IMG/VR virus record: IMGVR_UViG_3300030430_005376
Location: 64,001 to 128,000 of that record
Reading direction: 5' to 3' (one strand)
DNA from: a virus
DNA length: 64,000 nucleotides
Positions 1 through 64,000 of the stretch are shown in pieces; the first letter of the stretch is position 1, and every line of letters begins with the position of its first letter. Position numbers and translations under genes: made by a program. The notes under the pieces are model-generated. The model ran no database searches, had not been told where the DNA came from, and saw nothing but the letters and a program-made list of their open reading frames with translations.

Positions 1-331
1 CGCCGTCAACTAGATTAAGACCTGTCCACTGAACACCATCAGTAATATCGTTAGAGCTAATAGCAAGTTCGCCTGGGGTGGTGCTTGAGGATTGGGAGAA
101 TACATAGATACCGTTTCCACTGCCGTCCTTTCCATACGCTCCATCAAGTGACGAAGAATTGTTGGGGCTTTTATCGTAAAAAGTCCATGATGTTCTATCA
201 GTGTTGGCGGCGTAACCGATGTCACCCGTACCGGAAGCTTCTCCAACAACCCAATAAGTTGCTGGAGGATTGCCATTTTTAACAGATAAAGAACCTCTTA
301 AATTTAACTGCCCTTTTAGAATTACACTCAT
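1..331 (-). CDS. Beta-propeller-type virion protein, paralog of 353..1441 (3'-truncated by window edge; absent from ORF track)
   Basis: Hand translation from ATG at 331: MSVILKGQLNLRGSLSVKNGNPPATYWVVGEASGTGDIGYAANTDRTSWTFYDKSPNNSSSLDGAYGKDGSGNGIYVF..., open to base 1, clearly homologous to the N-terminus of 353..1441; GGAG SD upstream. Confidence 0.9.
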   Translation of the reverse strand, partial: MSVILKGQLNLRGSLSVKNGNPPATYWVVGEASGTGDIGYAANTDRTSWTFYDKSPNNSSSLDGAYGKDGSGNGIYVFSQSSSTTPGELAISSNDITDGVQWTGLNLVDG

Positions 332-352
332 TTTTTATTTTCTCCAAATGTT

Positions 353-1441
353 TTATAGGGGCAAATGCTTCGATGCTGCAACCCCAAAAATAGATGTTCC
401 GGAACTGGCTGTGCCAGTGAGCATATCATCTACTGTCTGCGTGAATGTTGCTCCAGAATCTGTACTCTCATGAACATCGCCGCCGTTAGTTACTATCATC
501 CAAGTAGACCCATCTGTTGTAATATCGCGAATGAGAGCTCCGCTGTATGTTGGATTTGCTAAGTTGCTTATCGTTGTTCCGCTCACATCAATCCTTGCGA
601 TGGCAGCGACCTTATTAGATGTAATTACTGCTCGACCACTTGCGGCTGCAATGTTAGCCCGGGGTCCCGGATCGTGATCACCATCAGCCGCGGCAGGCTT
701 GGCAATGCCAAGATCAACTTCCGAACTCCATGTCGTTAGATCAGAATCAGCAGCAGTTCTAGCAAAAAGATTACTTTGCCCACTCTTAGTATATGCCACA
801 ACCCAAGTTGAGTTAGTATAAGCAACACCAGCAAGAGTTTCAAAGGTAAAAGGCTGAGATGCCGAGAATGAAGCACCATCGTCAGTGCTTATAAGCATTC
901 TATCGGACTGACCAGTTACAAACTTGCCGCTGCCATTACCTGCTATTGAGTAAAGGGCAGTATTGTCATGCGAAGGCACTGTTATTTGACTCCATGTCGA
1001 TGCGCCATTAGTGCTGCGGTATAGTCTACCGACTGTGCTACCTGCTAACCAAACACCTGATGTAGAATTCGTCGAGTCATTAGCCCAAGCAACCGCCTGC
1101 ATTTTATTAACAGTAAGATTGCTGGGAAGATCTATCTTTGTCCACAGGTTACCATCTGTAATGTCAGTGGAACTGACTGTAAGTTCTCCGCTGCTGGAAC
1201 CGTTACCGAAAACGTATATGCCGTTGCCGCTTCCGTCTTTACCATAAGCACCATCGAGCGAATTACCGTTACCAGATACTCGATTGTAAATTGTCCAAGA
1301 TGTCCTGTCGGCATTGGCTGCATAGCCGACATCGCCAGGACCGGCTGCAAATCCAACAACCCAGTAAGATGCAGGCTGATTGCCGTTACTTACGACTAGA
1401 CTCCCTCTCAAATTCAACTGCCCCTTGAGAACAAGACTCAT
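353..1441 (-). CDS. BNR/Asp-box repeat beta-propeller protein, putative virion/receptor-binding component
   Basis: Three Asp-box motifs SxDxGxT/S(W/F): YRSTNGASTW, LISTDDGASF, HESTDSGATF; Gly/Ser/Thr-rich beta composition. Confidence 0.7.
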   Translation of the reverse strand: MSLVLKGQLNLRGSLVVSNGNQPASYWVVGFAAGPGDVGYAANADRTSWTIYNRVSGNGNSLDGAYGKDGSGNGIYVFGNGSSSGELTVSSTDITDGNLWTKIDLPSNLTVNKMQAVAWANDSTNSTSGVWLAGSTVGRLYRSTNGASTWSQITVPSHDNTALYSIAGNGSGKFVTGQSDRMLISTDDGASFSASQPFTFETLAGVAYTNSTWVVAYTKSGQSNLFARTAADSDLTTWSSEVDLGIAKPAAADGDHDPGPRANIAAASGRAVITSNKVAAIARIDVSGTTISNLANPTYSGALIRDITTDGSTWMIVTNGGDVHESTDSGATFTQTVDDMLTGTASSGTSIFGVAASKHLPL

Positions 1442-1443
1442 TT

Positions 1444-2937
1444 TTACTTACCTCCAAAAGTTTTCCTCGCGTACTGCTTAAACGCATCTCTGTTTTTCTT
1501 GCTGTAAGGAAACGCCTTACCTCCAGATGTAGCACTCCTCTCACCCTTAGGTCCTTTTGTTGACATACCAAGCGGAAGAGTACCGATTGCTACAGCACCG
1601 CCTGCGCCAGAAAACTCTGTTATGTCTTCTTCTTCTGACTCTTCTTCTTTGCTATCTTCTTTTTCTTCTATTAAGTACTGCAAAGATTTGTCTCTTAGGC
1701 TTTCTTCAAAAAGACTTGTGTCACCAGGATCGGTAAAAAATAACTTTCTAATAAAATCACTTGAACCTGAATCCACTGAAGCAGAAGGTGAATCATCAGG
1801 CCCTTCTAAAGAATCTGAGTATTCTTCAGGTGAATCTGCACCTATTTCTTCTCTTGAGTCTTCTAATTCTTCTCTTCTAGATTCTATTTCTTCTTCTACT
1901 CTTTCTTCAAAAGAGAGCTCATTTCTTGGAGACTCATAGTCGTAGCTGTCGGCGCTGTCACCTGGCTGTAAAATCCTGTATCTATACACAAAATCTTCTT
2001 CTGGAATGCCGACGCCAATAGCTACTTCTTTCTGAATGTGGTAGTCTTCCATTAGATCACCCAGCAACATAATTCTTGAGATGGTTCCCATGATTAATGA
2101 CTTATTTTCTTCAACTTTTTCAGGAACAAAGTCAGAGTTAAACAACTTCATTGCCATCTTGACAACAGGGGCGACCACACCATAAAAAGAAACTCTTCTA
2201 ACAGACTTGGCTGTAAACTTTCTTCCGGCTGCAGCGATAGAGTCTACTTTTGAAAAAGTAAAGTAAGTCTTTAAGAAAGTAACTACTTTTTTATAACCGT
2301 TAACAATACTAATAAGCACGCTGGTTGCTTCGGCTGCTGGAGTAGGTTCAGGTATTAATTCTATTATTCGTTGAAAAAGATCGATAATATCTGTCATGAG
2401 TGCATCAAATATATCAGACATTTTTTCTGCTGCTTGATCGTTTGGCCTGCTTAAAAATTGACGTACAATTTCATCAGCTCTTTGTCGACCTTTTTTTATT
2501 TCATAAAGATTCTTAGCGATAAACAGCAAGCTGGTACCTGTTCCAACCGTTCTTGTAGGGTCCAGACCAGAAATTGTAGATGCTGTGAAGTCTCCAATAA
2601 GATCTATGCCTACATCACCTATGGTCGACAGCGCATCTCCTACGTCCTCATTCATTTTCATTGTATCTTGTAATGAGTATCTAGAATTCTCTACTACTAC
2701 GTCCTCATCTATTGGTTCTTCTTCAATGTCGTCTTCTAAAAGATCGTAATAATCACTTGGTACCAATGCCTGCATCCTCCTAGAAAAATTAGAATCTGCG
2801 CCTCGAGTGCCTAAGCTGCCTCTAGAGTGGGTCCCCAAGTCTTTGCCGTGGTAAAAATTACTACCTGGGCCAGGACCGCCGGCAAAAGTTCGGCGTTGAC
2901 TTCCGTAAGATTCTACTTTAGCTTTTTTATCTGCCAT
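1444..2937 (-). CDS. Hypothetical acidic protein, possibly head-internal
   Basis: 497-aa ORF; Gly-rich basic ends, helical core, long Glu/Asp tracts, several (L/I/V)xE motifs of the type cut by gp21-like proteases. Confidence 0.6.
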   Translation of the reverse strand: MADKKAKVESYGSQRRTFAGGPGPGSNFYHGKDLGTHSRGSLGTRGADSNFSRRMQALVPSDYYDLLEDDIEEEPIDEDVVVENSRYSLQDTMKMNEDVGDALSTIGDVGIDLIGDFTASTISGLDPTRTVGTGTSLLFIAKNLYEIKKGRQRADEIVRQFLSRPNDQAAEKMSDIFDALMTDIIDLFQRIIELIPEPTPAAEATSVLISIVNGYKKVVTFLKTYFTFSKVDSIAAAGRKFTAKSVRRVSFYGVVAPVVKMAMKLFNSDFVPEKVEENKSLIMGTISRIMLLGDLMEDYHIQKEVAIGVGIPEEDFVYRYRILQPGDSADSYDYESPRNELSFEERVEEEIESRREELEDSREEIGADSPEEYSDSLEGPDDSPSASVDSGSSDFIRKLFFTDPGDTSLFEESLRDKSLQYLIEEKEDSKEEESEEEDITEFSGAGGAVAIGTLPLGMSTKGPKGERSATSGGKAFPYSKKNRDAFKQYARKTFGGK

Positions 2938-2945
2938 AACATTAC

Positions 2946-4043
2946 TTAGGCACTTAGCTTTGTAACTTCTATAGGTAAAGTTAACTTTGATATGGGTTCG
3001 TAAAGTTCTTTTACATCTTTAATTTTTTCATACATTTCTTGATCGACATCAACGACCATGTCGTCATGAACTAAGTAACAGACATCTAAATTAAACTCCT
3101 CCACAAAATTTAAAAATGCCAAACTACAAAAATCCACCGCTGATGACTGAATCCATTTGTTAAGTATACTTTTGTCTGAGTGTATTGGTCTCCCGTAAAG
3201 ATTGTATATTGTGTCGCTTTTACTAAACTCTTCTTTCAACTCTGCTTCTATTTCTTCTATCTTAAAAAATTCTTTTATCTTGTCTAAAGTCTTTTTATTA
3301 CTCCCTAAAATTCTGCTTGAAGTGCTGTCTGATGCTCCGTAAAGTACTGATAAAATACCTCGTTTAAGTGTGCTTCTATCTTTTACATCTAAGTCAAGCT
3401 CAGAAGAAAGATACTCATAAATGTCTGGGTTTGATACTTCTCTTCCAATAGATCTTAAAAACAAGTTTGGTTCACAAGCTTTAAAATCTATGCTTACTAG
3501 AATATTACCATCTGTTTTTGATTTACAACTTTTACGAAACTCTTTTTTAGAAGTCAAGTAATTAAAACCTTTTTTAATTGTTGTTCTTCCAGTAACTCCT
3601 GCATGTGAGTACACGGGGACTTCTAAGTCTGTACCTTTAGAATCTTTAATTTGAGTAAGGTTTTGGTATAAAACAGATCTTTTTGGCAATATTTCTGTAT
3701 GATACGTTGTTACTTTATCTATAGAAAATCTTAAATCTTTGAGTAAGCTCTTGTCGAAATTATCACACTTTTTCTTACCTACCAACAGATCCCATCTAAC
3801 TTGCCTCTCAGTTATATTTAACTCTTCACAAAATCTATCAAAATAGAGTCTATAATCTTTTATTTTATCTAGATTTGATATAGTTCTAAAAGTGTTTATT
3901 TTACACATATCTAAATCTACACCATCATTTGAAAGTGCAACAATTTTTTGATTACCTTTTCTATTATATTCAGAAGGCAATATTAGATTCTTTGTCTTGA
4001 TTTTATCAAAGTTTCTTTTAAGCATAATCAAATATAGTGACAC
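2946..4043 (-). CDS. Truncated family-A DNA polymerase (palm/fingers core only)
   Basis: Motif A SIDFKACEP, motif B RSTLKRGILSVLYG, motif C LVHDDMVVD, plus GVTGRT; only ~360 aa. Real start may be ATG at 4025. Confidence 0.8.
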   Translation of the reverse strand: MSLYLIMLKRNFDKIKTKNLILPSEYNRKGNQKIVALSNDGVDLDMCKINTFRTISNLDKIKDYRLYFDRFCEELNITERQVRWDLLVGKKKCDNFDKSLLKDLRFSIDKVTTYHTEILPKRSVLYQNLTQIKDSKGTDLEVPVYSHAGVTGRTTIKKGFNYLTSKKEFRKSCKSKTDGNILVSIDFKACEPNLFLRSIGREVSNPDIYEYLSSELDLDVKDRSTLKRGILSVLYGASDSTSSRILGSNKKTLDKIKEFFKIEEIEAELKEEFSKSDTIYNLYGRPIHSDKSILNKWIQSSAVDFCSLAFLNFVEEFNLDVCYLVHDDMVVDVDQEMYEKIKDVKELYEPISKLTLPIEVTKLSA

Positions 4044-4079
4044 TAAAAATGCTTTTACAATCTAGTATTTCAATGAATT

Positions 4080-7000
4080 TTAAGATTGACTTTCTTCTTC
4101 AAGTGCCTTAATTTTAGAGAGAACTTTGTTTCGAGTAGACGCAACAATATTTTGGTTTGGTGCCAAAAGATTCACAGTTGTTGTAAAATCACCAGGAGTA
4201 ATTGAATGTGTAACAGTGTTTGCTTGATATAAGTTATCTAAAGAAGTTCCTGTCTTTAGATCCAAAAATAGAGTGGTCCCTCTCAGCATCATCGGGCAAC
4301 CCATCATACTTACGTTAACAGCAGTAGGAAAAAATTGAACTTCGTCAAACTGTGCCTCGTTCTCATCTACCACCTGTCTTGCAATTGTTCTTTCATATCC
4401 TTCAACTATTTGAACATTTGCTATAATCGGAGGTACATTTGAGTCAACATTAACGCTCTTGATGACGCTGCTTGAATTGCCGTGAATTATTGTTGGATAC
4501 TTAGAAGCAATCACACTCTTCCAAAAATTTCTACTATTCTTAAATTTGTCAGATAAAGTTATGTTTTGTTGCGTGGCTGGCTCCAAATCAGGTGGTTTGA
4601 TAACTTTGCCGTCTTCTCTAGACCCTAGCCCTAAAACTACTTCATCCGAGTGTGGAATGGCGCCGGCGTCGTGCACGTGTATTCTTAAAATAGTCTTATC
4701 GACAAATATTCCATCTTGATCTTCAGTAGGGATGTCATCTTTTTTTGAGTCTTTAAAGGTTTTTACTACTTCAGCAAAGGGCCCTAAAATAGAACCAAGC
4801 CCTTTTTCTTCCGCAGTTTTTTCATCAATTGCAGGCGCGACTTCAAAAAATACATCTAACCTAATAGGTTGAAAAACACCAGATCTAGCACATAATTTAA
4901 CACCATCATTTTCATATATGTGGTTTAAGTTTGCTTCAATTTGCTGAAGTGCTGCTTTTGTAATACCCTCTAGAAAGTCTTGGATAGCTTTATCTTCTTT
5001 CTCTTTTTTAACTTCTGGTGTGGCACCTGCAGTTGTTGCAGGATCAAATTTAAATTTAAACGATACACTGTCAAATGAACCAACATTATCAGAAGGAGAT
5101 GAAGGAAGAGCAGTCAAAAAAGCTATTTTTTCTTCATGTGTCATTTTTTGAAAATTAGACTTTGTTTCTTTTATAGAACCTGCTGAAATTTTCTTGCTGT
5201 CTTCTTGTAAGTCATAAGCGCTGATTGATCTATCACTTAGATAGCGTTTAAGATGATTGACAAAACCTATGGCAGACAATTTTCTACTATTTACTTTTTC
5301 TTGATCATTTTCGCCCTGTAAAGACTTGTCCAGCATGTTTTTAAAAGCTTCTGCATTTATAGGCACACTCGCTGTCGTGTGTCGTCTGGCGCCGCCAGCT
5401 TGATGGTTAACCGGATAGAAAAAGACTTGGACATCATCAAAGACACCTGCTGTTGCCATCGGCAAGGCAACAAACTTAGTAAAAAGCTTGCCTAGCGTCA
5501 CATGATAGTCACCTTCTACGGTCTCTCCAGGCTCTATTCCGGCCTTGATTTGTGAATCTCTTAAATAAAAATTTAATAACTGACCAGCACCCTGATCAAA
5601 TTTTTTGTCACCGCGCCAAACATTTTCAGTAGTGACAGTGTCCTCAAATCTAGTTGCAAGCTGAAATGGATCAGGGGTAGTTCTTAAAGTTTCCCACTTT
5701 TCTTGAAAAGCTTCGCCTTCTGTCTTAAAATAAGATAATCCTGCAGCTCCATCTTCACCGGATGTTCCGTCGATAGGTTTTCCGTTAGCGTCTATGTACC
5801 CTGTCATCGCCTTTCTAAGTGCTTCAAAGAATTTTTTTCTATCTGCGTTGCTTTCTATACTAAAATCTTTTGCTTTAATAAGCTCGTTCACAGCTTGCAG
5901 CTTGTCAAAAGTTACTAACCTAGAAGGAGATGAAAGCTTATCATTTAATACTGTAGACTTTGGACGAGTCTCAGAAGCTTTTTTAACACCTTCGCCTTGC
6001 GCAGAGTTGACCGCCAAATCAATTACTCCTGCAAAAGCACTTAGACTCTGAAATACTCCAGCTCCAGAAGAAACTCTAGGAGTGACTGAACTGCTTCCTT
6101 TCGTGATGATATCAATGGTTATGTCAACAGTGTTGTCTGCCCCAAATCCGTAAGATACATTCTTTATATTATAAGCGCTTACATTTCTTAGATTGTTTAT
6201 ATACTTTCCTACTGTATTTGTTGAAGTAAGCTTGCTGTCTGGATGTGTCCATCCGTATTCGATAACAAAGTGTGAGTTTGCAAACTCATCAACTGCCAAC
6301 ATTGGGCTTACTTGTTTAAGCCTAGACTTGTCGTGAAGCTTAAGCTTAAGAACACCGTTTCTTGTTGACAGAAGACCTCCCACACCAGCGTCTTGCTCTG
6401 TTATGTCTAGCGATATTAAAGAAAGAAAAGGCTGAAATGGATCAAGCACAGCGCGATCTGCTCGAGCTCGATCTCCGTCTTCAGTGGCAAAATCAAATCC
6501 AAAACTGCTTTCTAGAATTGAGCTAAATGTGTTGTTTTCTGAATTGTAGTTTGCGTTCACCATCGTTTGTGGTGAGGTAAATAAATTCATGTAAGAGTAA
6601 CTCTCAAATGCAGTCTCGTTTTCATCTAAACCAGACGAGTTATTTATAGGCAATGGGTTTGTAAACGTATCATTTTTGTCCTCACCGAAAAATCTCGTGT
6701 AAGACATTTTAGGATTACCCACTTGATTTGGAAAAAATCGAGCTGGATAAACAAATTTTATTTCTAAGAAAGGCTGACATCTTGACATTTCAACATCAGT
6801 TATCGCACTAAAAAATATCGGCAAGTGTTGAGACTGTCGAGAACTTGGAGAATATGCTCCTTTTCTTATCACGTGTGCTGACAAGGAAGGCGCTGAAAAT
6901 TTATCTGCTTCTCCAGCTGTTGTAGCACTGTTAAGCCCTATGCTTTCTAGAGTAGTATTCTGATTTGGGTCTGGATTTGTATCAACAAAATCTAATATGC

Positions 7001-7376
7001 TGATCAACTTCTCATCTGATGAATTTACATCAGAAGTGTCTGAGATTGTTATGTCGTCAACTGACTTACCGTTATAGCAGGAGAGAATCAGGTCGCTTCT
7101 ATGTGTTACTTCCTTAAGAGCAGCAAAATCATTTAAAAGTTTGCTCATCCCTAAAGTTGTGTGAGCACCGACTGTGCGATCAAGTATTTTAGCTGTTAGG
7201 TTATCAGTAGCTATTTTTTCTGGATCCTCTTCCGTTTTTTCACTTTCTTTTCTTACTTCAAGTGTGTACTGATTGTACATTTCTTTATCAAGCCCTGTAA
7301 TAAATTTCTTGTACTCTTCAACAGCTGACAAGAAAACTTCAAAAGCAAGGTTGTAATTTCTGATATCTCCACTCAT
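4080..7376 (-). CDS. Putative baseplate hub protein (gp27/gpD/VgrG-N-like), large
   Basis: Directly downstream of LysM gene; C-terminus VSMMGCPMML...NLYQANTVTHSITPGDFTTTVNL resembles the terminal beta-barrel of hub proteins. Confidence 0.55.
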   Translation of the reverse strand: MSGDIRNYNLAFEVFLSAVEEYKKFITGLDKEMYNQYTLEVRKESEKTEEDPEKIATDNLTAKILDRTVGAHTTLGMSKLLNDFAALKEVTHRSDLILSCYNGKSVDDITISDTSDVNSSDEKLISILDFVDTNPDPNQNTTLESIGLNSATTAGEADKFSAPSLSAHVIRKGAYSPSSRQSQHLPIFFSAITDVEMSRCQPFLEIKFVYPARFFPNQVGNPKMSYTRFFGEDKNDTFTNPLPINNSSGLDENETAFESYSYMNLFTSPQTMVNANYNSENNTFSSILESSFGFDFATEDGDRARADRAVLDPFQPFLSLISLDITEQDAGVGGLLSTRNGVLKLKLHDKSRLKQVSPMLAVDEFANSHFVIEYGWTHPDSKLTSTNTVGKYINNLRNVSAYNIKNVSYGFGADNTVDITIDIITKGSSSVTPRVSSGAGVFQSLSAFAGVIDLAVNSAQGEGVKKASETRPKSTVLNDKLSSPSRLVTFDKLQAVNELIKAKDFSIESNADRKKFFEALRKAMTGYIDANGKPIDGTSGEDGAAGLSYFKTEGEAFQEKWETLRTTPDPFQLATRFEDTVTTENVWRGDKKFDQGAGQLLNFYLRDSQIKAGIEPGETVEGDYHVTLGKLFTKFVALPMATAGVFDDVQVFFYPVNHQAGGARRHTTASVPINAEAFKNMLDKSLQGENDQEKVNSRKLSAIGFVNHLKRYLSDRSISAYDLQEDSKKISAGSIKETKSNFQKMTHEEKIAFLTALPSSPSDNVGSFDSVSFKFKFDPATTAGATPEVKKEKEDKAIQDFLEGITKAALQQIEANLNHIYENDGVKLCARSGVFQPIRLDVFFEVAPAIDEKTAEEKGLGSILGPFAEVVKTFKDSKKDDIPTEDQDGIFVDKTILRIHVHDAGAIPHSDEVVLGLGSREDGKVIKPPDLEPATQQNITLSDKFKNSRNFWKSVIASKYPTIIHGNSSSVIKSVNVDSNVPPIIANVQIVEGYERTIARQVVDENEAQFDEVQFFPTAVNVSMMGCPMMLRGTTLFLDLKTGTSLDNLYQANTVTHSITPGDFTTTVNLLAPNQNIVASTRNKVLSKIKALEEESQS

Positions 7377-7663
7377 ATTATCACGCCTATGGCAGCTTCA
7401 AGACTTACAGGAATTCTAACAAGAGTTCCAGCTGGAACCTGCAAGCCCCAACCGATGCCGCTTGCAGCAGCAATCACCCACCAGTAAGCACCGTCGCCGT
7501 AATTTTCACCAGCTAACTGATCAAGTCTTCGGCCTTCTTCTAGAACAATATTCTTTGTTTTAATTGTGCCGTTCGAAGCCGCTCTAAATATTAAAAAATT
7601 TGCATTGCTAATAGACACACCTTCAGGTATTCTTCGAGCAAAATTATATCTTGAAATTGCCAT
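7373..7663 (-). CDS. LysM-domain baseplate protein (P2 gpX / T4 gp53-like)
   Basis: VLEEGRRLDQLAGENYGDGAYWWVIAAASGI...VPAGTLVRIP is a LysM/gpX signature; position between tube initiator and hub. Confidence 0.85.
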   Translation of the reverse strand: MAISRYNFARRIPEGVSISNANFLIFRAASNGTIKTKNIVLEEGRRLDQLAGENYGDGAYWWVIAAASGIGWGLQVPAGTLVRIPVSLEAAIGVII

Positions 7664-10600
7664 TATTTCTTACCTTTTTTATCGCCTAAGACGCGATGCT
7701 GATTTCCTGATTTATAAATACCAGTCTTTCCGGCTTTTCTAAAGTTAATTTCAGATTCTGATATTGCCTCCTCGTACGGATCACCAGCAACACTTCTCAT
7801 TATCTCGCCAACGTTGTAAAGCGGTGCTCTGTTGTATCCTGTGTGATCGATACCTGGCGGTATATCGTGTATGACGTCAAACTGAAATGTTATATCGCAA
7901 CCAATTGGAGCGCGAGCATTAAAATCTGTTTCCCAAGGAATATTATCTTCTAACCAGTTGAACGAGATATTTTTCATGACACCTGCTAAACCTCTACCCC
8001 TGGTTGTCTCAAAAGCTTTTGTAAAAGGGTTGACTTCAGGTCTCATAAATGTAGATTCTTTGTTTTCTATTAGAAGATTCACAAAACTTGTTGCAAAGTT
8101 GATTGTACCATTTAAAGCCTCAGGGGCGCTACCATCTCCAAATGCTGATCTCGCAGCGAGCGACAAAGCGCCGGCGGCATCTAGTGAACCAGCGCCGAAG
8201 ATAATACCAGCGAGTGAAGAACTAAAAGTCCTGAGTGGGCTGTTTAGAATTGACTCATGACTTACTATTAAGACTTTGTCAAATAAGGCATCCCCTGCTG
8301 TTTTATCTTTAACTTTAGCTCTGTAGAAAATCTTTCCGTCTGTATTGTTTATTGTTTTATCCACATCTACAATTAAGCGCTTTGTGGTAAAATAATTTTT
8401 ACCGTCATCTTCGCAGAAATAACCGTCTATGAAATTTGGATTTAGATAGTTAAAACCTTTTTTAAACTTAGCACCAGCATTCTCTCCAGATACGTTTGGG
8501 TCTTTAAGCACATTTATGATCTGACTGGTTAGAAGCGGGTTAGCGTATCCGTTTACAAGAACTGTGGCAAGAGCTGAAGCAGCAGCATCTGATGCTCCTA
8601 GCGCCGCTGCTCTCCCTAGCACACTGTCGATTCCTTGCGCATCTACCGAAAGAAGCTCAATTAACCCTTGAGGAGAGCCTAAAACAGCAGCAAAAAGCAA
8701 GATCACTGCTTCTTTAATTGCATCCACTACCTTAAAGAAGCCTTGCCCAGCAAATTCAGTTTGTAAGTTAATAAATTGATCAGAAATAACTTTTGCACTG
8801 ACTTCTGGATCTCCAATACCAAAAGTTCTGGCTAAATTAAATCTAGAATAGTTTGATTTAATAATGTCACCGACTCTAAGTCTAATTACTGGAGAAGCAC
8901 CGACAACTTGCGTAAAGGGCTGATAGAATTGTGACTCATCTGAGAGACTGCCTACAAAAGTTCCTTTCGTCCATTGTGGGTAAAGAAGTGTGACTAACTT
9001 ATTTATTTTATACCACATCTCATCAAAATCTTCTCTGTTGGTTGCGTAAACTGTGAAGCCGAGTTGCAAAGACCTGGTTGTTCCTTGGTAAGTCTGGACA
9101 GGATCCATTCTACCAAACGACCTTGTCTGCCCATATGAGGGGGTAATAGTGTCAGATAATTGTTTCAAAAACGCGTGGAAAGCAATAATTTCGTTTGTTC
9201 TTAGGTCGTGAAAGTAGAACGGAACATACTCGGAGTCAAGCCTATCTTCGATAATCTTAACCACTCTGTTTGGTATTCTTGCATTTGTTCCGTTTGTGTC
9301 TAGACCCGTGTAAGTATTTCTAACCATTCTGCTTCCGAGCATACCATGCATCGGGTTTTGTCCTGAAAAAGTATTGTTTAGCAGTTGAACTGATCTGATT
9401 ATATTCAAGGGTAATAAATAAGTTGATGGGACGCTGCTTTGCTCCCAAGCTAGAGTCGTTTCGCTTCCCATTGTTGGATTAGAATCAGGCTGCTTACCTA
9501 TTCTACTTTTTCCTACGCGATGACCTGGAAGATTTGGCAATGAGTCTGGATCTCTAACTAAATCTACATTTTTCCTATCATCTTGCTTAACAGCATTTTT
9601 CGAATGCAGACTTTTTTCTCCAATAGTAGCGATCACGTTTATGACTCTTAAAATCTTGTCATTTTCATTTAGTATTTTTGAGATGGCAATTTTTTCAGAT
9701 TCGGTGTCACCGTTGTTTGGTGCACCTACGTTTTCTAAACTCTCAGTAAAACTGTTAACAGAGTTTAAGATAGAATTAGACACTGCGTGCCAGAAGCCTG
9801 GGGCGTCTGAAAAATCTAACCTGCGTTCTTGTCTTCCTTTGCTTGTAGAATTTTTAGTCAGATTAGTCTCTGACAAGTCTTGATCTTCTTTGTTTCCAAA
9901 CATTGATAGAAGACCTTCATTAAAACAGTCAAGGTAGTTAAAGTCTGTGACACTTAACACGTTTGTTAAAAAATAATTTTTTGCTACAAATCGTGTTGAT
10001 TTTCTACTTTGGCCTAATATGAGCTTACCAGCTTGTGCCTTGTCTGTCAAAGTAGCAATTTTAGGTATACTCTCAGAAATACTTTTAAACTCTGCTACAT
10101 TTAATTCTTCTGTTATGGTTTCAAATAGTGTTTTTGCTGCGCTGACGACTGCAATTAGCCTAAAAGCAGTTTTTAATCTCTGTGCTCTAGAGTAATCTCC
10201 AAATCTAATTGCACTGTTGTAGCTAGAACCAAATGAGGAAGAATTTTTAGAATTTTCTTCTTCATAGTCTAAGTTTATACCTGTACCGGCTCTTACTGAT
10301 TCTTCTCCGAAAGAAGCACCTAGCGCAGGAAAACCTGTTGCGTTCATACTTAATAATCGAGTCATTACCTTTTTTTGAACATCTCGAGCTTCTTCTAAAT
10401 CTCCTGCAGCAATGTTTTGAAGTGTTGATTCCACAAATGACAAGTCACCACCTGGCACGTCTCTCACGTCATACCCAGTAGCCCTAAGTAGTAAAGATGA
10501 TCCAATATTTTTTAGCTGATCAAAAGAAACGTCTGTAGTAATTCTTTGGTCTCTTCTTCCGTCGTTGCCTACATCTGGCCCTGAATAGCCAGGTATTGTC

Positions 10601-11274
10601 AAGTTATCTTTTTCATCTATTTCTGATCCAAAAGGTAATGTTTCACTAGCATAACTATTGTCAACATTAAACCTGTTGTTTCTTTTTAGAGCCTCAATAG
10701 ATGCAGCAACAAGAAAGTCTTTTGGGTCGCTAGCTTCTTCAGGGATTAAAACTTTGCCCAACAAGTCATTTGCAGTTCTAGGACCGCCAGGTTGGCCGTC
10801 TCCTCTCTCTGCACCGTCAATTTTACTTATGAGTTGATCAAGCTCGTCAACTGGAGACGCAGCTGTTCCAGTTGAAGGATCGTCAAAATATCCGGTGTTG
10901 CTGTAACTCGACAACATTGAATCTTGAACAGATCCTTGTGTCACGAAAGGCTGACCTAAGATAAAGCCACTAGGATCTTGCAGAGGCTCTCCTCTTTTAC
11001 CTGCATATGTTTCATTGTTGCCTCTTCCAAAGACATAGAGGTTTTCTTCTCTCTCAGAGATAAAGTTTAAGAACCTGCCTGTGAGGCCAGCGTCAGCGTC
11101 AGCTGCATCAAACCCAATTAGAGGTTGCCCGGTATTTGTCTCAAGTCCTAATCCTGAACTATCACCAAACGCGGCCACACCGTCAACAGTATAGCTAACC
11201 ATACCTTCAGGATTTTCAAACCCGGCAGGTAAAGTTTCACCTCTTAAAAAATCTTTGAAAGTTTCTCTTGCCAT
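7663..11274 (-). CDS. Tail tube initiator / baseplate protein (gp48/gp54, CIS-tube-like domain) with large extensions
   Basis: VPFYFHDLRTNEIIAFHAFLKQLSDTITPSY...GRMDPVQTYQGTTRSLQLGFTV is a tube-initiator-like segment; sits between tape measure and LysM. Confidence 0.65.
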   Translation of the reverse strand: MARETFKDFLRGETLPAGFENPEGMVSYTVDGVAAFGDSSGLGLETNTGQPLIGFDAADADAGLTGRFLNFISEREENLYVFGRGNNETYAGKRGEPLQDPSGFILGQPFVTQGSVQDSMLSSYSNTGYFDDPSTGTAASPVDELDQLISKIDGAERGDGQPGGPRTANDLLGKVLIPEEASDPKDFLVAASIEALKRNNRFNVDNSYASETLPFGSEIDEKDNLTIPGYSGPDVGNDGRRDQRITTDVSFDQLKNIGSSLLLRATGYDVRDVPGGDLSFVESTLQNIAAGDLEEARDVQKKVMTRLLSMNATGFPALGASFGEESVRAGTGINLDYEEENSKNSSSFGSSYNSAIRFGDYSRAQRLKTAFRLIAVVSAAKTLFETITEELNVAEFKSISESIPKIATLTDKAQAGKLILGQSRKSTRFVAKNYFLTNVLSVTDFNYLDCFNEGLLSMFGNKEDQDLSETNLTKNSTSKGRQERRLDFSDAPGFWHAVSNSILNSVNSFTESLENVGAPNNGDTESEKIAISKILNENDKILRVINVIATIGEKSLHSKNAVKQDDRKNVDLVRDPDSLPNLPGHRVGKSRIGKQPDSNPTMGSETTLAWEQSSVPSTYLLPLNIIRSVQLLNNTFSGQNPMHGMLGSRMVRNTYTGLDTNGTNARIPNRVVKIIEDRLDSEYVPFYFHDLRTNEIIAFHAFLKQLSDTITPSYGQTRSFGRMDPVQTYQGTTRSLQLGFTVYATNREDFDEMWYKINKLVTLLYPQWTKGTFVGSLSDESQFYQPFTQVVGASPVIRLRVGDIIKSNYSRFNLARTFGIGDPEVSAKVISDQFINLQTEFAGQGFFKVVDAIKEAVILLFAAVLGSPQGLIELLSVDAQGIDSVLGRAAALGASDAAASALATVLVNGYANPLLTSQIINVLKDPNVSGENAGAKFKKGFNYLNPNFIDGYFCEDDGKNYFTTKRLIVDVDKTINNTDGKIFYRAKVKDKTAGDALFDKVLIVSHESILNSPLRTFSSSLAGIIFGAGSLDAAGALSLAARSAFGDGSAPEALNGTINFATSFVNLLIENKESTFMRPEVNPFTKAFETTRGRGLAGVMKNISFNWLEDNIPWETDFNARAPIGCDITFQFDVIHDIPPGIDHTGYNRAPLYNVGEIMRSVAGDPYEEAISESEINFRKAGKTGIYKSGNQHRVLGDKKGKK

Positions 11275-11492
11275 CCGAGTTCCTTAATCTGTTCTTTGAA
11301 CAACTGACCTGCTCTTTTTCTTCTGACAGGATCGCTTGATATACTTTCCACGCTTTCAAATAAAGGTTCAAGCTCTTTCACGACCTCATCTAAGTAAATA
11401 TTAATCTCTTCAATTTCTTTTTCAGACATACCTTCGCAAAAAGCATCTTTTTGCCTTGCGAGTTCATCAATAATTTCTTGGTAGTGTTTCAT
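11244..11492 (-). CDS. Hypothetical small helical protein
   Basis: 82-aa ORF filling the gap between tape measure and tube initiator; charged, helical. Confidence 0.6.
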   Translation of the reverse strand: MKHYQEIIDELARQKDAFCEGMSEKEIEEINIYLDEVVKELEPLFESVESISSDPVRRKRAGQLFKEQIKELGWQEKLSKIF

Positions 11493-11499
11493 ATTTTTC

Positions 11500-13725
11500 C
11501 TAAGAAGTCTTTACGTAAGCAAATGATCGATTATCTGATGTTCTTGTTGAAGGTTGAAGCAAGACTTCAGCAAGCATTTTCTTGTCAATTTCAAGTGTCA
11601 CGTTAGTTGTCTGATCTATGTTTTCCATGCCATTTTGAATTGCATCTACAATTGCGACCTTAATCTCTTCAATTACTTCTGTCATAGAAAATTCTTCTTC
11701 ATTTTCAGTAGCTAAATTTTTAGACAATTCTTCTAGCGCATTAATTTCTTCATTTAAGTTTACGTCAGCAGACAAAACAGTGTTGATTTCTTCAGGGGCG
11801 AGTCCCATCAAGTCTACGAGTGCTCCTTCCTGGGCACGTGTAAGTGCGTCTATTTCTAGGTTCTGTTCAGCAAGATAAGTTTTTAGAAACTCGCTTCCTT
11901 CTCCAACAGGTTTAAATACTTTAGGTAGCGATGCAGGTGACCATGACTCACTAGTCACATCGTACAAATCTTCATAACCTTCTTTGTAGGGGTCAGATAT
12001 GAACGGAGCAGTTTCTTGCATGTATCCAACAAGATATTTAGTGCCTTCTTCAATTGGTCTGTAAATTTTAGGCATCGATCTTGGCGAAAACAGATCTTGA
12101 ATAAACTCAAACAGTTTATTTATTGCTTTTTCTGTCCCACCTGTCACAGAATTGATTGATTTCTCGAGAGATCCAAGCATCTTCTCGCCAGCCTCAATAC
12201 CTTTTGCTACTGTTGACAATTCTGTTTGAATAGCTCCTTCGACACCTGCTGTGTACGTTTTAAAGCTGCCCTTTGTTGCCTCGTTGAGCACTTTACCAAA
12301 TGCTGATTGGTTACCAAGCGATTTTATCACTTCGCCAGAATAGCCTGCCATGGCTTCTGAGTGTTTGTTAATCTGAGATGCGATCGTAAGGAATCTTTGA
12401 TCTTCTGCGATTTGAGCTAGTCGTTCACTTGACCTCTGGTACTTGAGAGTCGTCTGGTCTAGAGTTTTTTCTCTATCTTCCTGCGTTTGAGTTGCTGCTT
12501 CTCCGGACGCCTTAAGCATGTCTGCTTGACTAGTTAAGGTGTTGTTAGCGTTCATTAGCGTCTTGAGCTCGCTCATCGGTACGCCTATCGCCTGAGAGAG
12601 TGCTCTCTGTTTTGTATTTGACATCGTCTCAAAATCTTGACCTTGGGCTAAAAGATCCTCTCTGAGCCTTCTTGCAAATTCTTCTTCGTCTTCATTGGCT
12701 AGGTACATGTACTCTTGAGCATCGATTTGAATATCAAAAAGAGAACTCAGCAGATTTGCTTTTTCAACAGCACCCCCAAAGTCTCTAAATCCTGACACAA
12801 CATTTTGGAATGTTCCGGTCTGCATACCTACTTCTTTAAGAGAAGCAGCTAATCGAGTAGCGCCAGCAACACCAATATTAGTGAAGAAGTCCATGTTCTT
12901 CACAAGTTTAGTTGTGTCATCAAGAAGATCTTGCATTGTCACACCAACTTCTCTACCTACCATTTCTGCGTGACTTACAAGATCATCAAGAATCTCTGTG
13001 CTGACTTTTCCTGTCTGTGCAAACTGAACATTGATTAACTCTGCAACACCTTCAGCTTCAATTCCTGTTGCTTTTGAAAATTTGACAACGTCTTTCATGT
13101 TGTCACCAGTTATTTGCTTCACTGCCTGGACGTTTTGGTTTGACAATGCTGAAGAGAAATTTTGGAAATCTTCTACTAGGTCAGCTAAGTTACCAGAAGT
13201 TATCTGCATCATATCGCCGCCAGCATTAAAGTCGTCTCTTAAAGATGCAAATATCTGTAATTGACTTTTAGCAAACTCATTTGTAATACTCGAAAAATCA
13301 ACTTCTGCAGACATATCCTCTATGTCTTTAAGTCCTGCACCAAATGTTTGAATGAGACCGCGGTTCATTCTGGACATCTCGTTGTTTTGCAAGTTTGCGG
13401 CGTTATCAAAAGCTGCCTTGTTGACGGCTATCATCTGTGCACCGAGACCTATGACCTTGTTCATTATCACATTTGCTTGTGCGTCAACTTGAGCCGCAGG
13501 TACTGTCAGAGTATCTGATAAAGGCGTGAGTCCTTCAGGTGCACCACCTGCGTCACCAGTTCCGCCTAAACGAGTTCTGGGTGGCGGCGGAGACTCATCA
13601 ATTCCTCCGCGGCGGCCTCTTGCCCCAGCACCTCTTCCTGAAGAAAAATAGTCGTCAAAACCCCTTCTGATGCCTTTAGAAATAGCTTCAGTAAGATCTG
13701 CCATGTCTGAGCTGTCTAGAGCCAT
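11500..13725 (-). CDS. Tape measure protein
   Basis: Long Ala/Gly/Gln-rich helical protein following the tail chaperone genes; AGGAG SD. Confidence 0.7.
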   Translation of the reverse strand: MALDSSDMADLTEAISKGIRRGFDDYFSSGRGAGARGRRGGIDESPPPPRTRLGGTGDAGGAPEGLTPLSDTLTVPAAQVDAQANVIMNKVIGLGAQMIAVNKAAFDNAANLQNNEMSRMNRGLIQTFGAGLKDIEDMSAEVDFSSITNEFAKSQLQIFASLRDDFNAGGDMMQITSGNLADLVEDFQNFSSALSNQNVQAVKQITGDNMKDVVKFSKATGIEAEGVAELINVQFAQTGKVSTEILDDLVSHAEMVGREVGVTMQDLLDDTTKLVKNMDFFTNIGVAGATRLAASLKEVGMQTGTFQNVVSGFRDFGGAVEKANLLSSLFDIQIDAQEYMYLANEDEEEFARRLREDLLAQGQDFETMSNTKQRALSQAIGVPMSELKTLMNANNTLTSQADMLKASGEAATQTQEDREKTLDQTTLKYQRSSERLAQIAEDQRFLTIASQINKHSEAMAGYSGEVIKSLGNQSAFGKVLNEATKGSFKTYTAGVEGAIQTELSTVAKGIEAGEKMLGSLEKSINSVTGGTEKAINKLFEFIQDLFSPRSMPKIYRPIEEGTKYLVGYMQETAPFISDPYKEGYEDLYDVTSESWSPASLPKVFKPVGEGSEFLKTYLAEQNLEIDALTRAQEGALVDLMGLAPEEINTVLSADVNLNEEINALEELSKNLATENEEEFSMTEVIEEIKVAIVDAIQNGMENIDQTTNVTLEIDKKMLAEVLLQPSTRTSDNRSFAYVKTS

Positions 13726-13740
13726 GTTTTCTCCTATTTT

Positions 13741-13748
13741 TAAATAGG
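13741..13748 (-). promoter_or_regulatory. Putative late-promoter motif (C/A)TAnnTA, here CCTATTTA, upstream of tape measure
   Basis: The same motif recurs just upstream of many structural genes (see findings). Confidence 0.45.
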
Positions 13749-13753
13749 TCTAC

Positions 13754-13945
13754 TTAAATTTTTTGATTAATCATTTTTTCAAACTTGTCTAAGCTTGACA
13801 TGTCAGGTGAAGATTGAGAATTACTTGATCTGTTTTCCATTGCTTTTTTCTTGTCTTCAAAATGTTTTGACAGTCGTTTTACGTACCATGTTCTGTATCG
13901 AACTGGTAATCTTCGCAATTCTGTGTATGACATACCCAGGTGCAT
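13754..13945 (-). CDS. C-terminal (frameshift-extension) part of tail assembly chaperone
   Basis: Frame is open upstream to about 14014 (FFGPVHNWREAFLEECFLLQ-MHLGMSY...), overlapping the end of 13986..14816 at a T7 run; no SD before ATG 13945. Confidence 0.7.
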   Translation of the reverse strand: MHLGMSYTELRRLPVRYRTWYVKRLSKHFEDKKKAMENRSSNSQSSPDMSSLDKFEKMINQKI

Positions 13946-13985
13946 CTGGAGCAGGAAGCACTCTTCTAAGAATGCTTCTCTCCAG

Positions 13986-14816
13986 TTATGTACTGGGCCA
14001 AAAAAACTCTGTAGTTATAGGAAGCGATATGTCACTAACTGTGCCGCAATTTTGGCATGTCATGCTATGCTTCATATTGATACCTGGTTCGTTTTCAACA
14101 ATAAACGCTCTCAACTTTTTTGAGTCAAAAGCTGGCATATTCTTAATAAAGTGCTTAATTTTGAGTCTGTCTCTAATACCATCAACTGATGTGATTGTGC
14201 TTTCTAAGTAAGAAGTTATGTTGTTTTCTATCTTTGAACCTAGCGCTTTCGTTTTGTTTTTGCTTTCTATCCCTCTTCTTCTTTCCTCGCCGCCTGTCAA
14301 GTATTTAAAAGTTACTTTCTTCTTTGTCACAGGTAGAATATATTCAAAATCGTTAGTACCTGGCGCTGTTGGTTCTATTTTAAGCCTATTAATTTCAAGA
14401 GAAGATAAATCTGCTTCAAATTTATTGTTATGCCCACAGTTAGGACATGATGAAGAAGCCTTATAAGAAGGTCCGTATCCGGTGACTCTAATGCCTACCA
14501 TTAAAGAAATTCTATCTCCAAGTATTAGATCTTCTGGGTTTATTGATTTATCAACAAGACATGACTTAATCAATTGTGAGATAACTGTGCCTTCTTTATG
14601 AAATGCGGGTGAAGCAAGAATATCTTCTTCATGAGCAGTCATTGACTTAATTTTCAGTGTTTCTCTATTGTACAAAACTGAGTCTGGATTGTATAGTGAA
14701 CCACGTGAAGGAAGAGGAATAGCTTCGACTGGCACCTCCCATCCGAAATCTTCCTTCATAATATTTTGACGCATCATACCGTCGGGTGTTTCACCCATTA
14801 ACTCTGTTTTTGACAT
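13986..14816 (-). CDS. Tail assembly chaperone / T4 gp26-like baseplate hub assembly protein
   Basis: IPLPSRG, KSMTAHEEDIL, CPNC and CQNC motifs, C-terminal EFFWP; located between tube and tape measure. Confidence 0.8.
   Translation of the reverse strand: MSKTELMGETPDGMMRQNIMKEDFGWEVPVEAIPLPSRGSLYNPDSVLYNRETLKIKSMTAHEEDILASPAFHKEGTVISQLIKSCLVDKSINPEDLILGDRISLMVGIRVTGYGPSYKASSSCPNCGHNNKFEADLSSLEINRLKIEPTAPGTNDFEYILPVTKKKVTFKYLTGGEERRRGIESKNKTKALGSKIENNITSYLESTITSVDGIRDRLKIKHFIKNMPAFDSKKLRAFIVENEPGINMKHSMTCQNCGTVSDISLPITTEFFWPST
14000..14006 (-). other. Candidate programmed +1/-2 frameshift site (GAG TTT TTT TGG)
   Basis: Seven T on the minus strand; a shift from Phe-Phe-Trp to Phe-Phe-Gly joins the two chaperone ORFs; position matches lambda G/GT-type chaperones. 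Confidence 0.65.
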
Positions 14817-14827
14817 ACTTACTCCAT

Positions 14828-14859
14828 AAAAAAGCGATCGTACTAAATATACGATCGCT
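14828..14859 (-). terminator. Rho-independent terminator after tail tube gene
   Basis: 10-bp stem AGCGATCGTA/TACGATCGCT, 7-nt loop TATTTAG, followed by a T run on the minus strand. Confidence 0.8.
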
Positions 14860-14886
14860 CAGTATGTCAGTAAAACTATTTTTAAA

Positions 14887-15375
14887 TCAGAATTGCAGGA
14901 CGCAGTTATCAAACTTAATTGTCATGTCAATCATCTGAACATCATCACTGTTGTAATCAAGTGTCTGAAAATTGATGTTTGTGAGCAAGCAACCTTTAAT
15001 GTCCCAGAGCTCAACAACTGTACCAATTGGATCTAGCATCTTAAGCTGAATGTCTCTCTTATAAAAGTCAGCGTATCCTGCGCGACCAGAAACAGACTCG
15101 TAGTGAGTTCTAATCCATTCCATAACCTGCTGAGCACCTGAGGGAGCGATCGGATCGTGTATGGTAACAGATAAATCGCCAAACTCAAGCTTACCTGATA
15201 CTCGACGATAACTGTTGATAAAGTCTATTTTCTTATCTGTAAGCGTAATTGTAGGTCTGTTTGCCTTGGCAATTAAGAATGCGTCAATGCCTTCAATTGC
15301 AAGAACCCACCGATAATTTCTTTTAGGCTCAAATTTGTTTGGTAACATATCTGTGACTGATAGTGTTTCTGCCAT
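14887..15375 (-). CDS. Tail tube protein (T4 gp19-like)
   Basis: FEPKRNYRWVLAIEGI, DPIAPSGAQQVMEW, YKRDIQLKMLDPIGTVVELW; immediately downstream of the sheath genes. Confidence 0.9.
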   Translation of the reverse strand: MAETLSVTDMLPNKFEPKRNYRWVLAIEGIDAFLIAKANRPTITLTDKKIDFINSYRRVSGKLEFGDLSVTIHDPIAPSGAQQVMEWIRTHYESVSGRAGYADFYKRDIQLKMLDPIGTVVELWDIKGCLLTNINFQTLDYNSDDVQMIDMTIKFDNCVLQF

Positions 15376-15406
15376 TTATAACTCCTCAATATAATATATA
15401 GGTTTT

Positions 15407-18400
15407 CTAGATAGTTGTTCCAGCATTTGTCACAACAAAGTCGAGAGCAACAAACTCGATAGCTCTTGTAGGCTGCAAGAAGATTTTTCCTCTAATCGTG
15501 TTGTTTTCAACATCTGCTTGGGTTGTTGTTGTTGTGTCGATTATCACTCTGAACCTATCAACACCTTGTTTCTCTTGAACTGATTGAAGAATTGGGTTGA
15601 CAAGACGTGAGAATCTGTCAAGTGTTTCTGATCTGTTAGGTTCGAACAGAAGCGTGTTTGCAACGCCGCGGACCTTCCTTCTAACATCTATGAGTAATCT
15701 TCTGATGTTGACTCTATCGAGTGCAGAATTAGCTGCAAGTAGTGTCTTCTGTCCCCATATTGCTAGAGGTCTTCCTGGATATTGAGCCAGTGGGTTAATG
15801 TCTGCATCATAGAGATCATCAAGGTTTGTTCTGTTCAAACTAACGCTTGTACTTTCTACAGCGTTTAGTGCACCACGTGTAAAGCCAGCTGGAGCAAACC
15901 AAGGATGCCCTATTCTATCGTTAAGAGAGAAAGCACCAATTGTCACAACTGACGGTGGAACAGAGACAAGTGCACGAGTGTCGGGGTCGGTAACTGTTAC
16001 GTCAGGGAAGTAAGCAGCTGCAAACGATGAATCAAGTGCTCTGTTCTTAAAAGCAGTAACTGTGTTTGCGACGTGAGGATTTTGAACAGAAGAAGTAATG
16101 ACAGAGTTGAACTGGTCTCTCTCTTCAATATCCATAATGAGCATTGCATCAAATCTATTTTCCATAGCGTCAATTGCAAAGTCTGTGACAGACGAGTGAC
16201 GAATCCCTGGTACTGTGAGAAGTTGGATATCTACGTCAGACGTTGAAGCCATGATGTCAATAGCTTTTCTGTAAGCAGCTACTGTAGGTCCTGCAGTACC
16301 GCCTTGGTTTGTAGAGTCATCAATTTCTCGCTTAGCAGCATTATTAGTTAAGTCACGCTTATCTTTGTTGAATATTTCAACACCATTGAAGCCGCCCTGC
16401 ATAGGAACTGTAAACTTAAGGTATTTTCTATTTCCGACTATTTTCAAGTCGTCCATGGTCAATCCTCTAGTTTTATTATCGTCGTTAGCAGATATTACTC
16501 CATTTCTAACGTATGATGCGCTTAACCACTGATCTGGGTCAGCAAAAGTATCTGATCCTGTTCTTACAAGAATCTTTTCTAAGCTGAATCTGTTGTTGTT
16601 AAAGCGATCACTGTCTAAAACTGCACCGTTCTGGTCGACAACACCTGGGTTGTTACCTACCGAGAAGTTAATTGCATCTTTTCTGTGATTAGGGAAGTGC
16701 TTGACAAAAGTAAACAGTGATTGGTCGAAAGGTGTATTGGCATTTGGCGTAGTTGAATTTTCAACTCTATTGGGTTGCATGCCCCAGTAGAGTGAAGAGT
16801 CCGATCTTTTGCTCAAACCCGTGCCTTGTGCGACTGTGCTTCTGTATGGGAAAGGAGGCTCAACAATTCGTTGATGTTGACCAGAATCAGTATCTAGATC
16901 GTGCCTAGCCATTTTAACACCATTAAGAAGACTACCTGAAGTAACCAAGTGGTTGGGCCCTCTATAACCCATAGGCAAAGCATCATCAGGGACTTCGTTC
17001 TTTTTCAAAGCATCAGAAATTTGAACTCTAATAAATCTAGATCTAACAGGGTGCGTACCATCCACTACTATTTTTTGTGATTCTGCATCAGCATCAAAAT
17101 TGTAAAGTATTTCTTGATCACCAATTGCTCTTCCGACAAAGCGAGAAGACCCCGGATCTAAAGATAGGCCTCTAAAAGACTCGAAAACTTTTCTTTCATC
17201 ATCAGTATCGTTAAAGTCTCTAACTAGCAGGTCAAATGTACCGTACTCGTCACTATCAGAAGTAGATTTTACTATGTTCTCTATTGATATTTTAAATCTA
17301 GAAGAAAGACCTTCACCTGCAGATAGTGCCTTAACTCTAAAAAGATTGTAGGGAACCGCACCGTAACCTTGCGATATTATAAAAGGTGTCATTGCATGCG
17401 AGAAACGATCTTCAAAAGATTCATACACAGGAACTGTCGAAGAAGGCGCGCCTTCGCCGGCGGCAACTCTTTCAACTGAAGAGGTGAGCAGCATAGCAAT
17501 TGGCTCCTCATCATTCTGATATTTTTCTGCAACCATAGCACCTGAACCTGTTACAGCTGCGATGTTTGGATGTATGTCGTAAGAGCCATAAAGGAAGTGA
17601 CCTTTTTCTTCTATTTTAAGCGGATCTGTGTTGAAAACATTAGCAAAGTAATTGTTTGCAGTCATGTCAAATGAAGCCGTTATTACTGTCGGACTAGCAG
17701 TGGTACCCTTGTAGCCGTTCATGAGCAACACAAAGTCTTGTGCACCTGCAGTTAACTTAACAGAACCAGACGTGAAACCTCTAACAGTTGAGGAATCTGC
17801 TGTGCTTGCCGGGGCACTGTTATCTACGCCGTTCTCGTTTCCACTTAAAGCTAAGACGACACCGCTTGGCGCAAGAAGAACACCACGAAGGATAGGTACA
17901 GCCCGAGGAGCTGTCACACCGCCAGACAGGCTTGATGCTGCAAGTGTGGCTGCAGAAGACTCTGCCAAGGCAATGCTGTTTCCTATTGCACCTATGGACA
18001 ATGCTGCTGTTAGTGTAATTGTCGTGGTTGTGGATCCTTCTGCTGCTGATAAGTTTGTTATACCTGACGTTGCAGCACCTGAGATGTTTGATCCGTACTT
18101 TACCTTTAAGGTATCAGATGACCCGTTAATTGCCAACACAATGTTATCGGTTTGTTGTGTTGTTGAACCACCTGCCATAGATACAAAGATTTGATTTGCA
18201 GTTGGTGTTCCGCCCATAGCATTTTTTATGACTATTTCAATTGTCTTGCTACTGTCTGCACCCATTCCAGCAGGAGTAGTTATCGTAATTGTTTCACCGT
18301 CTGAAAGACTACTTCCTATTGTAAGCGCATCTGTTAAAGAAGCAGCTGCTACAGCCTCTGGCGTAGTTTTCTGTATTCCAGCATCACTAAATATTGTCGA

Positions 18401-18844
18401 ACCATTCGACTCAGACATGAAGCATCCGAGGAAGTATGTCCGGCCATGGCCGGCTCCACCAGTGTTAGCAAACGGGTTGTTACCAACAATTCCGTTATCT
18501 TGAACAATTGATTGTCCTACGACGAAACCTGCGTTTGTAACGTTTCCTGTCGCTGAATCTCTCTTTTTTCCGTCACCGGCTCCTAAAACTCTGACGTAAG
18601 TTACAGCTTGCGCATTTTTTAACCATTCGTTAACCGCGATAGGTCCAAATTTTGTACCATCAGATGCACCATACGCTAACTTGAACTCACCGTAATTTGC
18701 AAAAGTAAGAGGCACGAAAGCAGGACCTTCGAGCGCCGTACCAACAATACCTGCAGGAACACCGGTAGGACCAGTAGGAGTAGGTCCAGAAAGATCTATT
18801 TCTCTTGTGCTTACACCTGCTGATTTAAAAGTTAATTCTGCCAT
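15407..18844 (-). CDS. Tail sheath protein 1 (gp18-like)
   Basis: N-terminal SAGVSTREIDL...GPAFVP; C-terminal WFAPAGFTRG, WGQKTL, DRVNIRRLL, LFEPN, PTRAIEFV. Confidence 0.95.
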   Translation of the reverse strand: MAELTFKSAGVSTREIDLSGPTPTGPTGVPAGIVGTALEGPAFVPLTFANYGEFKLAYGASDGTKFGPIAVNEWLKNAQAVTYVRVLGAGDGKKRDSATGNVTNAGFVVGQSIVQDNGIVGNNPFANTGGAGHGRTYFLGCFMSESNGSTIFSDAGIQKTTPEAVAAASLTDALTIGSSLSDGETITITTPAGMGADSSKTIEIVIKNAMGGTPTANQIFVSMAGGSTTQQTDNIVLAINGSSDTLKVKYGSNISGAATSGITNLSAAEGSTTTTITLTAALSIGAIGNSIALAESSAATLAASSLSGGVTAPRAVPILRGVLLAPSGVVLALSGNENGVDNSAPASTADSSTVRGFTSGSVKLTAGAQDFVLLMNGYKGTTASPTVITASFDMTANNYFANVFNTDPLKIEEKGHFLYGSYDIHPNIAAVTGSGAMVAEKYQNDEEPIAMLLTSSVERVAAGEGAPSSTVPVYESFEDRFSHAMTPFIISQGYGAVPYNLFRVKALSAGEGLSSRFKISIENIVKSTSDSDEYGTFDLLVRDFNDTDDERKVFESFRGLSLDPGSSRFVGRAIGDQEILYNFDADAESQKIVVDGTHPVRSRFIRVQISDALKKNEVPDDALPMGYRGPNHLVTSGSLLNGVKMARHDLDTDSGQHQRIVEPPFPYRSTVAQGTGLSKRSDSSLYWGMQPNRVENSTTPNANTPFDQSLFTFVKHFPNHRKDAINFSVGNNPGVVDQNGAVLDSDRFNNNRFSLEKILVRTGSDTFADPDQWLSASYVRNGVISANDDNKTRGLTMDDLKIVGNRKYLKFTVPMQGGFNGVEIFNKDKRDLTNNAAKREIDDSTNQGGTAGPTVAAYRKAIDIMASTSDVDIQLLTVPGIRHSSVTDFAIDAMENRFDAMLIMDIEERDQFNSVITSSVQNPHVANTVTAFKNRALDSSFAAAYFPDVTVTDPDTRALVSVPPSVVTIGAFSLNDRIGHPWFAPAGFTRGALNAVESTSVSLNRTNLDDLYDADINPLAQYPGRPLAIWGQKTLLAANSALDRVNIRRLLIDVRRKVRGVANTLLFEPNRSETLDRFSRLVNPILQSVQEKQGVDRFRVIIDTTTTTQADVENNTIRGKIFLQPTRAIEFVALDFVVTNAGTTI

Positions 18845-18871
18845 TTAGTTTCTCCATATATCCTTTTATAA

Positions 18872-21800
18872 TTATTCAAAACTTACGCCTGAATTGGTAA
18901 TAATGAAATCTATTGCAATAAATTCTGCTGCTCTTGTTGGGACAAGCACAATTCTTCCATTAAGTCTATTCTGTTCTGCGTCTTCTGCAGTGTTGTTTGA
19001 AGAATCCATTATGACTCTGAAAGAGTCAATTCCTTGATTAGATTGGATTCTTGCCAGGCGAGGCTTTGTTGAATCAATAAATCTTTGTCTAGTAACAGGT
19101 GTGTTCTGTTCAAAAATCAAACCGTTTGCAATATCTGACACAATTCTCTTAACTTCTAGCAACATTCTTCTGACGTTTACTCTATCTAGCGCAGACTTTG
19201 CTTGCTGTAGCGTTTTCTGTCCAAATATCACAAATCCTCCGTCTGGGAATGAAGCGATAGGATTAATTCTTGTTTCATACAAAACGTTTCTATCTTCTGC
19301 GTTTAACCGAACCTCAGTGTTTAAGACCGAATCTAGTGCGCCTCTGTTAAATCCTGCAGGTGCAAACCACGGGAAAGCTACCCTGTCGTTGAAACCAAGG
19401 GCTCCGAGAGCAGCCACACTAGCTGGTACGTTTACTGCATCACCGTTAACTTCATCATTGATAATTACATCTGGGAAGTAAACAGCTGAGTAGTTACTGT
19501 CAAGAGCTCTTCCTTCAAACTGTTCAGCAGTTTTTCTTACGTTTGGCCGAGTCGAAGCTCCATCGTAAAGCCTAGTAAGATCATCGCTAAACGGAGGAAT
19601 GTCCATTAAGTATATTGCTTGGCTGTACTCTTTTGTTTTCTCCATCGCATGATCGGTAATGAAAGAACTTCTTAAACCTGGAAGTGTCACAATGTTAACT
19701 CTTGAAGCAAAAGGATCTGTAAGTATTGAGATTGCTGTTCTGTAAGAGCTCACAATGTTGTTTTCTTTTCCAGCGCCTGGCGAAGAGACAGCTGGCAAGT
19801 TTTCATACCCAGCAGCACCTCCAGTTGCTTTGCCTCCAGAGGCAACGTCAGAAGACTTATCATTCATAAGTCTTTGGTCTCTATCGAGAATGTTTAATCC
19901 GTCAAAGCCGCCATACATCATGTTAGTAAACTTCATGTATTCTGTAAATTTATTGAAAGCAGTGGCGGACTTAGCAGCAGCCAAGCTAGCAAATGTTAAC
20001 CTATCTAGAGCACCGTCCTTAATAGTGTATCTGGGCTTTTGAACTTTACCATTTCTGATGTACGCCGCCTCTACCATGTGTGCCGAGACAGAACCTGTTA
20101 TTTGATTTTGCAAAGAAACTGCGTCATCTAGGTTTTGAGTCGCAGATGCTGGCTGATTGAAGAAGGCTACTCTTGAAAGTGTAAATTTATTGTCATTGAA
20201 TAAGTCAACAGAAGAACCAGATAGTAATAAGTCTGATTTTTCTACTCCCAAGAACTTAGAGTAGGAATCTAATAATTTGTTTCTTTTACCAGATGCATTT
20301 GATTGCAAGACAGGGTTTGTAATGTCTTTTGATGAAGGAACAGTCTCAAATTTTACACCGAAGAAAAGCCTAGAGTCAGCTAGTTCTAAGATACCTGGGT
20401 CTCCTGTAAAGGAAGGAGAACTGTTAACTGCGCCTCTTGAAGCTTTAAACCTGAGAGGTACTGGTGGAAGTATAGATCTCTGCAATGCTGAACTACCAAC
20501 GCAACCTAATCTAAGAGTTGATGCGTGGTCACTTCCTCCTGCAAGAGTTGAAGTAGAGTCTGTAAGTGAAGTCGTTGTCTTAATCAGTGGAAGCCCTCTG
20601 AATCCGAAAGGAAGCGCGTCAGCCGGGACTTCGCCGTCTTCAACAGCAGCATTCATGACAATTCTAACAAAAGAAGATCTGTTTGGTCTCTTACCCGAAA
20701 CGTTCACTCTTCTTTCAGACTCAGTCTCTGCATCAAAATTAAACACGGCTTTGAAATCACCAATCTTGGTACCGACATAATCATCATCACCTGGATTAAG
20801 TGTGCAAAGAGGATACTGCTCCAGAATTTTCATATCAGTGTCAGTATCTGTGTAGTCTCTTACTAAAACTGTAAAAGTTCCGTATGGATTCTTAGGATCT
20901 GTTGATCTTCTTAAGTTTGATATTGAAATTTTAACTCTTCTATTTCCTGCGACACCATCATCAATTGACTCAAAGTGAAACAAGTCATACTCAGTATCTC
21001 CAAACGGCTGTGAGATAAACGAAGTGCTTCTCGAAGGACGATATCTTGTATCAAATCTTCCGTAGAGCTCTGTAAAGGGAGATCCTAATAATCCTCCAGA
21101 CTGGACTTGAGCATCTGATCCAGATGTGATACCTACGCTACCTGCAGAAGTCTTTACTTTTGCAAGTTCTGATTCAATTGGAAAGTCTGCATAGAGCAAG
21201 TGCTGCTCAGTGCCGAATCTGTCTGGGTTGGTGTTGAGAATTTTTCCAACAAAGTGTTGGCTTGCTGGATCTAGAGAAGCTGTGTAGATCCTAAGACCTG
21301 CTTGACCTTCATCATTTCCGTACAAGGATCCCATTGAAGAAGAAAGTACTATCTTAAAAGTACCAGCCCCAGAGCTACCGTCGTAAGCACTTATTGTTGC
21401 AATATCGTCGCTCACATTCGAGGTTGAGTAAGACTGATCATGGTCCAGAACCATGACTCTGGATCCTGTAGCAGTAAGTATCATTGATCTTACAAAGTGC
21501 ATGTCGCCTGTAGATGTTACAGAGCTGTTATCTGTAAGTACTGGATAACCTGCTGCCTCATTTGTCCCCTGTGTATGAATTGCTGTTAAAAACTGAACTG
21601 TTCCGTTGTATCTACTATCTTCAGATGCTTCTGCTCTAGAACCTGAGAGTCTGAAGCCTGCGTTTTTAACAATACCTGCAGTTTGTGTTAGAGAAATTTC
21701 TGATGTCGTAGCGTTTGCACCTGCCCCCAACACTCTAATGTATGTAAGAGCTGTTCTGTTTTTTAACCACTCGTTAGCTGCATAAGGACCAAACCTATCA

Positions 21801-21988
21801 GGGTCTAGAGAACCAAATTTTGATTCAAAATCAGCAAATGATCCCACAGTAACTGGCACAAACGCAGGTCCTTTTATTGAAGTTCCAATTACTCCTGCCG
21901 GGGTGCCTACAATCTCTGTAGTACGCTGAGTGAGATCAATCTCTCTCTCAAAAAAGCCCGGAGATCTGAAAGTTTGTTCTGCCATCAA
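18872..21988 (-). CDS. Tail sheath protein 2 (gp18-like)
   Basis: SPGFFEREIDL, GPAFVP, WFAPAGFNRG, FGQKTL, DRVNVRRMLL, IFEQN, PTRAAEFI. Confidence 0.95.
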   Translation of the reverse strand: MMAEQTFRSPGFFEREIDLTQRTTEIVGTPAGVIGTSIKGPAFVPVTVGSFADFESKFGSLDPDRFGPYAANEWLKNRTALTYIRVLGAGANATTSEISLTQTAGIVKNAGFRLSGSRAEASEDSRYNGTVQFLTAIHTQGTNEAAGYPVLTDNSSVTSTGDMHFVRSMILTATGSRVMVLDHDQSYSTSNVSDDIATISAYDGSSGAGTFKIVLSSSMGSLYGNDEGQAGLRIYTASLDPASQHFVGKILNTNPDRFGTEQHLLYADFPIESELAKVKTSAGSVGITSGSDAQVQSGGLLGSPFTELYGRFDTRYRPSRSTSFISQPFGDTEYDLFHFESIDDGVAGNRRVKISISNLRRSTDPKNPYGTFTVLVRDYTDTDTDMKILEQYPLCTLNPGDDDYVGTKIGDFKAVFNFDAETESERRVNVSGKRPNRSSFVRIVMNAAVEDGEVPADALPFGFRGLPLIKTTTSLTDSTSTLAGGSDHASTLRLGCVGSSALQRSILPPVPLRFKASRGAVNSSPSFTGDPGILELADSRLFFGVKFETVPSSKDITNPVLQSNASGKRNKLLDSYSKFLGVEKSDLLLSGSSVDLFNDNKFTLSRVAFFNQPASATQNLDDAVSLQNQITGSVSAHMVEAAYIRNGKVQKPRYTIKDGALDRLTFASLAAAKSATAFNKFTEYMKFTNMMYGGFDGLNILDRDQRLMNDKSSDVASGGKATGGAAGYENLPAVSSPGAGKENNIVSSYRTAISILTDPFASRVNIVTLPGLRSSFITDHAMEKTKEYSQAIYLMDIPPFSDDLTRLYDGASTRPNVRKTAEQFEGRALDSNYSAVYFPDVIINDEVNGDAVNVPASVAALGALGFNDRVAFPWFAPAGFNRGALDSVLNTEVRLNAEDRNVLYETRINPIASFPDGGFVIFGQKTLQQAKSALDRVNVRRMLLEVKRIVSDIANGLIFEQNTPVTRQRFIDSTKPRLARIQSNQGIDSFRVIMDSSNNTAEDAEQNRLNGRIVLVPTRAAEFIAIDFIITNSGVSFE

Positions 21989-22043
21989 TTTCTCCTAAAT
22001 TTTCTATTATAACTATGTTTCGAATTCTTAAACATCTCTTTAA

Positions 22044-23255
22044 TTATGAATCAATTGACTCAATTTCCTCTAATAATTCAGAAGAGGCGACGGTCTCGCC
22101 TGTTCTTTGATTTCTATGTCTTACTTTTGAAAATTCAGTCTTTGTGCTATTAGTAAAAGGATTGACAATTTTGTTTTCAAGAACTTCTCTGCTTTGTCCT
22201 CTCTGCAGTTGATTTTCTTTTATGTTTGTAAGATCTTGAAGTACATGCCTTTTAACCTTGTCTCTCTTTCTCTCAGGCTGATAATCAATTACTTCTGCTT
22301 CTCCTTGAGTTACACCAAAACTAATTTCTGGTGCAGATATGTAGCTTCTCAATAGTTTTGGCATGCCCGGGTGTTTAGGATTGATAATGTAGCCCGGAAT
22401 GGTAACTGTGAAGCTGTGTTTAATAATTCTTTCACTCTCAGTAAATTCATCTAAATTAGTGCCGGAATTTGAGAAAGGACCTGAAAAGAAAGCTACTAAT
22501 TCATATCCTCCTTCTGTCAGCATTGGTATTTCTTCACCTTGCCCGGTAAAGTTAAGCAAAAGTGTTTCAATCATTTGGTTTGATTGCTTCATGTACTGTG
22601 TCCAAAAAATCACATCATAAGTCACTGCAACAAATTCTGGATAAGGTATTTCAATAATTTCAAACATGTTGCGACCTAAGTCTTCTTTTAGCGATACTTC
22701 AGCAACACTAGAAAATCCTAAATTTGCAGAAGATCTTCTAGTAGAGACAGATTCAGGTCTTGCTGCAAAGCCCGGAGTTGGGTTGTTTAGAATAAAGTTG
22801 TTTTTTGATGATACATTTTTTTGGCTTTTGAGCCCCTGCTTGTTAATAATATTTTGATACTTTCTATCTCTTTCGCTAAGTCTATATTTGATTATATAAC
22901 TTTCTTGTTCTCTAAAAGCAATAGCAGTTCTTTTGTTTGCTTGAGATGGTGAAAAGTCAATATTTTGTCGCATTATTGAAACTAAAGGTAAAATTAGAGC
23001 GTTTTCACTGTCTCGAATTGGGTTCTTTCTTCTTGTAAGCGCGAATCTTTCACCTGACGCAAAAATAACAGGAACTTTCTGAACAGAACCTTTGTTTTTT
23101 ACTTCAAAAGAAATTTTCTCATCAAATAATTTAAATATAGCTCTGTCAATATCAGCAATTCCTATTGATGGTATGTCAAAGTCTTCTGGTGCATTATTAC
23201 CATCAAAACTTCTAATTATCTTTTCACCTTTTGGATCATTTGGATTGTGAGCCAT
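22044..23255 (-). CDS. Tail terminator / tail completion protein (gp15-like)
   Basis: VPVIFASGERF, LILPLVSI and PYPEFVAVTYDVIFWT pattern; between neck genes and sheath. Confidence 0.65.
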   Translation of the reverse strand: MAHNPNDPKGEKIIRSFDGNNAPEDFDIPSIGIADIDRAIFKLFDEKISFEVKNKGSVQKVPVIFASGERFALTRRKNPIRDSENALILPLVSIMRQNIDFSPSQANKRTAIAFREQESYIIKYRLSERDRKYQNIINKQGLKSQKNVSSKNNFILNNPTPGFAARPESVSTRRSSANLGFSSVAEVSLKEDLGRNMFEIIEIPYPEFVAVTYDVIFWTQYMKQSNQMIETLLLNFTGQGEEIPMLTEGGYELVAFFSGPFSNSGTNLDEFTESERIIKHSFTVTIPGYIINPKHPGMPKLLRSYISAPEISFGVTQGEAEVIDYQPERKRDKVKRHVLQDLTNIKENQLQRGQSREVLENKIVNPFTNSTKTEFSKVRHRNQRTGETVASSELLEEIESIDS

Positions 23256-23257
23256 TT

Positions 23258-23923
23258 TCAGTCCTCATCATAGAATGCAGAACCTACGTTACTAGAATCG
23301 CCTTCAGGTGAAACTTCTTTTGGTCCTGTGATTGGGCCTTCAAGTACTCCTCTCTTCTGGAGCTCTCTGACATCGCCTGTTTCGCCAAGTTTGTTATTCT
23401 TAGCACCTCTTTGTTGTACAAATGTATCTTGAACAGCATCTTCGTCTGTAAACGATTCTGAAGTTGGACCAAACACCTTTGATATAAACTGGCCTTTTCT
23501 CGACTGTTTGCCTGTGATTGTAATATACTGCTTGTTCTCAATTTGTCCAAAAATAACATTTGTCGCAGGGCTTTTAATGACTTCAAAAAATACAGTGCCG
23601 TACGAAAAAAAGTCCCCCTCTAATATCTCTATCCCTTTGTCAATTAAGTCTCTAGACTGTATGTACGCTTCAACCGTGTAGTACTCTTCTGAACCGAATC
23701 TATTTGTTCTAATTTCTTGAGGAAGGTACTTAACTAAACAGTCTATTTCGATCGGGTTTTCAAAGACTTTGTCTGGTGATTCTTCATACACATCATGAAC
23801 TTTAGACTTAATTTCACTAATCGGAAAATAGTAGATTCTTTGTCCTATTACGTCTTTTACAATTTCTTTAGCAACATCGTTGATGAAGTTAATTTCTCTT
23901 GGCGTTATAAAAACTCTACCCAT
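23258..23923 (-). CDS. Neck / head-closure protein (gp14-like)
   Basis: IGQRIYYFPI...VYEES..KVF.NPIEI, GIEILEGDFF.YG; synteny with gp13-like gene. Confidence 0.7.
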   Translation of the reverse strand: MGRVFITPREINFINDVAKEIVKDVIGQRIYYFPISEIKSKVHDVYEESPDKVFENPIEIDCLVKYLPQEIRTNRFGSEEYYTVEAYIQSRDLIDKGIEILEGDFFSYGTVFFEVIKSPATNVIFGQIENKQYITITGKQSRKGQFISKVFGPTSESFTDEDAVQDTFVQQRGAKNNKLGETGDVRELQKRGVLEGPITGPKEVSPEGDSSNVGSAFYDED

Positions 23924-23926
23924 GTA

Positions 23927-25102
23927 TTACCCCATAAATATTGCTTTACCTAGTGGCATAGGTACAAAGCGAAGTTGCTTGTTCATTTGTTCTGCCCGAG
24001 TAGACTGTATTTCTATCAGCTTGTCATATGTCATTGTTTCGAGCATTTCTTTCAGCTGTGTTTTCAACTCTTTCTGATCTTCACGCCCTTGTGATATCAA
24101 GTCTCCTCCGTTTAGTGTGACATCACCTCCAGGAATGGGTATGTTTCCAAATTTTGATCGAACGATACCTAGTTGTTCTCTGCTCAAAGCAAGAGTGTAT
24201 TGCCTTATCCACTGTCTTCCTATCGAATTAATCTTCTTGTATTCAATGTTACCAAAAGGAAGATTTGACATGTTTGATACACCTGCAATAGTTGCGTCTT
24301 TATAGGCAGGTGATGTCGGGTCTGGATATTGTCGCACTCTTATGTAAAGTTTTTTCTCAGTAAGTGAAGTAGGCGTTGGAAATATCCTAATTTTTGTGCC
24401 GCTTATTTCGTAAGAGTAGTTTGATCTTCTTACGCGGTTAGACAAATCAAGCTGTCCTGCTCTAAGAATATCTTCGAAAACAGGTAGAACATAAAATATT
24501 GTTTCTGGAGTAAATGATTCAAAAGAAAATTCATTATTCAAGTAGTTGATTGCTGAAGTTGTGTCAAAAAATCTATAAGCAGCTTGTGGGTTAAAGTGAA
24601 AAACTTCAACTATTTTAAGTTTACCCTTAGCATCGTTGAATATGGCATTGTCATTAGAATCTTTTAGCTCTGTGTACATGTCATAGTCTTGACGACCAGA
24701 CTCTAGAGCAATTGAGCCTGACACTGTGTTATAAGATCCTCCGACACCTGCTTCCATTGCGTAAGGTTCAGCAAATCTAGATAAATACTCAAGGTTGTCT
24801 CTAATGAATTTTTCTTCGCTGCCGGACGCTATGTGAGGATTATCAGCGCTTCCTGTTGGAAAACCTAAATAATTTACAAGTTGAGACTTTGCCTGGTACT
24901 GATTTAAAATTGAACTATATTCTAGCGTTGACTCTTCAAAATTTGCAAAAATTTGTTTTTTTGTGAGTTCAACACTTAAAATATCATCGCCCATCTTTCG
25001 CTTAACAAATGTGACAAGATTATCAGCCTCGCTTGAAAAAGACGAATCATCGTCGAAAATACCAAACGGTGTTGCGTTAGAAGTATTTGCAAATGTTGTC
25101 AC
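23927..25102 (-). CDS. Neck / head-tail adaptor protein (gp13-like)
   Basis: KRKMGDDILSVELT near the N-terminus; WIRQYTLAL...LG.VRSKF..IP.PGG.VTLNG..L at the C-terminus; GTG start with GGAG SD. Confidence 0.8.
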   Translation of the reverse strand: MTTFANTSNATPFGIFDDDSSFSSEADNLVTFVKRKMGDDILSVELTKKQIFANFEESTLEYSSILNQYQAKSQLVNYLGFPTGSADNPHIASGSEEKFIRDNLEYLSRFAEPYAMEAGVGGSYNTVSGSIALESGRQDYDMYTELKDSNDNAIFNDAKGKLKIVEVFHFNPQAAYRFFDTTSAINYLNNEFSFESFTPETIFYVLPVFEDILRAGQLDLSNRVRRSNYSYEISGTKIRIFPTPTSLTEKKLYIRVRQYPDPTSPAYKDATIAGVSNMSNLPFGNIEYKKINSIGRQWIRQYTLALSREQLGIVRSKFGNIPIPGGDVTLNGGDLISQGREDQKELKTQLKEMLETMTYDKLIEIQSTRAEQMNKQLRFVPMPLGKAIFMG

Positions 25103-25163
25103 AAAAATCTCCGACTTTTTGGTTCATAATATATATCGTCGAAAGTTTTGTTTGTCTAGAATC

Positions 25164-26486
25164 TTAAATAAGGTTTTCTATTTCAAAAAATATGTCGTCT
25201 TTCGTATCAATTCTAGACTCAAAAAGGTCAGCTAGTTTAAAATTGAGAATCATCTTTTTAATTTTTTTTGTGTCTTCTTTTATTTGATTGCTAGATTTTT
25301 TATTTTTATCCTCTTGTTTTGAGTTTGCATCACTTATATTATAAAGGTCAAGCACATTTTTTTCAAAGTCGTCTATCAGATCACAAATTTTTTCATATTC
25401 TGCTTCTACGTTTCTATCACTCATCAGGTGCATCATCGCGGTGTCTCTGTTTTTCATCAAGTTTTGCAAAGAAACAAGATTTGTAATAATTTCGTTTTCT
25501 CGATTAATGTAGTAATCTAAACTATCTTTTGTGTCATTGTTCTGTATGCGGGCTTGCTCTATATCATCTAACCCTTCCATTTCGCTAAAGTCGTCGTCAG
25601 GGTCTAATAGTCTTACAAGATTTGTTTCATTTATTTTTTGCTGAGGGGACACAGCGGACCAAGATTGAAACGGCGCATTAGTCGGCTCTTTATAGTCTAA
25701 TATTATCACATCAATTACAGGTTTGATTTTGTCATTGTTTATAGTTTTGACGCCTTTAAATTTTGATCGCCCTGGAATTGGCCTAAAATAAAATTTGTTA
25801 TTTCCCGGGTCGATTGCTATTTGTGACCTTGTCTTGTAAGATGATAAGTTTCTGTGTGCATCATACGCTGTGTGATTACCAAAGAGTTTATAATTTAGTC
25901 CATCGAGTATTTTTTCGATTGTTGCTCCTTGAGAAAACATAACTTCGCCGACTGCTTTTCTTGTTACCGAAGAGATGTAATCCATGTGATCGTCGTCTAG
26001 TGAGAAACCACCTCCGAGCAATTCAATGGAATGATTTGTTCGAACTGTAGGTGTTTTCTTTTTAGTCACATCTAAAATTTTTGGTTTGCCTCTTTTATCA
26101 AATTCTAGAAGTACTGCATTGTTCTCACTTATAATAATTGTATTGCCATATACTTCGTGATTCGGTTCACACATTAAATTTGCAGCTTGAGATGGAGTTT
26201 TTGCTTGCATGAGAGCACGCAATATATTTTTACCTTCGTCCGATTTTTCTTTATTAAAATCAGTACCGTTTTCTAAGGCGGAGTTTAATATTCCAATTCT
26301 TGTGTGTCCGTTATATCCTTCCATATAATTTGTGTCATAATCATAAAGAATAACATACTCTGCATCTTGACTAACTTTGTGCACAATTGAAACGCTAGGT
26401 GAATACACTCTATCTCTATTTTTTGCAATGACAAAACCGTTATCAATCTTTTTGCAGCCAACAACGCATTCTTCTATGAGAGACAT
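25164..26486 (-). CDS. Ntn-hydrolase (NRDE/TANGO2 or C45-like) with short propeptide and C-terminal extension
   Basis: MSLIEE-CVVGC...VIAKNRDR, EGYN..IGILNS, VRTNH: N-terminal-nucleophile pattern with Cys at residue 7. Confidence 0.7.
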   Translation of the reverse strand: MSLIEECVVGCKKIDNGFVIAKNRDRVYSPSVSIVHKVSQDAEYVILYDYDTNYMEGYNGHTRIGILNSALENGTDFNKEKSDEGKNILRALMQAKTPSQAANLMCEPNHEVYGNTIIISENNAVLLEFDKRGKPKILDVTKKKTPTVRTNHSIELLGGGFSLDDDHMDYISSVTRKAVGEVMFSQGATIEKILDGLNYKLFGNHTAYDAHRNLSSYKTRSQIAIDPGNNKFYFRPIPGRSKFKGVKTINNDKIKPVIDVIILDYKEPTNAPFQSWSAVSPQQKINETNLVRLLDPDDDFSEMEGLDDIEQARIQNNDTKDSLDYYINRENEIITNLVSLQNLMKNRDTAMMHLMSDRNVEAEYEKICDLIDDFEKNVLDLYNISDANSKQEDKNKKSSNQIKEDTKKIKKMILNFKLADLFESRIDTKDDIFFEIENLI

Positions 26487-26512
26487 TAGTTACAACCCAT
26501 TTATCGTATAAG

Positions 26513-27298
26513 TTAAATATCTAGATGATCGTAAAACATCACTTGCTGATTGTATAAGTCATCAATTGTCTTGATATTACTTTCATTTGTAGTTAACTTT
26601 TTGTATAGCTCAATATCTTTTGACCAAGCTCTGCCTGTCCACCACTCAAATCCGGCGTAATTACTTTTACTTAATGCACTACACTCATAAGAAGAGCCGA
26701 GATAAATGTAATCAAAACCACTATTTTGTGCAACTTGCTGCTCTACGTAATAGCTTATTTTTCCTAAGTTGAGTTCAGGTGAAGCATAATCCCAAGAAAA
26801 TTGAGTAGCTACAACCGAGTTGTTGACAACATCTAGCAGGGAAAAAGCGACAGGTTTTTTAAAATGATAAAAGACAATTGTTATACGATCGTCACCATAG
26901 TCAGATTTTGCAAACGGGTGATCAGCCCCGTACATATCTACAAAACCTCTGGCATTTAGATAAAGGTTGTATATCTTTATCATGGTCTCGACATCAAAAC
27001 TGTCATAGAGCTTATAAGATAAATTGTTATCTTTGTTTAAAAGCTTCCTGTGCCTTTTTTTAAAAACATAATCACTAGGTTTCAACCTGGCTGTCCTGCT
27101 TTGATACCACACAGGAGTTCCGCTTTCCTTACATTTTCTAAACCAACTACAGTTAGGGTTATACCAAGTAGACGTAATTAACCACCCATTTTGTAAGGCG
27201 TAATCAAACTGATCACGCTCAAATATCGCAGATACAGGAGAATGTATTATTTCATACTCTTGAGTTTTACCAGCGACGTGATCAAAAAATAGCTGCAA
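26513..27298 (-). CDS. Aminoacyl-tRNA-protein transferase, ATE1/Bpt-like (GNAT-related)
   Basis: ALQNGW, WYQSRTARL, FSWDY..PELNLGKISYYVE...YIYLGSSYE...KSNY match the ATE C-terminal domain pattern; TTG start. Confidence 0.75.
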   Translation of the reverse strand: MQLFFDHVAGKTQEYEIIHSPVSAIFERDQFDYALQNGWLITSTWYNPNCSWFRKCKESGTPVWYQSRTARLKPSDYVFKKRHRKLLNKDNNLSYKLYDSFDVETMIKIYNLYLNARGFVDMYGADHPFAKSDYGDDRITIVFYHFKKPVAFSLLDVVNNSVVATQFSWDYASPELNLGKISYYVEQQVAQNSGFDYIYLGSSYECSALSKSNYAGFEWWTGRAWSKDIELYKKLTTNESNIKTIDDLYNQQVMFYDHLDI

Positions 27299-27301
27299 GT
27301 A

Positions 27302-27904
27302 TTATTCCTGTTTTAACAAAGTAAATTCCCATCCGGCGCTTCCGGCTTCGACAGACTTAAGCTCAACTTGGACTTTTAGAGGTGGTGCTTTAAAGTCATC
27401 CGGGACAGGATCTCGCCAAATAATCCTGTTGGAGGGCTGGGCTGCGATTTGACCGTTGTCAAGCTGGATTAGATAAGCAGACTTTCTTATCTCTGGAGAC
27501 TCTCCTCCCGAACCAATGGCCCAGTCAATAGTGCAATAGTATTTTCCGGCGAAGAAGCCTTTGCCTGGTACGTATACATTGCACCGGCGACCAAACAGCA
27601 TGTTGTAAACTACTGAAGTACAGTGATAAGAAAAACAATCGTAAACTTGAAGTTGCGAGAGAGACAGTTGATCTCCTTCTGGTTGTTTCCACTTGATTGC
27701 ATCAATCGGTAATCTCTCATATATTGCACCGTTTTCTAACTCTACATGAAAAGATAGCACTCTGCACATAATTGAACAACCTGCAAAGATAACACCTTTA
27801 AAGTACGCTTGATCAGGATTATTTGCAATGACATTTGAATCAACAAGAACTGGAAGAGGATCCAGATTAGTGAGTAAAAAGTTTTTTTGAACTAATCTGT
27901 CCAC
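27302..27904 (-). CDS. Conserved phage hypothetical protein
   Basis: FHVELENGAIYERLPI, LQVYDCFS, YYCTIDW, LDNGQIAAQPSNRIIW; recalled from a family of uncharacterised phage proteins. Confidence 0.7.
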   Translation of the reverse strand: MDRLVQKNFLLTNLDPLPVLVDSNVIANNPDQAYFKGVIFAGCSIMCRVLSFHVELENGAIYERLPIDAIKWKQPEGDQLSLSQLQVYDCFSYHCTSVVYNMLFGRRCNVYVPGKGFFAGKYYCTIDWAIGSGGESPEIRKSAYLIQLDNGQIAAQPSNRIIWRDPVPDDFKAPPLKVQVELKSVEAGSAGWEFTLLKQE

Positions 27905-27906
27905 AG

Positions 27907-28719
27907 CTATTCTCCTAAAGAATACAAGTCAAAAAGACTTTCTAGTCTTCTCTGATTTAACCATTTTAGGGAGATTCCATCTTTTATTTTTCTCGTTATT
28001 CCTGGACCATTAGAAGCAGCTGTAAAATTTATAGACCCACCGTAACTTACGCAAGGTATTCCATATACTTCAATTTTTTTAAATCTCTTAGAAAATTTTT
28101 CAACCCATGTATAAGTCTGATTAGGACATAAGTCAAAGTTGTCTGACTGAGATATTATTATTCCTCCTGGTTTGAGTAGACTAAAAATTGCGCTCATTAC
28201 TTCATCTGACATTATACCTTCAGAGGGAGTATCATGTTGAGGGTCAGTAATGTCTAGAAAGATAGCGTCGTATTTTTCTTTACAGTGTAGCGCCCACTGA
28301 CATGCATCTTCGACATGGAGAACGCACCTTTTATCATTAAAAGAGTCAAGGTTAAGAGAAGAGAGATACTTTTTAGAAGCTTCAATGACTTCTACGTCTA
28401 TTTCTACAAGATCTACAACGATATCATCATACTTTAATATTTCTCTAACCAGGCATCCGTCTCCTCCACCGAGAACAAGAGTTCGGCTTGGTGAGTCCAG
28501 AGAGTTCAATACTGGGTGGACCATAGACTCGTGGTATTTTGCATCATCGAGTTCTGAAAGTTGAAGTATATTATCTAAAACTAATGTCTTGCCTAAAGAG
28601 CCTAATTCAACTACTTGAAGCTTTTGAAACTTGGTTAAACTCTCGTGTAAGACTTTAATCAGAGGAAATGTGTGTGCGTGTCCTTCGTTAGAGAGTACAA
28701 AAGTCATTTGATTTGTCAT
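27907..28719 (-). CDS. speE: Spermidine synthase / aminopropyltransferase
   Basis: GKTLVLDNILQ, YHESMVHP, LVLGGGDGC, VEID..V, FLDITDP. Confidence 0.92.
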   Translation of the reverse strand: MTNQMTFVLSNEGHAHTFPLIKVLHESLTKFQKLQVVELGSLGKTLVLDNILQLSELDDAKYHESMVHPVLNSLDSPSRTLVLGGGDGCLVREILKYDDIVVDLVEIDVEVIEASKKYLSSLNLDSFNDKRCVLHVEDACQWALHCKEKYDAIFLDITDPQHDTPSEGIMSDEVMSAIFSLLKPGGIIISQSDNFDLCPNQTYTWVEKFSKRFKKIEVYGIPCVSYGGSINFTAASNGPGITRKIKDGISLKWLNQRRLESLFDLYSLGE

Positions 28720-28727
28720 TTTAAAAC

Positions 28728-29192
28728 CTACGGTATTCTGCGAGATGCTACTTGAGTAGTTATCTCTCTTATGTCATAAAATTTACTTATGACGGATTTT
28801 ACTTTTTCTACGTCAAAACTTTTGCATGAGTAACAGTCAAATGAAAAATACTCTAACTCAGGAAAGGTGTGGATACTCAAGTGAGATTCAGCGATCATGG
28901 CAAACGATGAGTAACCGTATGACTCATTTTTTCTTTCTTGTAGCTTATTTCTCAGGTCTTTTGCTGATTTGCTCTCGCCAAGACCTTCAGATTCAAGATC
29001 CTGCAACACTCTTTTCATTTCGCAAGTTGCGTGAGGAAACTTAACTGTCACAGGAGGCAATATCATTGTCATGTCAATTTCTTCTATGATGGCTTCGAGC
29101 ATGCTCACACCAACCTCAGGAGAAACTAAAGACTCTGGGTTCTTCACGACTGCGTCTATCATCAAGTGTAAACCGTCGTATTCAAAACTCAT
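28728..29192 (-). CDS. speD: S-adenosylmethionine decarboxylase proenzyme (pyruvoyl-dependent, SpeD family)
   Basis: GLHLMID, IAESHLSIHTFPE (self-cleavage motif E-SH), FDCYSCKSFD. Confidence 0.9.
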   Translation of the reverse strand: MSFEYDGLHLMIDAVVKNPESLVSPEVGVSMLEAIIEEIDMTMILPPVTVKFPHATCEMKRVLQDLESEGLGESKSAKDLRNKLQERKNESYGYSSFAMIAESHLSIHTFPELEYFSFDCYSCKSFDVEKVKSVISKFYDIREITTQVASRRIP

Positions 29193-29797
29193 GTCTTAGC
29201 TCCTAACACTTTAAATAGGTTTTTTCTGCCCAAATTACCTGTCCAGTGACAAGAAGAACAGCCAAAGACCAAATCAAAACTAGGTAAGTTATCTAGATTG
29301 AAATCATAGACTTCTTCTGTTTCAAACTTTAAACTCATGCCTTTAGGAAAATTTTCAGAATCTTTGTTTCTAAACCAAGTGTACTTTATAATAGGGCTGT
29401 CTTGTAAAAAGTAAACCCAGTTACCCTCGTCTAACTCATCAATTGAATGCCATCCTTCATAGTACACGTCGTGATGATGATCAAAATTAAAAATGCTAAA
29501 AGGCTCATCTTTCGGCAAGAAAGGTAATATTTGATGGTGATGTTCTGCTATTACAACAGGGGTGTCTATGCTGGTTTTTTCTCTAATAACACTTTTCAAC
29601 AATTCTATTTTTGATTGATTTACTTCGGGTGTTGGCAGATTATTTTCTTTAAAAATCTTCATCTGCTCTAGCAGAGATATTTTACTGCCTTCAACATAGT
29701 CTTCGTAGACGGAAATTGTAGGACTATACGCATAATCAATGTCGATAGAGAGTATATTCACGAAACGCTTCTTTTTAATTTTAAAATTCTGATACAA
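29189..29797 (-). CDS. UPF0489 / arginase-deacetylase-fold metal-dependent hydrolase
   Basis: ILSIDIDY, EHHHQI, NFDHHHD, EGNW, FGCSSCHW; start may be GTG at 29761. Confidence 0.65.
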   Translation of the reverse strand: MYQNFKIKKKRFVNILSIDIDYAYSPTISVYEDYVEGSKISLLEQMKIFKENNLPTPEVNQSKIELLKSVIREKTSIDTPVVIAEHHHQILPFLPKDEPFSIFNFDHHHDVYYEGWHSIDELDEGNWVYFLQDSPIIKYTWFRNKDSENFPKGMSLKFETEEVYDFNLDNLPSFDLVFGCSSCHWTGNLGRKNLFKVLGAKT

Positions 29798-30110
29798 CAG
29801 AATATTGAGTGTTGCCTATTTTTTTATACTCAAGTGATTTTGTTCGCTTTAAAGTGCGGTTAACCAAATTAGGATTTTCCTCAAGATGGCGCACTATCTT
29901 TCCTCTGGCGTTAGAATCTGCAGCAGTCCTTGCCAAGCTTGTCATTCCAGGTGCAATAGGTGCACTTCCTAAAGCCATAAGCTTACCATCTTTCTCAACA
30001 ACTTCATCGGGATCATGATCCCAAAAACCTGCGAGGTCTGCATTTTGTTCGTCAATCTTGTCTATTGTTTCAACAATAATCTGCCTTAATTGCCTACGTG
30101 TTATTTTCAT
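29781..30110 (-). CDS. Small protein with MKITRRQLRQII-E leader; LPP20-like domain possible
   Basis: N-terminus MKITRRQLRQIIVE; AGGAG SD upstream. Confidence 0.75.
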   Translation of the reverse strand: MKITRRQLRQIIVETIDKIDEQNADLAGFWDHDPDEVVEKDGKLMALGSAPIAPGMTSLARTAADSNARGKIVRHLEENPNLVNRTLKRTKSLEYKKIGNTQYSVVSEF

Positions 30111-30117
30111 TGTAAAA

Positions 30118-30537
30118 TTACTCTCCTCTCAAAGCTGATTTTTTAATCATGACTTTGACCATATCTCTGTTGTCTAGACGACTTGGATGTATCAGGAAAT
30201 CAATGTCGTCGTCTTTTAAGTTGTGTCTTCGAGCAACTTGCTTAAAAATAGCGCTGAGACCTGATATGCCTCCGAGTCGGTCCCGCACTCTAGAGTCCAG
30301 TGCCCCCTGCTTTACAAAAGTTAACACAACTAATCCTCTTCCGCCAAGAAGCTTATTAGAAGGAGGTGATCCTTTCCTATAGTTGAGCTTAGGAAGAGCA
30401 GCATCGATGGTCTTGTAAAGATCGTCTATAATAGGTTCTGCTCTTTTTTCTAATTCTTCATAGTCTGCTACACCTGTCAATCGAGTAGGGAGTGCTTCGG
30501 AAATTATCTGCCTTAATTGTCTACGTGTGATCTTCAT
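30118..30537 (-). CDS. Small basic protein with MKITRRQLRQII-E leader
   Basis: N-terminus MKITRRQLRQIISE; overlaps the upstream stop codon by 4 bp. Confidence 0.75.
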   Translation of the reverse strand: MKITRRQLRQIISEALPTRLTGVADYEELEKRAEPIIDDLYKTIDAALPKLNYRKGSPPSNKLLGGRGLVVLTFVKQGALDSRVRDRLGGISGLSAIFKQVARRHNLKDDDIDFLIHPSRLDNRDMVKVMIKKSALRGE

Positions 30538-30851
30538 TTTATTTCTGGTCCAATATGCATTCTAATTTGAGTTACAATACCGTTGAGTCTACCTCTAACT
30601 CTTTTGCTCATTTCTTCTCTTCTTAACATAGAATCAATATCCCGCGCAATCATTTCAAGTCGCATTCTGTCGTCAACTGGAGGCTTGCGAGGTCTATCTG
30701 ATTTAAAAGCTGGATCATCCAATCCGAACTGGCCACCTGGTGGAATTGCTCCGGTGTCGCTCGACAGTGGCGCTTTGTATCCAGGTCCCGGGCCGTCTCC
30801 TGGAAAAGATTCTTCAATGATCTTTCTCAACTCTTCACGCGTGATTTTCAT
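30534..30851 (-). CDS. Small Pro/Gly-rich protein with MKITREELRKII-E leader
   Basis: N-terminus MKITREELRKIIEE; 4-bp overlap coupling. Confidence 0.75.
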   Translation of the reverse strand: MKITREELRKIIEESFPGDGPGPGYKAPLSSDTGAIPPGGQFGLDDPAFKSDRPRKPPVDDRMRLEMIARDIDSMLRREEMSKRVRGRLNGIVTQIRMHIGPEIK

Positions 30852-31081
30852 TTTTTACATCCTTTAGGTAGTTGTGATTTAAGTTCTTTTTTGTAAACTT
30901 CTAGTTTTGGTTGTTCCCACTTGAGACGCGGACAGTACTCCTTGTGATCTTCTTTGTCTTGCAGAAAAAGTTCGAGCGCTTTAGCAGATCGCTCGAGGTC
31001 GTTGGCTTGTTGAGCAAAAGTGTATGTAGCTCCAAAAAGTGTGCCTGTTAAAACACACGTTACAAAAGTCACAGCCCTCAT
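30848..31081 (-). CDS. Small protein with signal-peptide-like N-terminus
   Basis: MRAVTFVTCVLTGTLFGATYTFA hydrophobic leader followed by a polar region; coupled overlaps on both sides. Confidence 0.6.
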   Translation of the reverse strand: MRAVTFVTCVLTGTLFGATYTFAQQANDLERSAKALELFLQDKEDHKEYCPRLKWEQPKLEVYKKELKSQLPKGCKK

Positions 31082-31347
31082 TCTGTCACCAGCCTTTCAA
31101 TTCTACTCAGAATTTCTCTAACGTGTCCAAGATCGCTCTGAACTTTAATAAGAGTCTTTGTTGCTTCTTCTTGCTCTTCTACAGCTTCTTCTAATTCTGC
31201 AACGTGGCGCTCAAGATCACCTAAATCATTTCTAAGCTGAGCTACTTCTACGTTGACAGTCCACACCCAACCTGCAAGAGGCAAGACAAGTGCTGACATG
31301 AGAAGTGATACTGCCTTCCAAACATCGTCTTTAGTTATAGCTGCCAT
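31078..31347 (-). CDS. Single-TM plus coiled-coil membrane protein
   Basis: AVSLLMSALVLPLAGWVWTV transmembrane segment followed by heptad-like charged helix. Confidence 0.7.
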   Translation of the reverse strand: MAAITKDDVWKAVSLLMSALVLPLAGWVWTVNVEVAQLRNDLGDLERHVAELEEAVEEQEEATKTLIKVQSDLGHVREILSRIERLVTE

Positions 31348-31348
31348 C

Positions 31349-31561
31349 TTATTCTCCTTTTAATGCTTTGCTTCTCTCAACAGCCCGAAGCTGTTTGAGA
31401 GCTTTTTTATAAGACATAGGTTTCTTAGAAAGTGCTTTTCGAGTCTTTCTACCCTTTTGTGGTTTCTTAGGGTAGACTTTGTAACCGCCCTTGACCTTTC
31501 TTATTTCTTCATCAACAATGTTTCTTATAAGTTCCCTTAAAAGGGCTGCTGGGACCTTCAC
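31349..31561 (-). CDS. Small basic protein (possible head-internal DNA-binding)
   Basis: MKVPAALLRELIRNIVDEEI leader, then Lys/Arg-rich; GTG start with GGAG SD. Confidence 0.7.
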   Translation of the reverse strand: MKVPAALLRELIRNIVDEEIRKVKGGYKVYPKKPQKGRKTRKALSKKPMSYKKALKQLRAVERSKALKGE

Positions 31562-31630
31562 AGATGACTCCTGGTGAACTTAAAAACCTTTCTAATATAG
31601 ATAGGCGGCAGAGATTTAAAGTACCTTGGA

Positions 31631-31660
31631 AAACAAATCAAGCAGCCTAAAGGGCTGCTT
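31631..31660 (-). terminator. Probable intrinsic terminator
   Basis: Stem AAGCAGCC/GGCTGCTT, 5-nt loop, followed by GATTTGTTTT on the minus strand, downstream of 31690..32025. Confidence 0.65.
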
Positions 31661-31689
31661 GAAGTTGCGAAATTTAAGTAATTCAGAGA

Positions 31690-32025
31690 TTACGTTAAAG
31701 ATCTTCCTACAATCCACTTATCAGTTTGATAAACGCAGACGGCCATGTCACCGATGTTAGTTAAAGTAAGATCTCCTGTAGATGCGTTTGTACCCTTAAG
31801 TAGAACGTTATCTGCAGTTGTTGTTATAATAATTTTAACTGCGCCGTCTTCGGCTGTTGCTGGCAAAACTAATCCGCCGCCGGCGATGGCTGCTGTAGCG
31901 ATAGTTAAAAATGTTGTAGCATCTAAGTTACCTGGGGCTGCAACTGAAGTAATGCTGTTGAGCTCGACACCCGCACCAGAGGCTTGAACCAGACCTTTGG
32001 CAGCTGTATAAGTTACTTTTGGCAT
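31690..32025 (-). CDS. Putative head decoration / small virion protein
   Basis: Ala/Thr/Gly-rich beta protein (MPKVTYTAAKGLVQ...); perfect AGGAGG SD and its own terminator suggest high expression. Confidence 0.55.
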   Translation of the reverse strand: MPKVTYTAAKGLVQASGAGVELNSITSVAAPGNLDATTFLTIATAAIAGGGLVLPATAEDGAVKIIITTTADNVLLKGTNASTGDLTLTNIGDMAVCVYQTDKWIVGRSLT

Positions 32026-32040
32026 AATATCCTCCTAAAT

Positions 32041-32097
32041 TGTTCGCAAGATTCCGATACGCTGGCGAGATCAGCTTATTATGCTTGTACCGGGCCT
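32041..32097 (-). ncRNA. Candidate structured 5' leader RNA
   Basis: CCGGTAC pairs with GTATCGG (one G-U), enclosing a GCTG/CAGC hairpin; possible CAAG/CTTG pseudoknot just upstream of the SD. Confidence 0.3.
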
Positions 32098-32113
32098 GCT
32101 TTAAATAGGCTTT

Positions 32114-32329
32114 CTATTTTAATTTTTCATTAATAGTTTGTGCCCAAGACCAACCTGGGTTTTTTGTCAACGCTTCTATAAGTACGTCAACTCTTGGATC
32201 TCCTCCTGATGCAGGCCTCTTTGCCAATGCTGCTTTCAGAGCAGCAACTTCTTTTCTGAGTGCTGCAACATCTCTTTCACATTTTGCGCAGCACTCCTCG
32301 GCGCTCGCTGCTTGACTTTTTCTTGGCAT
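32114..32329 (-). CDS. Small coiled-coil protein with CCxxC
   Basis: 71 aa, GGAGG SD, heptad VAALRKEVAALKAAL. Confidence 0.7.
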   Translation of the reverse strand: MPRKSQAASAEECCAKCERDVAALRKEVAALKAALAKRPASGGDPRVDVLIEALTKNPGWSWAQTINEKLK

Positions 32330-32397
32330 TTTTTCCTCCGATATTTGAAATGCTTCGTTATAAGTATCATACTAACCACTATTTTTCCGGAGTTAAA

Positions 32398-32727
32398 ATG
32401 ATCATAAGAAACAGCAGAGTTCCCCAATGGCTTTCAATCGTGATAGATGTTTACGCAATAGCTTTGTGGCCTTTTATATTCATAAGAGACGAAGGAGATG
32501 TGACGACAGTTAACCATGAAAAAATCCACTTGCGTCAACAAGTGGAGTTATTAATCGTTGGATTTTATCTTCTGTATGCTTTTTATTGGCTTAGAAGTTA
32601 TCTTAAGCAAGGTGACAAAGCCCAAGCTTACTACGACATACCTTTTGAAAAAGAAGCGTACGCTTATGACAATGATCTAAAGTACCTTGAAAAGAGAAAA
32701 AACTACGCTTGGCTTAACTTCCTGTAG
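32398..32727 (+). CDS. Small HExxH zincin-like protein with hydrophobic segments
   Basis: LWPFIFIR...NHEKIHLRQQ...NIPFE-like DIPFEKEAY; ATG at 32398 with GGAG SD (track start 32260 overlaps the divergent gene). Confidence 0.75.
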   Translation: MIIRNSRVPQWLSIVIDVYAIALWPFIFIRDEGDVTTVNHEKIHLRQQVELLIVGFYLLYAFYWLRSYLKQGDKAQAYYDIPFEKEAYAYDNDLKYLEKRKNYAWLNFL

Positions 32728-33142
32728 AGCCAAAACCACCAGTTCCGCGGTCTGATTCTGAAAGTTCTTCAACTTCTTCAAGTTCGATTTGAGGTCTCTC
32801 TACTATCATGATCTGCCCAATTTTATTACCAGATACGTAACTTGGTAAACTTTTCGCCTCTTCTAACTCAAGAAATTTTAGCATTATCTCGCCTCGATAA
32901 TTACTGTCAATTACGCCCACGCTGTTTCTCAAGCTTAAATTTGTTTTGGACACTGAACTTCGAGGGAAGACTAATCCTACATGCCCAGCAGGTATCTCTA
33001 TTGCGATACCTGTTCCGTACACGAAATTGCCTAAATCATCTATCTTTAACCAAGCTGCGTAAAGATCTAAACACGCATCACCCTCTAAAGAGTAGTGCGG
33101 TGTTTTTGCATTTGGGTGTAGCTTCTTAAATTTAACTTTCAT
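32714..33142 (-). CDS. dut: dUTPase (trimeric)
   Basis: ACLDL, GTGIAIEIP, FPRSS, GVIDSNYRGEI, KIGQI, RGTGGFGSTG. Confidence 0.97.
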   Translation of the reverse strand: MKVKFKKLHPNAKTPHYSLEGDACLDLYAAWLKIDDLGNFVYGTGIAIEIPAGHVGLVFPRSSVSKTNLSLRNSVGVIDSNYRGEIMLKFLELEEAKSLPSYVSGNKIGQIMIVERPQIELEEVEELSESDRGTGGFGSTGS

Positions 33143-33371
33143 TTCGACCCATTACAAAGTTGAACATACGGTCTGCTTCTTCGATAATCTGCTGAATTGA
33201 AACATTATCGTATTGTTTGTGTGTTTCCCACTTCATAGCTGCTTTGCCTAGAAGTATGTCCTTAGACAAGTTAAGAAGTTCCATTCTTAATGACTCTTCT
33301 GGTGTGAGAGAAGGTGGCCCAGGAACAACAACAACTTGACTTTCTTCATTTTCTATTTGATCAATTAACAT
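33132..33371 (-). CDS. Small helical phage protein, paralog of 33465..33668
   Basis: LRMELLNLSKDIL...IIEEADRMFNFV versus LRTDLLGMAMGIV...IIAEAEKLYAFV. Confidence 0.75.
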   Translation of the reverse strand: MLIDQIENEESQVVVVPGPPSLTPEESLRMELLNLSKDILLGKAAMKWETHKQYDNVSIQQIIEEADRMFNFVMGRNES

Positions 33372-33387
33372 TTAAACTCCTAAGATA

Positions 33388-33416
33388 ATAGTAACAAGAT
33401 TTTGTGACAAATACAC
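33388..33416 (-). promoter_or_regulatory. Sigma70-like promoter GTGTAT-N17-TACTAT
   Basis: 17-nt spacer with TG extension, upstream of the SD of 33132..33371. Confidence 0.55.
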
Positions 33417-33443
33417 AAAAAAAAGGCACCTAAAAGGGTGCCT
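33417..33443 (-). terminator. Intrinsic terminator
   Basis: AGGCACC/GGTGCCT hairpin followed by a long T run on the minus strand. Confidence 0.85.
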
Positions 33444-33464
33444 ACAAAAGAAAAGTAAATTGTT

Positions 33465-33668
33465 CTACTTCTTTTGAACGAATGCATAAAGCTTTTCAGC
33501 TTCAGCAATAATATCCTCAGTTGTGAAAGGTGCCACTGGTTGACGTGTACCTTCTGGCTTTAGATGTTCATTTTCAAACTGACGTTGAACTCTTTCTGAG
33601 ACAATTCCCATTGCCATACCGAGCAGATCTGTGCGGAGCTCGAAACCGTTTCTGTTTGCATCACCCAT
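33465..33668 (-). CDS. Small helical phage protein
   Basis: NGFELRTDLL...FTTEDIIAEAEKLYAFV; AAGGAG SD preceded by a CA-rich leader. Confidence 0.8.
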   Translation of the reverse strand: MGDANRNGFELRTDLLGMAMGIVSERVQRQFENEHLKPEGTRQPVAPFTTEDIIAEAEKLYAFVQKK

Positions 33669-33718
33669 TTTATTCTCCTTTGTGTGTGTATGTGTGACGA
33701 AGCCTAAGCTTCAAAAAA

Positions 33719-33747
33719 ATTATATTAATCATTCTTAAGCTCGTAAA
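33719..33747 (-). promoter_or_regulatory. Sigma70-like promoter TTTACG-N17-TATAAT
   Basis: Consensus -10 and 17-nt spacer, directly after the capsid terminator. Confidence 0.65.
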
Positions 33748-33749
33748 AC

Positions 33750-33776
33750 AAAAAAGGCACCCCGAAGGGTGCCTTT
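33750..33776 (-). terminator. Intrinsic terminator after major capsid gene
   Basis: AAAGGCACC-CTTCGG-GGTGCCTTT followed by T run on the minus strand. Confidence 0.9.
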
Positions 33777-33795
33777 ATAAGACCTAGAAGTTATC

Positions 33796-35733
33796 TCAGA
33801 TAACGTCCATGTCGAGGCAGGTAACAGTACCGTAGAAGTCAGCGCGAACCATCTTCTTCCCGTAGCGGGTCATCACGCCCTTACGGGGTGTGAAGTCTTC
33901 GGGAGCGAAGATCGTCGGTGTGACGATGAGTGGTACGTAAGGAGCGTAGACGTAACCAGTCTCGAGGTAGGAACCTCCCTTGTAACCAACAAGAATCTTG
34001 TTGCGGGGGAAGTATGGGTCCTTGTAGACTGTGAAACGGTTGCTCAAGCTACCGATTGCTGCTGCACCGAGTGAGAACTCAGAACCGACCTGACCCTGAC
34101 CATCGATCTTGATGGAGGGCTTGTAGAGGACAGAAGCTTCGAAGATTGTAGCAACTTCAGGTGAGCACACGATGAAGTTTGCTGAACCACGAAGTGTCTT
34201 TCTGTGGATCTCGTTTGCAACGTCGATGATGGTTTCAACGAGAGTCTCGTACCATTCGCGGACGGTACCAGTAAACTGAGGACCTGTTGCGAGTGAAGAT
34301 GCGAGCTCAACGGATGCACCGCTTCTCTTGTTAACGAACTTACCGGGTGAACGTGACCAGAAGAAGTTCGCGCCACGAGCTTCAACGAGAAGGTCGTTGA
34401 GGATCTCACGGTCAATTTCAAGAGCGATCTGCTCAGAGAGGATCTGAGTGAGCTCGACCTCAGCGTCCATGCTGTGGTAAGCGTTCAGGTCCTGAGCGAG
34501 TTCTGGTGACCAACGAGCACGAAGCTTACGTGTGGTAGCTGTGACCGCGATGGACTCGATCTTGATGTCAATCTCAGGGATGACAGGCTGTGGTGAAGAC
34601 TCAAAGTTCGACTCAAAGGTAGGAATGGTGAGTGTTCCACCAGTGCCACCTTCTGCCTCAACTCTATCAGCGACAGCGAACGAAGCTGTAAGGTTTGTCG
34701 CCGCGTTGTGAAGAGCGCTTTCGACACCCTGCATAACGAAGAGCACACCGGTGTCAAGGTTGCCTGCAGCAGTGCTGGCAAGTGGGTTTGGAGTGAACTT
34801 AACAGAGCCTGCTGCACCAGTCATGGTACCAAGCTGGTTGAGACGACGAACGTTAAGAATACCGCTACCACCCTGCACGTTTGATGCAGGAACTGAGTAG
34901 TCTGCAACTGCGCCATCATCTGTGGCAGAGAAGAGAGCGATTGACTTAACAGCAGTAGGATCAAGTCTCTTGCCAGTGCCGCCAGTAAGAACAGAAGCTG
35001 AAACGATTAAGAACTGGTAGTCGAAGTCGCGATCAACGATGTGTTGTGTAACCTGTGGGTCGAACTGGATAAGCTTTCCGTCTGAACCACTAGTGGTAAT
35101 TCTACCAGTAGAATCAACAACCTGCTGTGATCCACCACCATATGCACCGTTGTAAACAACGAACTCTGCTGATGTACCTGTCAGTCTGACTCCTTCGTGA
35201 ACGCGTGAGTAGGTAGTGCCAACGAGGTCGTACTGGCCACCTGTAGCATCAGAACCTGTGCGAACGGAAGAACCTGCTGGGTTGTTGTAAAGTGAGTCGC
35301 CCTTGTTGAAAGTAGCATCAGTACCTGCGAGGTCGCGGGAGGATCCTGACTCAAGAACGTCATCACCACCAACGTCTGAACCGTAGGTGTAGTCAAGGTA
35401 GAAGAGCAGACCGGAAGGAAGGCTCATGGGCTGAATTGAGACGAGCTCGTTTGCAACCAGACCGCCGAAAACGCGACGAACGATTGGGAACGCGATGTTT
35501 GAGAAGCCGTCAATCTGACCGGCTGATCCGCCGCTGCCGAGAACGTTAGCTTCACGAAGAACCTGGGCTGCCTGGTTCTCGAGAAGACGTGACATAGTCT
35601 CGCGACCTTGATCGCCGAGACCACGAAGTAGACCGGTACGGGTCCACTTCTCCATCAGTCTGTTACTTTCAGCACCAACGTGACGATCACGGATGCCTTC
35701 AGTTAACTGGTTTAAAGTAAATGAACGTGACAT
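33796..35733 (-). CDS. Major capsid protein (T4 gp23-like)
   Basis: PIVRRVF..LVANELVSIQPMSLPSGLLFYLDY, TRKLRARWSPELAQDL.AYH..DAE.ELT..LSE.IALEIDREI, YAPYVPL, PRKGVMTRY. Confidence 0.97.
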   Translation of the reverse strand: MSRSFTLNQLTEGIRDRHVGAESNRLMEKWTRTGLLRGLGDQGRETMSRLLENQAAQVLREANVLGSGGSAGQIDGFSNIAFPIVRRVFGGLVANELVSIQPMSLPSGLLFYLDYTYGSDVGGDDVLESGSSRDLAGTDATFNKGDSLYNNPAGSSVRTGSDATGGQYDLVGTTYSRVHEGVRLTGTSAEFVVYNGAYGGGSQQVVDSTGRITTSGSDGKLIQFDPQVTQHIVDRDFDYQFLIVSASVLTGGTGKRLDPTAVKSIALFSATDDGAVADYSVPASNVQGGSGILNVRRLNQLGTMTGAAGSVKFTPNPLASTAAGNLDTGVLFVMQGVESALHNAATNLTASFAVADRVEAEGGTGGTLTIPTFESNFESSPQPVIPEIDIKIESIAVTATTRKLRARWSPELAQDLNAYHSMDAEVELTQILSEQIALEIDREILNDLLVEARGANFFWSRSPGKFVNKRSGASVELASSLATGPQFTGTVREWYETLVETIIDVANEIHRKTLRGSANFIVCSPEVATIFEASVLYKPSIKIDGQGQVGSEFSLGAAAIGSLSNRFTVYKDPYFPRNKILVGYKGGSYLETGYVYAPYVPLIVTPTIFAPEDFTPRKGVMTRYGKKMVRADFYGTVTCLDMDVI

Positions 35734-35780
35734 GTTTTAACTCCTTTATGTAAAATTATGTCTATAAGTTTGTGAACAGT

Positions 35781-37214
35781 TTATTTAAGACCTGCAAGTC
35801 TCTGCCAGCGGTCGAGCTCTGGAGCACCGTTTGCTCCTTTCTTCGGCGCTGAAGATGTTGTGGGTCTGGATGATGAACCGCGGGTTCTTGACTCAGCGAG
35901 AGTCTTTTTGTTACCGCGAGTAAATGTCTCTGTGAGCGACTTGTACAATGACTTAGCCTCTCTAAGACTGTTAGCTTCGTCAAGAGCCTTGATAACAGAT
36001 TTCTTTTCAGATTCGTTAAGGTTCTTATTTTGAAGAAGCTTATTGACGTAAAGCAACTTGGCATTAAAGAGATTGAGATCTTCCAACTGTTCACGAAGAG
36101 TATCAACAGCACTTCTGTATTTCTTCAGTTTCTCATCAAGCGCGCGATTCTTACGGCGCTCAGTGCGGAATGCCTCCGCAAGTTTGTTCATGTCGGGTGG
36201 GTTAGTAAAGGGATCTTGCCCTTCTGCACCACCACCGAAAGATTTGCTGGCGTCGCCCTTGCCGCCGCCTTTACCACCGAAAGCACCATCGACACCTTGG
36301 TGAGGACCTTTGCCTCCAAAGTGGTGATCCATCTTGCCTTCGCGGACCATTTTTCTAATACGAAGAATTTCTTCAGCGAGCATGGTTTCATCGATTTCTA
36401 CCATCTCTTCCATGCCTTCTTCTTGGTACATTTCACCGAGTGCTTGGAAGTCAACTTCTTCTTCTTCACCAGCTTCGCCTTCTGCTTCTTCACCAGCTTC
36501 TTCGGCGTCGTCAGCTTCTTCGTCTTCAAGCTCGACTTCTTCTTCGTCTTCATCATCGTCGTCAAGCATACCACGAAGCTCTTCAGGGATCTGGTCTTCT
36601 TCGATGTCATCTCCTAAGTCAAGAACTAATCTAAGCTCTTGAAGCATCTCTTCGATGCTAGGCTCCTGCTGCTCGTCGGCGCTTTCTCCATCTTGTTGTA
36701 AAGTTTCTGAAAGCTCGGCTTCAACAGCTTCTCTAAGAGCTTTGAGATCTACTTCGTAGTATTTGTCATCCATCACTGAATTCTCCTTTAAATTCGTATC
36801 TTTATTACTTATGTTATCAGCAGACAAAGTTCTTTTTCTGCTATTAATTTTGTTTGCTAAATTTTTTAATTCTGCTTTTTGATCTTCGTCAAGCTGCTGA
36901 AAAGCATCTCGAGTAGACTCAGATATTGCTACCTTAGAAACATCTGACACATCAGATGACACGTCAATACCTAACAGCGTAGATAATTTTCTAAGTGAGG
37001 TTTCATCTAACGTAATTTCTTCATCTTCAGAAGAAACGTCTTCGTTAATTTCTTCTTCAACTGAATCATCTTTGCTTTCAAGAAGCTCAGATTCAATAAA
37101 ATCTCTAATTTTTGGTGTAACTGCTTCGAGAATCGCTTTTTTTGCATTTTCTTCAGCAACTTCTCTCAGTTTTTTTGCATCGGCTATTGCTTCTTCAAAA
37201 ACTTTGTTTGACAT
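35781..37214 (-). CDS. Prohead core scaffolding protein (gp22-like)
   Basis: Acidic coiled-coil directly upstream of the capsid gene; LREQLEDLNLFNAKLLYVNKL; many LxE sites. Confidence 0.8.
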   Translation of the reverse strand: MSNKVFEEAIADAKKLREVAEENAKKAILEAVTPKIRDFIESELLESKDDSVEEEINEDVSSEDEEITLDETSLRKLSTLLGIDVSSDVSDVSKVAISESTRDAFQQLDEDQKAELKNLANKINSRKRTLSADNISNKDTNLKENSVMDDKYYEVDLKALREAVEAELSETLQQDGESADEQQEPSIEEMLQELRLVLDLGDDIEEDQIPEELRGMLDDDDEDEEEVELEDEEADDAEEAGEEAEGEAGEEEEVDFQALGEMYQEEGMEEMVEIDETMLAEEILRIRKMVREGKMDHHFGGKGPHQGVDGAFGGKGGGKGDASKSFGGGAEGQDPFTNPPDMNKLAEAFRTERRKNRALDEKLKKYRSAVDTLREQLEDLNLFNAKLLYVNKLLQNKNLNESEKKSVIKALDEANSLREAKSLYKSLTETFTRGNKKTLAESRTRGSSSRPTTSSAPKKGANGAPELDRWQRLAGLK

Positions 37215-37233
37215 TGATTACCTCTTAAACTTA

Positions 37234-37241
37234 ATAAATAT
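37234..37241 (-). promoter_or_regulatory. Putative late-promoter motif ATATTTAT upstream of scaffold/capsid genes
   Basis: Recurrent intergenic motif, about 20 nt before the ATG. Confidence 0.5.
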
Positions 37242-37270
37242 AGCTGTTTTTTGCTAATGTTCCTTTTTAA

Positions 37271-37918
37271 TTATTCTTTTTCAATTAAATTGACCATATT
37301 TTTAACGTTGTTGACTCTTTTTTGTTGATTTAAAAAAGCGCGCTCCATTGGATCCTTTAAATCCATGAGAGAAAATATGTTATCATCATACTCGTCGTGT
37401 CTAGGTAAGGGTGCACGAGATGATCCATACTCAGTTCCACCTTTTCTACCTGGAGCACTTCTAATGTATTTTGCATTCGACTGTGTTCCAAAAGCTGGGC
37501 CTTTTGTGTTACGTGGTACCGGGCCTGTTGTTCTTTTCTGTCGATAAGTTATTCTTGGCGATATTCCTTGAACGACAGGAGTCGTGTAATAAGAATCTTC
37601 AGATATACCGAGTCGTGTCGCGTTACGACCGGTCAACGAACCTCTGTCAGCCCTGCCTGATTTATTAGGATTCGTGTAAACAAGGGTGTCTGTGGCGGCG
37701 TGAATAGCTCTAACTAGAGGAACATCCATGTCGTCTAGAATATCAAAATCATCGCCGTCTTCGTCTTCAGGTTCACCAAGCTCAGAGTACTGATACATAG
37801 GACGAGACTCACCTTGAGTTGCTCCCTGCGTCGGGTGCCCTGTTGATATTCTCGCATAACCACGTCCAAGATTGCCATCATGGGCTTTAGCAATTCTTAT
37901 TGTGGTTTCATAACCCAT
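37271..37918 (-). CDS. Hypothetical head-module protein
   Basis: 215-aa Gly/Arg/Pro-rich, low-complexity ORF in the head operon. Confidence 0.7.
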   Translation of the reverse strand: MGYETTIRIAKAHDGNLGRGYARISTGHPTQGATQGESRPMYQYSELGEPEDEDGDDFDILDDMDVPLVRAIHAATDTLVYTNPNKSGRADRGSLTGRNATRLGISEDSYYTTPVVQGISPRITYRQKRTTGPVPRNTKGPAFGTQSNAKYIRSAPGRKGGTEYGSSRAPLPRHDEYDDNIFSLMDLKDPMERAFLNQQKRVNNVKNMVNLIEKE

Positions 37919-37930
37919 TATTACCTACTT

Positions 37931-38488
37931 TTATCCAGCTGAGCCTAAGTATGATCTTCCTGAAATTAGACCTGCTACTGTGTCCTGAGATGCTACCTCA
38001 GGTGAAGTTTCGTGTGGTGAAGCTTGTCCGCCCAAACCTGATCCGAATTCGCTCTGCTGGGCAGGGTCTGGTGTGACTCCTGTAAATGCAGGTTGGTCAT
38101 TAGCTGATACTGAGCCCGGACCAGGTGAAGTCAAAGGTGGAATGTAGGGAGTTGTTGGCGCCCCTTGACCTGCACCAAACTCTTTTTCATCTATTGTCTT
38201 GTCGTTGCTTCCAATATCAGGTGCGTCTACAAAATCGACATTAAAACCATCTAACATTCTATTGCCTGTACCGCTATCAACAGCGCCGCCGTATGCTTCA
38301 AATGCTGCAGTGACGTCGCCCGACTGCACATTTTGAGACCAGACTTCTCTAATAGCGTCATCTGTCATGTCGCCAGCGTGTATAGGAGAAGCTGCATATG
38401 CTGATCTTAAATTCTCATTGAATCTTTTGCCAGGGCCTCCCTCGGTCACGACGTCTGGTGTAACTAAAATATCTCCTTTTCCTGACAT
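37931..38488 (-). CDS. Hypothetical Gly/Pro/Ser-rich virion protein
   Basis: 185-aa ORF in the head operon (PTTPYIPPLTSPGPG). Confidence 0.7.
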   Translation of the reverse strand: MSGKGDILVTPDVVTEGGPGKRFNENLRSAYAASPIHAGDMTDDAIREVWSQNVQSGDVTAAFEAYGGAVDSGTGNRMLDGFNVDFVDAPDIGSNDKTIDEKEFGAGQGAPTTPYIPPLTSPGPGSVSANDQPAFTGVTPDPAQQSEFGSGLGGQASPHETSPEVASQDTVAGLISGRSYLGSAG

Positions 38489-38718
38489 TATTGCTCCTCA
38501 TTCTTTTTTTGGATTAATTTAATTCTTTCAAAAAGAAATTTTTGTTGTTTCTTTAACTGGAGAAGTGCCTTTAGTTCTTTTCTAACTTCGTAAAACCGCC
38601 TAATGTCTTTAGAGTTTTTAGCTTTTTGGACCCTATCTTTTTGGTCAGCTATTTTTTGACGTTCTTCTTCTATTATTTTTTTTAACAAATCCTTTGTAAG
38701 TTTAGTAGGTCTAGACAT
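38488..38718 (-). CDS. Small basic coiled-coil protein
   Basis: TKLTKDLLKKIIEEE leader-like motif; GGAG SD. Confidence 0.7.
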   Translation of the reverse strand: MSRPTKLTKDLLKKIIEEERQKIADQKDRVQKAKNSKDIRRFYEVRKELKALLQLKKQQKFLFERIKLIQKKNEEQ

Positions 38719-38768
38719 GACAGCTCCAGAAAAAATGTTTGCAATTTAAATATCTTGCAATTATTTTT

Positions 38769-39308
38769 TTATCTATTTATTTTTGGAGCGAATGCCATAT
38801 CTGCCCAGTTTCTTGCTGAGTCTCCAAATAGTTCCATAGGGTCTGACGCTTCTACAATTCTAGCAGCTTCATCTGCAGGTGTCGAAGGCACAGCAGTGCC
38901 TCTTCTACCTTCAGCTCCTGCTTGAGCTTTTAAAGTTGAAGCAGCTGTGTCTGCAAAAATCTCACTCATAATCGGATCTTTAGTTACACTCGATATTAAT
39001 TGATTTGCTCTGTTGTCTTGCTGAGGCTGTGTTCTATACACGTCTTCGTTGCTATTTTGACCATAGCTTACTTGATCTAAGTAACTTCCTCGATTTTGTC
39101 GAGCAGCAGGTGGACTTTCGTTTGTTTTGCCCATTCTTGGGTCAAGTCTTTGTCTGCCTATAACTCTACCTCGGCTTTCAACTGCTTCTTTTAGACTTCT
39201 CTTTTTTTCAATCGAGCTGCCCGGGCTCTGTATTAAACCTTCTGCCAAAATTTCAACTAAACATTCCTTAACAATTGATTTAAGTACTTTTTTATTTACT
39301 TTGCTCAT
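38769..39308 (-). CDS. Hypothetical head-module protein
   Basis: Likely start ATG 39308 (MSKVNKKVLKSIVKECLVEILAEG), overlapping the protease 3' end; track start 39347 lies further inside the protease gene. Confidence 0.7.
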   Translation of the reverse strand: MSKVNKKVLKSIVKECLVEILAEGLIQSPGSSIEKKRSLKEAVESRGRVIGRQRLDPRMGKTNESPPAARQNRGSYLDQVSYGQNSNEDVYRTQPQQDNRANQLISSVTKDPIMSEIFADTAASTLKAQAGAEGRRGTAVPSTPADEAARIVEASDPMELFGDSARNWADMAFAPKINR

Positions 39309-39915
39309 CTTTATCCCATGTAAGAATCTCATTAAAGATTCTATCAATCCTGTCGGTCCTGTTAAAAAAATTATTTAACTCTCTCGGTCTTATAGTTTTG
39401 CCCTCTTGAAGTCCCATAAAAGCACCAGGAGTTGATGGTTCGCTAACCATGTCAAAACAAATTAATTGAAAATCATCTTGAACAACTTGTGTGTTACCTT
39501 GAGACGAAGTTGAACCAACACCCCTAGAGCTAATTCCTAAAGTTACACCGCTCTCGATGAGTGATTGAATAATCTTACCGCTAGGTGTATCTAAAACTTC
39601 AATTGTCCCATAAACATCGTCACCTTGCATGTAAGCTTCTCTAACAATGTGAGATGCATTCTTTAGTTCAATTACAGAAGAATCTGGGTGATCACACTCT
39701 CCTAGCGCTCTGTTTTCTCTTATCAATTTTTGATAGTTTTCAACTTCTCTTTGAAGAATTGATCTCGGGTAAACTCTTCCATTTTGATTTAGAGTGTTAG
39801 CTCTTTGAATTATGCCTTTAAGCATAATTTTTCCGTATTTTTCTCTATTTTCTTTGATTATTTCTTTATCACAGGTGATGGGCAACCACTCTCTAAGAAC
39901 TTTAAGCTCAGACAT
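39292..39915 (-). CDS. Prohead core protease (T4 gp21-like)
   Basis: GIIQRANTLNQNGRVYP, ALGECDHP (His), LGISSRGVGS (Ser), FDMVSEPS; start ATG 39915 with GGAG SD. Confidence 0.95.
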   Translation of the reverse strand: MSELKVLREWLPITCDKEIIKENREKYGKIMLKGIIQRANTLNQNGRVYPRSILQREVENYQKLIRENRALGECDHPDSSVIELKNASHIVREAYMQGDDVYGTIEVLDTPSGKIIQSLIESGVTLGISSRGVGSTSSQGNTQVVQDDFQLICFDMVSEPSTPGAFMGLQEGKTIRPRELNNFFNRTDRIDRIFNEILTWDKDEQSK

Positions 39916-40771
39916 TTTCTTTCTCCGCACTCTTAAGCTCATTAATAAGCTTAGTAATTGTTAAAAACTTAACTATTGACTCATCGTTTACATCTTGATT
40001 CTCTAATTTTTGTATCGAATTTCTAACTCTATCAACTTTCTCTATGAGTATCTTATTGCTCTCATTTTCTTCAAAATTTTCCAACAAATCTAACGCAACT
40101 TGTCTTTTTTCTGCAAGGTAACTTGTCAGATATTCATCATTTTGAGATGAATAAAAAACATAATTGCTGATGATTTCTCTTTCTGAGTTTGATAAATTAG
40201 AATATTTGCTATTAATTTTCTCAGTCATAAGTTTTAAAATTAGCTTATCTGATTTTGAAGCATCGAGCTCGCGCTGCATGTCGTTCACGGTTTTTGTGGA
40301 TTTTTCAGTAAGTAAATTTTCTCCAACTTTCTTCTCAAATTCAATCAACCTACCAAGATCAGGTGATTCTTTGCGCCACTCGTTAATGACTATTTGAATT
40401 GATCCGAGTTGTCTGTAGTTTGGAATGTTTTGATAGAAAAAATCTTTTCTGTTAATTTTATAGTTTATATCTCTAATCAGTTTTGATTTTTCTATTGAAA
40501 GCTTTTTAGTATCAATTTTTCTAGCAGCTCTTTTAGCTTCAGTGAGCACTGACGCAACTATGTGTGTGTCGCTTACAGTTGCATTTGCGAGAGCGTTAAA
40601 AAGTCTAAACTCTTTGTGAAGTTCACTACCTTTAGCAAAGTGTTTTTCAATTAATTTAGTACCTACGCGGGCGTCGCTTTTTCTTCCTTCGACTATGCAA
40701 CTAGTAATGTGCTGTATTAATAGTTCGTACACTAAGCCTACGTTTCTTTTTTTATTGTGTTTGATGCTCAT
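39908..40771 (-). CDS. Hypothetical protein between portal and protease (putative prohead core component)
   Basis: 287-aa helical ORF (KHNKKRNVGLVYELL) occupying the position of T4 gp67/gp68. Confidence 0.7.
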   Translation of the reverse strand: MSIKHNKKRNVGLVYELLIQHITSCIVEGRKSDARVGTKLIEKHFAKGSELHKEFRLFNALANATVSDTHIVASVLTEAKRAARKIDTKKLSIEKSKLIRDINYKINRKDFFYQNIPNYRQLGSIQIVINEWRKESPDLGRLIEFEKKVGENLLTEKSTKTVNDMQRELDASKSDKLILKLMTEKINSKYSNLSNSEREIISNYVFYSSQNDEYLTSYLAEKRQVALDLLENFEENESNKILIEKVDRVRNSIQKLENQDVNDESIVKFLTITKLINELKSAEKENV

Positions 40772-42738
40772 TTTTCCTCCTCTGATGAATTAATCTCAGA
40801 GATAACTCCTGTATAACTTTTAGGTTTTCCATAGACATTATCAAGCCTAGAGAGTGTTGATTTAATACTGTTAGTCATCTTAGTATTTTGAATAATTTTG
40901 TTATCCAAATACTCATCTATATTTATATCTTCAAACTTAAGGTTTCCTGCAGATTTTAAATTATCCATCTCTCGAGGAATACCTGTTACGTCATTTTGTC
41001 TTCGAGAGCCTGCGTCTCTTCTCAGAGAAGTAAAATCTTCAGCAAAATTAGCGTCTGATTTTCTCTGACGCTTTCTCCTTTTTTCTTCATACTCGTGTCT
41101 AAGCTCTTCTCTCTTTTCGTCGTCTGTTAGTTCATCTTTCTCGTCATCTTCAGAGAGGATAGAAGTTATGCTATCAATTTTGTTTTTGACCCGAATCGGA
41201 ACATTTACATCTTCAACTGAGTCAGATTCCGAGAGACCTGCGTCTCCTTCCGGAGGTGTTATACCTAAGTCTATAGACTGTTCAATCTCTGCGCCTCCGC
41301 CACCCGGGAGGGGATCAGAAGGTCCTTCAGCTTGCGTAATCTGAGTTGACTCAATTTCAAGTTCAGAAATTTTGTCAAGTTTCTGTCCTTTCTTAATTAA
41401 TCTAATCGCATCATCTGTGAGCCTGAGAATGTTTTTCTGAACCCAACTTTTATCAACAAGCCCTGGTGTTTGCAGTGCAGCCCCAGCTGTTTCAAATTTT
41501 GATCTAAAAAGCTCTAATTTTTGTTGTTGAGCAATTGTTGAAGGGTTAGACAAAGACAATGTGAAATCAAGCAAATCAGTGTCAGTAAATCCGTGACAGT
41601 ATAAGTGAATAATTGCTATTTTGTTCATCTCTGCGATAACAGTTCTCTGAATTCTTGAAATAGTTCTTGAGAATCTTATATCTTCCATAGAGAGAGTTGC
41701 CTTAGCACCAAGACCTTCATCATAACCTAAGTACGCTTTTGGTATTTTGAGGGCTGCAAAAAGTTTTTTCTGTATGTATTCAACATCGTTAGTTTCGCCT
41801 GCAACTGTGCCACCCGCAAGTGTAACAATATCTGTGCCTGACTCAGAACCTCTAACTGGAATAAAATAATCTTCATCGACAGACAGCGGATTGTATCTTA
41901 AATCTACCTTACCTGTGTTTTGGTCCGTAATTGATGCCCTCTTCAATGAAGACTGTGCACGCTCCATGTATGCAGGAATTTCTTCAGGTGGCACATTACC
42001 TACATCGATCTTGAAAACTCTTCTTTCTGGCGCTCTAACAATTCTGTAAACAAGCATCGCGTCTTCTAATAAGATTAACTGGCGCCAAATTCTTCTTGCA
42101 GGTTCTAAAACAGAAGACCCATATGGGATAAAGGCATCGTTACCTAAAAGACGCATGTGTGAAATCTGCCAATTTTCTAAAACTTGATTACCTTGTGTCA
42201 CCCATCTGAAGCGTACTGCCATCGGGTCCTTTGGATCAAAACCTTCTTCTCTTTCAACTTCAGAAATAGGAAGAGGATAGGCGTTTATGACACCAAGTTC
42301 TGGACTTACATCGTTAAACAGAAAGTGATCTCCATACTTGCACAAATTTCTGACCCAACTAGTCATGTTAAATTCTACATTTAGTGTGTCATAAAATAAG
42401 TCATCTAGTAATTTTTTAATCTTCACATTATCTGAGTGAATATGAAGAACTCTCCCATTCTCATCTGCAGAAGCAGTTTCTTCGGCGTATATATCGAGAG
42501 CACTACCAACCTCAGGAGTGTACTCCATTTCTGAGAAATCCGAATATCTCGCCATTCTATCATAAGTTCCATAAGCCGACATAGCGTTGCTGTAGACTTT
42601 GCTCTGATTCTTTCTAAACATTTCAAATGCTGATGAAGTATACTTGTCATCTGGATTTATAATGTTTCTTTTGACAACAGGCCCAGAACGAAAAAGCCTA
42701 GTAAGCCGCTGAAATATGTTTGATCTACTCTCTGCCAT
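40768..42738 (-). CDS. Portal protein (T4 gp20-like)
   Basis: EVGSALDIYAEE, LLEDAMLVYRIVRAPERRVFKIDVGN, EDYFIPVRG, DVEYIQKKLFAALKIPK. Confidence 0.97.
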   Translation of the reverse strand: MAESRSNIFQRLTRLFRSGPVVKRNIINPDDKYTSSAFEMFRKNQSKVYSNAMSAYGTYDRMARYSDFSEMEYTPEVGSALDIYAEETASADENGRVLHIHSDNVKIKKLLDDLFYDTLNVEFNMTSWVRNLCKYGDHFLFNDVSPELGVINAYPLPISEVEREEGFDPKDPMAVRFRWVTQGNQVLENWQISHMRLLGNDAFIPYGSSVLEPARRIWRQLILLEDAMLVYRIVRAPERRVFKIDVGNVPPEEIPAYMERAQSSLKRASITDQNTGKVDLRYNPLSVDEDYFIPVRGSESGTDIVTLAGGTVAGETNDVEYIQKKLFAALKIPKAYLGYDEGLGAKATLSMEDIRFSRTISRIQRTVIAEMNKIAIIHLYCHGFTDTDLLDFTLSLSNPSTIAQQQKLELFRSKFETAGAALQTPGLVDKSWVQKNILRLTDDAIRLIKKGQKLDKISELEIESTQITQAEGPSDPLPGGGGAEIEQSIDLGITPPEGDAGLSESDSVEDVNVPIRVKNKIDSITSILSEDDEKDELTDDEKREELRHEYEEKRRKRQRKSDANFAEDFTSLRRDAGSRRQNDVTGIPREMDNLKSAGNLKFEDINIDEYLDNKIIQNTKMTNSIKSTLSRLDNVYGKPKSYTGVISEINSSEEEK

Positions 42739-42747
42739 TAAAATTTC

Positions 42748-44373
42748 CTACTTTATTACCCACATGTAATCTTGAGGTATTATACTTCGATTTTTTGTTT
42801 TATTTAGGTCTTGCTTCACGTTACTGCCTACACTAGAGTTCTTCCCGCTATAAACTCCTGTAGGAGAAAAAACCTGATCAGGTGTATCGTTGTAATTTCT
42901 TTGATTTTTTGATATTGCGTTTAGCATTGCTTCATTTAGTCCAGAATTTGATTTTGCGTACTCTGAAGCGCCGTCGTACAACCACGACCCTATTGCTAAA
43001 CTCATAACTAGGTCGTCATTGAAACCTGATCTTGCTTGCGCTCGACCTGTATTCCAAGTAAAGACTTTTAATTCTTCATAGAATCTTGAAGAATAAGACA
43101 TAAGTGTTCTGTTTCTCAGAACTTCTTCCAGTTTAGCAAGAATTGTAGCACGAGACTTACCAGAAGTTGTAAACCCGCCGACGTCGGCAGAGGCTGGTGG
43201 GACGTAATCACCTAAATACGCTTGTTTCTTTCTTCTATAGTATATTTTTGGATACTGTAGTTCTTGCAACTTTAGTATAGTTGCGTAACCATAGCTGTTG
43301 TTCTCTGGACAAACAAGTGCTTTGTTGTATTTCAATCCAAATTCATTTATAAGCTCAGCAAAAGTATCGGGTCTAATCTTACCTTTGTATTCAGCTACAA
43401 TTTCACTTTTTGTCGTATCTATGATATGGAAAGTTGAGTAATCCTTTGAGTCACCTCTCGATACATCTGCAGATAAGATATACTCGTGTGAACTCATTGG
43501 GTATTTCCATATCCAGACATTTCTATCAAGCCCAGCTCTTTCTACAGGTTTTTCAACGCAACTTCGAAGCCATTCTAGTGTGTTATTATCAAGAAAAGTT
43601 TCGCCGCTCGTAGCGAAATCGCACAAGTATTCTTGAGCAATCTGTCGCTTGTTCATATTTCGAGTTGTCTTCTCAAACCAGTCGTCGTCTCTCTCCGGAT
43701 GAACATTCCAGGGTAGGTTTATTGCGTTAAATTCATTCAATCCTGCTTCTGCGTCGACATACAATTTATGATACTGGCCTCCGACACCGTTGGGGGTTGA
43801 CAAAATTATAACTCTACCGCCAGTAGAAATAGTCGGATATATACCAGTCCATATGGTGTCAAAGTTTCTAACAAAAGCAGCCTCATCAACAATTAGCAGA
43901 GAAAGTGCTTCAGATCTACCTGCGTCTTCTGATGTTGGTACGGCTTTTATTTCTGATCCGTGGCTAAATCTAATTTTTTGCTTATTGTTTTCAACTATCT
44001 CTGGTAACAACAGCCACTTTGGAAGTGCTCTTATCATAGTCTTTACTTTTGTGATAAAGTTTTGTGCAACTGTCAGTTTAGTTGCAATGATAAGAATGTT
44101 CTTCTCTTTTTGAAAGATAGCCATCCAAACAGCGTATGCAGCTACCAAAGTTGATAAGCCTAACTGTCTAGACTTTAATATAATATTAAATCTGTGTTCT
44201 AGAAATTCTTCGACACAATCATCCTGAAAAGGATAAGTGTCAAAAGAAATAAGCCCTCTTACAGGATGTTGTATTTTCAAGTAATTCTTAAAGAAATAGT
44301 TAGGATCTTTGCCGCATTTGATTATTTCTTTTACTTGGAGCTGTTTGTTGTATTTCGCCATAGCAAAATACAT
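42748..44373 (-). CDS. Terminase large subunit (gp17-like)
   Basis: ILKSRQLGLST, LLIVDEAAFV, LSTPNG, nuclease ILSADVSRG and FNDDLVMS; start may be ATG 44361. Confidence 0.97.
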   Translation of the reverse strand: MYFAMAKYNKQLQVKEIIKCGKDPNYFFKNYLKIQHPVRGLISFDTYPFQDDCVEEFLEHRFNIILKSRQLGLSTLVAAYAVWMAIFQKEKNILIIATKLTVAQNFITKVKTMIRALPKWLLLPEIVENNKQKIRFSHGSEIKAVPTSEDAGRSEALSLLIVDEAAFVRNFDTIWTGIYPTISTGGRVIILSTPNGVGGQYHKLYVDAEAGLNEFNAINLPWNVHPERDDDWFEKTTRNMNKRQIAQEYLCDFATSGETFLDNNTLEWLRSCVEKPVERAGLDRNVWIWKYPMSSHEYILSADVSRGDSKDYSTFHIIDTTKSEIVAEYKGKIRPDTFAELINEFGLKYNKALVCPENNSYGYATILKLQELQYPKIYYRRKKQAYLGDYVPPASADVGGFTTSGKSRATILAKLEEVLRNRTLMSYSSRFYEELKVFTWNTGRAQARSGFNDDLVMSLAIGSWLYDGASEYAKSNSGLNEAMLNAISKNQRNYNDTPDQVFSPTGVYSGKNSSVGSNVKQDLNKTKNRSIIPQDYMWVIK

Positions 44374-44383
44374 AGGTCTTAAG

Positions 44384-44764
44384 TCAGCTTATTTCAAATA
44401 TATGGACCTGTCTTACAAGAGCTGTACCCTTGTCAGAGTAAATGTTCATGTTAATTAGCTCAACAGACGTATCGCTTGACACTTTTTTAGTCTTCAGAGC
44501 TCTGCCAGCCATTGCCTTGAAATCTTTTTTAATTCTCTTCAAGCATTCATTTGTAAGCTTTTGAAGCTCGGACTCAGATTCTTTGGCAGCAACTTGCATG
44601 TTAGAACGTGTCAGTAGGTTTACGACTGACATTGAAGTCATCTGCATTCTATCTTCACCTACTATCTGAACTGAGCATTTCATAAAACCAGGCTGTGCTT
44701 CATAAGTCTGACCAAATGTGTCATTAATAACAGTGCTTAATGTATTGTAGTCTTGAAAGTTCAT
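44384..44764 (-). CDS. Hypothetical protein
   Basis: 126-aa ORF coupled by a 4-bp overlap to its upstream neighbour. Confidence 0.7.
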   Translation of the reverse strand: MNFQDYNTLSTVINDTFGQTYEAQPGFMKCSVQIVGEDRMQMTSMSVVNLLTRSNMQVAAKESESELQKLTNECLKRIKKDFKAMAGRALKTKKVSSDTSVELINMNIYSDKGTALVRQVHIFEIS

Positions 44765-45030
44765 TTAACTCTCCCTTTAGTAGTAATTAGACGTTTCCTT
44801 CTATTTATGTACTTATTGACATCAACTTTTTTTGGACGCCAACCTTTTTTCCATTTTTCTTTTCTAGATTCTGCAAATTCTAAATAACACTCGTGGCAGC
44901 AAAAGTACTCAGAATTAAGCAGAAAGTCTTCTTGGCTTTTTAACATAAAACCACATAAGTCACAAAAGAACTTATCACCTGCAGCCTTCTGGGTATCTCT
45001 GTTTGTCTTTATGCTATACGTTTTTAACAT
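44761..45030 (-). CDS. Small Cys-rich (putative zinc-binding) protein
   Basis: CDLC...CCHEC motifs, then WKKGWRP. Confidence 0.65.
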   Translation of the reverse strand: MLKTYSIKTNRDTQKAAGDKFFCDLCGFMLKSQEDFLLNSEYFCCHECYLEFAESRKEKWKKGWRPKKVDVNKYINRRKRLITTKGRVK

Positions 45031-48000
45031 GTGAATCTACGCCTGTTTTAGTAATTTCTATTGTATTGTCAACAATGTCTTTGATTGCGTCAATATGGGA
45101 TATAATGATGATGTTTTTAAACCACTTTTTAAGTGACTGTAATAGTCTACCGCAAGCTTCTAGATTTGTTTCATCTAGAGATCCAAACCCTTCGTCAATT
45201 ATCAACATAGAAGATTTAGGCAAAGAAGAAACGTTAATAAGCGCTACTCTAATTGCTAAAGAAGAGATCATTTTTTCCATGCCTGACGCTAACTCAATGA
45301 TTCTCTTTGAATCACCATAGTCAATAAACACGTCCATGGCGTTTGACTCAAGATCAGCTTCTAAGACAACTGTGAATGGTACGACTCCCTTTAAAATTTT
45401 TGCAATCTCTCTGTTGATTTTAGGCAACAAAGAATTGATTATTTGAACCGGAATACCCCGCTTAGAAGTTGCTTGTATGAACAAGTCTTGAACTTTTAGT
45501 TGTGTGTTTAAAGTGTCAAACTTTTCTTTTGATTTCTCTGACTGCTCTATTGAAAGCCTCGCACCTTCGACTATTTTAATTTTGCTAATTCTTTTTTCGT
45601 CATTTTCTTTTAGAGATCTCTTTTTTGAGTCTAAAAGACGTGCTACACCAGAAGTGTCGCTGTCTTTATCTTGCCCTTCGTACTTTTGCTTAAGATCGCT
45701 GTACTCTCTTTCTAATTTCAAGAGATCGTTTTTGTGATTGGAAATATCATTGTTTAAAGATTGTATTTCAACTCGATTCTCTGAAATGCTGGAAATTAGT
45801 TTTGACTTTTTTTGGATGATGGCGTTATACTTTTCTATTTTCTCACTGTACTTTTCTTTCTCTATTTTTCGCCAAGAAGATTTTAAGTCAGATACATTTG
45901 TACTAAGCTGATTTACTTTTTCTCTCTTAGATTCGATCCTAGCCTTATCCTTGTGAGAATCTTTTATAAATTTGCAAGTAGGGAACTCATCGCCGCAGGG
46001 TACCTCTAAGAGCTTCTTTATTGACTTTTCCATGGCATTGAGCTCAGTATTTTCTGCCTTTAGGTGTCCCTCAAGCTTCCATAAGGTTTGCACTAGTTCT
46101 TTTGCAGCATCATTTTTAAGCTTTACTTCCTCTATGTCAAAAGAATCTACAAAGTCTTCGATTTTTTTAATTTTTGTTTCTGACTCAAAAATTGCATCTT
46201 TAAGAATATCTAGGCTTTCTTGCTCATCATCAATTTTCTCTCTTACAGAGTTAACTTTTCTTTCTGCACTTTCAAGATCAGTCATTGTTACAAAATTAGA
46301 GCCTGACTTTTCAAGAACTTCTTTAGTTAGTCTTTCAACATCTTTTTGCAAGTCTTCTCTTTCTTCATTAATCTTGTCTAGAAGATTCTGACTAGTGTTC
46401 ATTTTTCTTTTTAGATCACTTATTTTTTTGTTCCAGCTAGTTTCTGGGGCAAACCTTTTTAATTCTGCCCTGAGTTCTGCAGTTTGTTTTTTAGCGTGAT
46501 CGTTCATTAATTCAAAGACACTCATGTCTAGAAAGCTAGAAAGAATATTTTTTCTTGCTGTCGCTTTTTCTTTGATAAAGACATTCATCTCACCTTGTGA
46601 TGCAAGACCTGTCATTTGAAATTCTTCAGAAGTACCAATCATAGATCTCAATATCTTTTCTGATTCTCTGCGCTGCTCTTCTGTTTTATCCTCAACTATG
46701 TTTCCTGCGTCATCAATTCTGTAAATGCTTAGATTAGTAGGTGCCCACACATTGTTTTTTGTGACTTTCTTTTTTGTTTCTCTTACTATTCTAAAAAGCG
46801 TTCCGTTTACAGATATGTCTATTTCTGTTCTACAGAAATTTTTTCTAGAGTTAATGATGTGAATATTTTTTATAGCGCCTCTATCAGAAGAATTGAAAAG
46901 ACCGTATGCTATGGTGCCGATTATTGAAGATTTTCCTCGAGCATTTTTTCCAAATATACCTGTAATACCTGGAAGTTTATCTAGATTTATTTCATTGTCT
47001 TCACCGTAACAAAAAGTGTTATCAAACTTTATTTTATTGACACCCCACTTAATGTTTCTCAAGTCAACATTTTCTTGAGTAACTTCTGATAAGTAAGCTG
47101 AAGTCGTATTGTCAAGCTCGCACCACTCTTCTTCTAAAATATTGCTTCCAGCATAATACTGACGCATCAATTCTTTTAGTACTTTAGGGTCTCTCAAGTT
47201 CAAAGTTGTGACTTCATTTTCTTTAATCATGTCAGAAGAAAATGAATTGTCTATCTTAAAGACTACCTCTGTAGCATTTTTTGATTTTTTAAGAGCTTTT
47301 TGAAGAGATTTTGTTTGTGCTGGCGTGATGTAGTCATTGACAGCACTTATTCTAAATCTTGACATTCTTGGGTGTGCTGAACATGCTCTGACAGTTTTCT
47401 CAACATCGCCTTTCCACTCAACAGTCACAAACTTGTAATCGTTCTTTACAGGATAAAATTCTACATCAAAATCGTCTTTGGATCTTATGTCCCACACTAA
47501 AAATCCTTTTTCTTCATCTTCTCCGTAGTTTTGTTGAATGGTGCTGCCGCAGTAAGCGACTGTAGATTTTTGATTTAAAAACTGTCTTTTGTGTATATCA
47601 CCTAACAAACCAAAGTCAAATGCATCAAAAAAGCTGACAGGGACTTCTCCATCAAGAACCCAGTCAATGTCTGTTAAGGATCCTGTTACTGCTCCATGAT
47701 ACAGAGCTATAGATACATTTTTTCCTGGTTTGACTTTGCTCCAGTTTTCTTCATCGAAACAAGAAAAGACACACCAGTCAAAACCTGGTATGCCTGTCGG
47801 ATAAACACCTGAATCTTTGTACAGAAATATCCTATCGTTATTTATTGCTTCAATAATAGGGGTAACTGCGTCCTGCCTATCTTTATTATGAATAAGTCCG
47901 TCGTGATTTCCAAGAATAACATGAGTAGGCGCAATCGATGCCATTTCATTAAACCACCACACTAAGTTTTCTACTAGTTCTGGTGATATACCTTGGGTCT

Positions 48001-48145
48001 TTGAATGTACAATGTCTCCACCGACGTATATGACATCAGGTTTAATTTTTTTTGCTTGCTTAAAAAGGTCTTTAAAAGCTAAAACATATTCTTGATGTCT
48101 GGATAAGCCTCGCCAGTGAACATCAGCGATATGAAGTATTTTCAT
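45014..48145 (-). CDS. Fused SbcD-SbcC (Mre11-Rad50; T4 gp47-gp46) recombination nuclease-ATPase
   Basis: N-terminal metallophosphoesterase (IADVH, GGDIVH, LGNHD, GDIH), then Walker A GKNARGKSS, coiled coil with CGDEFPTC hook, LASGMEK signature, Walker B LIIDEGFGSLD and H-loop IISH in one frame. Confidence 0.93.
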   Translation of the reverse strand: MKILHIADVHWRGLSRHQEYVLAFKDLFKQAKKIKPDVIYVGGDIVHSKTQGISPELVENLVWWFNEMASIAPTHVILGNHDGLIHNKDRQDAVTPIIEAINNDRIFLYKDSGVYPTGIPGFDWCVFSCFDEENWSKVKPGKNVSIALYHGAVTGSLTDIDWVLDGEVPVSFFDAFDFGLLGDIHKRQFLNQKSTVAYCGSTIQQNYGEDEEKGFLVWDIRSKDDFDVEFYPVKNDYKFVTVEWKGDVEKTVRACSAHPRMSRFRISAVNDYITPAQTKSLQKALKKSKNATEVVFKIDNSFSSDMIKENEVTTLNLRDPKVLKELMRQYYAGSNILEEEWCELDNTTSAYLSEVTQENVDLRNIKWGVNKIKFDNTFCYGEDNEINLDKLPGITGIFGKNARGKSSIIGTIAYGLFNSSDRGAIKNIHIINSRKNFCRTEIDISVNGTLFRIVRETKKKVTKNNVWAPTNLSIYRIDDAGNIVEDKTEEQRRESEKILRSMIGTSEEFQMTGLASQGEMNVFIKEKATARKNILSSFLDMSVFELMNDHAKKQTAELRAELKRFAPETSWNKKISDLKRKMNTSQNLLDKINEEREDLQKDVERLTKEVLEKSGSNFVTMTDLESAERKVNSVREKIDDEQESLDILKDAIFESETKIKKIEDFVDSFDIEEVKLKNDAAKELVQTLWKLEGHLKAENTELNAMEKSIKKLLEVPCGDEFPTCKFIKDSHKDKARIESKREKVNQLSTNVSDLKSSWRKIEKEKYSEKIEKYNAIIQKKSKLISSISENRVEIQSLNNDISNHKNDLLKLEREYSDLKQKYEGQDKDSDTSGVARLLDSKKRSLKENDEKRISKIKIVEGARLSIEQSEKSKEKFDTLNTQLKVQDLFIQATSKRGIPVQIINSLLPKINREIAKILKGVVPFTVVLEADLESNAMDVFIDYGDSKRIIELASGMEKMISSLAIRVALINVSSLPKSSMLIIDEGFGSLDETNLEACGRLLQSLKKWFKNIIIISHIDAIKDIVDNTIEITKTGVDSHVKNV

Positions 48146-49389
48146 GAATATCCCTTGTTCATTTTAATCACATAATCTTTACGATCAGGAGTAAATTGCA
48201 GTGATCCATTTGGACATATTACCCAGCATCTCTTAGATGTACAAGACTTAGGCTTGGGAGCGTAACCGTCAGTCATGATAATGCATCCGTCAAAATCTTT
48301 CTTGACTTTTCTAAAGTGATCTTCAACAGCATCAAAGCAGGTACCACCTGTAAGTGATCTTCTAAAATCCGCAGTTTTTCCTTTTTTCCAAACTGTTTTA
48401 GAATCATCCTCAACTCTAGAGTCAAAATAGTAAAAGGTGAATGTGTGTGTCTTAGAAAGCTCTGCTAACCAACCTTGAAACATTGTCAGCGCTGTGCCGC
48501 CAACAGAGCCGCTTTGGTCTATGTACACAGCGAGGCTAGATGTCTTCTTGGACTTTTTACCAGCGTGAATGTAAGGATACTTTCTGTTAATTTTGCGCTG
48601 AGTCTTAAAATACCCGCTTCTCATTTTCATTCCACAGAAGTATTTAATCGCTCGCTTGGGGTCATATTCAGCCTGAGTTGCTTTTTCTATTTCTTGCCGT
48701 GTCGAGTGTGACACAGATCCCCAGCCTCTGTTATTTGCAACTTCTTTTGCATTCTTGAGGATAGTTTTTACTTGTTGTTCTGCAAGAGCTTGCTCAGATT
48801 CGGAAAGCTCGGATTCGTCGTGTTCATCTAAGATTGCAACTACTTTGTTACCGTAAAGGTCTTCGATAATGTCTTTAATCTCTTTGTTTTCTTGAATTCT
48901 TTCCATATACCACTCAGATGATTTCTTCGGAGGCATACTTTCAATGAAATTACTAAACTTTTCAATAGACTTCACTCTATCTTCTGTTAACTTTTCTTTG
49001 TCTTCTACAGTTAGTGTGTTTTTTCTTCCTGGAATAAGGCCACACTCAGGCAATTCATCGAGTGGAATATCACTGTTGATTGCAAGATCTGTTGCGATAT
49101 TCCAATCTAGGTGAGGCTTTTGCTTTCTTGAAGTCACGTGCTTCCTGATAAGATGGTAGCATTCGTGCTTTAAAAGTCCAAACTTCTTTTTTGTGCTTAG
49201 AGAATGCATGAACTTAGGGTTCCAGTAAAGTGTCATTGTGCCTTTTTCGTAGTTGACACCAGCAGTAGGTAAATCTTCAGACCTAACTTTACGCATAGCC
49301 CTAATAATCGTAGCAAAGAAGGGCTCGTCAAGTAGAAACTTTAAAAGAACACTATCGAAAGATTTTTGTGAAAGCTCTTCCATGATCAT
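48142..49389 (-). CDS. DUF2201-type metallopeptidase + VWA domain protein
   Basis: LLKHECYHL (HExxH), NIATDLAIN, MIDAS YIDQSGS, GGTCF, IMTDGY. Confidence 0.85.
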   Translation of the reverse strand: MIMEELSQKSFDSVLLKFLLDEPFFATIIRAMRKVRSEDLPTAGVNYEKGTMTLYWNPKFMHSLSTKKKFGLLKHECYHLIRKHVTSRKQKPHLDWNIATDLAINSDIPLDELPECGLIPGRKNTLTVEDKEKLTEDRVKSIEKFSNFIESMPPKKSSEWYMERIQENKEIKDIIEDLYGNKVVAILDEHDESELSESEQALAEQQVKTILKNAKEVANNRGWGSVSHSTRQEIEKATQAEYDPKRAIKYFCGMKMRSGYFKTQRKINRKYPYIHAGKKSKKTSSLAVYIDQSGSVGGTALTMFQGWLAELSKTHTFTFYYFDSRVEDDSKTVWKKGKTADFRRSLTGGTCFDAVEDHFRKVKKDFDGCIIMTDGYAPKPKSCTSKRCWVICPNGSLQFTPDRKDYVIKMNKGYS

Positions 49390-50441
49390 ACTCCAATTGC
49401 TGATCGTGTGGCCTCTAGAACTCTTGTCTTTAAGACTTTATGAATTGTTTTGATATTATGCTTATTTTTAGTAGCCAAAATATTCTGCATAAAATCAACT
49501 ACAACTTCATCTGACATGTGCTTCATAAACTTTTCAATGTTTAAAGCTTGACTAACATTGACTTCTGCTTCTTTCAAATAAAGAATAACTTGATCAACCG
49601 CTTCGTTTTTCTTGTCTGAAGGGAGCTCAGCAATGTCTGCCTCTACTTCTTCAAAGTTGTTTAGAATTTCATCTGCCCCAATCTTTAGACGGTAGTTTCT
49701 CACATAATCAAGAAATGCTGCCGTTGTAGCGCTGCCAACAAAACCAGCACAAAAGTAAAAAGCATTATCAGGTGTATCTTTGCCAGCGAAAGAAGAAGGC
49801 TTCAAGCCTGCGTGAGCTAAAGACGCGTTAAGTCGATCCCAAGAAGCTGGATAAGGGTAGACCTCACCTGGCGTCCTTTGCCCTTCGTGCATCAAGTGAG
49901 CCGGATATTTCTTGATAAACTTTTTAATCATGGGGTCAATATTGTTTTTATCAGCCCAAGATAACCAAGGCTTTGCACCAACAGAAAGTTCTGTTACCCA
50001 GAACCTTCTAGTCAATGCTGGGTCCATTTCATTTACGTCAAAGTCATTACCTTCGTTAATTGCCATAAAGATTCTGGTTTCTGGATGAAGCTTGTGACCA
50101 TTAAGCTCTCTATCAAGAACGATCTGAAATGCAATTTGTTGAACTTCGTTTGTAGCTCTGTTTCCTTCGTCTAAGAAAAGCAAGTGAGGTTTGTGACAAG
50201 CAGATAAAAATCGTGCATTTGGAGCAAAGCGTGTTGTACCATCGACGAGCTCTGGAAGTCCTAAAATATCGCCTTCGCTAAAAGTGCTAAGCCTCCAGTC
50301 TAGCACTGGCAAATCTAGCATCTCGCCAATCTGCTTTACCACATCAGATTTTCCAATACCTGTATCACCTTTGACAAGGACCGATATGTTGGCGGGTAGA
50401 TTAGTAGTTACTTCAATAAATTTGTTAATGTTCATTTGCAT
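49386..50441 (-). CDS. MoxR-like AAA+ ATPase
   Basis: Walker A GDTGIGKS, Walker B LLFLDEGNRA, MDPALTRRF. Confidence 0.9.
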   Translation of the reverse strand: MQMNINKFIEVTTNLPANISVLVKGDTGIGKSDVVKQIGEMLDLPVLDWRLSTFSEGDILGLPELVDGTTRFAPNARFLSACHKPHLLFLDEGNRATNEVQQIAFQIVLDRELNGHKLHPETRIFMAINEGNDFDVNEMDPALTRRFWVTELSVGAKPWLSWADKNNIDPMIKKFIKKYPAHLMHEGQRTPGEVYPYPASWDRLNASLAHAGLKPSSFAGKDTPDNAFYFCAGFVGSATTAAFLDYVRNYRLKIGADEILNNFEEVEADIAELPSDKKNEAVDQVILYLKEAEVNVSQALNIEKFMKHMSDEVVVDFMQNILATKNKHNIKTIHKVLKTRVLEATRSAIGV

Positions 50442-50467
50442 GTGTTTGTTTTCCTCTTTACTTTTAT

Positions 50468-50496
50468 ATTTTAAACTTTTTTATTTGCAAATGCAC
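50468..50496 (-). promoter_or_regulatory. Sigma70-like promoter GTGCAT-N17-TAAAAT
   Basis: 17-nt spacer; upstream of the AAA-VWA-SbcDC run. Confidence 0.45.
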
Positions 50497-50937
50497 TCAT
50501 AATTTTTCAATAACTTCAATAGGCTTAATTTCAATTCTGCCTACCGAGGACAAGAGTGTCACAACACCAGAGTTCTTAGCCTGTTCCCTTGTCGCACACT
50601 CATTTGGGACCCACATTGACACAATCAAACCCATCTCTTCTGATCCTTTGTAATTAAAGCTAACCGTGTCGCCTGCCTCAAAAGAAAATATTGCTTGACT
50701 TTTTTGTGTACTAGAAAAATCTTCTTTTATATTTTTGAGGTTTTGTCTAGCTATTTTTTTCAACTCTTTTGGTGTATGTCCAGTTTCACTTATTTTTGAC
50801 TCTTTGCCAGCTATTTTTGCTTTTCTTATTTCTTGAGCTCTGTTGGGAATTCCGTCAGGCTCAGACAAAGCTCGTTCTTCCTTGTAGCTCTTTCTTATTT
50901 TTCTTAAATCAGAAGCTGATATTTTCCTTTTTGCCAT
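50497..50937 (-). CDS. Hypothetical protein (basic N-terminus, SH3/KOW-like C-terminus)
   Basis: FEAGDTVSF.YKGSEEMGLIVS; GAGG SD. Confidence 0.65.
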   Translation of the reverse strand: MAKRKISASDLRKIRKSYKEERALSEPDGIPNRAQEIRKAKIAGKESKISETGHTPKELKKIARQNLKNIKEDFSSTQKSQAIFSFEAGDTVSFNYKGSEEMGLIVSMWVPNECATREQAKNSGVVTLLSSVGRIEIKPIEVIEKL

Positions 50938-50954
50938 AAATTACCTCTTTTATT

Positions 50955-50983
50955 ATTATAGCAAGAAGATTTTTTAATTACAC
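50955..50983 (-). promoter_or_regulatory. Sigma70-like promoter GTGTAA-N17-TATAAT (extended -10 TG)
   Basis: Consensus -10, TGn extension, 17-nt spacer. Confidence 0.65.
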
Positions 50984-50984
50984 A

Positions 50985-52235
50985 CTACAAAATTAGCTTT
51001 TCTATCTTGTTTTCATGATAAAAATTTTCTAACATATAATCTAATTCATCCATGATTATTTGATTTGCTATGTCAAAGTTAAAATTTGTTTCTTTTAAGA
51101 AGACAAGATTAGTTATCTTTTTATTGCCTTTTTCAAAAGGCGCTAACCAACTCATAGTTGCTAATTTAAGAAAAGGCTTGTCACGAATATCGCAGACTTT
51201 CGGTGCATACTCAACTATTTTGTTGGCAGGCGCATAAGATACACCTGACAATGTTGATCTGTGATCGCTTCTTATTTTTGAGTGCGACTCAAGAATCTTA
51301 TTCAATCTAGCGAAGTCTGAGAAAGATTCTTGCTTGACAAAGAATATGTGTGTCATTCCTTCTAGAAGTCTTTTGATTTCAACTTCTTTTGTGCAATATT
51401 CTATCGGGTATCCTTCAATGAATGACTCGCTAGCACTTTTACATTCTGCTATCGAAATACCTGTACATTCTTTCAAGAATGATGCCATGTCTTCAGTAAA
51501 AAAGTTTATTGCTTGTGTCTTCTTGAAAGATGACCTAGATTTAAGTGCTCGCTTTCTTAAAAATTTAACAAAAATCTTTTGATTTTGCCTACTAATGCAG
51601 TTTTCATTTAAGCTGCTCTCTTTCAGCAAAAAATTTGCTGCTTGTTCCCCTAAAAATCTTCCGGCTGATATATCTGACGGGAAGTGCACACCGTTTTCTA
51701 TTCTTGATTGCGCAATCATTTCTGCTATTGTTTGAAGCTGCATAGCTTTTTCAGGAAAAAGGTCAGAAAGATAGTTGCTTATCAAATAAGCAAAAGCTGT
51801 GTGACCACTTGGATAAGATGGTGAACCGGCTTCTGCAGTTTCAATATCTTCTCCCCTGTCTTTAAAATACTCAAAAGGGCGAGGTCTATCATATTTGAAT
51901 TTCTGTCTAAGCATAATGCTGTCAAACTCTTTTAGCATGTCATCAATACTTGACCAGTCAAATTCTTCCTTTCCTAAAAATTTTTTAAATATATCTTCAG
52001 CGTCTCGGTCAGATAGTTCTAAAAATTTTTCTGAAAGAGAAGGATCTTTTACACAGCGTCTGACTTCGTCTAAGTCTTCTTCAAACTTTTCTGTGCCAAG
52101 TTCAGGGTAAGGCATCTCAGGAATTGTTGCCTCAAAACCTTCAAAGATTTTACATTTTCTAGTCAGCCTTTTTTTGTATTTTTTAGGTACACTAGTAATG
52201 TCGACATCTTCAAAAAGACGTTGAAGCGAAATCAT
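50985..52235 (-). CDS. PAP2-family phosphatase/haloperoxidase fused to a degenerate Fic-like domain
   Basis: KFKYDRPRP, PSYPSGH, SRIENGVHFPSD (all three PAP2 motifs); C-terminal WLAPFEKGNKK resembles Fic HPFxDGNGR without the His. Confidence 0.8.
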   Translation of the reverse strand: MISLQRLFEDVDITSVPKKYKKRLTRKCKIFEGFEATIPEMPYPELGTEKFEEDLDEVRRCVKDPSLSEKFLELSDRDAEDIFKKFLGKEEFDWSSIDDMLKEFDSIMLRQKFKYDRPRPFEYFKDRGEDIETAEAGSPSYPSGHTAFAYLISNYLSDLFPEKAMQLQTIAEMIAQSRIENGVHFPSDISAGRFLGEQAANFLLKESSLNENCISRQNQKIFVKFLRKRALKSRSSFKKTQAINFFTEDMASFLKECTGISIAECKSASESFIEGYPIEYCTKEVEIKRLLEGMTHIFFVKQESFSDFARLNKILESHSKIRSDHRSTLSGVSYAPANKIVEYAPKVCDIRDKPFLKLATMSWLAPFEKGNKKITNLVFLKETNFNFDIANQIIMDELDYMLENFYHENKIEKLIL

Positions 52236-52249
52236 AATTTCCTCTTAGT

Positions 52250-52816
52250 TTATTCTTGCTCGTGCATGTAGTCTAATTTGTGATAAACTTCACCAATATC
52301 ATCTGCAGCTTGTGAAATGTGACTTCTCATCCAGTCGTCAAGGTCATGATCTTCTGGTATCATGTGCTGAAGTTTTTGAGCGTACTGGGCGATTTTGTGA
52401 AGTTGAGACTTTGCCATATATGCACCTGACTTGTGACCTTCTTCTTCGTCTTCTAAAGAAAATGTGCCGACTATAGATTCGGCGCTAGGATACATTAGCA
52501 TAGGTTCGTAGTCTGAATAACTTGAAGGGGGTGAATCTCCACATCCACAGCCGCCTTCCATCATCAGAGGTCCGCCGCAAGAAGAGCAAGTTAATTTCAT
52601 TACATGCTTGCTCACGCTAGGAGGTAGGGGATAATCTTCGTCATCACTGGGGCAGTCACAAGGGTCATGCTGGTGAACTGAGCATGGAGTAGATCGAGCA
52701 CTAACGCTTCGGTCTCGCTTAAAACTATCGGGCACGTCTGCTGGGTTTACGAGCAAATCTTCTTTTACTCTTGATATTTCTTGTTGGATAATTTTTCTTA
52801 AGCTTTCTCTTTTCAT
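52250..52816 (-). CDS. Hypothetical protein with Cys clusters and helical C-terminal domain
   Basis: MKRESLRKIIQQEI leader; CSVHQHDPCDC and CSSC...CGC; YMAKSQL...DDWMRSHI. Confidence 0.7.
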   Translation of the reverse strand: MKRESLRKIIQQEISRVKEDLLVNPADVPDSFKRDRSVSARSTPCSVHQHDPCDCPSDDEDYPLPPSVSKHVMKLTCSSCGGPLMMEGGCGCGDSPPSSYSDYEPMLMYPSAESIVGTFSLEDEEEGHKSGAYMAKSQLHKIAQYAQKLQHMIPEDHDLDDWMRSHISQAADDIGEVYHKLDYMHEQE

Positions 52817-52828
52817 GTCAACATGTCC

Positions 52829-53788
52829 TTAATACATGGAACCAGATTTAATTCCGCTTATTAAATATCTCATTCTTTCCATATTGTCAAAAGGTTTGGC
52901 ATTCAAAATGCAATTTTGTGCTTCTTTTTTGGTCATGTCTCCTAAATCTTTCTGGATATTAGAAACGTAACTTACGTTTATTCCGTAGTTTATTAGCCTC
53001 TTTGCTATTTTCATTTGTTTTTCTTGAACATCAGGATCAAGAGCCAAAACAACACTAGCGTTGGACTCGATAATTTTCCTAAACAATTTGTATTTTTCAT
53101 CAATCCAACTACCAAGAATTGGAACAGAATTACTACCTGCTTTTAATGAATCAAATATTCCTTCAACAATTATGACCGGTCTGTCCCATTCTATGATGTG
53201 TTCATTAAAAATAATATCTCTTTTAGAAGCCTTGCAATTTTTGTACTGTTGATACTTTGTTTTCTCGCACACACGAGTCAAGTAAAAGTTTAAATTCAAG
53301 TTTTCGTCAAACGAAGGAAATATGACTCTGTTTTCAAAACCTGGTTCAAAACTAAAACCAGCCTTGAATCGAAATAAGTCGTCTTCGTTAAACCCGCGTT
53401 TAAAAAGATAGTCTTTTATAAAATTAGATTGTTTAGATCTGCTCGTTGCAAGCAATTTAAAATCATCAGGTAGTTTTAGAGAAATTTCTTGTTGTAATAC
53501 TTCTTCCCTAAAACCTCCAAAATATTCTTTGAATCTATCTATCTGTTTATTGTTGGGGTAGTTAACCTGCACAAAACGTGCAATATTTTTGCCTTTGGTT
53601 TCGCAAACCCAACAGTGATACACGCCTGTTTCAATGCAAATCGAAAGCTTCTTTTTTTTCTTAACTTTTGGCGACTTTAAGCAAACAGGACAATGGACAG
53701 CAACGTCTTTTCCGTTGCTTGACACAATACCTTCACCAAAAGCAGAACTTAAAAGTTCTCTTTTTTGTTTTAAAGTTATAATGCTCAC
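52829..53788 (-). CDS. DNA primase (Zn-finger + TOPRIM, DnaG/gp61-like)
   Basis: CPVC...YHCWVC, RVIFPS, IIVEGIFD, LALDPD. Confidence 0.9.
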   Translation of the reverse strand: MSIITLKQKRELLSSAFGEGIVSSNGKDVAVHCPVCLKSPKVKKKKKLSICIETGVYHCWVCETKGKNIARFVQVNYPNNKQIDRFKEYFGGFREEVLQQEISLKLPDDFKLLATSRSKQSNFIKDYLFKRGFNEDDLFRFKAGFSFEPGFENRVIFPSFDENLNLNFYLTRVCEKTKYQQYKNCKASKRDIIFNEHIIEWDRPVIIVEGIFDSLKAGSNSVPILGSWIDEKYKLFRKIIESNASVVLALDPDVQEKQMKIAKRLINYGINVSYVSNIQKDLGDMTKKEAQNCILNAKPFDNMERMRYLISGIKSGSMY

Positions 53789-53797
53789 ATTTAGATA

Positions 53798-54361
53798 TTA
53801 TGAAGCTTTTTTACTTTTTTCAATCCAAGCAGCTTTTGCTATGACAAAAGCGTCAGCCATATCGTAAGAAACCTTGTTAGTCACTTCTTGCCCTTTGCGT
53901 GGGCCTGACTTGAGTATTTTAGTTGGAAATTCGAAAATATCACCTACGCGTTCTTTTACCTGTCTCAAGACTTGTTCTTTTGTAGGCTCTGCAGTTTTCT
54001 TTTTGGATAAAACGATAATGTTGTTTGCTTTTCGAGCGTTATTAACATTTATGGGCGACGCCTCTATGTCTAAGTCATTATAACATATCCACTGTATGAT
54101 GCCATTAAACTTTGCTAATTTAAATAAAGTTCCAGACGAAGATCTTCCGCGAGCAAAACTCGTCAAATAATCTTCCACAGAAATATTATCGATAGGATAT
54201 TTGATTATTAGACCTAGAATGTGATTCTTTACTTTTTTAGCTTTTTCAAAAAAGTTCTTCTCTTTTGTCAATTCAACATAAGAAAAGTGAACAGGTGTGC
54301 CTGAGTCGTTCACAACACAGAAACCTGTGCAGCTAGTAGATATGTCAATACCTAAAATCAT
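53798..54361 (-). CDS. RuvC-like Holliday junction resolvase
   Basis: ILGIDISTSCTG, ISVED, DMADA acidic tetrad. Confidence 0.85.
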   Translation of the reverse strand: MILGIDISTSCTGFCVVNDSGTPVHFSYVELTKEKNFFEKAKKVKNHILGLIIKYPIDNISVEDYLTSFARGRSSSGTLFKLAKFNGIIQWICYNDLDIEASPINVNNARKANNIIVLSKKKTAEPTKEQVLRQVKERVGDIFEFPTKILKSGPRKGQEVTNKVSYDMADAFVIAKAAWIEKSKKAS

Positions 54362-56736
54362 TAAAAGTCCTGTTTAAGTCTTATGACAAATTCGTCTTCT
54401 TCAGTTTTATTTATAGGTTGCGCAAAGTTAGCCTGCATGATCACATTAAAGTTATCATCATGAATATTGACAGTCGATATGTGAACCGTGCTTAGTTTTT
54501 CGTTGTTGGGCGCACTGTTGGGAGGATATTTTTCATACGTCTTGTTAGAAGAAGACATGAAGAATCCGGCAAAGGCAGGAATGTTCATCACAAGACTGTG
54601 GAGTTGCTGCTCGCCTCTAAGCTTCATATCAAGCTTGTCCTTGCCGTAAAAGAAAAGATTAGGTGTCTTGATGACCGCCAAACCTTCTTCGTAGAGAAGC
54701 GTCCCTATGTTGTTCCAGTCTGCTTGTTTTGTTAGGCAATCTGCTCTAAACAAACCTCCGCGCTTGTTGTCTTTTATGTTTATAGAAATTCCGCCGCCAG
54801 AGCCTGTTAGATTTTCTTCAAATAGATGAAAAGACCCAGGGTGTATTTTAGAACCGTAGTACAGGTTGGATATGTCAAGCACACTAATTTCATTAGAGCT
54901 AACGTCTCTTGTTCTTTGTGCGATAGTCAAAACAGAACCCGGGGCAACACCTGGGTTTTCCGGGGATGATCCTACTATTTTCTCGAAGATAGATCCACCA
55001 GTAAAGACTAACCCTGGAAAAAGCGAAGATGTAGGTATTAAATTCTCCAAGCTAATTATGGAGTAATCAAACGCCTTGCCGTCTTTTTTAAACATGTCAC
55101 TTGATGACATGAGAGAATTTTCTAGTATGTCGTAGACAGGTCTGTGAAGACCGTTATCGTTCGGTAAGATTGAGAAGTTTCTTTTTAAATTAGAAGCTGA
55201 GTGATAAACAAATTCATCAGCAGTTATGTTTTGAACTGTGGTGTTGATAGTTTTTGGAAACAATCCGAAATGTCTAGGCTGCTCCATGTGAACAAAATCT
55301 AGTGTATAGTTTTCTAAATTAAGTAGCTTACCTCCCACACCAAACGAAAACTGAACACTGAACGGGTCGTTTGTAGTTGCTTCAATTGCTTGAAATGGTG
55401 TAACAAGGACATCTCTTTTTGATGAAGAAGGAAAGAAATACGCAGGAACATAAAACACCATGCCCGCAGTCGTAGTTGGACTAGTGTCAGATATCTTTTC
55501 AAATTTTAATAAATTCTTGTTAATAAAACTATCGTAGAGCCTCACATCGTGTATTTCAGCATTTAACGGGTGAGACAATTGATCAATCTTGTAATTGTCA
55601 GTAGTTGTAGTGACATTTTCTGCATTATACCCTTCGATAATATCTTTCTGACCTGTGCTTGTTACTTCTTGATTTACCATGCTCGCCCAAGACTCGTTTC
55701 CGTCGTAGACTGCGTCAAGGTAATTGCCCAGGAGCAGGCAGGGCGGGCTTAAATTTCTATTAGCGGAAACAGAAGCAGAAGGGATATTAAAGAGAGTTTC
55801 TTTTTTATCAATAAAAATAGAACCGGTACTGTTATTTGTAGAATTAGACCACGCAACAAGCACGTTGTGCCAATTATTTTTATTGAGTGTATGCGAAGAA
55901 GTGAATATTAAATCTCTTGGGTACGGCCCTGAGGGTGAATTTAAGTCAATAGAAGAGGGAGGAATATCAGCACTTTGGCTAAGCTGAAGAAGTAGTTTAA
56001 AGGTATTTTCTGCACCAAATTCATCAACTGTTGACCCGGATACGAGTGACAGAGAAATAGAAGAAGAGATGTGTAAAATTGTTCCTGCTCGATAGTCTCT
56101 ATCAGCACTTGAGTATCTAGGATTAATCCAGAAGTTAAAAGAAAAGCTATCGGGTAGGTGGTATCTTTCTCCTACACTTGGATATGCTAACACAGACCCA
56201 GTCGGTATTTTTTCATTGTCAAAAAAGTTGAGCGTGTTGTAATTTGTATACCAAAATCCACAATTTTCGTATTTGTGTCTATGGTAAGGCATCAAAACGT
56301 TTCTAATTACGTTTTTTTCTGTGGTGTTTTTTGTAAACTTGAAAGGAGGATCAAATCTAAAAGCATCAATTTGCTTTGAGAACCTAACATCTTTCGGCGC
56401 TTCATCAATAAGACTCAAATATCTTTCTAGTGAAACAGAAAGATCTGTTATTCCTTCTTCTGCGTCTGTGTTCGCTTTCTGCAAACTTATTGCTCTTACA
56501 TAGTTGTCTATGTTATAATCGCTAACATTAGAGTCGCCATCAAGAACATCTTCGACTAAGTTGTCAGCGGCTGTTGATAAATCTATGACTTGTTTAATTG
56601 CAGGAGATCTAACCGGGCTTACAAACTGCGACCCGGTGACTCCTGCACCTACTGAAGAAGAAACAAAATGAACACTGGGCCTTAATAAAATTGAAGTGTG
56701 TTCAAGGTTTCTATTGTCAAGTTTGACAAAAGACAT
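54361..56736 (-). CDS. Virion structural protein with LamG/concanavalin-like domain
   Basis: FSFNFWINPRY, NNWHNVLVAW, AEIHDVRLYD (LamG pattern); C-terminal domain shared with 56749..57939. Confidence 0.65.
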   Translation of the reverse strand: MSFVKLDNRNLEHTSILLRPSVHFVSSSVGAGVTGSQFVSPVRSPAIKQVIDLSTAADNLVEDVLDGDSNVSDYNIDNYVRAISLQKANTDAEEGITDLSVSLERYLSLIDEAPKDVRFSKQIDAFRFDPPFKFTKNTTEKNVIRNVLMPYHRHKYENCGFWYTNYNTLNFFDNEKIPTGSVLAYPSVGERYHLPDSFSFNFWINPRYSSADRDYRAGTILHISSSISLSLVSGSTVDEFGAENTFKLLLQLSQSADIPPSSIDLNSPSGPYPRDLIFTSSHTLNKNNWHNVLVAWSNSTNNSTGSIFIDKKETLFNIPSASVSANRNLSPPCLLLGNYLDAVYDGNESWASMVNQEVTSTGQKDIIEGYNAENVTTTTDNYKIDQLSHPLNAEIHDVRLYDSFINKNLLKFEKISDTSPTTTAGMVFYVPAYFFPSSSKRDVLVTPFQAIEATTNDPFSVQFSFGVGGKLLNLENYTLDFVHMEQPRHFGLFPKTINTTVQNITADEFVYHSASNLKRNFSILPNDNGLHRPVYDILENSLMSSSDMFKKDGKAFDYSIISLENLIPTSSLFPGLVFTGGSIFEKIVGSSPENPGVAPGSVLTIAQRTRDVSSNEISVLDISNLYYGSKIHPGSFHLFEENLTGSGGGISINIKDNKRGGLFRADCLTKQADWNNIGTLLYEEGLAVIKTPNLFFYGKDKLDMKLRGEQQLHSLVMNIPAFAGFFMSSSNKTYEKYPPNSAPNNEKLSTVHISTVNIHDDNFNVIMQANFAQPINKTEEDEFVIRLKQDF

Positions 56737-56748
56737 GGATTCTCCATT

Positions 56749-57939
56749 CTAGAAGTCTAATCTGACTCTGAATGTCAAATCTTTTTCATCGTTCTTTTCA
56801 ACAGGCCTGGAAAGCTTTGCTGTTGCCAAAAGTTCTTCGTTTGCGTCGTAAAGACCGACTGATGTCACGAAAGCAAATGACTTTTGTTCACCTTGTTGTG
56901 ACTCATCAATTACCAAAATCCTACCCTCAGAGTCTGTGTAAGTTGGATTTGAAGAGTAGTTAAATTCGTCTGCAGTTGCTCTACAGAAAACTAAAGTTGA
57001 GTTAATCTTTGTGTTGTTTTGAAATGTTAAGAAAGTATTACTTCCAGAACCAAACCTCTCTGTTGAAATATGCTTGATTATATCGTCCATGGAGGCAGAA
57101 TTGACAAAGTTAGGTATGAAAGAAGCACTAATAGGCACAGTTGATCCGGCGCCTACACACTCAATTGTCCCACTCATAACTTGGTCTGATTGTAGTGCTC
57201 TATTAAGATCAAGTATGGCAATACCTTTTTGGTAAAACATTAAGCCGACTGTTTGGCTAGTATCTGAAGCCAAGACAATGTTTCCTACATCCCCTCCAAA
57301 CTGTGACCTTTCTATGCTTGATGCAGCACCAACGTCTGTAAAGATAACTGACCCAGTGGATGGGTGTAGGGCCGTCTGACCAAATATATTATCAAAAGTG
57401 TCTCCAGGTTCAGGATTTGAGCACGACTGGAAGAATCTCATTGCAAAAGTTTCTCTTTTGATGCCGTCTCTAACAAACAACCTCTTGAAACATAAGAACA
57501 GGGCGTTATCCACGTTGTCTGTTGCTGTCGTGCTTGAGAAGGGTGCTCTAAATCTAGACTCTGCATCACCTAAAAGAGTTTGTGCAAACTGTCGATATAT
57601 GTTTATCTTTTCTCTCATCATCAGTGACTGTGAAGGGAAAAGTAATTTCCCATTAGTGTCAATATTGGGCGAAAGTGCTGACACTGTGGTGGACCCTGAA
57701 AAGACCCCGTAAGTTACGTCAAAGAGTTCGTTCGCTGTCTGCAAGTTAAAGTTTTGATCAAATACTGTCTGGAAAAGCGAAGAGGTTATTGAGTTTGCTC
57801 CGCTGCCTGTCACAAAAACTTGATAGCTTTTTCTAGATGTAGAACCTGATACGTCTTCTTCGACAAAGTCAATTAGCTGGTTGAGCACTGTTCTAGTTGT
57901 CTTTATGTCAGCACTCGATATTGTTTTAAAAGTTGCCAT
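56749..57939 (-). CDS. Virion structural (baseplate/fibre-attachment) protein
   Basis: C-terminal FVTSVGLYDANEELLATAKLSRPVEK...RVRLDF resembles a tail-collar/gpH-like domain. Confidence 0.6.
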   Translation of the reverse strand: MATFKTISSADIKTTRTVLNQLIDFVEEDVSGSTSRKSYQVFVTGSGANSITSSLFQTVFDQNFNLQTANELFDVTYGVFSGSTTVSALSPNIDTNGKLLFPSQSLMMREKINIYRQFAQTLLGDAESRFRAPFSSTTATDNVDNALFLCFKRLFVRDGIKRETFAMRFFQSCSNPEPGDTFDNIFGQTALHPSTGSVIFTDVGAASSIERSQFGGDVGNIVLASDTSQTVGLMFYQKGIAILDLNRALQSDQVMSGTIECVGAGSTVPISASFIPNFVNSASMDDIIKHISTERFGSGSNTFLTFQNNTKINSTLVFCRATADEFNYSSNPTYTDSEGRILVIDESQQGEQKSFAFVTSVGLYDANEELLATAKLSRPVEKNDEKDLTFRVRLDF

Positions 57940-57951
57940 TTTTCCCTCTTA

Positions 57952-58650
57952 TTATGATATCTGCAGTTCAATGTTTTTAGTTAAGCCTGAGTTAACTCCT
58001 GTCACTTTCACAAAAGTTCTAATGAAAGAGCCTCCTGAAACGCTATAAGTTGCAAAAGTTGTATCAGAAAAACTTTTTAAGTTGAGCGTGATAGATGCAG
58101 AAACTTCATCTCCCTGAGTGTTGAAATCTGCAGGGATTCTGTACACAGCAATGTTGTCTGTGTATACAACATCTGGTTGCTCGCCTGCAATAGTTAGAAA
58201 AAGATTGTTGACTTCTACACGAAATTCACCGTCTAGAATATCAGGATCTATTCCGATGCCTGTCTTTGAGCTAATTGCAGCATTAACAGTCTGAGAAGTT
58301 GTTGCTGTTCTAGTAAAGTTCACAACAGTGCTAGTTAAATCTGTACCAGCAAGTGTCATGTCTAAGACAGGCAAGTGAGTTAAAAACTCATTTGATATAC
58401 TAAGTAATTTATGTTTGAGACCTAAACTTCCTGCTGTAAAAGCTTCAAGCAGAGGAGTGTTTTTTTCTATTTTTTCTCTACCTACTGTTCTGCCAAACTG
58501 TCTAATAACGTTGTAGTCAACTTCGTCGTCACCTAAGGCAAATTGAAATATTTGAAATGAGCCGTCGTTTCTAGCTAACGAACGGCGGCCTAAATCTGTC
58601 AAAACTGCATCAACGATGATGTTGTTTGTACTATGATCTAAAAATCCCAT
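57952..58650 (-). CDS. Virion structural protein (gpH-like N-terminus)
   Basis: VDAVLTDLGRRSLA...QFALGDDEVDY resembles the N-terminal part of tail-collar fibre domains; GAGGAG SD. Confidence 0.6.
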   Translation of the reverse strand: MGFLDHSTNNIIVDAVLTDLGRRSLARNDGSFQIFQFALGDDEVDYNVIRQFGRTVGREKIEKNTPLLEAFTAGSLGLKHKLLSISNEFLTHLPVLDMTLAGTDLTSTVVNFTRTATTSQTVNAAISSKTGIGIDPDILDGEFRVEVNNLFLTIAGEQPDVVYTDNIAVYRIPADFNTQGDEVSASITLNLKSFSDTTFATYSVSGGSFIRTFVKVTGVNSGLTKNIELQIS

Positions 58651-58667
58651 TATAGTCTCCTCGTATC

Positions 58668-58674
58668 TAAATAT
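58668..58674 (-). promoter_or_regulatory. Putative late-promoter motif ATATTTA upstream of 57952..58650
   Basis: Recurrent intergenic motif just upstream of the SD. Confidence 0.45.
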
Positions 58675-58698
58675 ACACTAAAAAAAAATATTGTAATT

Positions 58699-60717
58699 CT
58701 ATAAGTCAATAGAAGTAAAAGAAAATGTTGATTTACTGACGCCATCGAGCGGGGAACCGCTAAAGTCTCCCACTCGAATGTTTAAAATTTTGTCTTTTTG
58801 CAAATCAAGATTTAAGATATGTATCTTATAAGTATCGTTATCTTTGTCAATACTTATAAAATTTTGATCTTGTTCAATCTCGCCTCTGCCTGGTATGTTT
58901 TTTGTAACTTTATAGTACTCAGGATCAAAATAAACTCTCATTCTCTCGTACCCACTAACTTTAATTGCATCTTCAAATGAATCTTTATTTAAGAGTATGT
59001 TGGGATAAGGTTTTGGAGCGTTTGGAAAACTAATAAGTGTATTTTTAATTTTATTAAGTCTCGCAATGTATTCAAATTGAATTTGAGAACTTAAGTTTGA
59101 TGACAATCCGTGTGCATCCACACACGCGACTGCATAAATTGGTTTTTGGCCACTTTCCCAAGTATTGTCAGTAAATGAAATTCTTGGCGAGCTAAATCTT
59201 ACCAGATTCTCTTCTTGCGCTACTTCTGAAACTGATGTTCTTATAGTCGAATTATCAAAATCATACTCTTTAATAAGAGTAAAAGGTTCACTTGTGCTAT
59301 GCCTCTTAAATATTTGAAATCTTTTTATGTCGCGCTGGGGGTTTACAGGAAACTGCCATGTCACAAAAGGCTTTCTTGACTTGTATTCAAAGGATATTTT
59401 TAAGTTTGTAGGAGGAGGTGGAGGGATGTTTTCAACGCACCTGACAGACGTGCTTGTACCTTCAGATGCTATCAAAACAGTTACGACCGAAACTGTATCT
59501 AATGAAGCGTCATTTTCGTTTCTAGTTTCAGCAATCATCTCTACTTGATATATCGACCTAATTTCGTAAGAATAGACACCGCCGTATCTTACGTTTTTAT
59601 CAATTATGAAAAGACCGTCTGGGTTGTCTGATATTAAAAATCCTCGTTCTTCATATCTGTCATCATCAAAAACTTCAAGTTTTTTAATAATGTATCCTGC
59701 GTGTTTAATATTTGGATAACTTTTGCCTTTTGAAACAGTAGACTTTTTCTTAGCAAACTTCTTGCCTTTTCCACTTTGCTGAATTGGTTTTATGCTGATT
59801 GGATTTACTTTTGTCACATACAAACTTTCGTTCATAGAATTTGAAGCATTACGCCTCTTCGCTCTACCTGATATTCTTGGTGACTTAGTTTTAATGAATC
59901 CAAATTCATCTTGGAAAAGTGAGTCAGGTACTCTAATTCCACTACTTATGACCTGGTCGAATAATAAGTTGTTAATTTGCATTGAAAAATTCTGTCGCCC
60001 AGCGAGGTCATCAGCAGTTTCTGCCGCGGCGTCTCCGACATCTGATGATGCGACATTGTATCCTTTAGACTGTATTCCTTTCAGTGCTGAAGAAACAAGT
60101 TTCTTTTCTTGTCCTGTAAGTTCACCGTCAGACAGCGCTTCTAAAAGTTTGTTGTACCCATCTTGTGGAGAGTCTTCTTCCGCGCCTGTTTCGGTAATTA
60201 TTAAAGAGCTATTCATCATTTCATAAAGGTGTTTTTCAGCGCCTGTGTCAACTAATTCAAAACTAGTGAACTCACTGCTTACACTTCCTCCCTCTACAAG
60301 TATTTTATCTAAGTTATTAGAAACTATCTGAGTGTTTCTAAGCTCTTTGATTCTTCCAAATTTTTTAGGAGGTTTAAAACTAAACTCGACGAACCTGGGT
60401 ATTTTGTCGTTACTTAATTCAAAAAATATTTCATTACTTGTAGACACAGAAACGTCTATGACTTCACCGACATTATTAATAATTTCTCTTTCATTTGGTA
60501 AAAAGTAGTTGTACTTAAATGTAGCTTTTGCCTCTTGAACTTCAGGCACATTCACCCTGAGTGCAGGAATCGACGGAAATGAATCTATTACTTTTACCTC
60601 TTCGTCACCTTCGTGGTAGCTACCTTCATCTATAACGTCTTTGAGACCTGAAAGTTCTTGAGCTTCATATTGTATATCTTCAATTACTATGTACTTATCA
60701 TCAGATTCTTCAGGCAT
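58699..60717 (-). CDS. Hypothetical virion protein with FN3/Ig-like segments
   Basis: PPPPPTNLKISF...VTWQFP...FQIFKR...YAVACVD is an FN3-like pattern. Confidence 0.6.
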   Translation of the reverse strand: MPEESDDKYIVIEDIQYEAQELSGLKDVIDEGSYHEGDEEVKVIDSFPSIPALRVNVPEVQEAKATFKYNYFLPNEREIINNVGEVIDVSVSTSNEIFFELSNDKIPRFVEFSFKPPKKFGRIKELRNTQIVSNNLDKILVEGGSVSSEFTSFELVDTGAEKHLYEMMNSSLIITETGAEEDSPQDGYNKLLEALSDGELTGQEKKLVSSALKGIQSKGYNVASSDVGDAAAETADDLAGRQNFSMQINNLLFDQVISSGIRVPDSLFQDEFGFIKTKSPRISGRAKRRNASNSMNESLYVTKVNPISIKPIQQSGKGKKFAKKKSTVSKGKSYPNIKHAGYIIKKLEVFDDDRYEERGFLISDNPDGLFIIDKNVRYGGVYSYEIRSIYQVEMIAETRNENDASLDTVSVVTVLIASEGTSTSVRCVENIPPPPPTNLKISFEYKSRKPFVTWQFPVNPQRDIKRFQIFKRHSTSEPFTLIKEYDFDNSTIRTSVSEVAQEENLVRFSSPRISFTDNTWESGQKPIYAVACVDAHGLSSNLSSQIQFEYIARLNKIKNTLISFPNAPKPYPNILLNKDSFEDAIKVSGYERMRVYFDPEYYKVTKNIPGRGEIEQDQNFISIDKDNDTYKIHILNLDLQKDKILNIRVGDFSGSPLDGVSKSTFSFTSIDL

Positions 60718-63700
60718 TACTTTGTCCTATCAGGTAAAATTGTTATTGTCACATATGTGCTGAAAACTTCTGGAAAATCTTGCCTACAATTCTTTTTGTA
60801 TTTTTCAACTGTTGAAGTTTCAAGAAGTGCTGATCTAAAATTTTTTGTTGTGTCGTTCGAAGTAGAAGGTTTAAAGTCTGGTCTAATTATTTTAGAAGTG
60901 TAGCTGAAATTAGGCTTTGTTTGAAATATGTCTTCAAACTCTTGATCATAAATGGGTGTGTAAAGCACAAAGTCTTTGTCGTTATACGGTATTGATAAAA
61001 CTCTATCAAACTTCTTAGGAAGAAAAACTCTTTTTGTTTTTGTACCTAGCGAATAGATAGGTGTGGCGCCTATCGTCTTAATACCTCTAAAAAGTTCCGA
61101 AGCTAACACTTCATCGATGTTTGCCGCCGGGTATTTTGCAACTATTCGATTTATAAGATCATCATAGTTTTGTGCCATTTCTGTCCTAGCAGTACTAAAA
61201 CCTCCGTCTGGCTTTCTAAAATCTATACTTCTGCCGCGAAGAACAAAACTGTATGTATCAAAGTCAAGCCCGAGACCAAAACGATAATAGTGTTTAAGTG
61301 CATAGTCGTTTATGTGATTAATTAACAATTCTTTTGTTATGTTTCTTTTAGACAGTAGATCTGACCCTAGTTGTCGTCTCGCCCTGTATGCTTCTTTCAG
61401 TTGGTCGTAAGGGTCTCCCGGTTCATCTTCTGTCTCTGCTCTTTTGTCTGTCCATCGAGTAAACTCCATATTATTTACCACGTTGTCAAAAGTCCAACTG
61501 TCAGAGTAGTTTGCTAAGTGGTTGAGCAATTCTCCTTTCTGGTTGTAATCATTTAGCTGCAACTTTGAATCAAAAAGAAAAGTCTTTGGATAAACTACTT
61601 CTTCGGCATCAATTTCATTTCTCTTAAAAATATTTACACAAAACCTCTTACTCTCAAGAAATTCTAAATTACCTGTCATTTTAAAAGCTTCAAATCGCAT
61701 TGTAGCGAGCATAGAGTTTGTGATACCGACGTGACTTACTACTAAATTACCTCTTTTCTCAGAAGACAAAAATCCATAGCCAGGATTACTTAGTATCTTA
61801 AACATAAGTTTGACTTGCTTTGGACCTATTTTGTCTTCTACAGTAAACATGCTATTTTTAACTGGTACAAACGTGTTGATGTAACTGTGATACATTTCTG
61901 ACACCGATTCTTCTGAAATTAAAGACACGGTGTCTTCGAAGGCTCTGATCTTGCGATCTTTTAACAAGTCAATGGCTGCCAAAGATCTATCTGATCCATC
62001 ACCCCGCTGTACGTAATCAACAATCCTGTCTCTCTGCTTTTTTAAATTAGCAGCATGCATAGCAGGAATTGATATAAGAGAACCTATTCTTTTTGCTCTT
62101 TCCTTTATTAATATTTGAGCCGCAATCAAGTCGTTTTTGGCGCTATTGTAAGCGTTTCTAAAAGCGTCAGATCTCTGGTTTAAATTTTCTGGCTGGGCAT
62201 TTTGACCGTAAACACCTACAAACTTAAACGCGTTTGCAACACCTAGCAATTTATCTTTGTCAAATATTATTTCTATTCTTGCGTTGTTAGATCTTTTTGG
62301 GTTGAAAGATTTTGCTTTCACTGTTAGGTGCCGTTGTAATATTTTTGCAACAAAAGCATACAAGATAAACGCCCTGTGGTGTTCTGACAGCTTTAATATT
62401 GCACCTTGATTTTTAAGAGATCTTGGAAACTTTCTATTAAATCCTTCAAGTTCTACAGTTTCACCTTTAACAAGTCCGGGTCTTTTGTTATTGAAACTAT
62501 TTAGTTCACTTCTCTTGCTATCAAATAAAGTGTCTAAAAAGTGCTCATTATTAAGGAAATCACTAAGCGAATTTTTCCCGTATCTCAATCCCCTGTCGAG
62601 CAAAGCTTGTTCCTTGTTGATGTCACCCGGGCCGTCGTAACTGTATTTTTTACCACTTTGCTTTTTAATCGTATATGTCCTCTTTTTGGACATCGATCCT
62701 GCTGATCCCGCATTAATGACTTTTGCTGACTTACCTAATTTATTAAAATTTTTATCTTTTTCTGTGTATTCTTTTTGTTTAAGTGCATCAAACTTATCGC
62801 CTCCGAGAGTTCTAAAGTCTTTATCTCTTTTCTTCTTCACTTTGGCTACATTCAACGTGTTATCAATAAAGTCTTTAAGAAATACATCTGTTTTGTATCT
62901 TACAGCTCTTCGAAGTGCCTCAGGACGTGTAATCGAACGATCATTTTGCAAAAAAGGATCTCCTCTTTTCTTGCCGGTACCTCGGCCTGTACTCTTGTTT
63001 TTTGAGTTAAGCTTATCTCCCAAGTAACCTGACTTAAAAGCTCTTACTATTCCTTTTCTAGTTTTTGACTGCTTGACTAGCAGCGCAAGTCTTAACAGTG
63101 TATTGCTCATGTCACCCTGGGCTTGATCAAATAAATCATCTGAAATCATTCTGCACAAAGCAAGAAACGAATCTTCAACTTCATAAATACCCAACCTGTT
63201 ATCAACATCTTCTACGTAAGCGTTTGCAAAATTTTTATAATTACTCACTAGATTTGTAAACTCAGTAAATTCTTCATCTCCTCTTTGAAGCGCAACATCA
63301 ATTAAAAATTCAGGCCCAGTCAAGTAGCTTTCATCAGTAGGATACTTTTGTGTAGATTCAAAAGGTATGTATTTAGTGTTTAAACCTGTATCTGTTTTTG
63401 CTTCTAGTAGCTTAAAAATAGGCGGTGGCGCTGCTGCGCTCACTAACGGGTCGAACTGGACATCGCCGCCTAAAGCTCCTTTAATTTTCATAGATGTTCG
63501 AGGACCTAAAAGTTTGTCGTAGTAATCTTTTATGCTGCCTCTTGGTACGTTCGACCCGTCTAGATAGCGAAAAGCATTTGCTGTTTGTGAATTCCGATGT
63601 TCTTGGATCGCCATGGCATCGTTAAATAAGCAAGCGGCCAGAAGTTCAGAGTAGATAGTCATGTCATCAAGTGAATCTGGGAACTTGTTCATTATTCGAC

Positions 63701-64000
63701 CTATTTTATTGTCTCCAAAAAAGCCATCAACACCCGGCTCTGATAAAACATCCCGAACATCTTCTTGCTTTATTTTTTTACCATCATTGTAATAAGGATT
63801 TTTTCTCCTATCTTTATCATCCATAGCATCGATGTAAGTTGATATGAGCCACGTTTGCTGCAATTCTTCTAAAGCATCGTAGAGGGTCCCGTTATCATCA
63901 ATGTCTGCATTCAGGCCGACACGGCCAATTTTTCGATTGTCTTCGTCAAATCGTCTTTGTGAAAGCGGGTAATTTAAATGAATTGTTTCATAAGCGTTGA
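60717..64000 (-). CDS. Large hypothetical protein, 5'-truncated by window edge
   Basis: The frame of track ORF 60717..63863 stays open to base 64000 (NAYETIHLNYPLSQRRFD...), so the true start is outside the window. Confidence 0.75.
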   Translation of the reverse strand, partial: NAYETIHLNYPLSQRRFDEDNRKIGRVGLNADIDDNGTLYDALEELQQTWLISTYIDAMDDKDRRKNPYYNDGKKIKQEDVRDVLSEPGVDGFFGDNKIGRIMNKFPDSLDDMTIYSELLAACLFNDAMAIQEHRNSQTANAFRYLDGSNVPRGSIKDYYDKLLGPRTSMKIKGALGGDVQFDPLVSAAAPPPIFKLLEAKTDTGLNTKYIPFESTQKYPTDESYLTGPEFLIDVALQRGDEEFTEFTNLVSNYKNFANAYVEDVDNRLGIYEVEDSFLALCRMISDDLFDQAQGDMSNTLLRLALLVKQSKTRKGIVRAFKSGYLGDKLNSKNKSTGRGTGKKRGDPFLQNDRSITRPEALRRAVRYKTDVFLKDFIDNTLNVAKVKKKRDKDFRTLGGDKFDALKQKEYTEKDKNFNKLGKSAKVINAGSAGSMSKKRTYTIKKQSGKKYSYDGPGDINKEQALLDRGLRYGKNSLSDFLNNEHFLDTLFDSKRSELNSFNNKRPGLVKGETVELEGFNRKFPRSLKNQGAILKLSEHHRAFILYAFVAKILQRHLTVKAKSFNPKRSNNARIEIIFDKDKLLGVANAFKFVGVYGQNAQPENLNQRSDAFRNAYNSAKNDLIAAQILIKERAKRIGSLISIPAMHAANLKKQRDRIVDYVQRGDGSDRSLAAIDLLKDRKIRAFEDTVSLISEESVSEMYHSYINTFVPVKNSMFTVEDKIGPKQVKLMFKILSNPGYGFLSSEKRGNLVVSHVGITNSMLATMRFEAFKMTGNLEFLESKRFCVNIFKRNEIDAEEVVYPKTFLFDSKLQLNDYNQKGELLNHLANYSDSWTFDNVVNNMEFTRWTDKRAETEDEPGDPYDQLKEAYRARRQLGSDLLSKRNITKELLINHINDYALKHYYRFGLGLDFDTYSFVLRGRSIDFRKPDGGFSTARTEMAQNYDDLINRIVAKYPAANIDEVLASELFRGIKTIGATPIYSLGTKTKRVFLPKKFDRVLSIPYNDKDFVLYTPIYDQEFEDIFQTKPNFSYTSKIIRPDFKPSTSNDTTKNFRSALLETSTVEKYKKNCRQDFPEVFSTYVTITILPDRTK

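Follow-up and report, generated by a model that had tools for sequence, protein, structure and literature searches.

Why should speD, a classic marine auxiliary gene when phage-borne, lie among the virion genes of a myovirus in a tight run with an arginase-fold gene, speE, a gene without an assigned function and a putative aminoacyl-tRNA–protein transferase gene, and do these five genes serve one pathway? The run lies in the window (the whole 64,000-nucleotide stretch that was analysed, positions 64,001 to 128,000 of IMG/VR record IMGVR_UViG_3300030430_005376). The ORF listing gives five consecutive, co-oriented minus-strand ORFs at 29797–26513, joined by a 4-nt overlap (ATGA) and then by gaps of 8, 2 and 3 nt, in agreement with the earlier note (gaps of -4 to 8 bp). 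These ORFs and one neighbouring gene are as follows:

29189..29797, minus strand: UPF0489-related minimal arginase-fold protein (P0001; 202 aa as called), assigned from AF2/VIA, metal motifs and gene linkage
28728..29192, minus strand: SpeD homolog (P0004; 154 aa), pyruvoyl, class 1b AdoMetDC family, assigned from PF02675 and phrog_3125
27907..28719, minus strand: SpeE aminopropyltransferase (270 aa), spermidine/N1-aminopropylagmatine synthase type, assigned from PF01564 and PF17284
27302..27904, minus strand: phrog_3704-family tandem small β-barrel protein (P0002; 200 aa), assigned from phrog_3704 (E 5e-34) and AF2
26513..27298, minus strand: ATE/Bpt-like aminoacyl-tRNA transferase (P0003; 261 aa), assigned from PF04377
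25164..26486, minus strand: Ntn-hydrolase-like (C45/AAT/TANGO2-like) backbone gene, context only, assigned from structure matches to PF03417/PF05742 clusters

The run sits among the late structural genes of this marine myovirus fragment, with terminase, portal and major head protein genes upstream and, downstream, two tail sheath genes and one that resembles head–tail adaptors, which agrees with the setting described, between head genes and neck module. The gene arrangement recurs in many other contigs, and is thus not a chance juxtaposition of ORFs. HMM and structure matches also leave the proposed gene identities (arginase-fold, SpeD, SpeE, ATE-like) essentially right, apart from the start of P0001 (see below). 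We consider it probable that the run consists of two modules lying side by side among the late (virion) genes, namely a spermidine-making polyamine cassette (arginase-fold protein, SpeD and SpeE) and a separate pair comprising the β-barrel protein and the ATE-like transferase.

The arginase-fold protein

Homologs of P0001 begin 12 residues downstream of its called start, and a GTG at 29761 would start the protein as MNILSIDID; the true gene is therefore probably 29761–29189 (190 aa, GTG start). The UPF0489 model PF12640, which is carried by P0065, was matched by 5 of 31 relatives of P0001 (best E 6e-7) and not by P0001 itself, even at E 1, which on sequence comparison makes this clade peripheral to UPF0489 and not a scoring member of it. 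P0001 has no Pfam match at all, the Arginase model PF00491 included, which matched two of the 31 relatives at E 0.044; a PDB sequence-profile search with the arginase-fold family returned chance matches only. By VIA, ureohydrolases are the nearest structures to the AF2 model (pLDDT 94), accounting for 14 of the top 17 matches, at Z 5.2–6.9 over 113–131 residues, a range that according to the tool's own warning can reflect a common arrangement. The best Foldseek match had E 0.024, with nothing at E <= 0.001.

D19, D21, H87, D106, H108 and D110 are invariant both in the 31 relatives and in 149 sequences, and the motifs H87, D106-H-H108-H-D110 and D19-I-D21 constitute the six-ligand set of the binuclear-Mn arginase/ureohydrolase superfamily; compared with PF00491 they come in a permuted order, DxD being first, at the N-terminus. 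This invariant set equals the one described for BipC, a UPF0489 enzyme (PMC12707348). Arginases share their superfold with HDAC/APAH enzymes, HDAC8 and HDAC4 appear among the weak Foldseek rows for P0001, and some giant viruses encode APAH (PMC9992855), so that an acetylpolyamine amidohydrolase-like deacetylase that frees spermidine from N-acetylspermidine has to be weighed. We regard this as highly improbable: the invariant H, DxHxD and DxD follow the binuclear ureohydrolase pattern, whereas deacetylases have a D-H-D zinc site, the VIA list is filled by ureohydrolases and not by HDACs, and deacetylation would leave unexplained the coupling to SpeY described below, the product of which needs de-guanidination.

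The best VIA match was OspR, a peptide arginase and not an agmatinase (Z 6.9, 20% identity), with about 14 ureohydrolases ranking next (Z 5–6). BipC, of the UPF0489 superfamily, is likewise a peptide arginase, as are the only characterized UPF0489 enzymes (PMC12707348), and the earlier note had proposed a single tailoring pathway in which Arg would be ligated to an acceptor, de-guanidinated and aminopropylated. A peptide or protein arginase converting Arg to Orn, and acting together with the ATE-like transferase and SpeE, would fit the tight packing of all five genes in the window; however, OspR leads the agmatinases by about 1 Z unit, a tie by the tool's own standard, and we saw no genes for precursor peptides or of RiPP type. 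With the gene distributions given below, we judge protein tailoring to be very unlikely.

Linkage to polyamine genes

The close relatives of P0001 comprise 41 distinct loci (<=95% identity to one another) with at least 38% identity to it. SpeD and/or SpeE is directly adjacent to the arginase-fold gene in 29 of these, and in a further six a PF01916 DHS/SpeY homolog, which scores under the NCBIfam cut-offs, overlaps the arginase-fold gene by 4 nt. Thus, 35/41 have a polyamine-type neighbor; four of the six partnerless loci are at contig ends, while L111 and L136 have adequate flanks yet no polyamine neighbor. Trio contigs, which number in the dozens among marine phages, in many cases have g440 and g391 in common as backbone genes and are partly of one lineage, so that these counts are not independent events. 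Phylogenetic analysis separates the polyamine-linked clade from a remote clade with 100/96 support, and unites the DHS-linked genes in a single clade (100/100) that lies inside the SpeD/SpeE-linked ones. None of the 57 remote relatives has a polyamine neighbor, and about 45 of them lie in a common, conserved replication-gene neighborhood. An MtnB-like gene is added after SpeE in L012 and L138. Searches of 50,697 phage records by blastn with the region and by tblastn with P0001 and P0003 gave no matches.

The neighborhood could instead be cargo inherited together at an insertion hot spot that adjoins the neck genes in a single phage lineage, with no functional meaning in the adjacency. The frequency of g440 and g391 in trio contigs, the occurrence of the cassette on either side of g440 and the replication modules of the remote relatives are all compatible with this. 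Against it, the trio occurs in five gene orders out of six possible and remains contiguous in each; the arginase-fold gene has switched partner once, to SpeY, also a producer of guanidino-polyamines; L010 and L012 possess the trio while g440, g391, g109 and g139 were undetected in the fetched flanks; and a Halobacteriovorax MAG contig has a remote UPF-like gene 2 kb from SpeD–SpeE. Mere co-inheritance consequently carries very little of our confidence. The g440 gene was itself considered as a pathway member and rejected; as it occurs on one side of the cassette or the other, and beside neck genes, it is treated as backbone. The gene at 25164..26486, an Atlas feature with matches in structure to PF03417/PF05742 clusters, flanks the cassette, lying to one side or the other of the trio in 13 groups; its homolog in L097 has a weak NF040521 match.

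The linkage with SpeD/SpeE strongly supports the polyamine-supply half of the first reading in the earlier note (polyamines for genome condensation plus N-degron manipulation). SpeD and SpeE can make, and SpeY always makes, guanidino intermediates that require a ureohydrolase, and for this reason P0001 seems, from its context, metal motifs and fold, to replace SpeB on agmatine or N1-aminopropylagmatine. In the two-module reading, the cassette would make spermidine from the arginine-derived pool of the host: SpeD would supply decarboxylated SAM, SpeE would move the aminopropyl group onto putrescine and/or agmatine, and P0001, using a predicted binuclear-Mn site, would strip urea from agmatine and/or N1-aminopropylagmatine in place of a SpeB-type ureohydrolase. 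The SpeY product N1,N9-bis(guanidino)homospermidine requires a ureohydrolase (PMC13625781), and the sister clade beside the SpeY/deoxyhypusine synthase homolog would do the equivalent job, converting the bis-guanidino product to homospermidine. The substrates of the three cassette enzymes, the timing and whatever part the cassette may play in condensing DNA or in translation are inferred.

SpeE matches PF01564 (118.9 bits) and PF17284 (30.7 bits), both above the cut-offs, and its translation contains the motifs GGGDG and DITDP (D-x-x-D-P). It matches NF002010 at E 2.1e-57, under the cut-off, and does not reach the NCBIfam equivalog cut-offs (194.5 against 260). Most spermidine synthases also make N1-aminopropylagmatine (PMC11107197).

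The SpeD homolog P0004 matches PF02675 (68.5 bits against a cut-off of 25) and phrog_3125 and contains AESHLSIHTFPE...C, which has the ES|H self-processing site of class 1b AdoMetDC (AES|HLSIHTFPE) together with the His at +5 and the Cys at +20. The PF02675 alignment covers profile positions 42–106 only, because the β chain has an insertion of ~40 aa, conserved in L010 and L012; the TIGR03330 score is 55.5 against a cut-off of 75.65. P0004 aligns over its full length (E 7e-17) with the atypical, proline-less speH_1 of Microcystis phage MaAM05, which is probably neofunctionalized, and over a 34-residue core only with the canonical speH_2; being closer overall to the former, P0004 may be an arginine decarboxylase. 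This would open a linear route from arginine to spermidine, with SpeD as a pyruvoyl Arg (or Orn) decarboxylase, the arginase-fold protein as an agmatinase or arginase making putrescine, and SpeE acting on host decarboxylated SAM. Such a route would begin with a free amino acid and need each gene once; numerous SpeD homologs from phages act as ADCs or ODCs (PMC9992855), and the absence of an ADC/ODC elsewhere in the record favors SpeD as the decarboxylase. In agreement with the earlier note, which had found no standard Orn/Arg decarboxylase in the window, none was found in the whole 137.7-kb record, nor a canonical arginase or a second SpeD, although the record is ~53% complete and absent partners may sit in the missing part. 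However, P0004 retains the HTFPE proline; it is the sole SpeD homolog in the record and adjoins SpeE, the normal AdoMetDC arrangement (PMC9992855); and tblastn for SpeD matched cyanophage and Croceibacter-phage AdoMetDCs and no pelagiphage ADC-type homolog. We therefore hold the linear route to be unlikely, and P0004 would most likely supply decarboxylated SAM.

The β-barrel protein and the ATE-like transferase

P0002, a member of the phrog_3704 family, is modeled by AF2 (pLDDT 89.9) as an all-β protein of two small Tudor/SH3/KOW-like β-barrels. Foldseek matched tandem Tudor domains (E 8.5e-4), VIA gave Z values of at most 5.9, and an Atlas search returned no usable match. Relatives are labeled PurM or ferredoxin in 114 cyanophage/pelagiphage records; both PurM (AIRS synthase) and 2Fe-2S ferredoxin were rejected as identities, since P0002 has no Pfam or NCBIfam match and the model consists of tandem β-barrels. 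A widespread misannotation of the phrog_3704 family is thereby corrected.

P0003 matches ATE_C (PF04377, 31.7 bits against a cut-off of 25) and the NCBIfam arginyltransferase models (E 4e-9, with scores far under the cut-offs). The structures matched by a profile of nine homologs were all of yeast/fungal ATE1 (E 2.6e-5). Conservation includes the YLG...Y..F motif region, whereas ATE_N (PF04376) was not matched by P0003 and the N-terminal 90 residues of the nine homologs contain no invariant Cys. The transferase would probably move an aminoacyl group from tRNA onto the N-terminus of a protein, and may serve in N-degron manipulation, as the earlier note had suggested; a search of the window for tRNA genes found none.

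An alignment-based scan located P0003 relatives in 33 other viral contigs, unlike a single-sequence scan of viral contigs, which located none. In 26 of the 33, a phrog_3704-like ORF ends at the start of the ATE-like gene, and contigs with this pair have no other detectable gene in common with the window; SpeD/SpeE occurs in only one of the other phage contigs with an ATE-like gene. Most trios lack the ATE-like gene, which is present in only 5 of the 41 close groups plus the window, and L087 has SpeD–SpeE–g200–ATE without an arginase-fold gene. An ORF upstream of SpeD in L087, considered as a diverged arginase-fold gene, proved to be a ClpP-like protease, and ORFs after SpeE in L215 were rejected on examination as a g200/ATE pair. 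P0002 and P0003 are thus a separate, independently conserved and widely distributed phage gene pair, and the view of all five genes as one functional unit does not hold. Of the co-occurrence that had been predicted, UPF0489-like genes with SpeD/SpeE is borne out (the 29 of 41 loci above), whereas ATE-like with UPF0489-like genes fails (0 of the 33 contigs), which also counts against the arginine-tailoring pathway.

A wider proposal combines a new class of phage-restricted, 190-aa UPF0489-related polyamine ureohydrolases, for both the aminopropyl (SpeD/SpeE) and the aminobutyl (SpeY) routes, with a β-barrel/ATE-like system of N-terminal aminoacylation linked to the same physiology; as a whole, we think this improbable. 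E. coli LFTR tags putrescine aminotransferase for ClpS/ClpAP degradation (bioRxiv 10.1101/2021.07.26.453911), and the pair might, for example, tag a host polyamine-catabolic enzyme for this fate or, alternatively, charge newly cleaved head proteins.

Relation to known systems

If the proposed function is correct, the cassette lets phages draw directly on the host agmatine or arginine pool. Cyanobacterial polyamine synthesis branches at agmatine. That of SAR11 does so as well (PMC9992855). The proposal also gives a UPF0489-related family that is nearly absent from cellular genomes (10 loci in 185,579 species genomes) its first small-molecule function open to testing. The 2023 virosphere survey recorded a single phage with SpeD and SpeE, an uncultured Caudovirales with AdoMetDC and SpdSyn (PMC9992855), against dozens of marine phage contigs with the three-gene cassette.

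The pair defined here around the ATE/Bpt-like transferase is a conserved one, and searches of a paper library found no report of a β-barrel and ATE/Bpt-like pair in phages. P0003 has the ATE_C catalytic-domain match and the YLG...Y..F region in common with Bpt and eukaryotic ATE1; unlike these, it is phage-encoded, lacks an ATE_N match and the N-terminal Cys cluster, and has a phrog_3704-family partner upstream. BipC, PbsE and OspR (PMC12707348; PDB 8brp) share with P0001 their UPF0489-superfamily or arginase-fold membership and the Mn-binding motif set, but act on Arg in RiPP precursor peptides within RiPP clusters, whereas the neighbors of P0001 are polyamine enzymes.

Like the speD–speE(–speB) clusters, the window combines a pyruvoyl SpeD homolog, an aminopropyltransferase and an arginase-fold hydrolase in a phage-borne auxiliary module, and the speH2–speH1–speE–speB genes of MaAM05 are a cluster of the same kind. 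The window differs in that its hydrolase is not a PF00491 SpeB but a 190-aa UPF0489-related protein with an N-terminal DxD, and, relative to MaAM05, in its one SpeD homolog with the ~40-aa insertion. The N1-aminopropylagmatine route of Thermus thermophilus and Thermococcus kodakarensis (PMC11107197) has the same proposed steps, with SpeE acting on agmatine and a ureohydrolase then releasing spermidine, although the ureohydrolase of the window is of another family and agmatine may equally well be converted to putrescine first. The SpeY-type variant occurs in relatives and not in the window itself; there, in six phage groups, a DHS/SpeY homolog translationally coupled to the arginase-fold gene mirrors the SpeY–ureohydrolase pairs of bacteria (PMC13625781).

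Genomic setting and gene layout

The source IMG/VR record is 137,660 bp long, with a completeness of about 53% (CheckV); the window covers its bases 64001-128000, and nearly every gene in the window lies on the minus strand. In the direction of transcription, the genes for portal, large terminase, and major head protein come first; next are consecutive small ORFs and the five-gene block considered here, then an Ntn-hydrolase-like gene (g440), a head-tail-adaptor-like gene, and two large tail sheath paralogs in tandem:

26513-29797, minus strand: five genes, in order of transcription an arginase-fold gene (P0001), SpeD (P0004), SpeE (P0005), a beta-barrel gene (P0002), and an ATE-like gene (P0003)
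25164-26486, minus strand: g440, 440 aa, resembling Ntn hydrolases of the C45/AAT/TANGO2 type
18872-21988, minus strand: tail sheath paralog, 1038 aa
15407-18844, minus strand: tail sheath paralog, 1145 aa

Based on the gene content of the window, including the tail sheath genes, the phage is contractile-tailed; it is probably a jumbo phage. The five genes are placed in the late structural region, and the tight spacing of the five co-oriented genes described in the earlier note was borne out, with junctions of -4, 8, 2, and 3 nt. Because all close homologs of the arginase-fold gene open with MN(I/V)LSIDID, the start codon of P0001 is most likely the GTG at 29761. Homologs of g440 adjoin neck genes and flank the polyamine cassette on either side (13 groups), which suggests an insertion hot spot; g440 looks like a backbone gene at this site. 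One relative (L172:1-7328) is nearly identical to the window phage, with 92-98% identity in the beta-barrel gene, g440, and the neck genes, yet its ATE-like gene is just 59% identical to that of the window, a divergence that points to recombination having replaced the allele.

Linkage of the arginase-fold gene to polyamine genes

Relatives of the arginase-fold gene were taken from 80 loci in viral and 80 in metagenomic sequences, and the genes around them were scored in flanks of 5-8 kb. SpeD and/or SpeE are directly adjacent in 29 of 41 distinct arginase-fold genes with at least 38% identity to P0001, counts that are not independent observations, since many contigs carrying the trio (arginase-fold gene, SpeD, and SpeE; U, D, and E) have backbone genes in common. 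The trio occurs in five of the six possible gene orders (U-D-E, U-E-D, D-U-E, E-U-D, and D-E-U). In six further close groups without SpeD/SpeE, the arginase-fold gene has a 4-nt overlap with the gene for a 318-aa PF01916 protein, the best NCBIfam matches of which are "homospermidine biosynthesis protein" and bis-guanidino-aza-nonane (SpeY) synthase. This pairing of an arginase-fold gene with a deoxyhypusine synthase (DHS)/SpeY homolog, again overlapping by 4 nt, was observed at L005:3804-5359 and eight similar loci (together L002-L009 and L011), and suggests a phage homospermidine module. Six close groups have no such partner: four are at contig ends, and two (L111 and L136) have room yet carry other neighbors.

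No polyamine neighbor was found for any of the 57 remote relatives (<36% identity). Approximately 45 remote-relative loci have a common conserved replication neighborhood, as defined by ORF clustering, and at the one annotated locus (L065:8001-8642) the gene lies between those for a Dda-like helicase and a DNA polymerase. These remote relatives (L065 and about 45 similar loci; 25-33% identity) retain all six metal ligands of the family. The polyamine-linked and remote clades are split in the IQ-TREE phylogeny with support of 100/96, and the SpeY-linked genes form a single 100/100 clade nested within the SpeD/SpeE-linked ones. Cellular genomes are nearly devoid of the arginase-fold family: the species collection has 10 loci, including a short MAG contig that carries the arginase-fold/SpeD/SpeE trio. 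Another of the 10 is on a Halobacteriovorax MAG contig, either bacterial or viral (L215:4842-8621), where a gene for a remote UPF0489-like protein of 222 aa precedes those for homologs of SpeD and SpeE by ~2 kb.

The beta-barrel and ATE-like genes as a separate module

The earlier note had proposed, as the speculative one of two inferences, a single pathway of Arg ligation, de-guanidination, and aminopropylation, which predicts co-occurrence of all the genes. This prediction fails: a scan with nine ATE-like homologs identified 33 viral contigs, none of which has an arginase-fold gene, and the ATE-like gene accompanies the arginase-fold gene in just 5 of its 41 close groups, where the order is fixed as SpeE, beta-barrel gene, ATE-like gene, g440. 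SpeD/SpeE are encoded on one of the 33 contigs (L173, the same contig as L087), on which a ClpP-like protease gene (L087:4874-5476) is directly upstream of SpeD, SpeE, the beta-barrel gene, and the ATE-like gene, and there is no arginase-fold gene. Other window genes were undetected within 6 kb on either side of the ATE-like gene in 29/33 contigs, and the end of a phrog_3704-like ORF coincides exactly with the start of the ATE-like gene in 26/33. Thus, with the ATE-like pair mostly found without the trio, and the trio mostly without the ATE-like gene, the five genes are two modules that happen to lie side by side in one lineage. The linkage to SpeD/SpeE supports the polyamine-supply part of the original interpretation, and the idea of five genes in one pathway finds no support. 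The beta-barrel/ATE-like pair is a separate, well-conserved phage module.

The "hypothetical" P0002 is a member of phrog_3704, and across 114 records of cyanophages and pelagiphages its relatives bear the label PurM or ferredoxin; we take these names to be misannotations, as the confident model of P0002 (pLDDT 89.9) instead has two small beta-barrels like tandem Tudor/SH3/KOW domains. P0003 matches ATE_C, and matches NCBIfam arginyltransferase models below their cut-offs; neither an ATE_N domain nor the Cys motif was found in it. A PDB profile search with nine P0003 homologs returned ATE1 structures only. N-terminal aminoacylation is a natural guess for the function of the pair. The record of the window phage also encodes a ClpP-family protein outside the window (G000:C1:55603-56106), ~35 kb from the ATE-like gene, and in E. 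coli LFTR/ClpS act physiologically on putrescine aminotransferase (bioRxiv 10.1101/2021.07.26.453911), which together make an N-degron link of the pair at most conceivable.

Cassette proteins and the proposed polyamine route

P0001 itself has no Pfam match, and 5 of 31 relatives match PF12640 (UPF0489). The closest structural match of its predicted structure (pLDDT 94) is the peptide arginase OspR (Z 6.9), followed at Z 5-6 by a group of ureohydrolases that includes agmatinases and arginases, scores that are modest and unconvincing taken alone. H87, D106-x-H108-x-D110, and D19-x-D21 are invariant across 149 sequences, a set identical to the six metal ligands of binuclear-Mn ureohydrolases; W116 is invariant in the polyamine-linked clade only. 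The motif set of P0001 also agrees with the one reported for BipC, a peptide arginase of the UPF0489 superfamily (PMC12707348).

SpeE has hits to PF01564 and PF17284, and both GGGDG and DITDP occur in its sequence. SpeD (28728-29192, minus strand) matches PF02675 and retains the site of self-processing, AES|H, along with His (+5) and Cys (+20). A highly conserved insertion of ~40 residues in the beta chain (residues ~47-92; also in L010 and L012) puts the pyruvoyl serine at position 103, compared to about 63 in class 1b. In the class 1a enzyme of E. coli this serine is at position 112, and that of the window SpeD lies between the classes. Many phage SpeD homologs are in reality arginine or ornithine decarboxylases (PMC9992855). 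A proline distinguishes true AdoMetDC from ADC (PMC10407285), and we infer which proline this is, a reading that fits the two SpeD copies of a Microcystis phage:

246315-249093 (record bases; L090): MaAM05 cluster, speH_2 - speH_1 - speE - speB

The canonical MaAM05 copy has HTWPE, and the atypical one, without the proline, is likely a pyruvoyl arginine decarboxylase. The window SpeD retains the proline (HTFPE), and its full-length alignment is with the atypical copy only; on balance, we lean slightly toward AdoMetDC. Whether SpeD is an AdoMetDC or an arginine/ornithine decarboxylase, the cassette product would be spermidine and a ureohydrolase would be required.

SpeY joins two agmatines to give a bis-guanidino compound, for which a ureohydrolase is then needed to reach homospermidine (PMC13625781). 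Agmatine is also aminopropylated by most spermidine synthases, and a ureohydrolase converts N1-aminopropylagmatine to spermidine (PMC11107197). In the simplest reading, an arginase-fold enzyme beside either type of aminoalkyl-transferase would perform the de-guanidinating step. Given that it is kept adjacent to either type, and based on context, motifs, and fold, we posit that P0001 is a non-orthologous stand-in for SpeB, acting on agmatine and/or N1-aminopropylagmatine. A class II aldolase with MtnB (methylthioribulose-1-phosphate dehydratase) as best match is encoded beside SpeE or the arginase-fold gene at L012:9839-10444 (the same as L138) and L131:1814-2410, which hints at salvage of the by-product methylthioadenosine. 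Clusters of the speD-speE-speB type exist in bacteria and phages, including MaAM05, and the polyamine cassette is a variant of an auxiliary module type already known in phages. It provides an uncharacterized enzyme clade with a specific assignment that can be tested.
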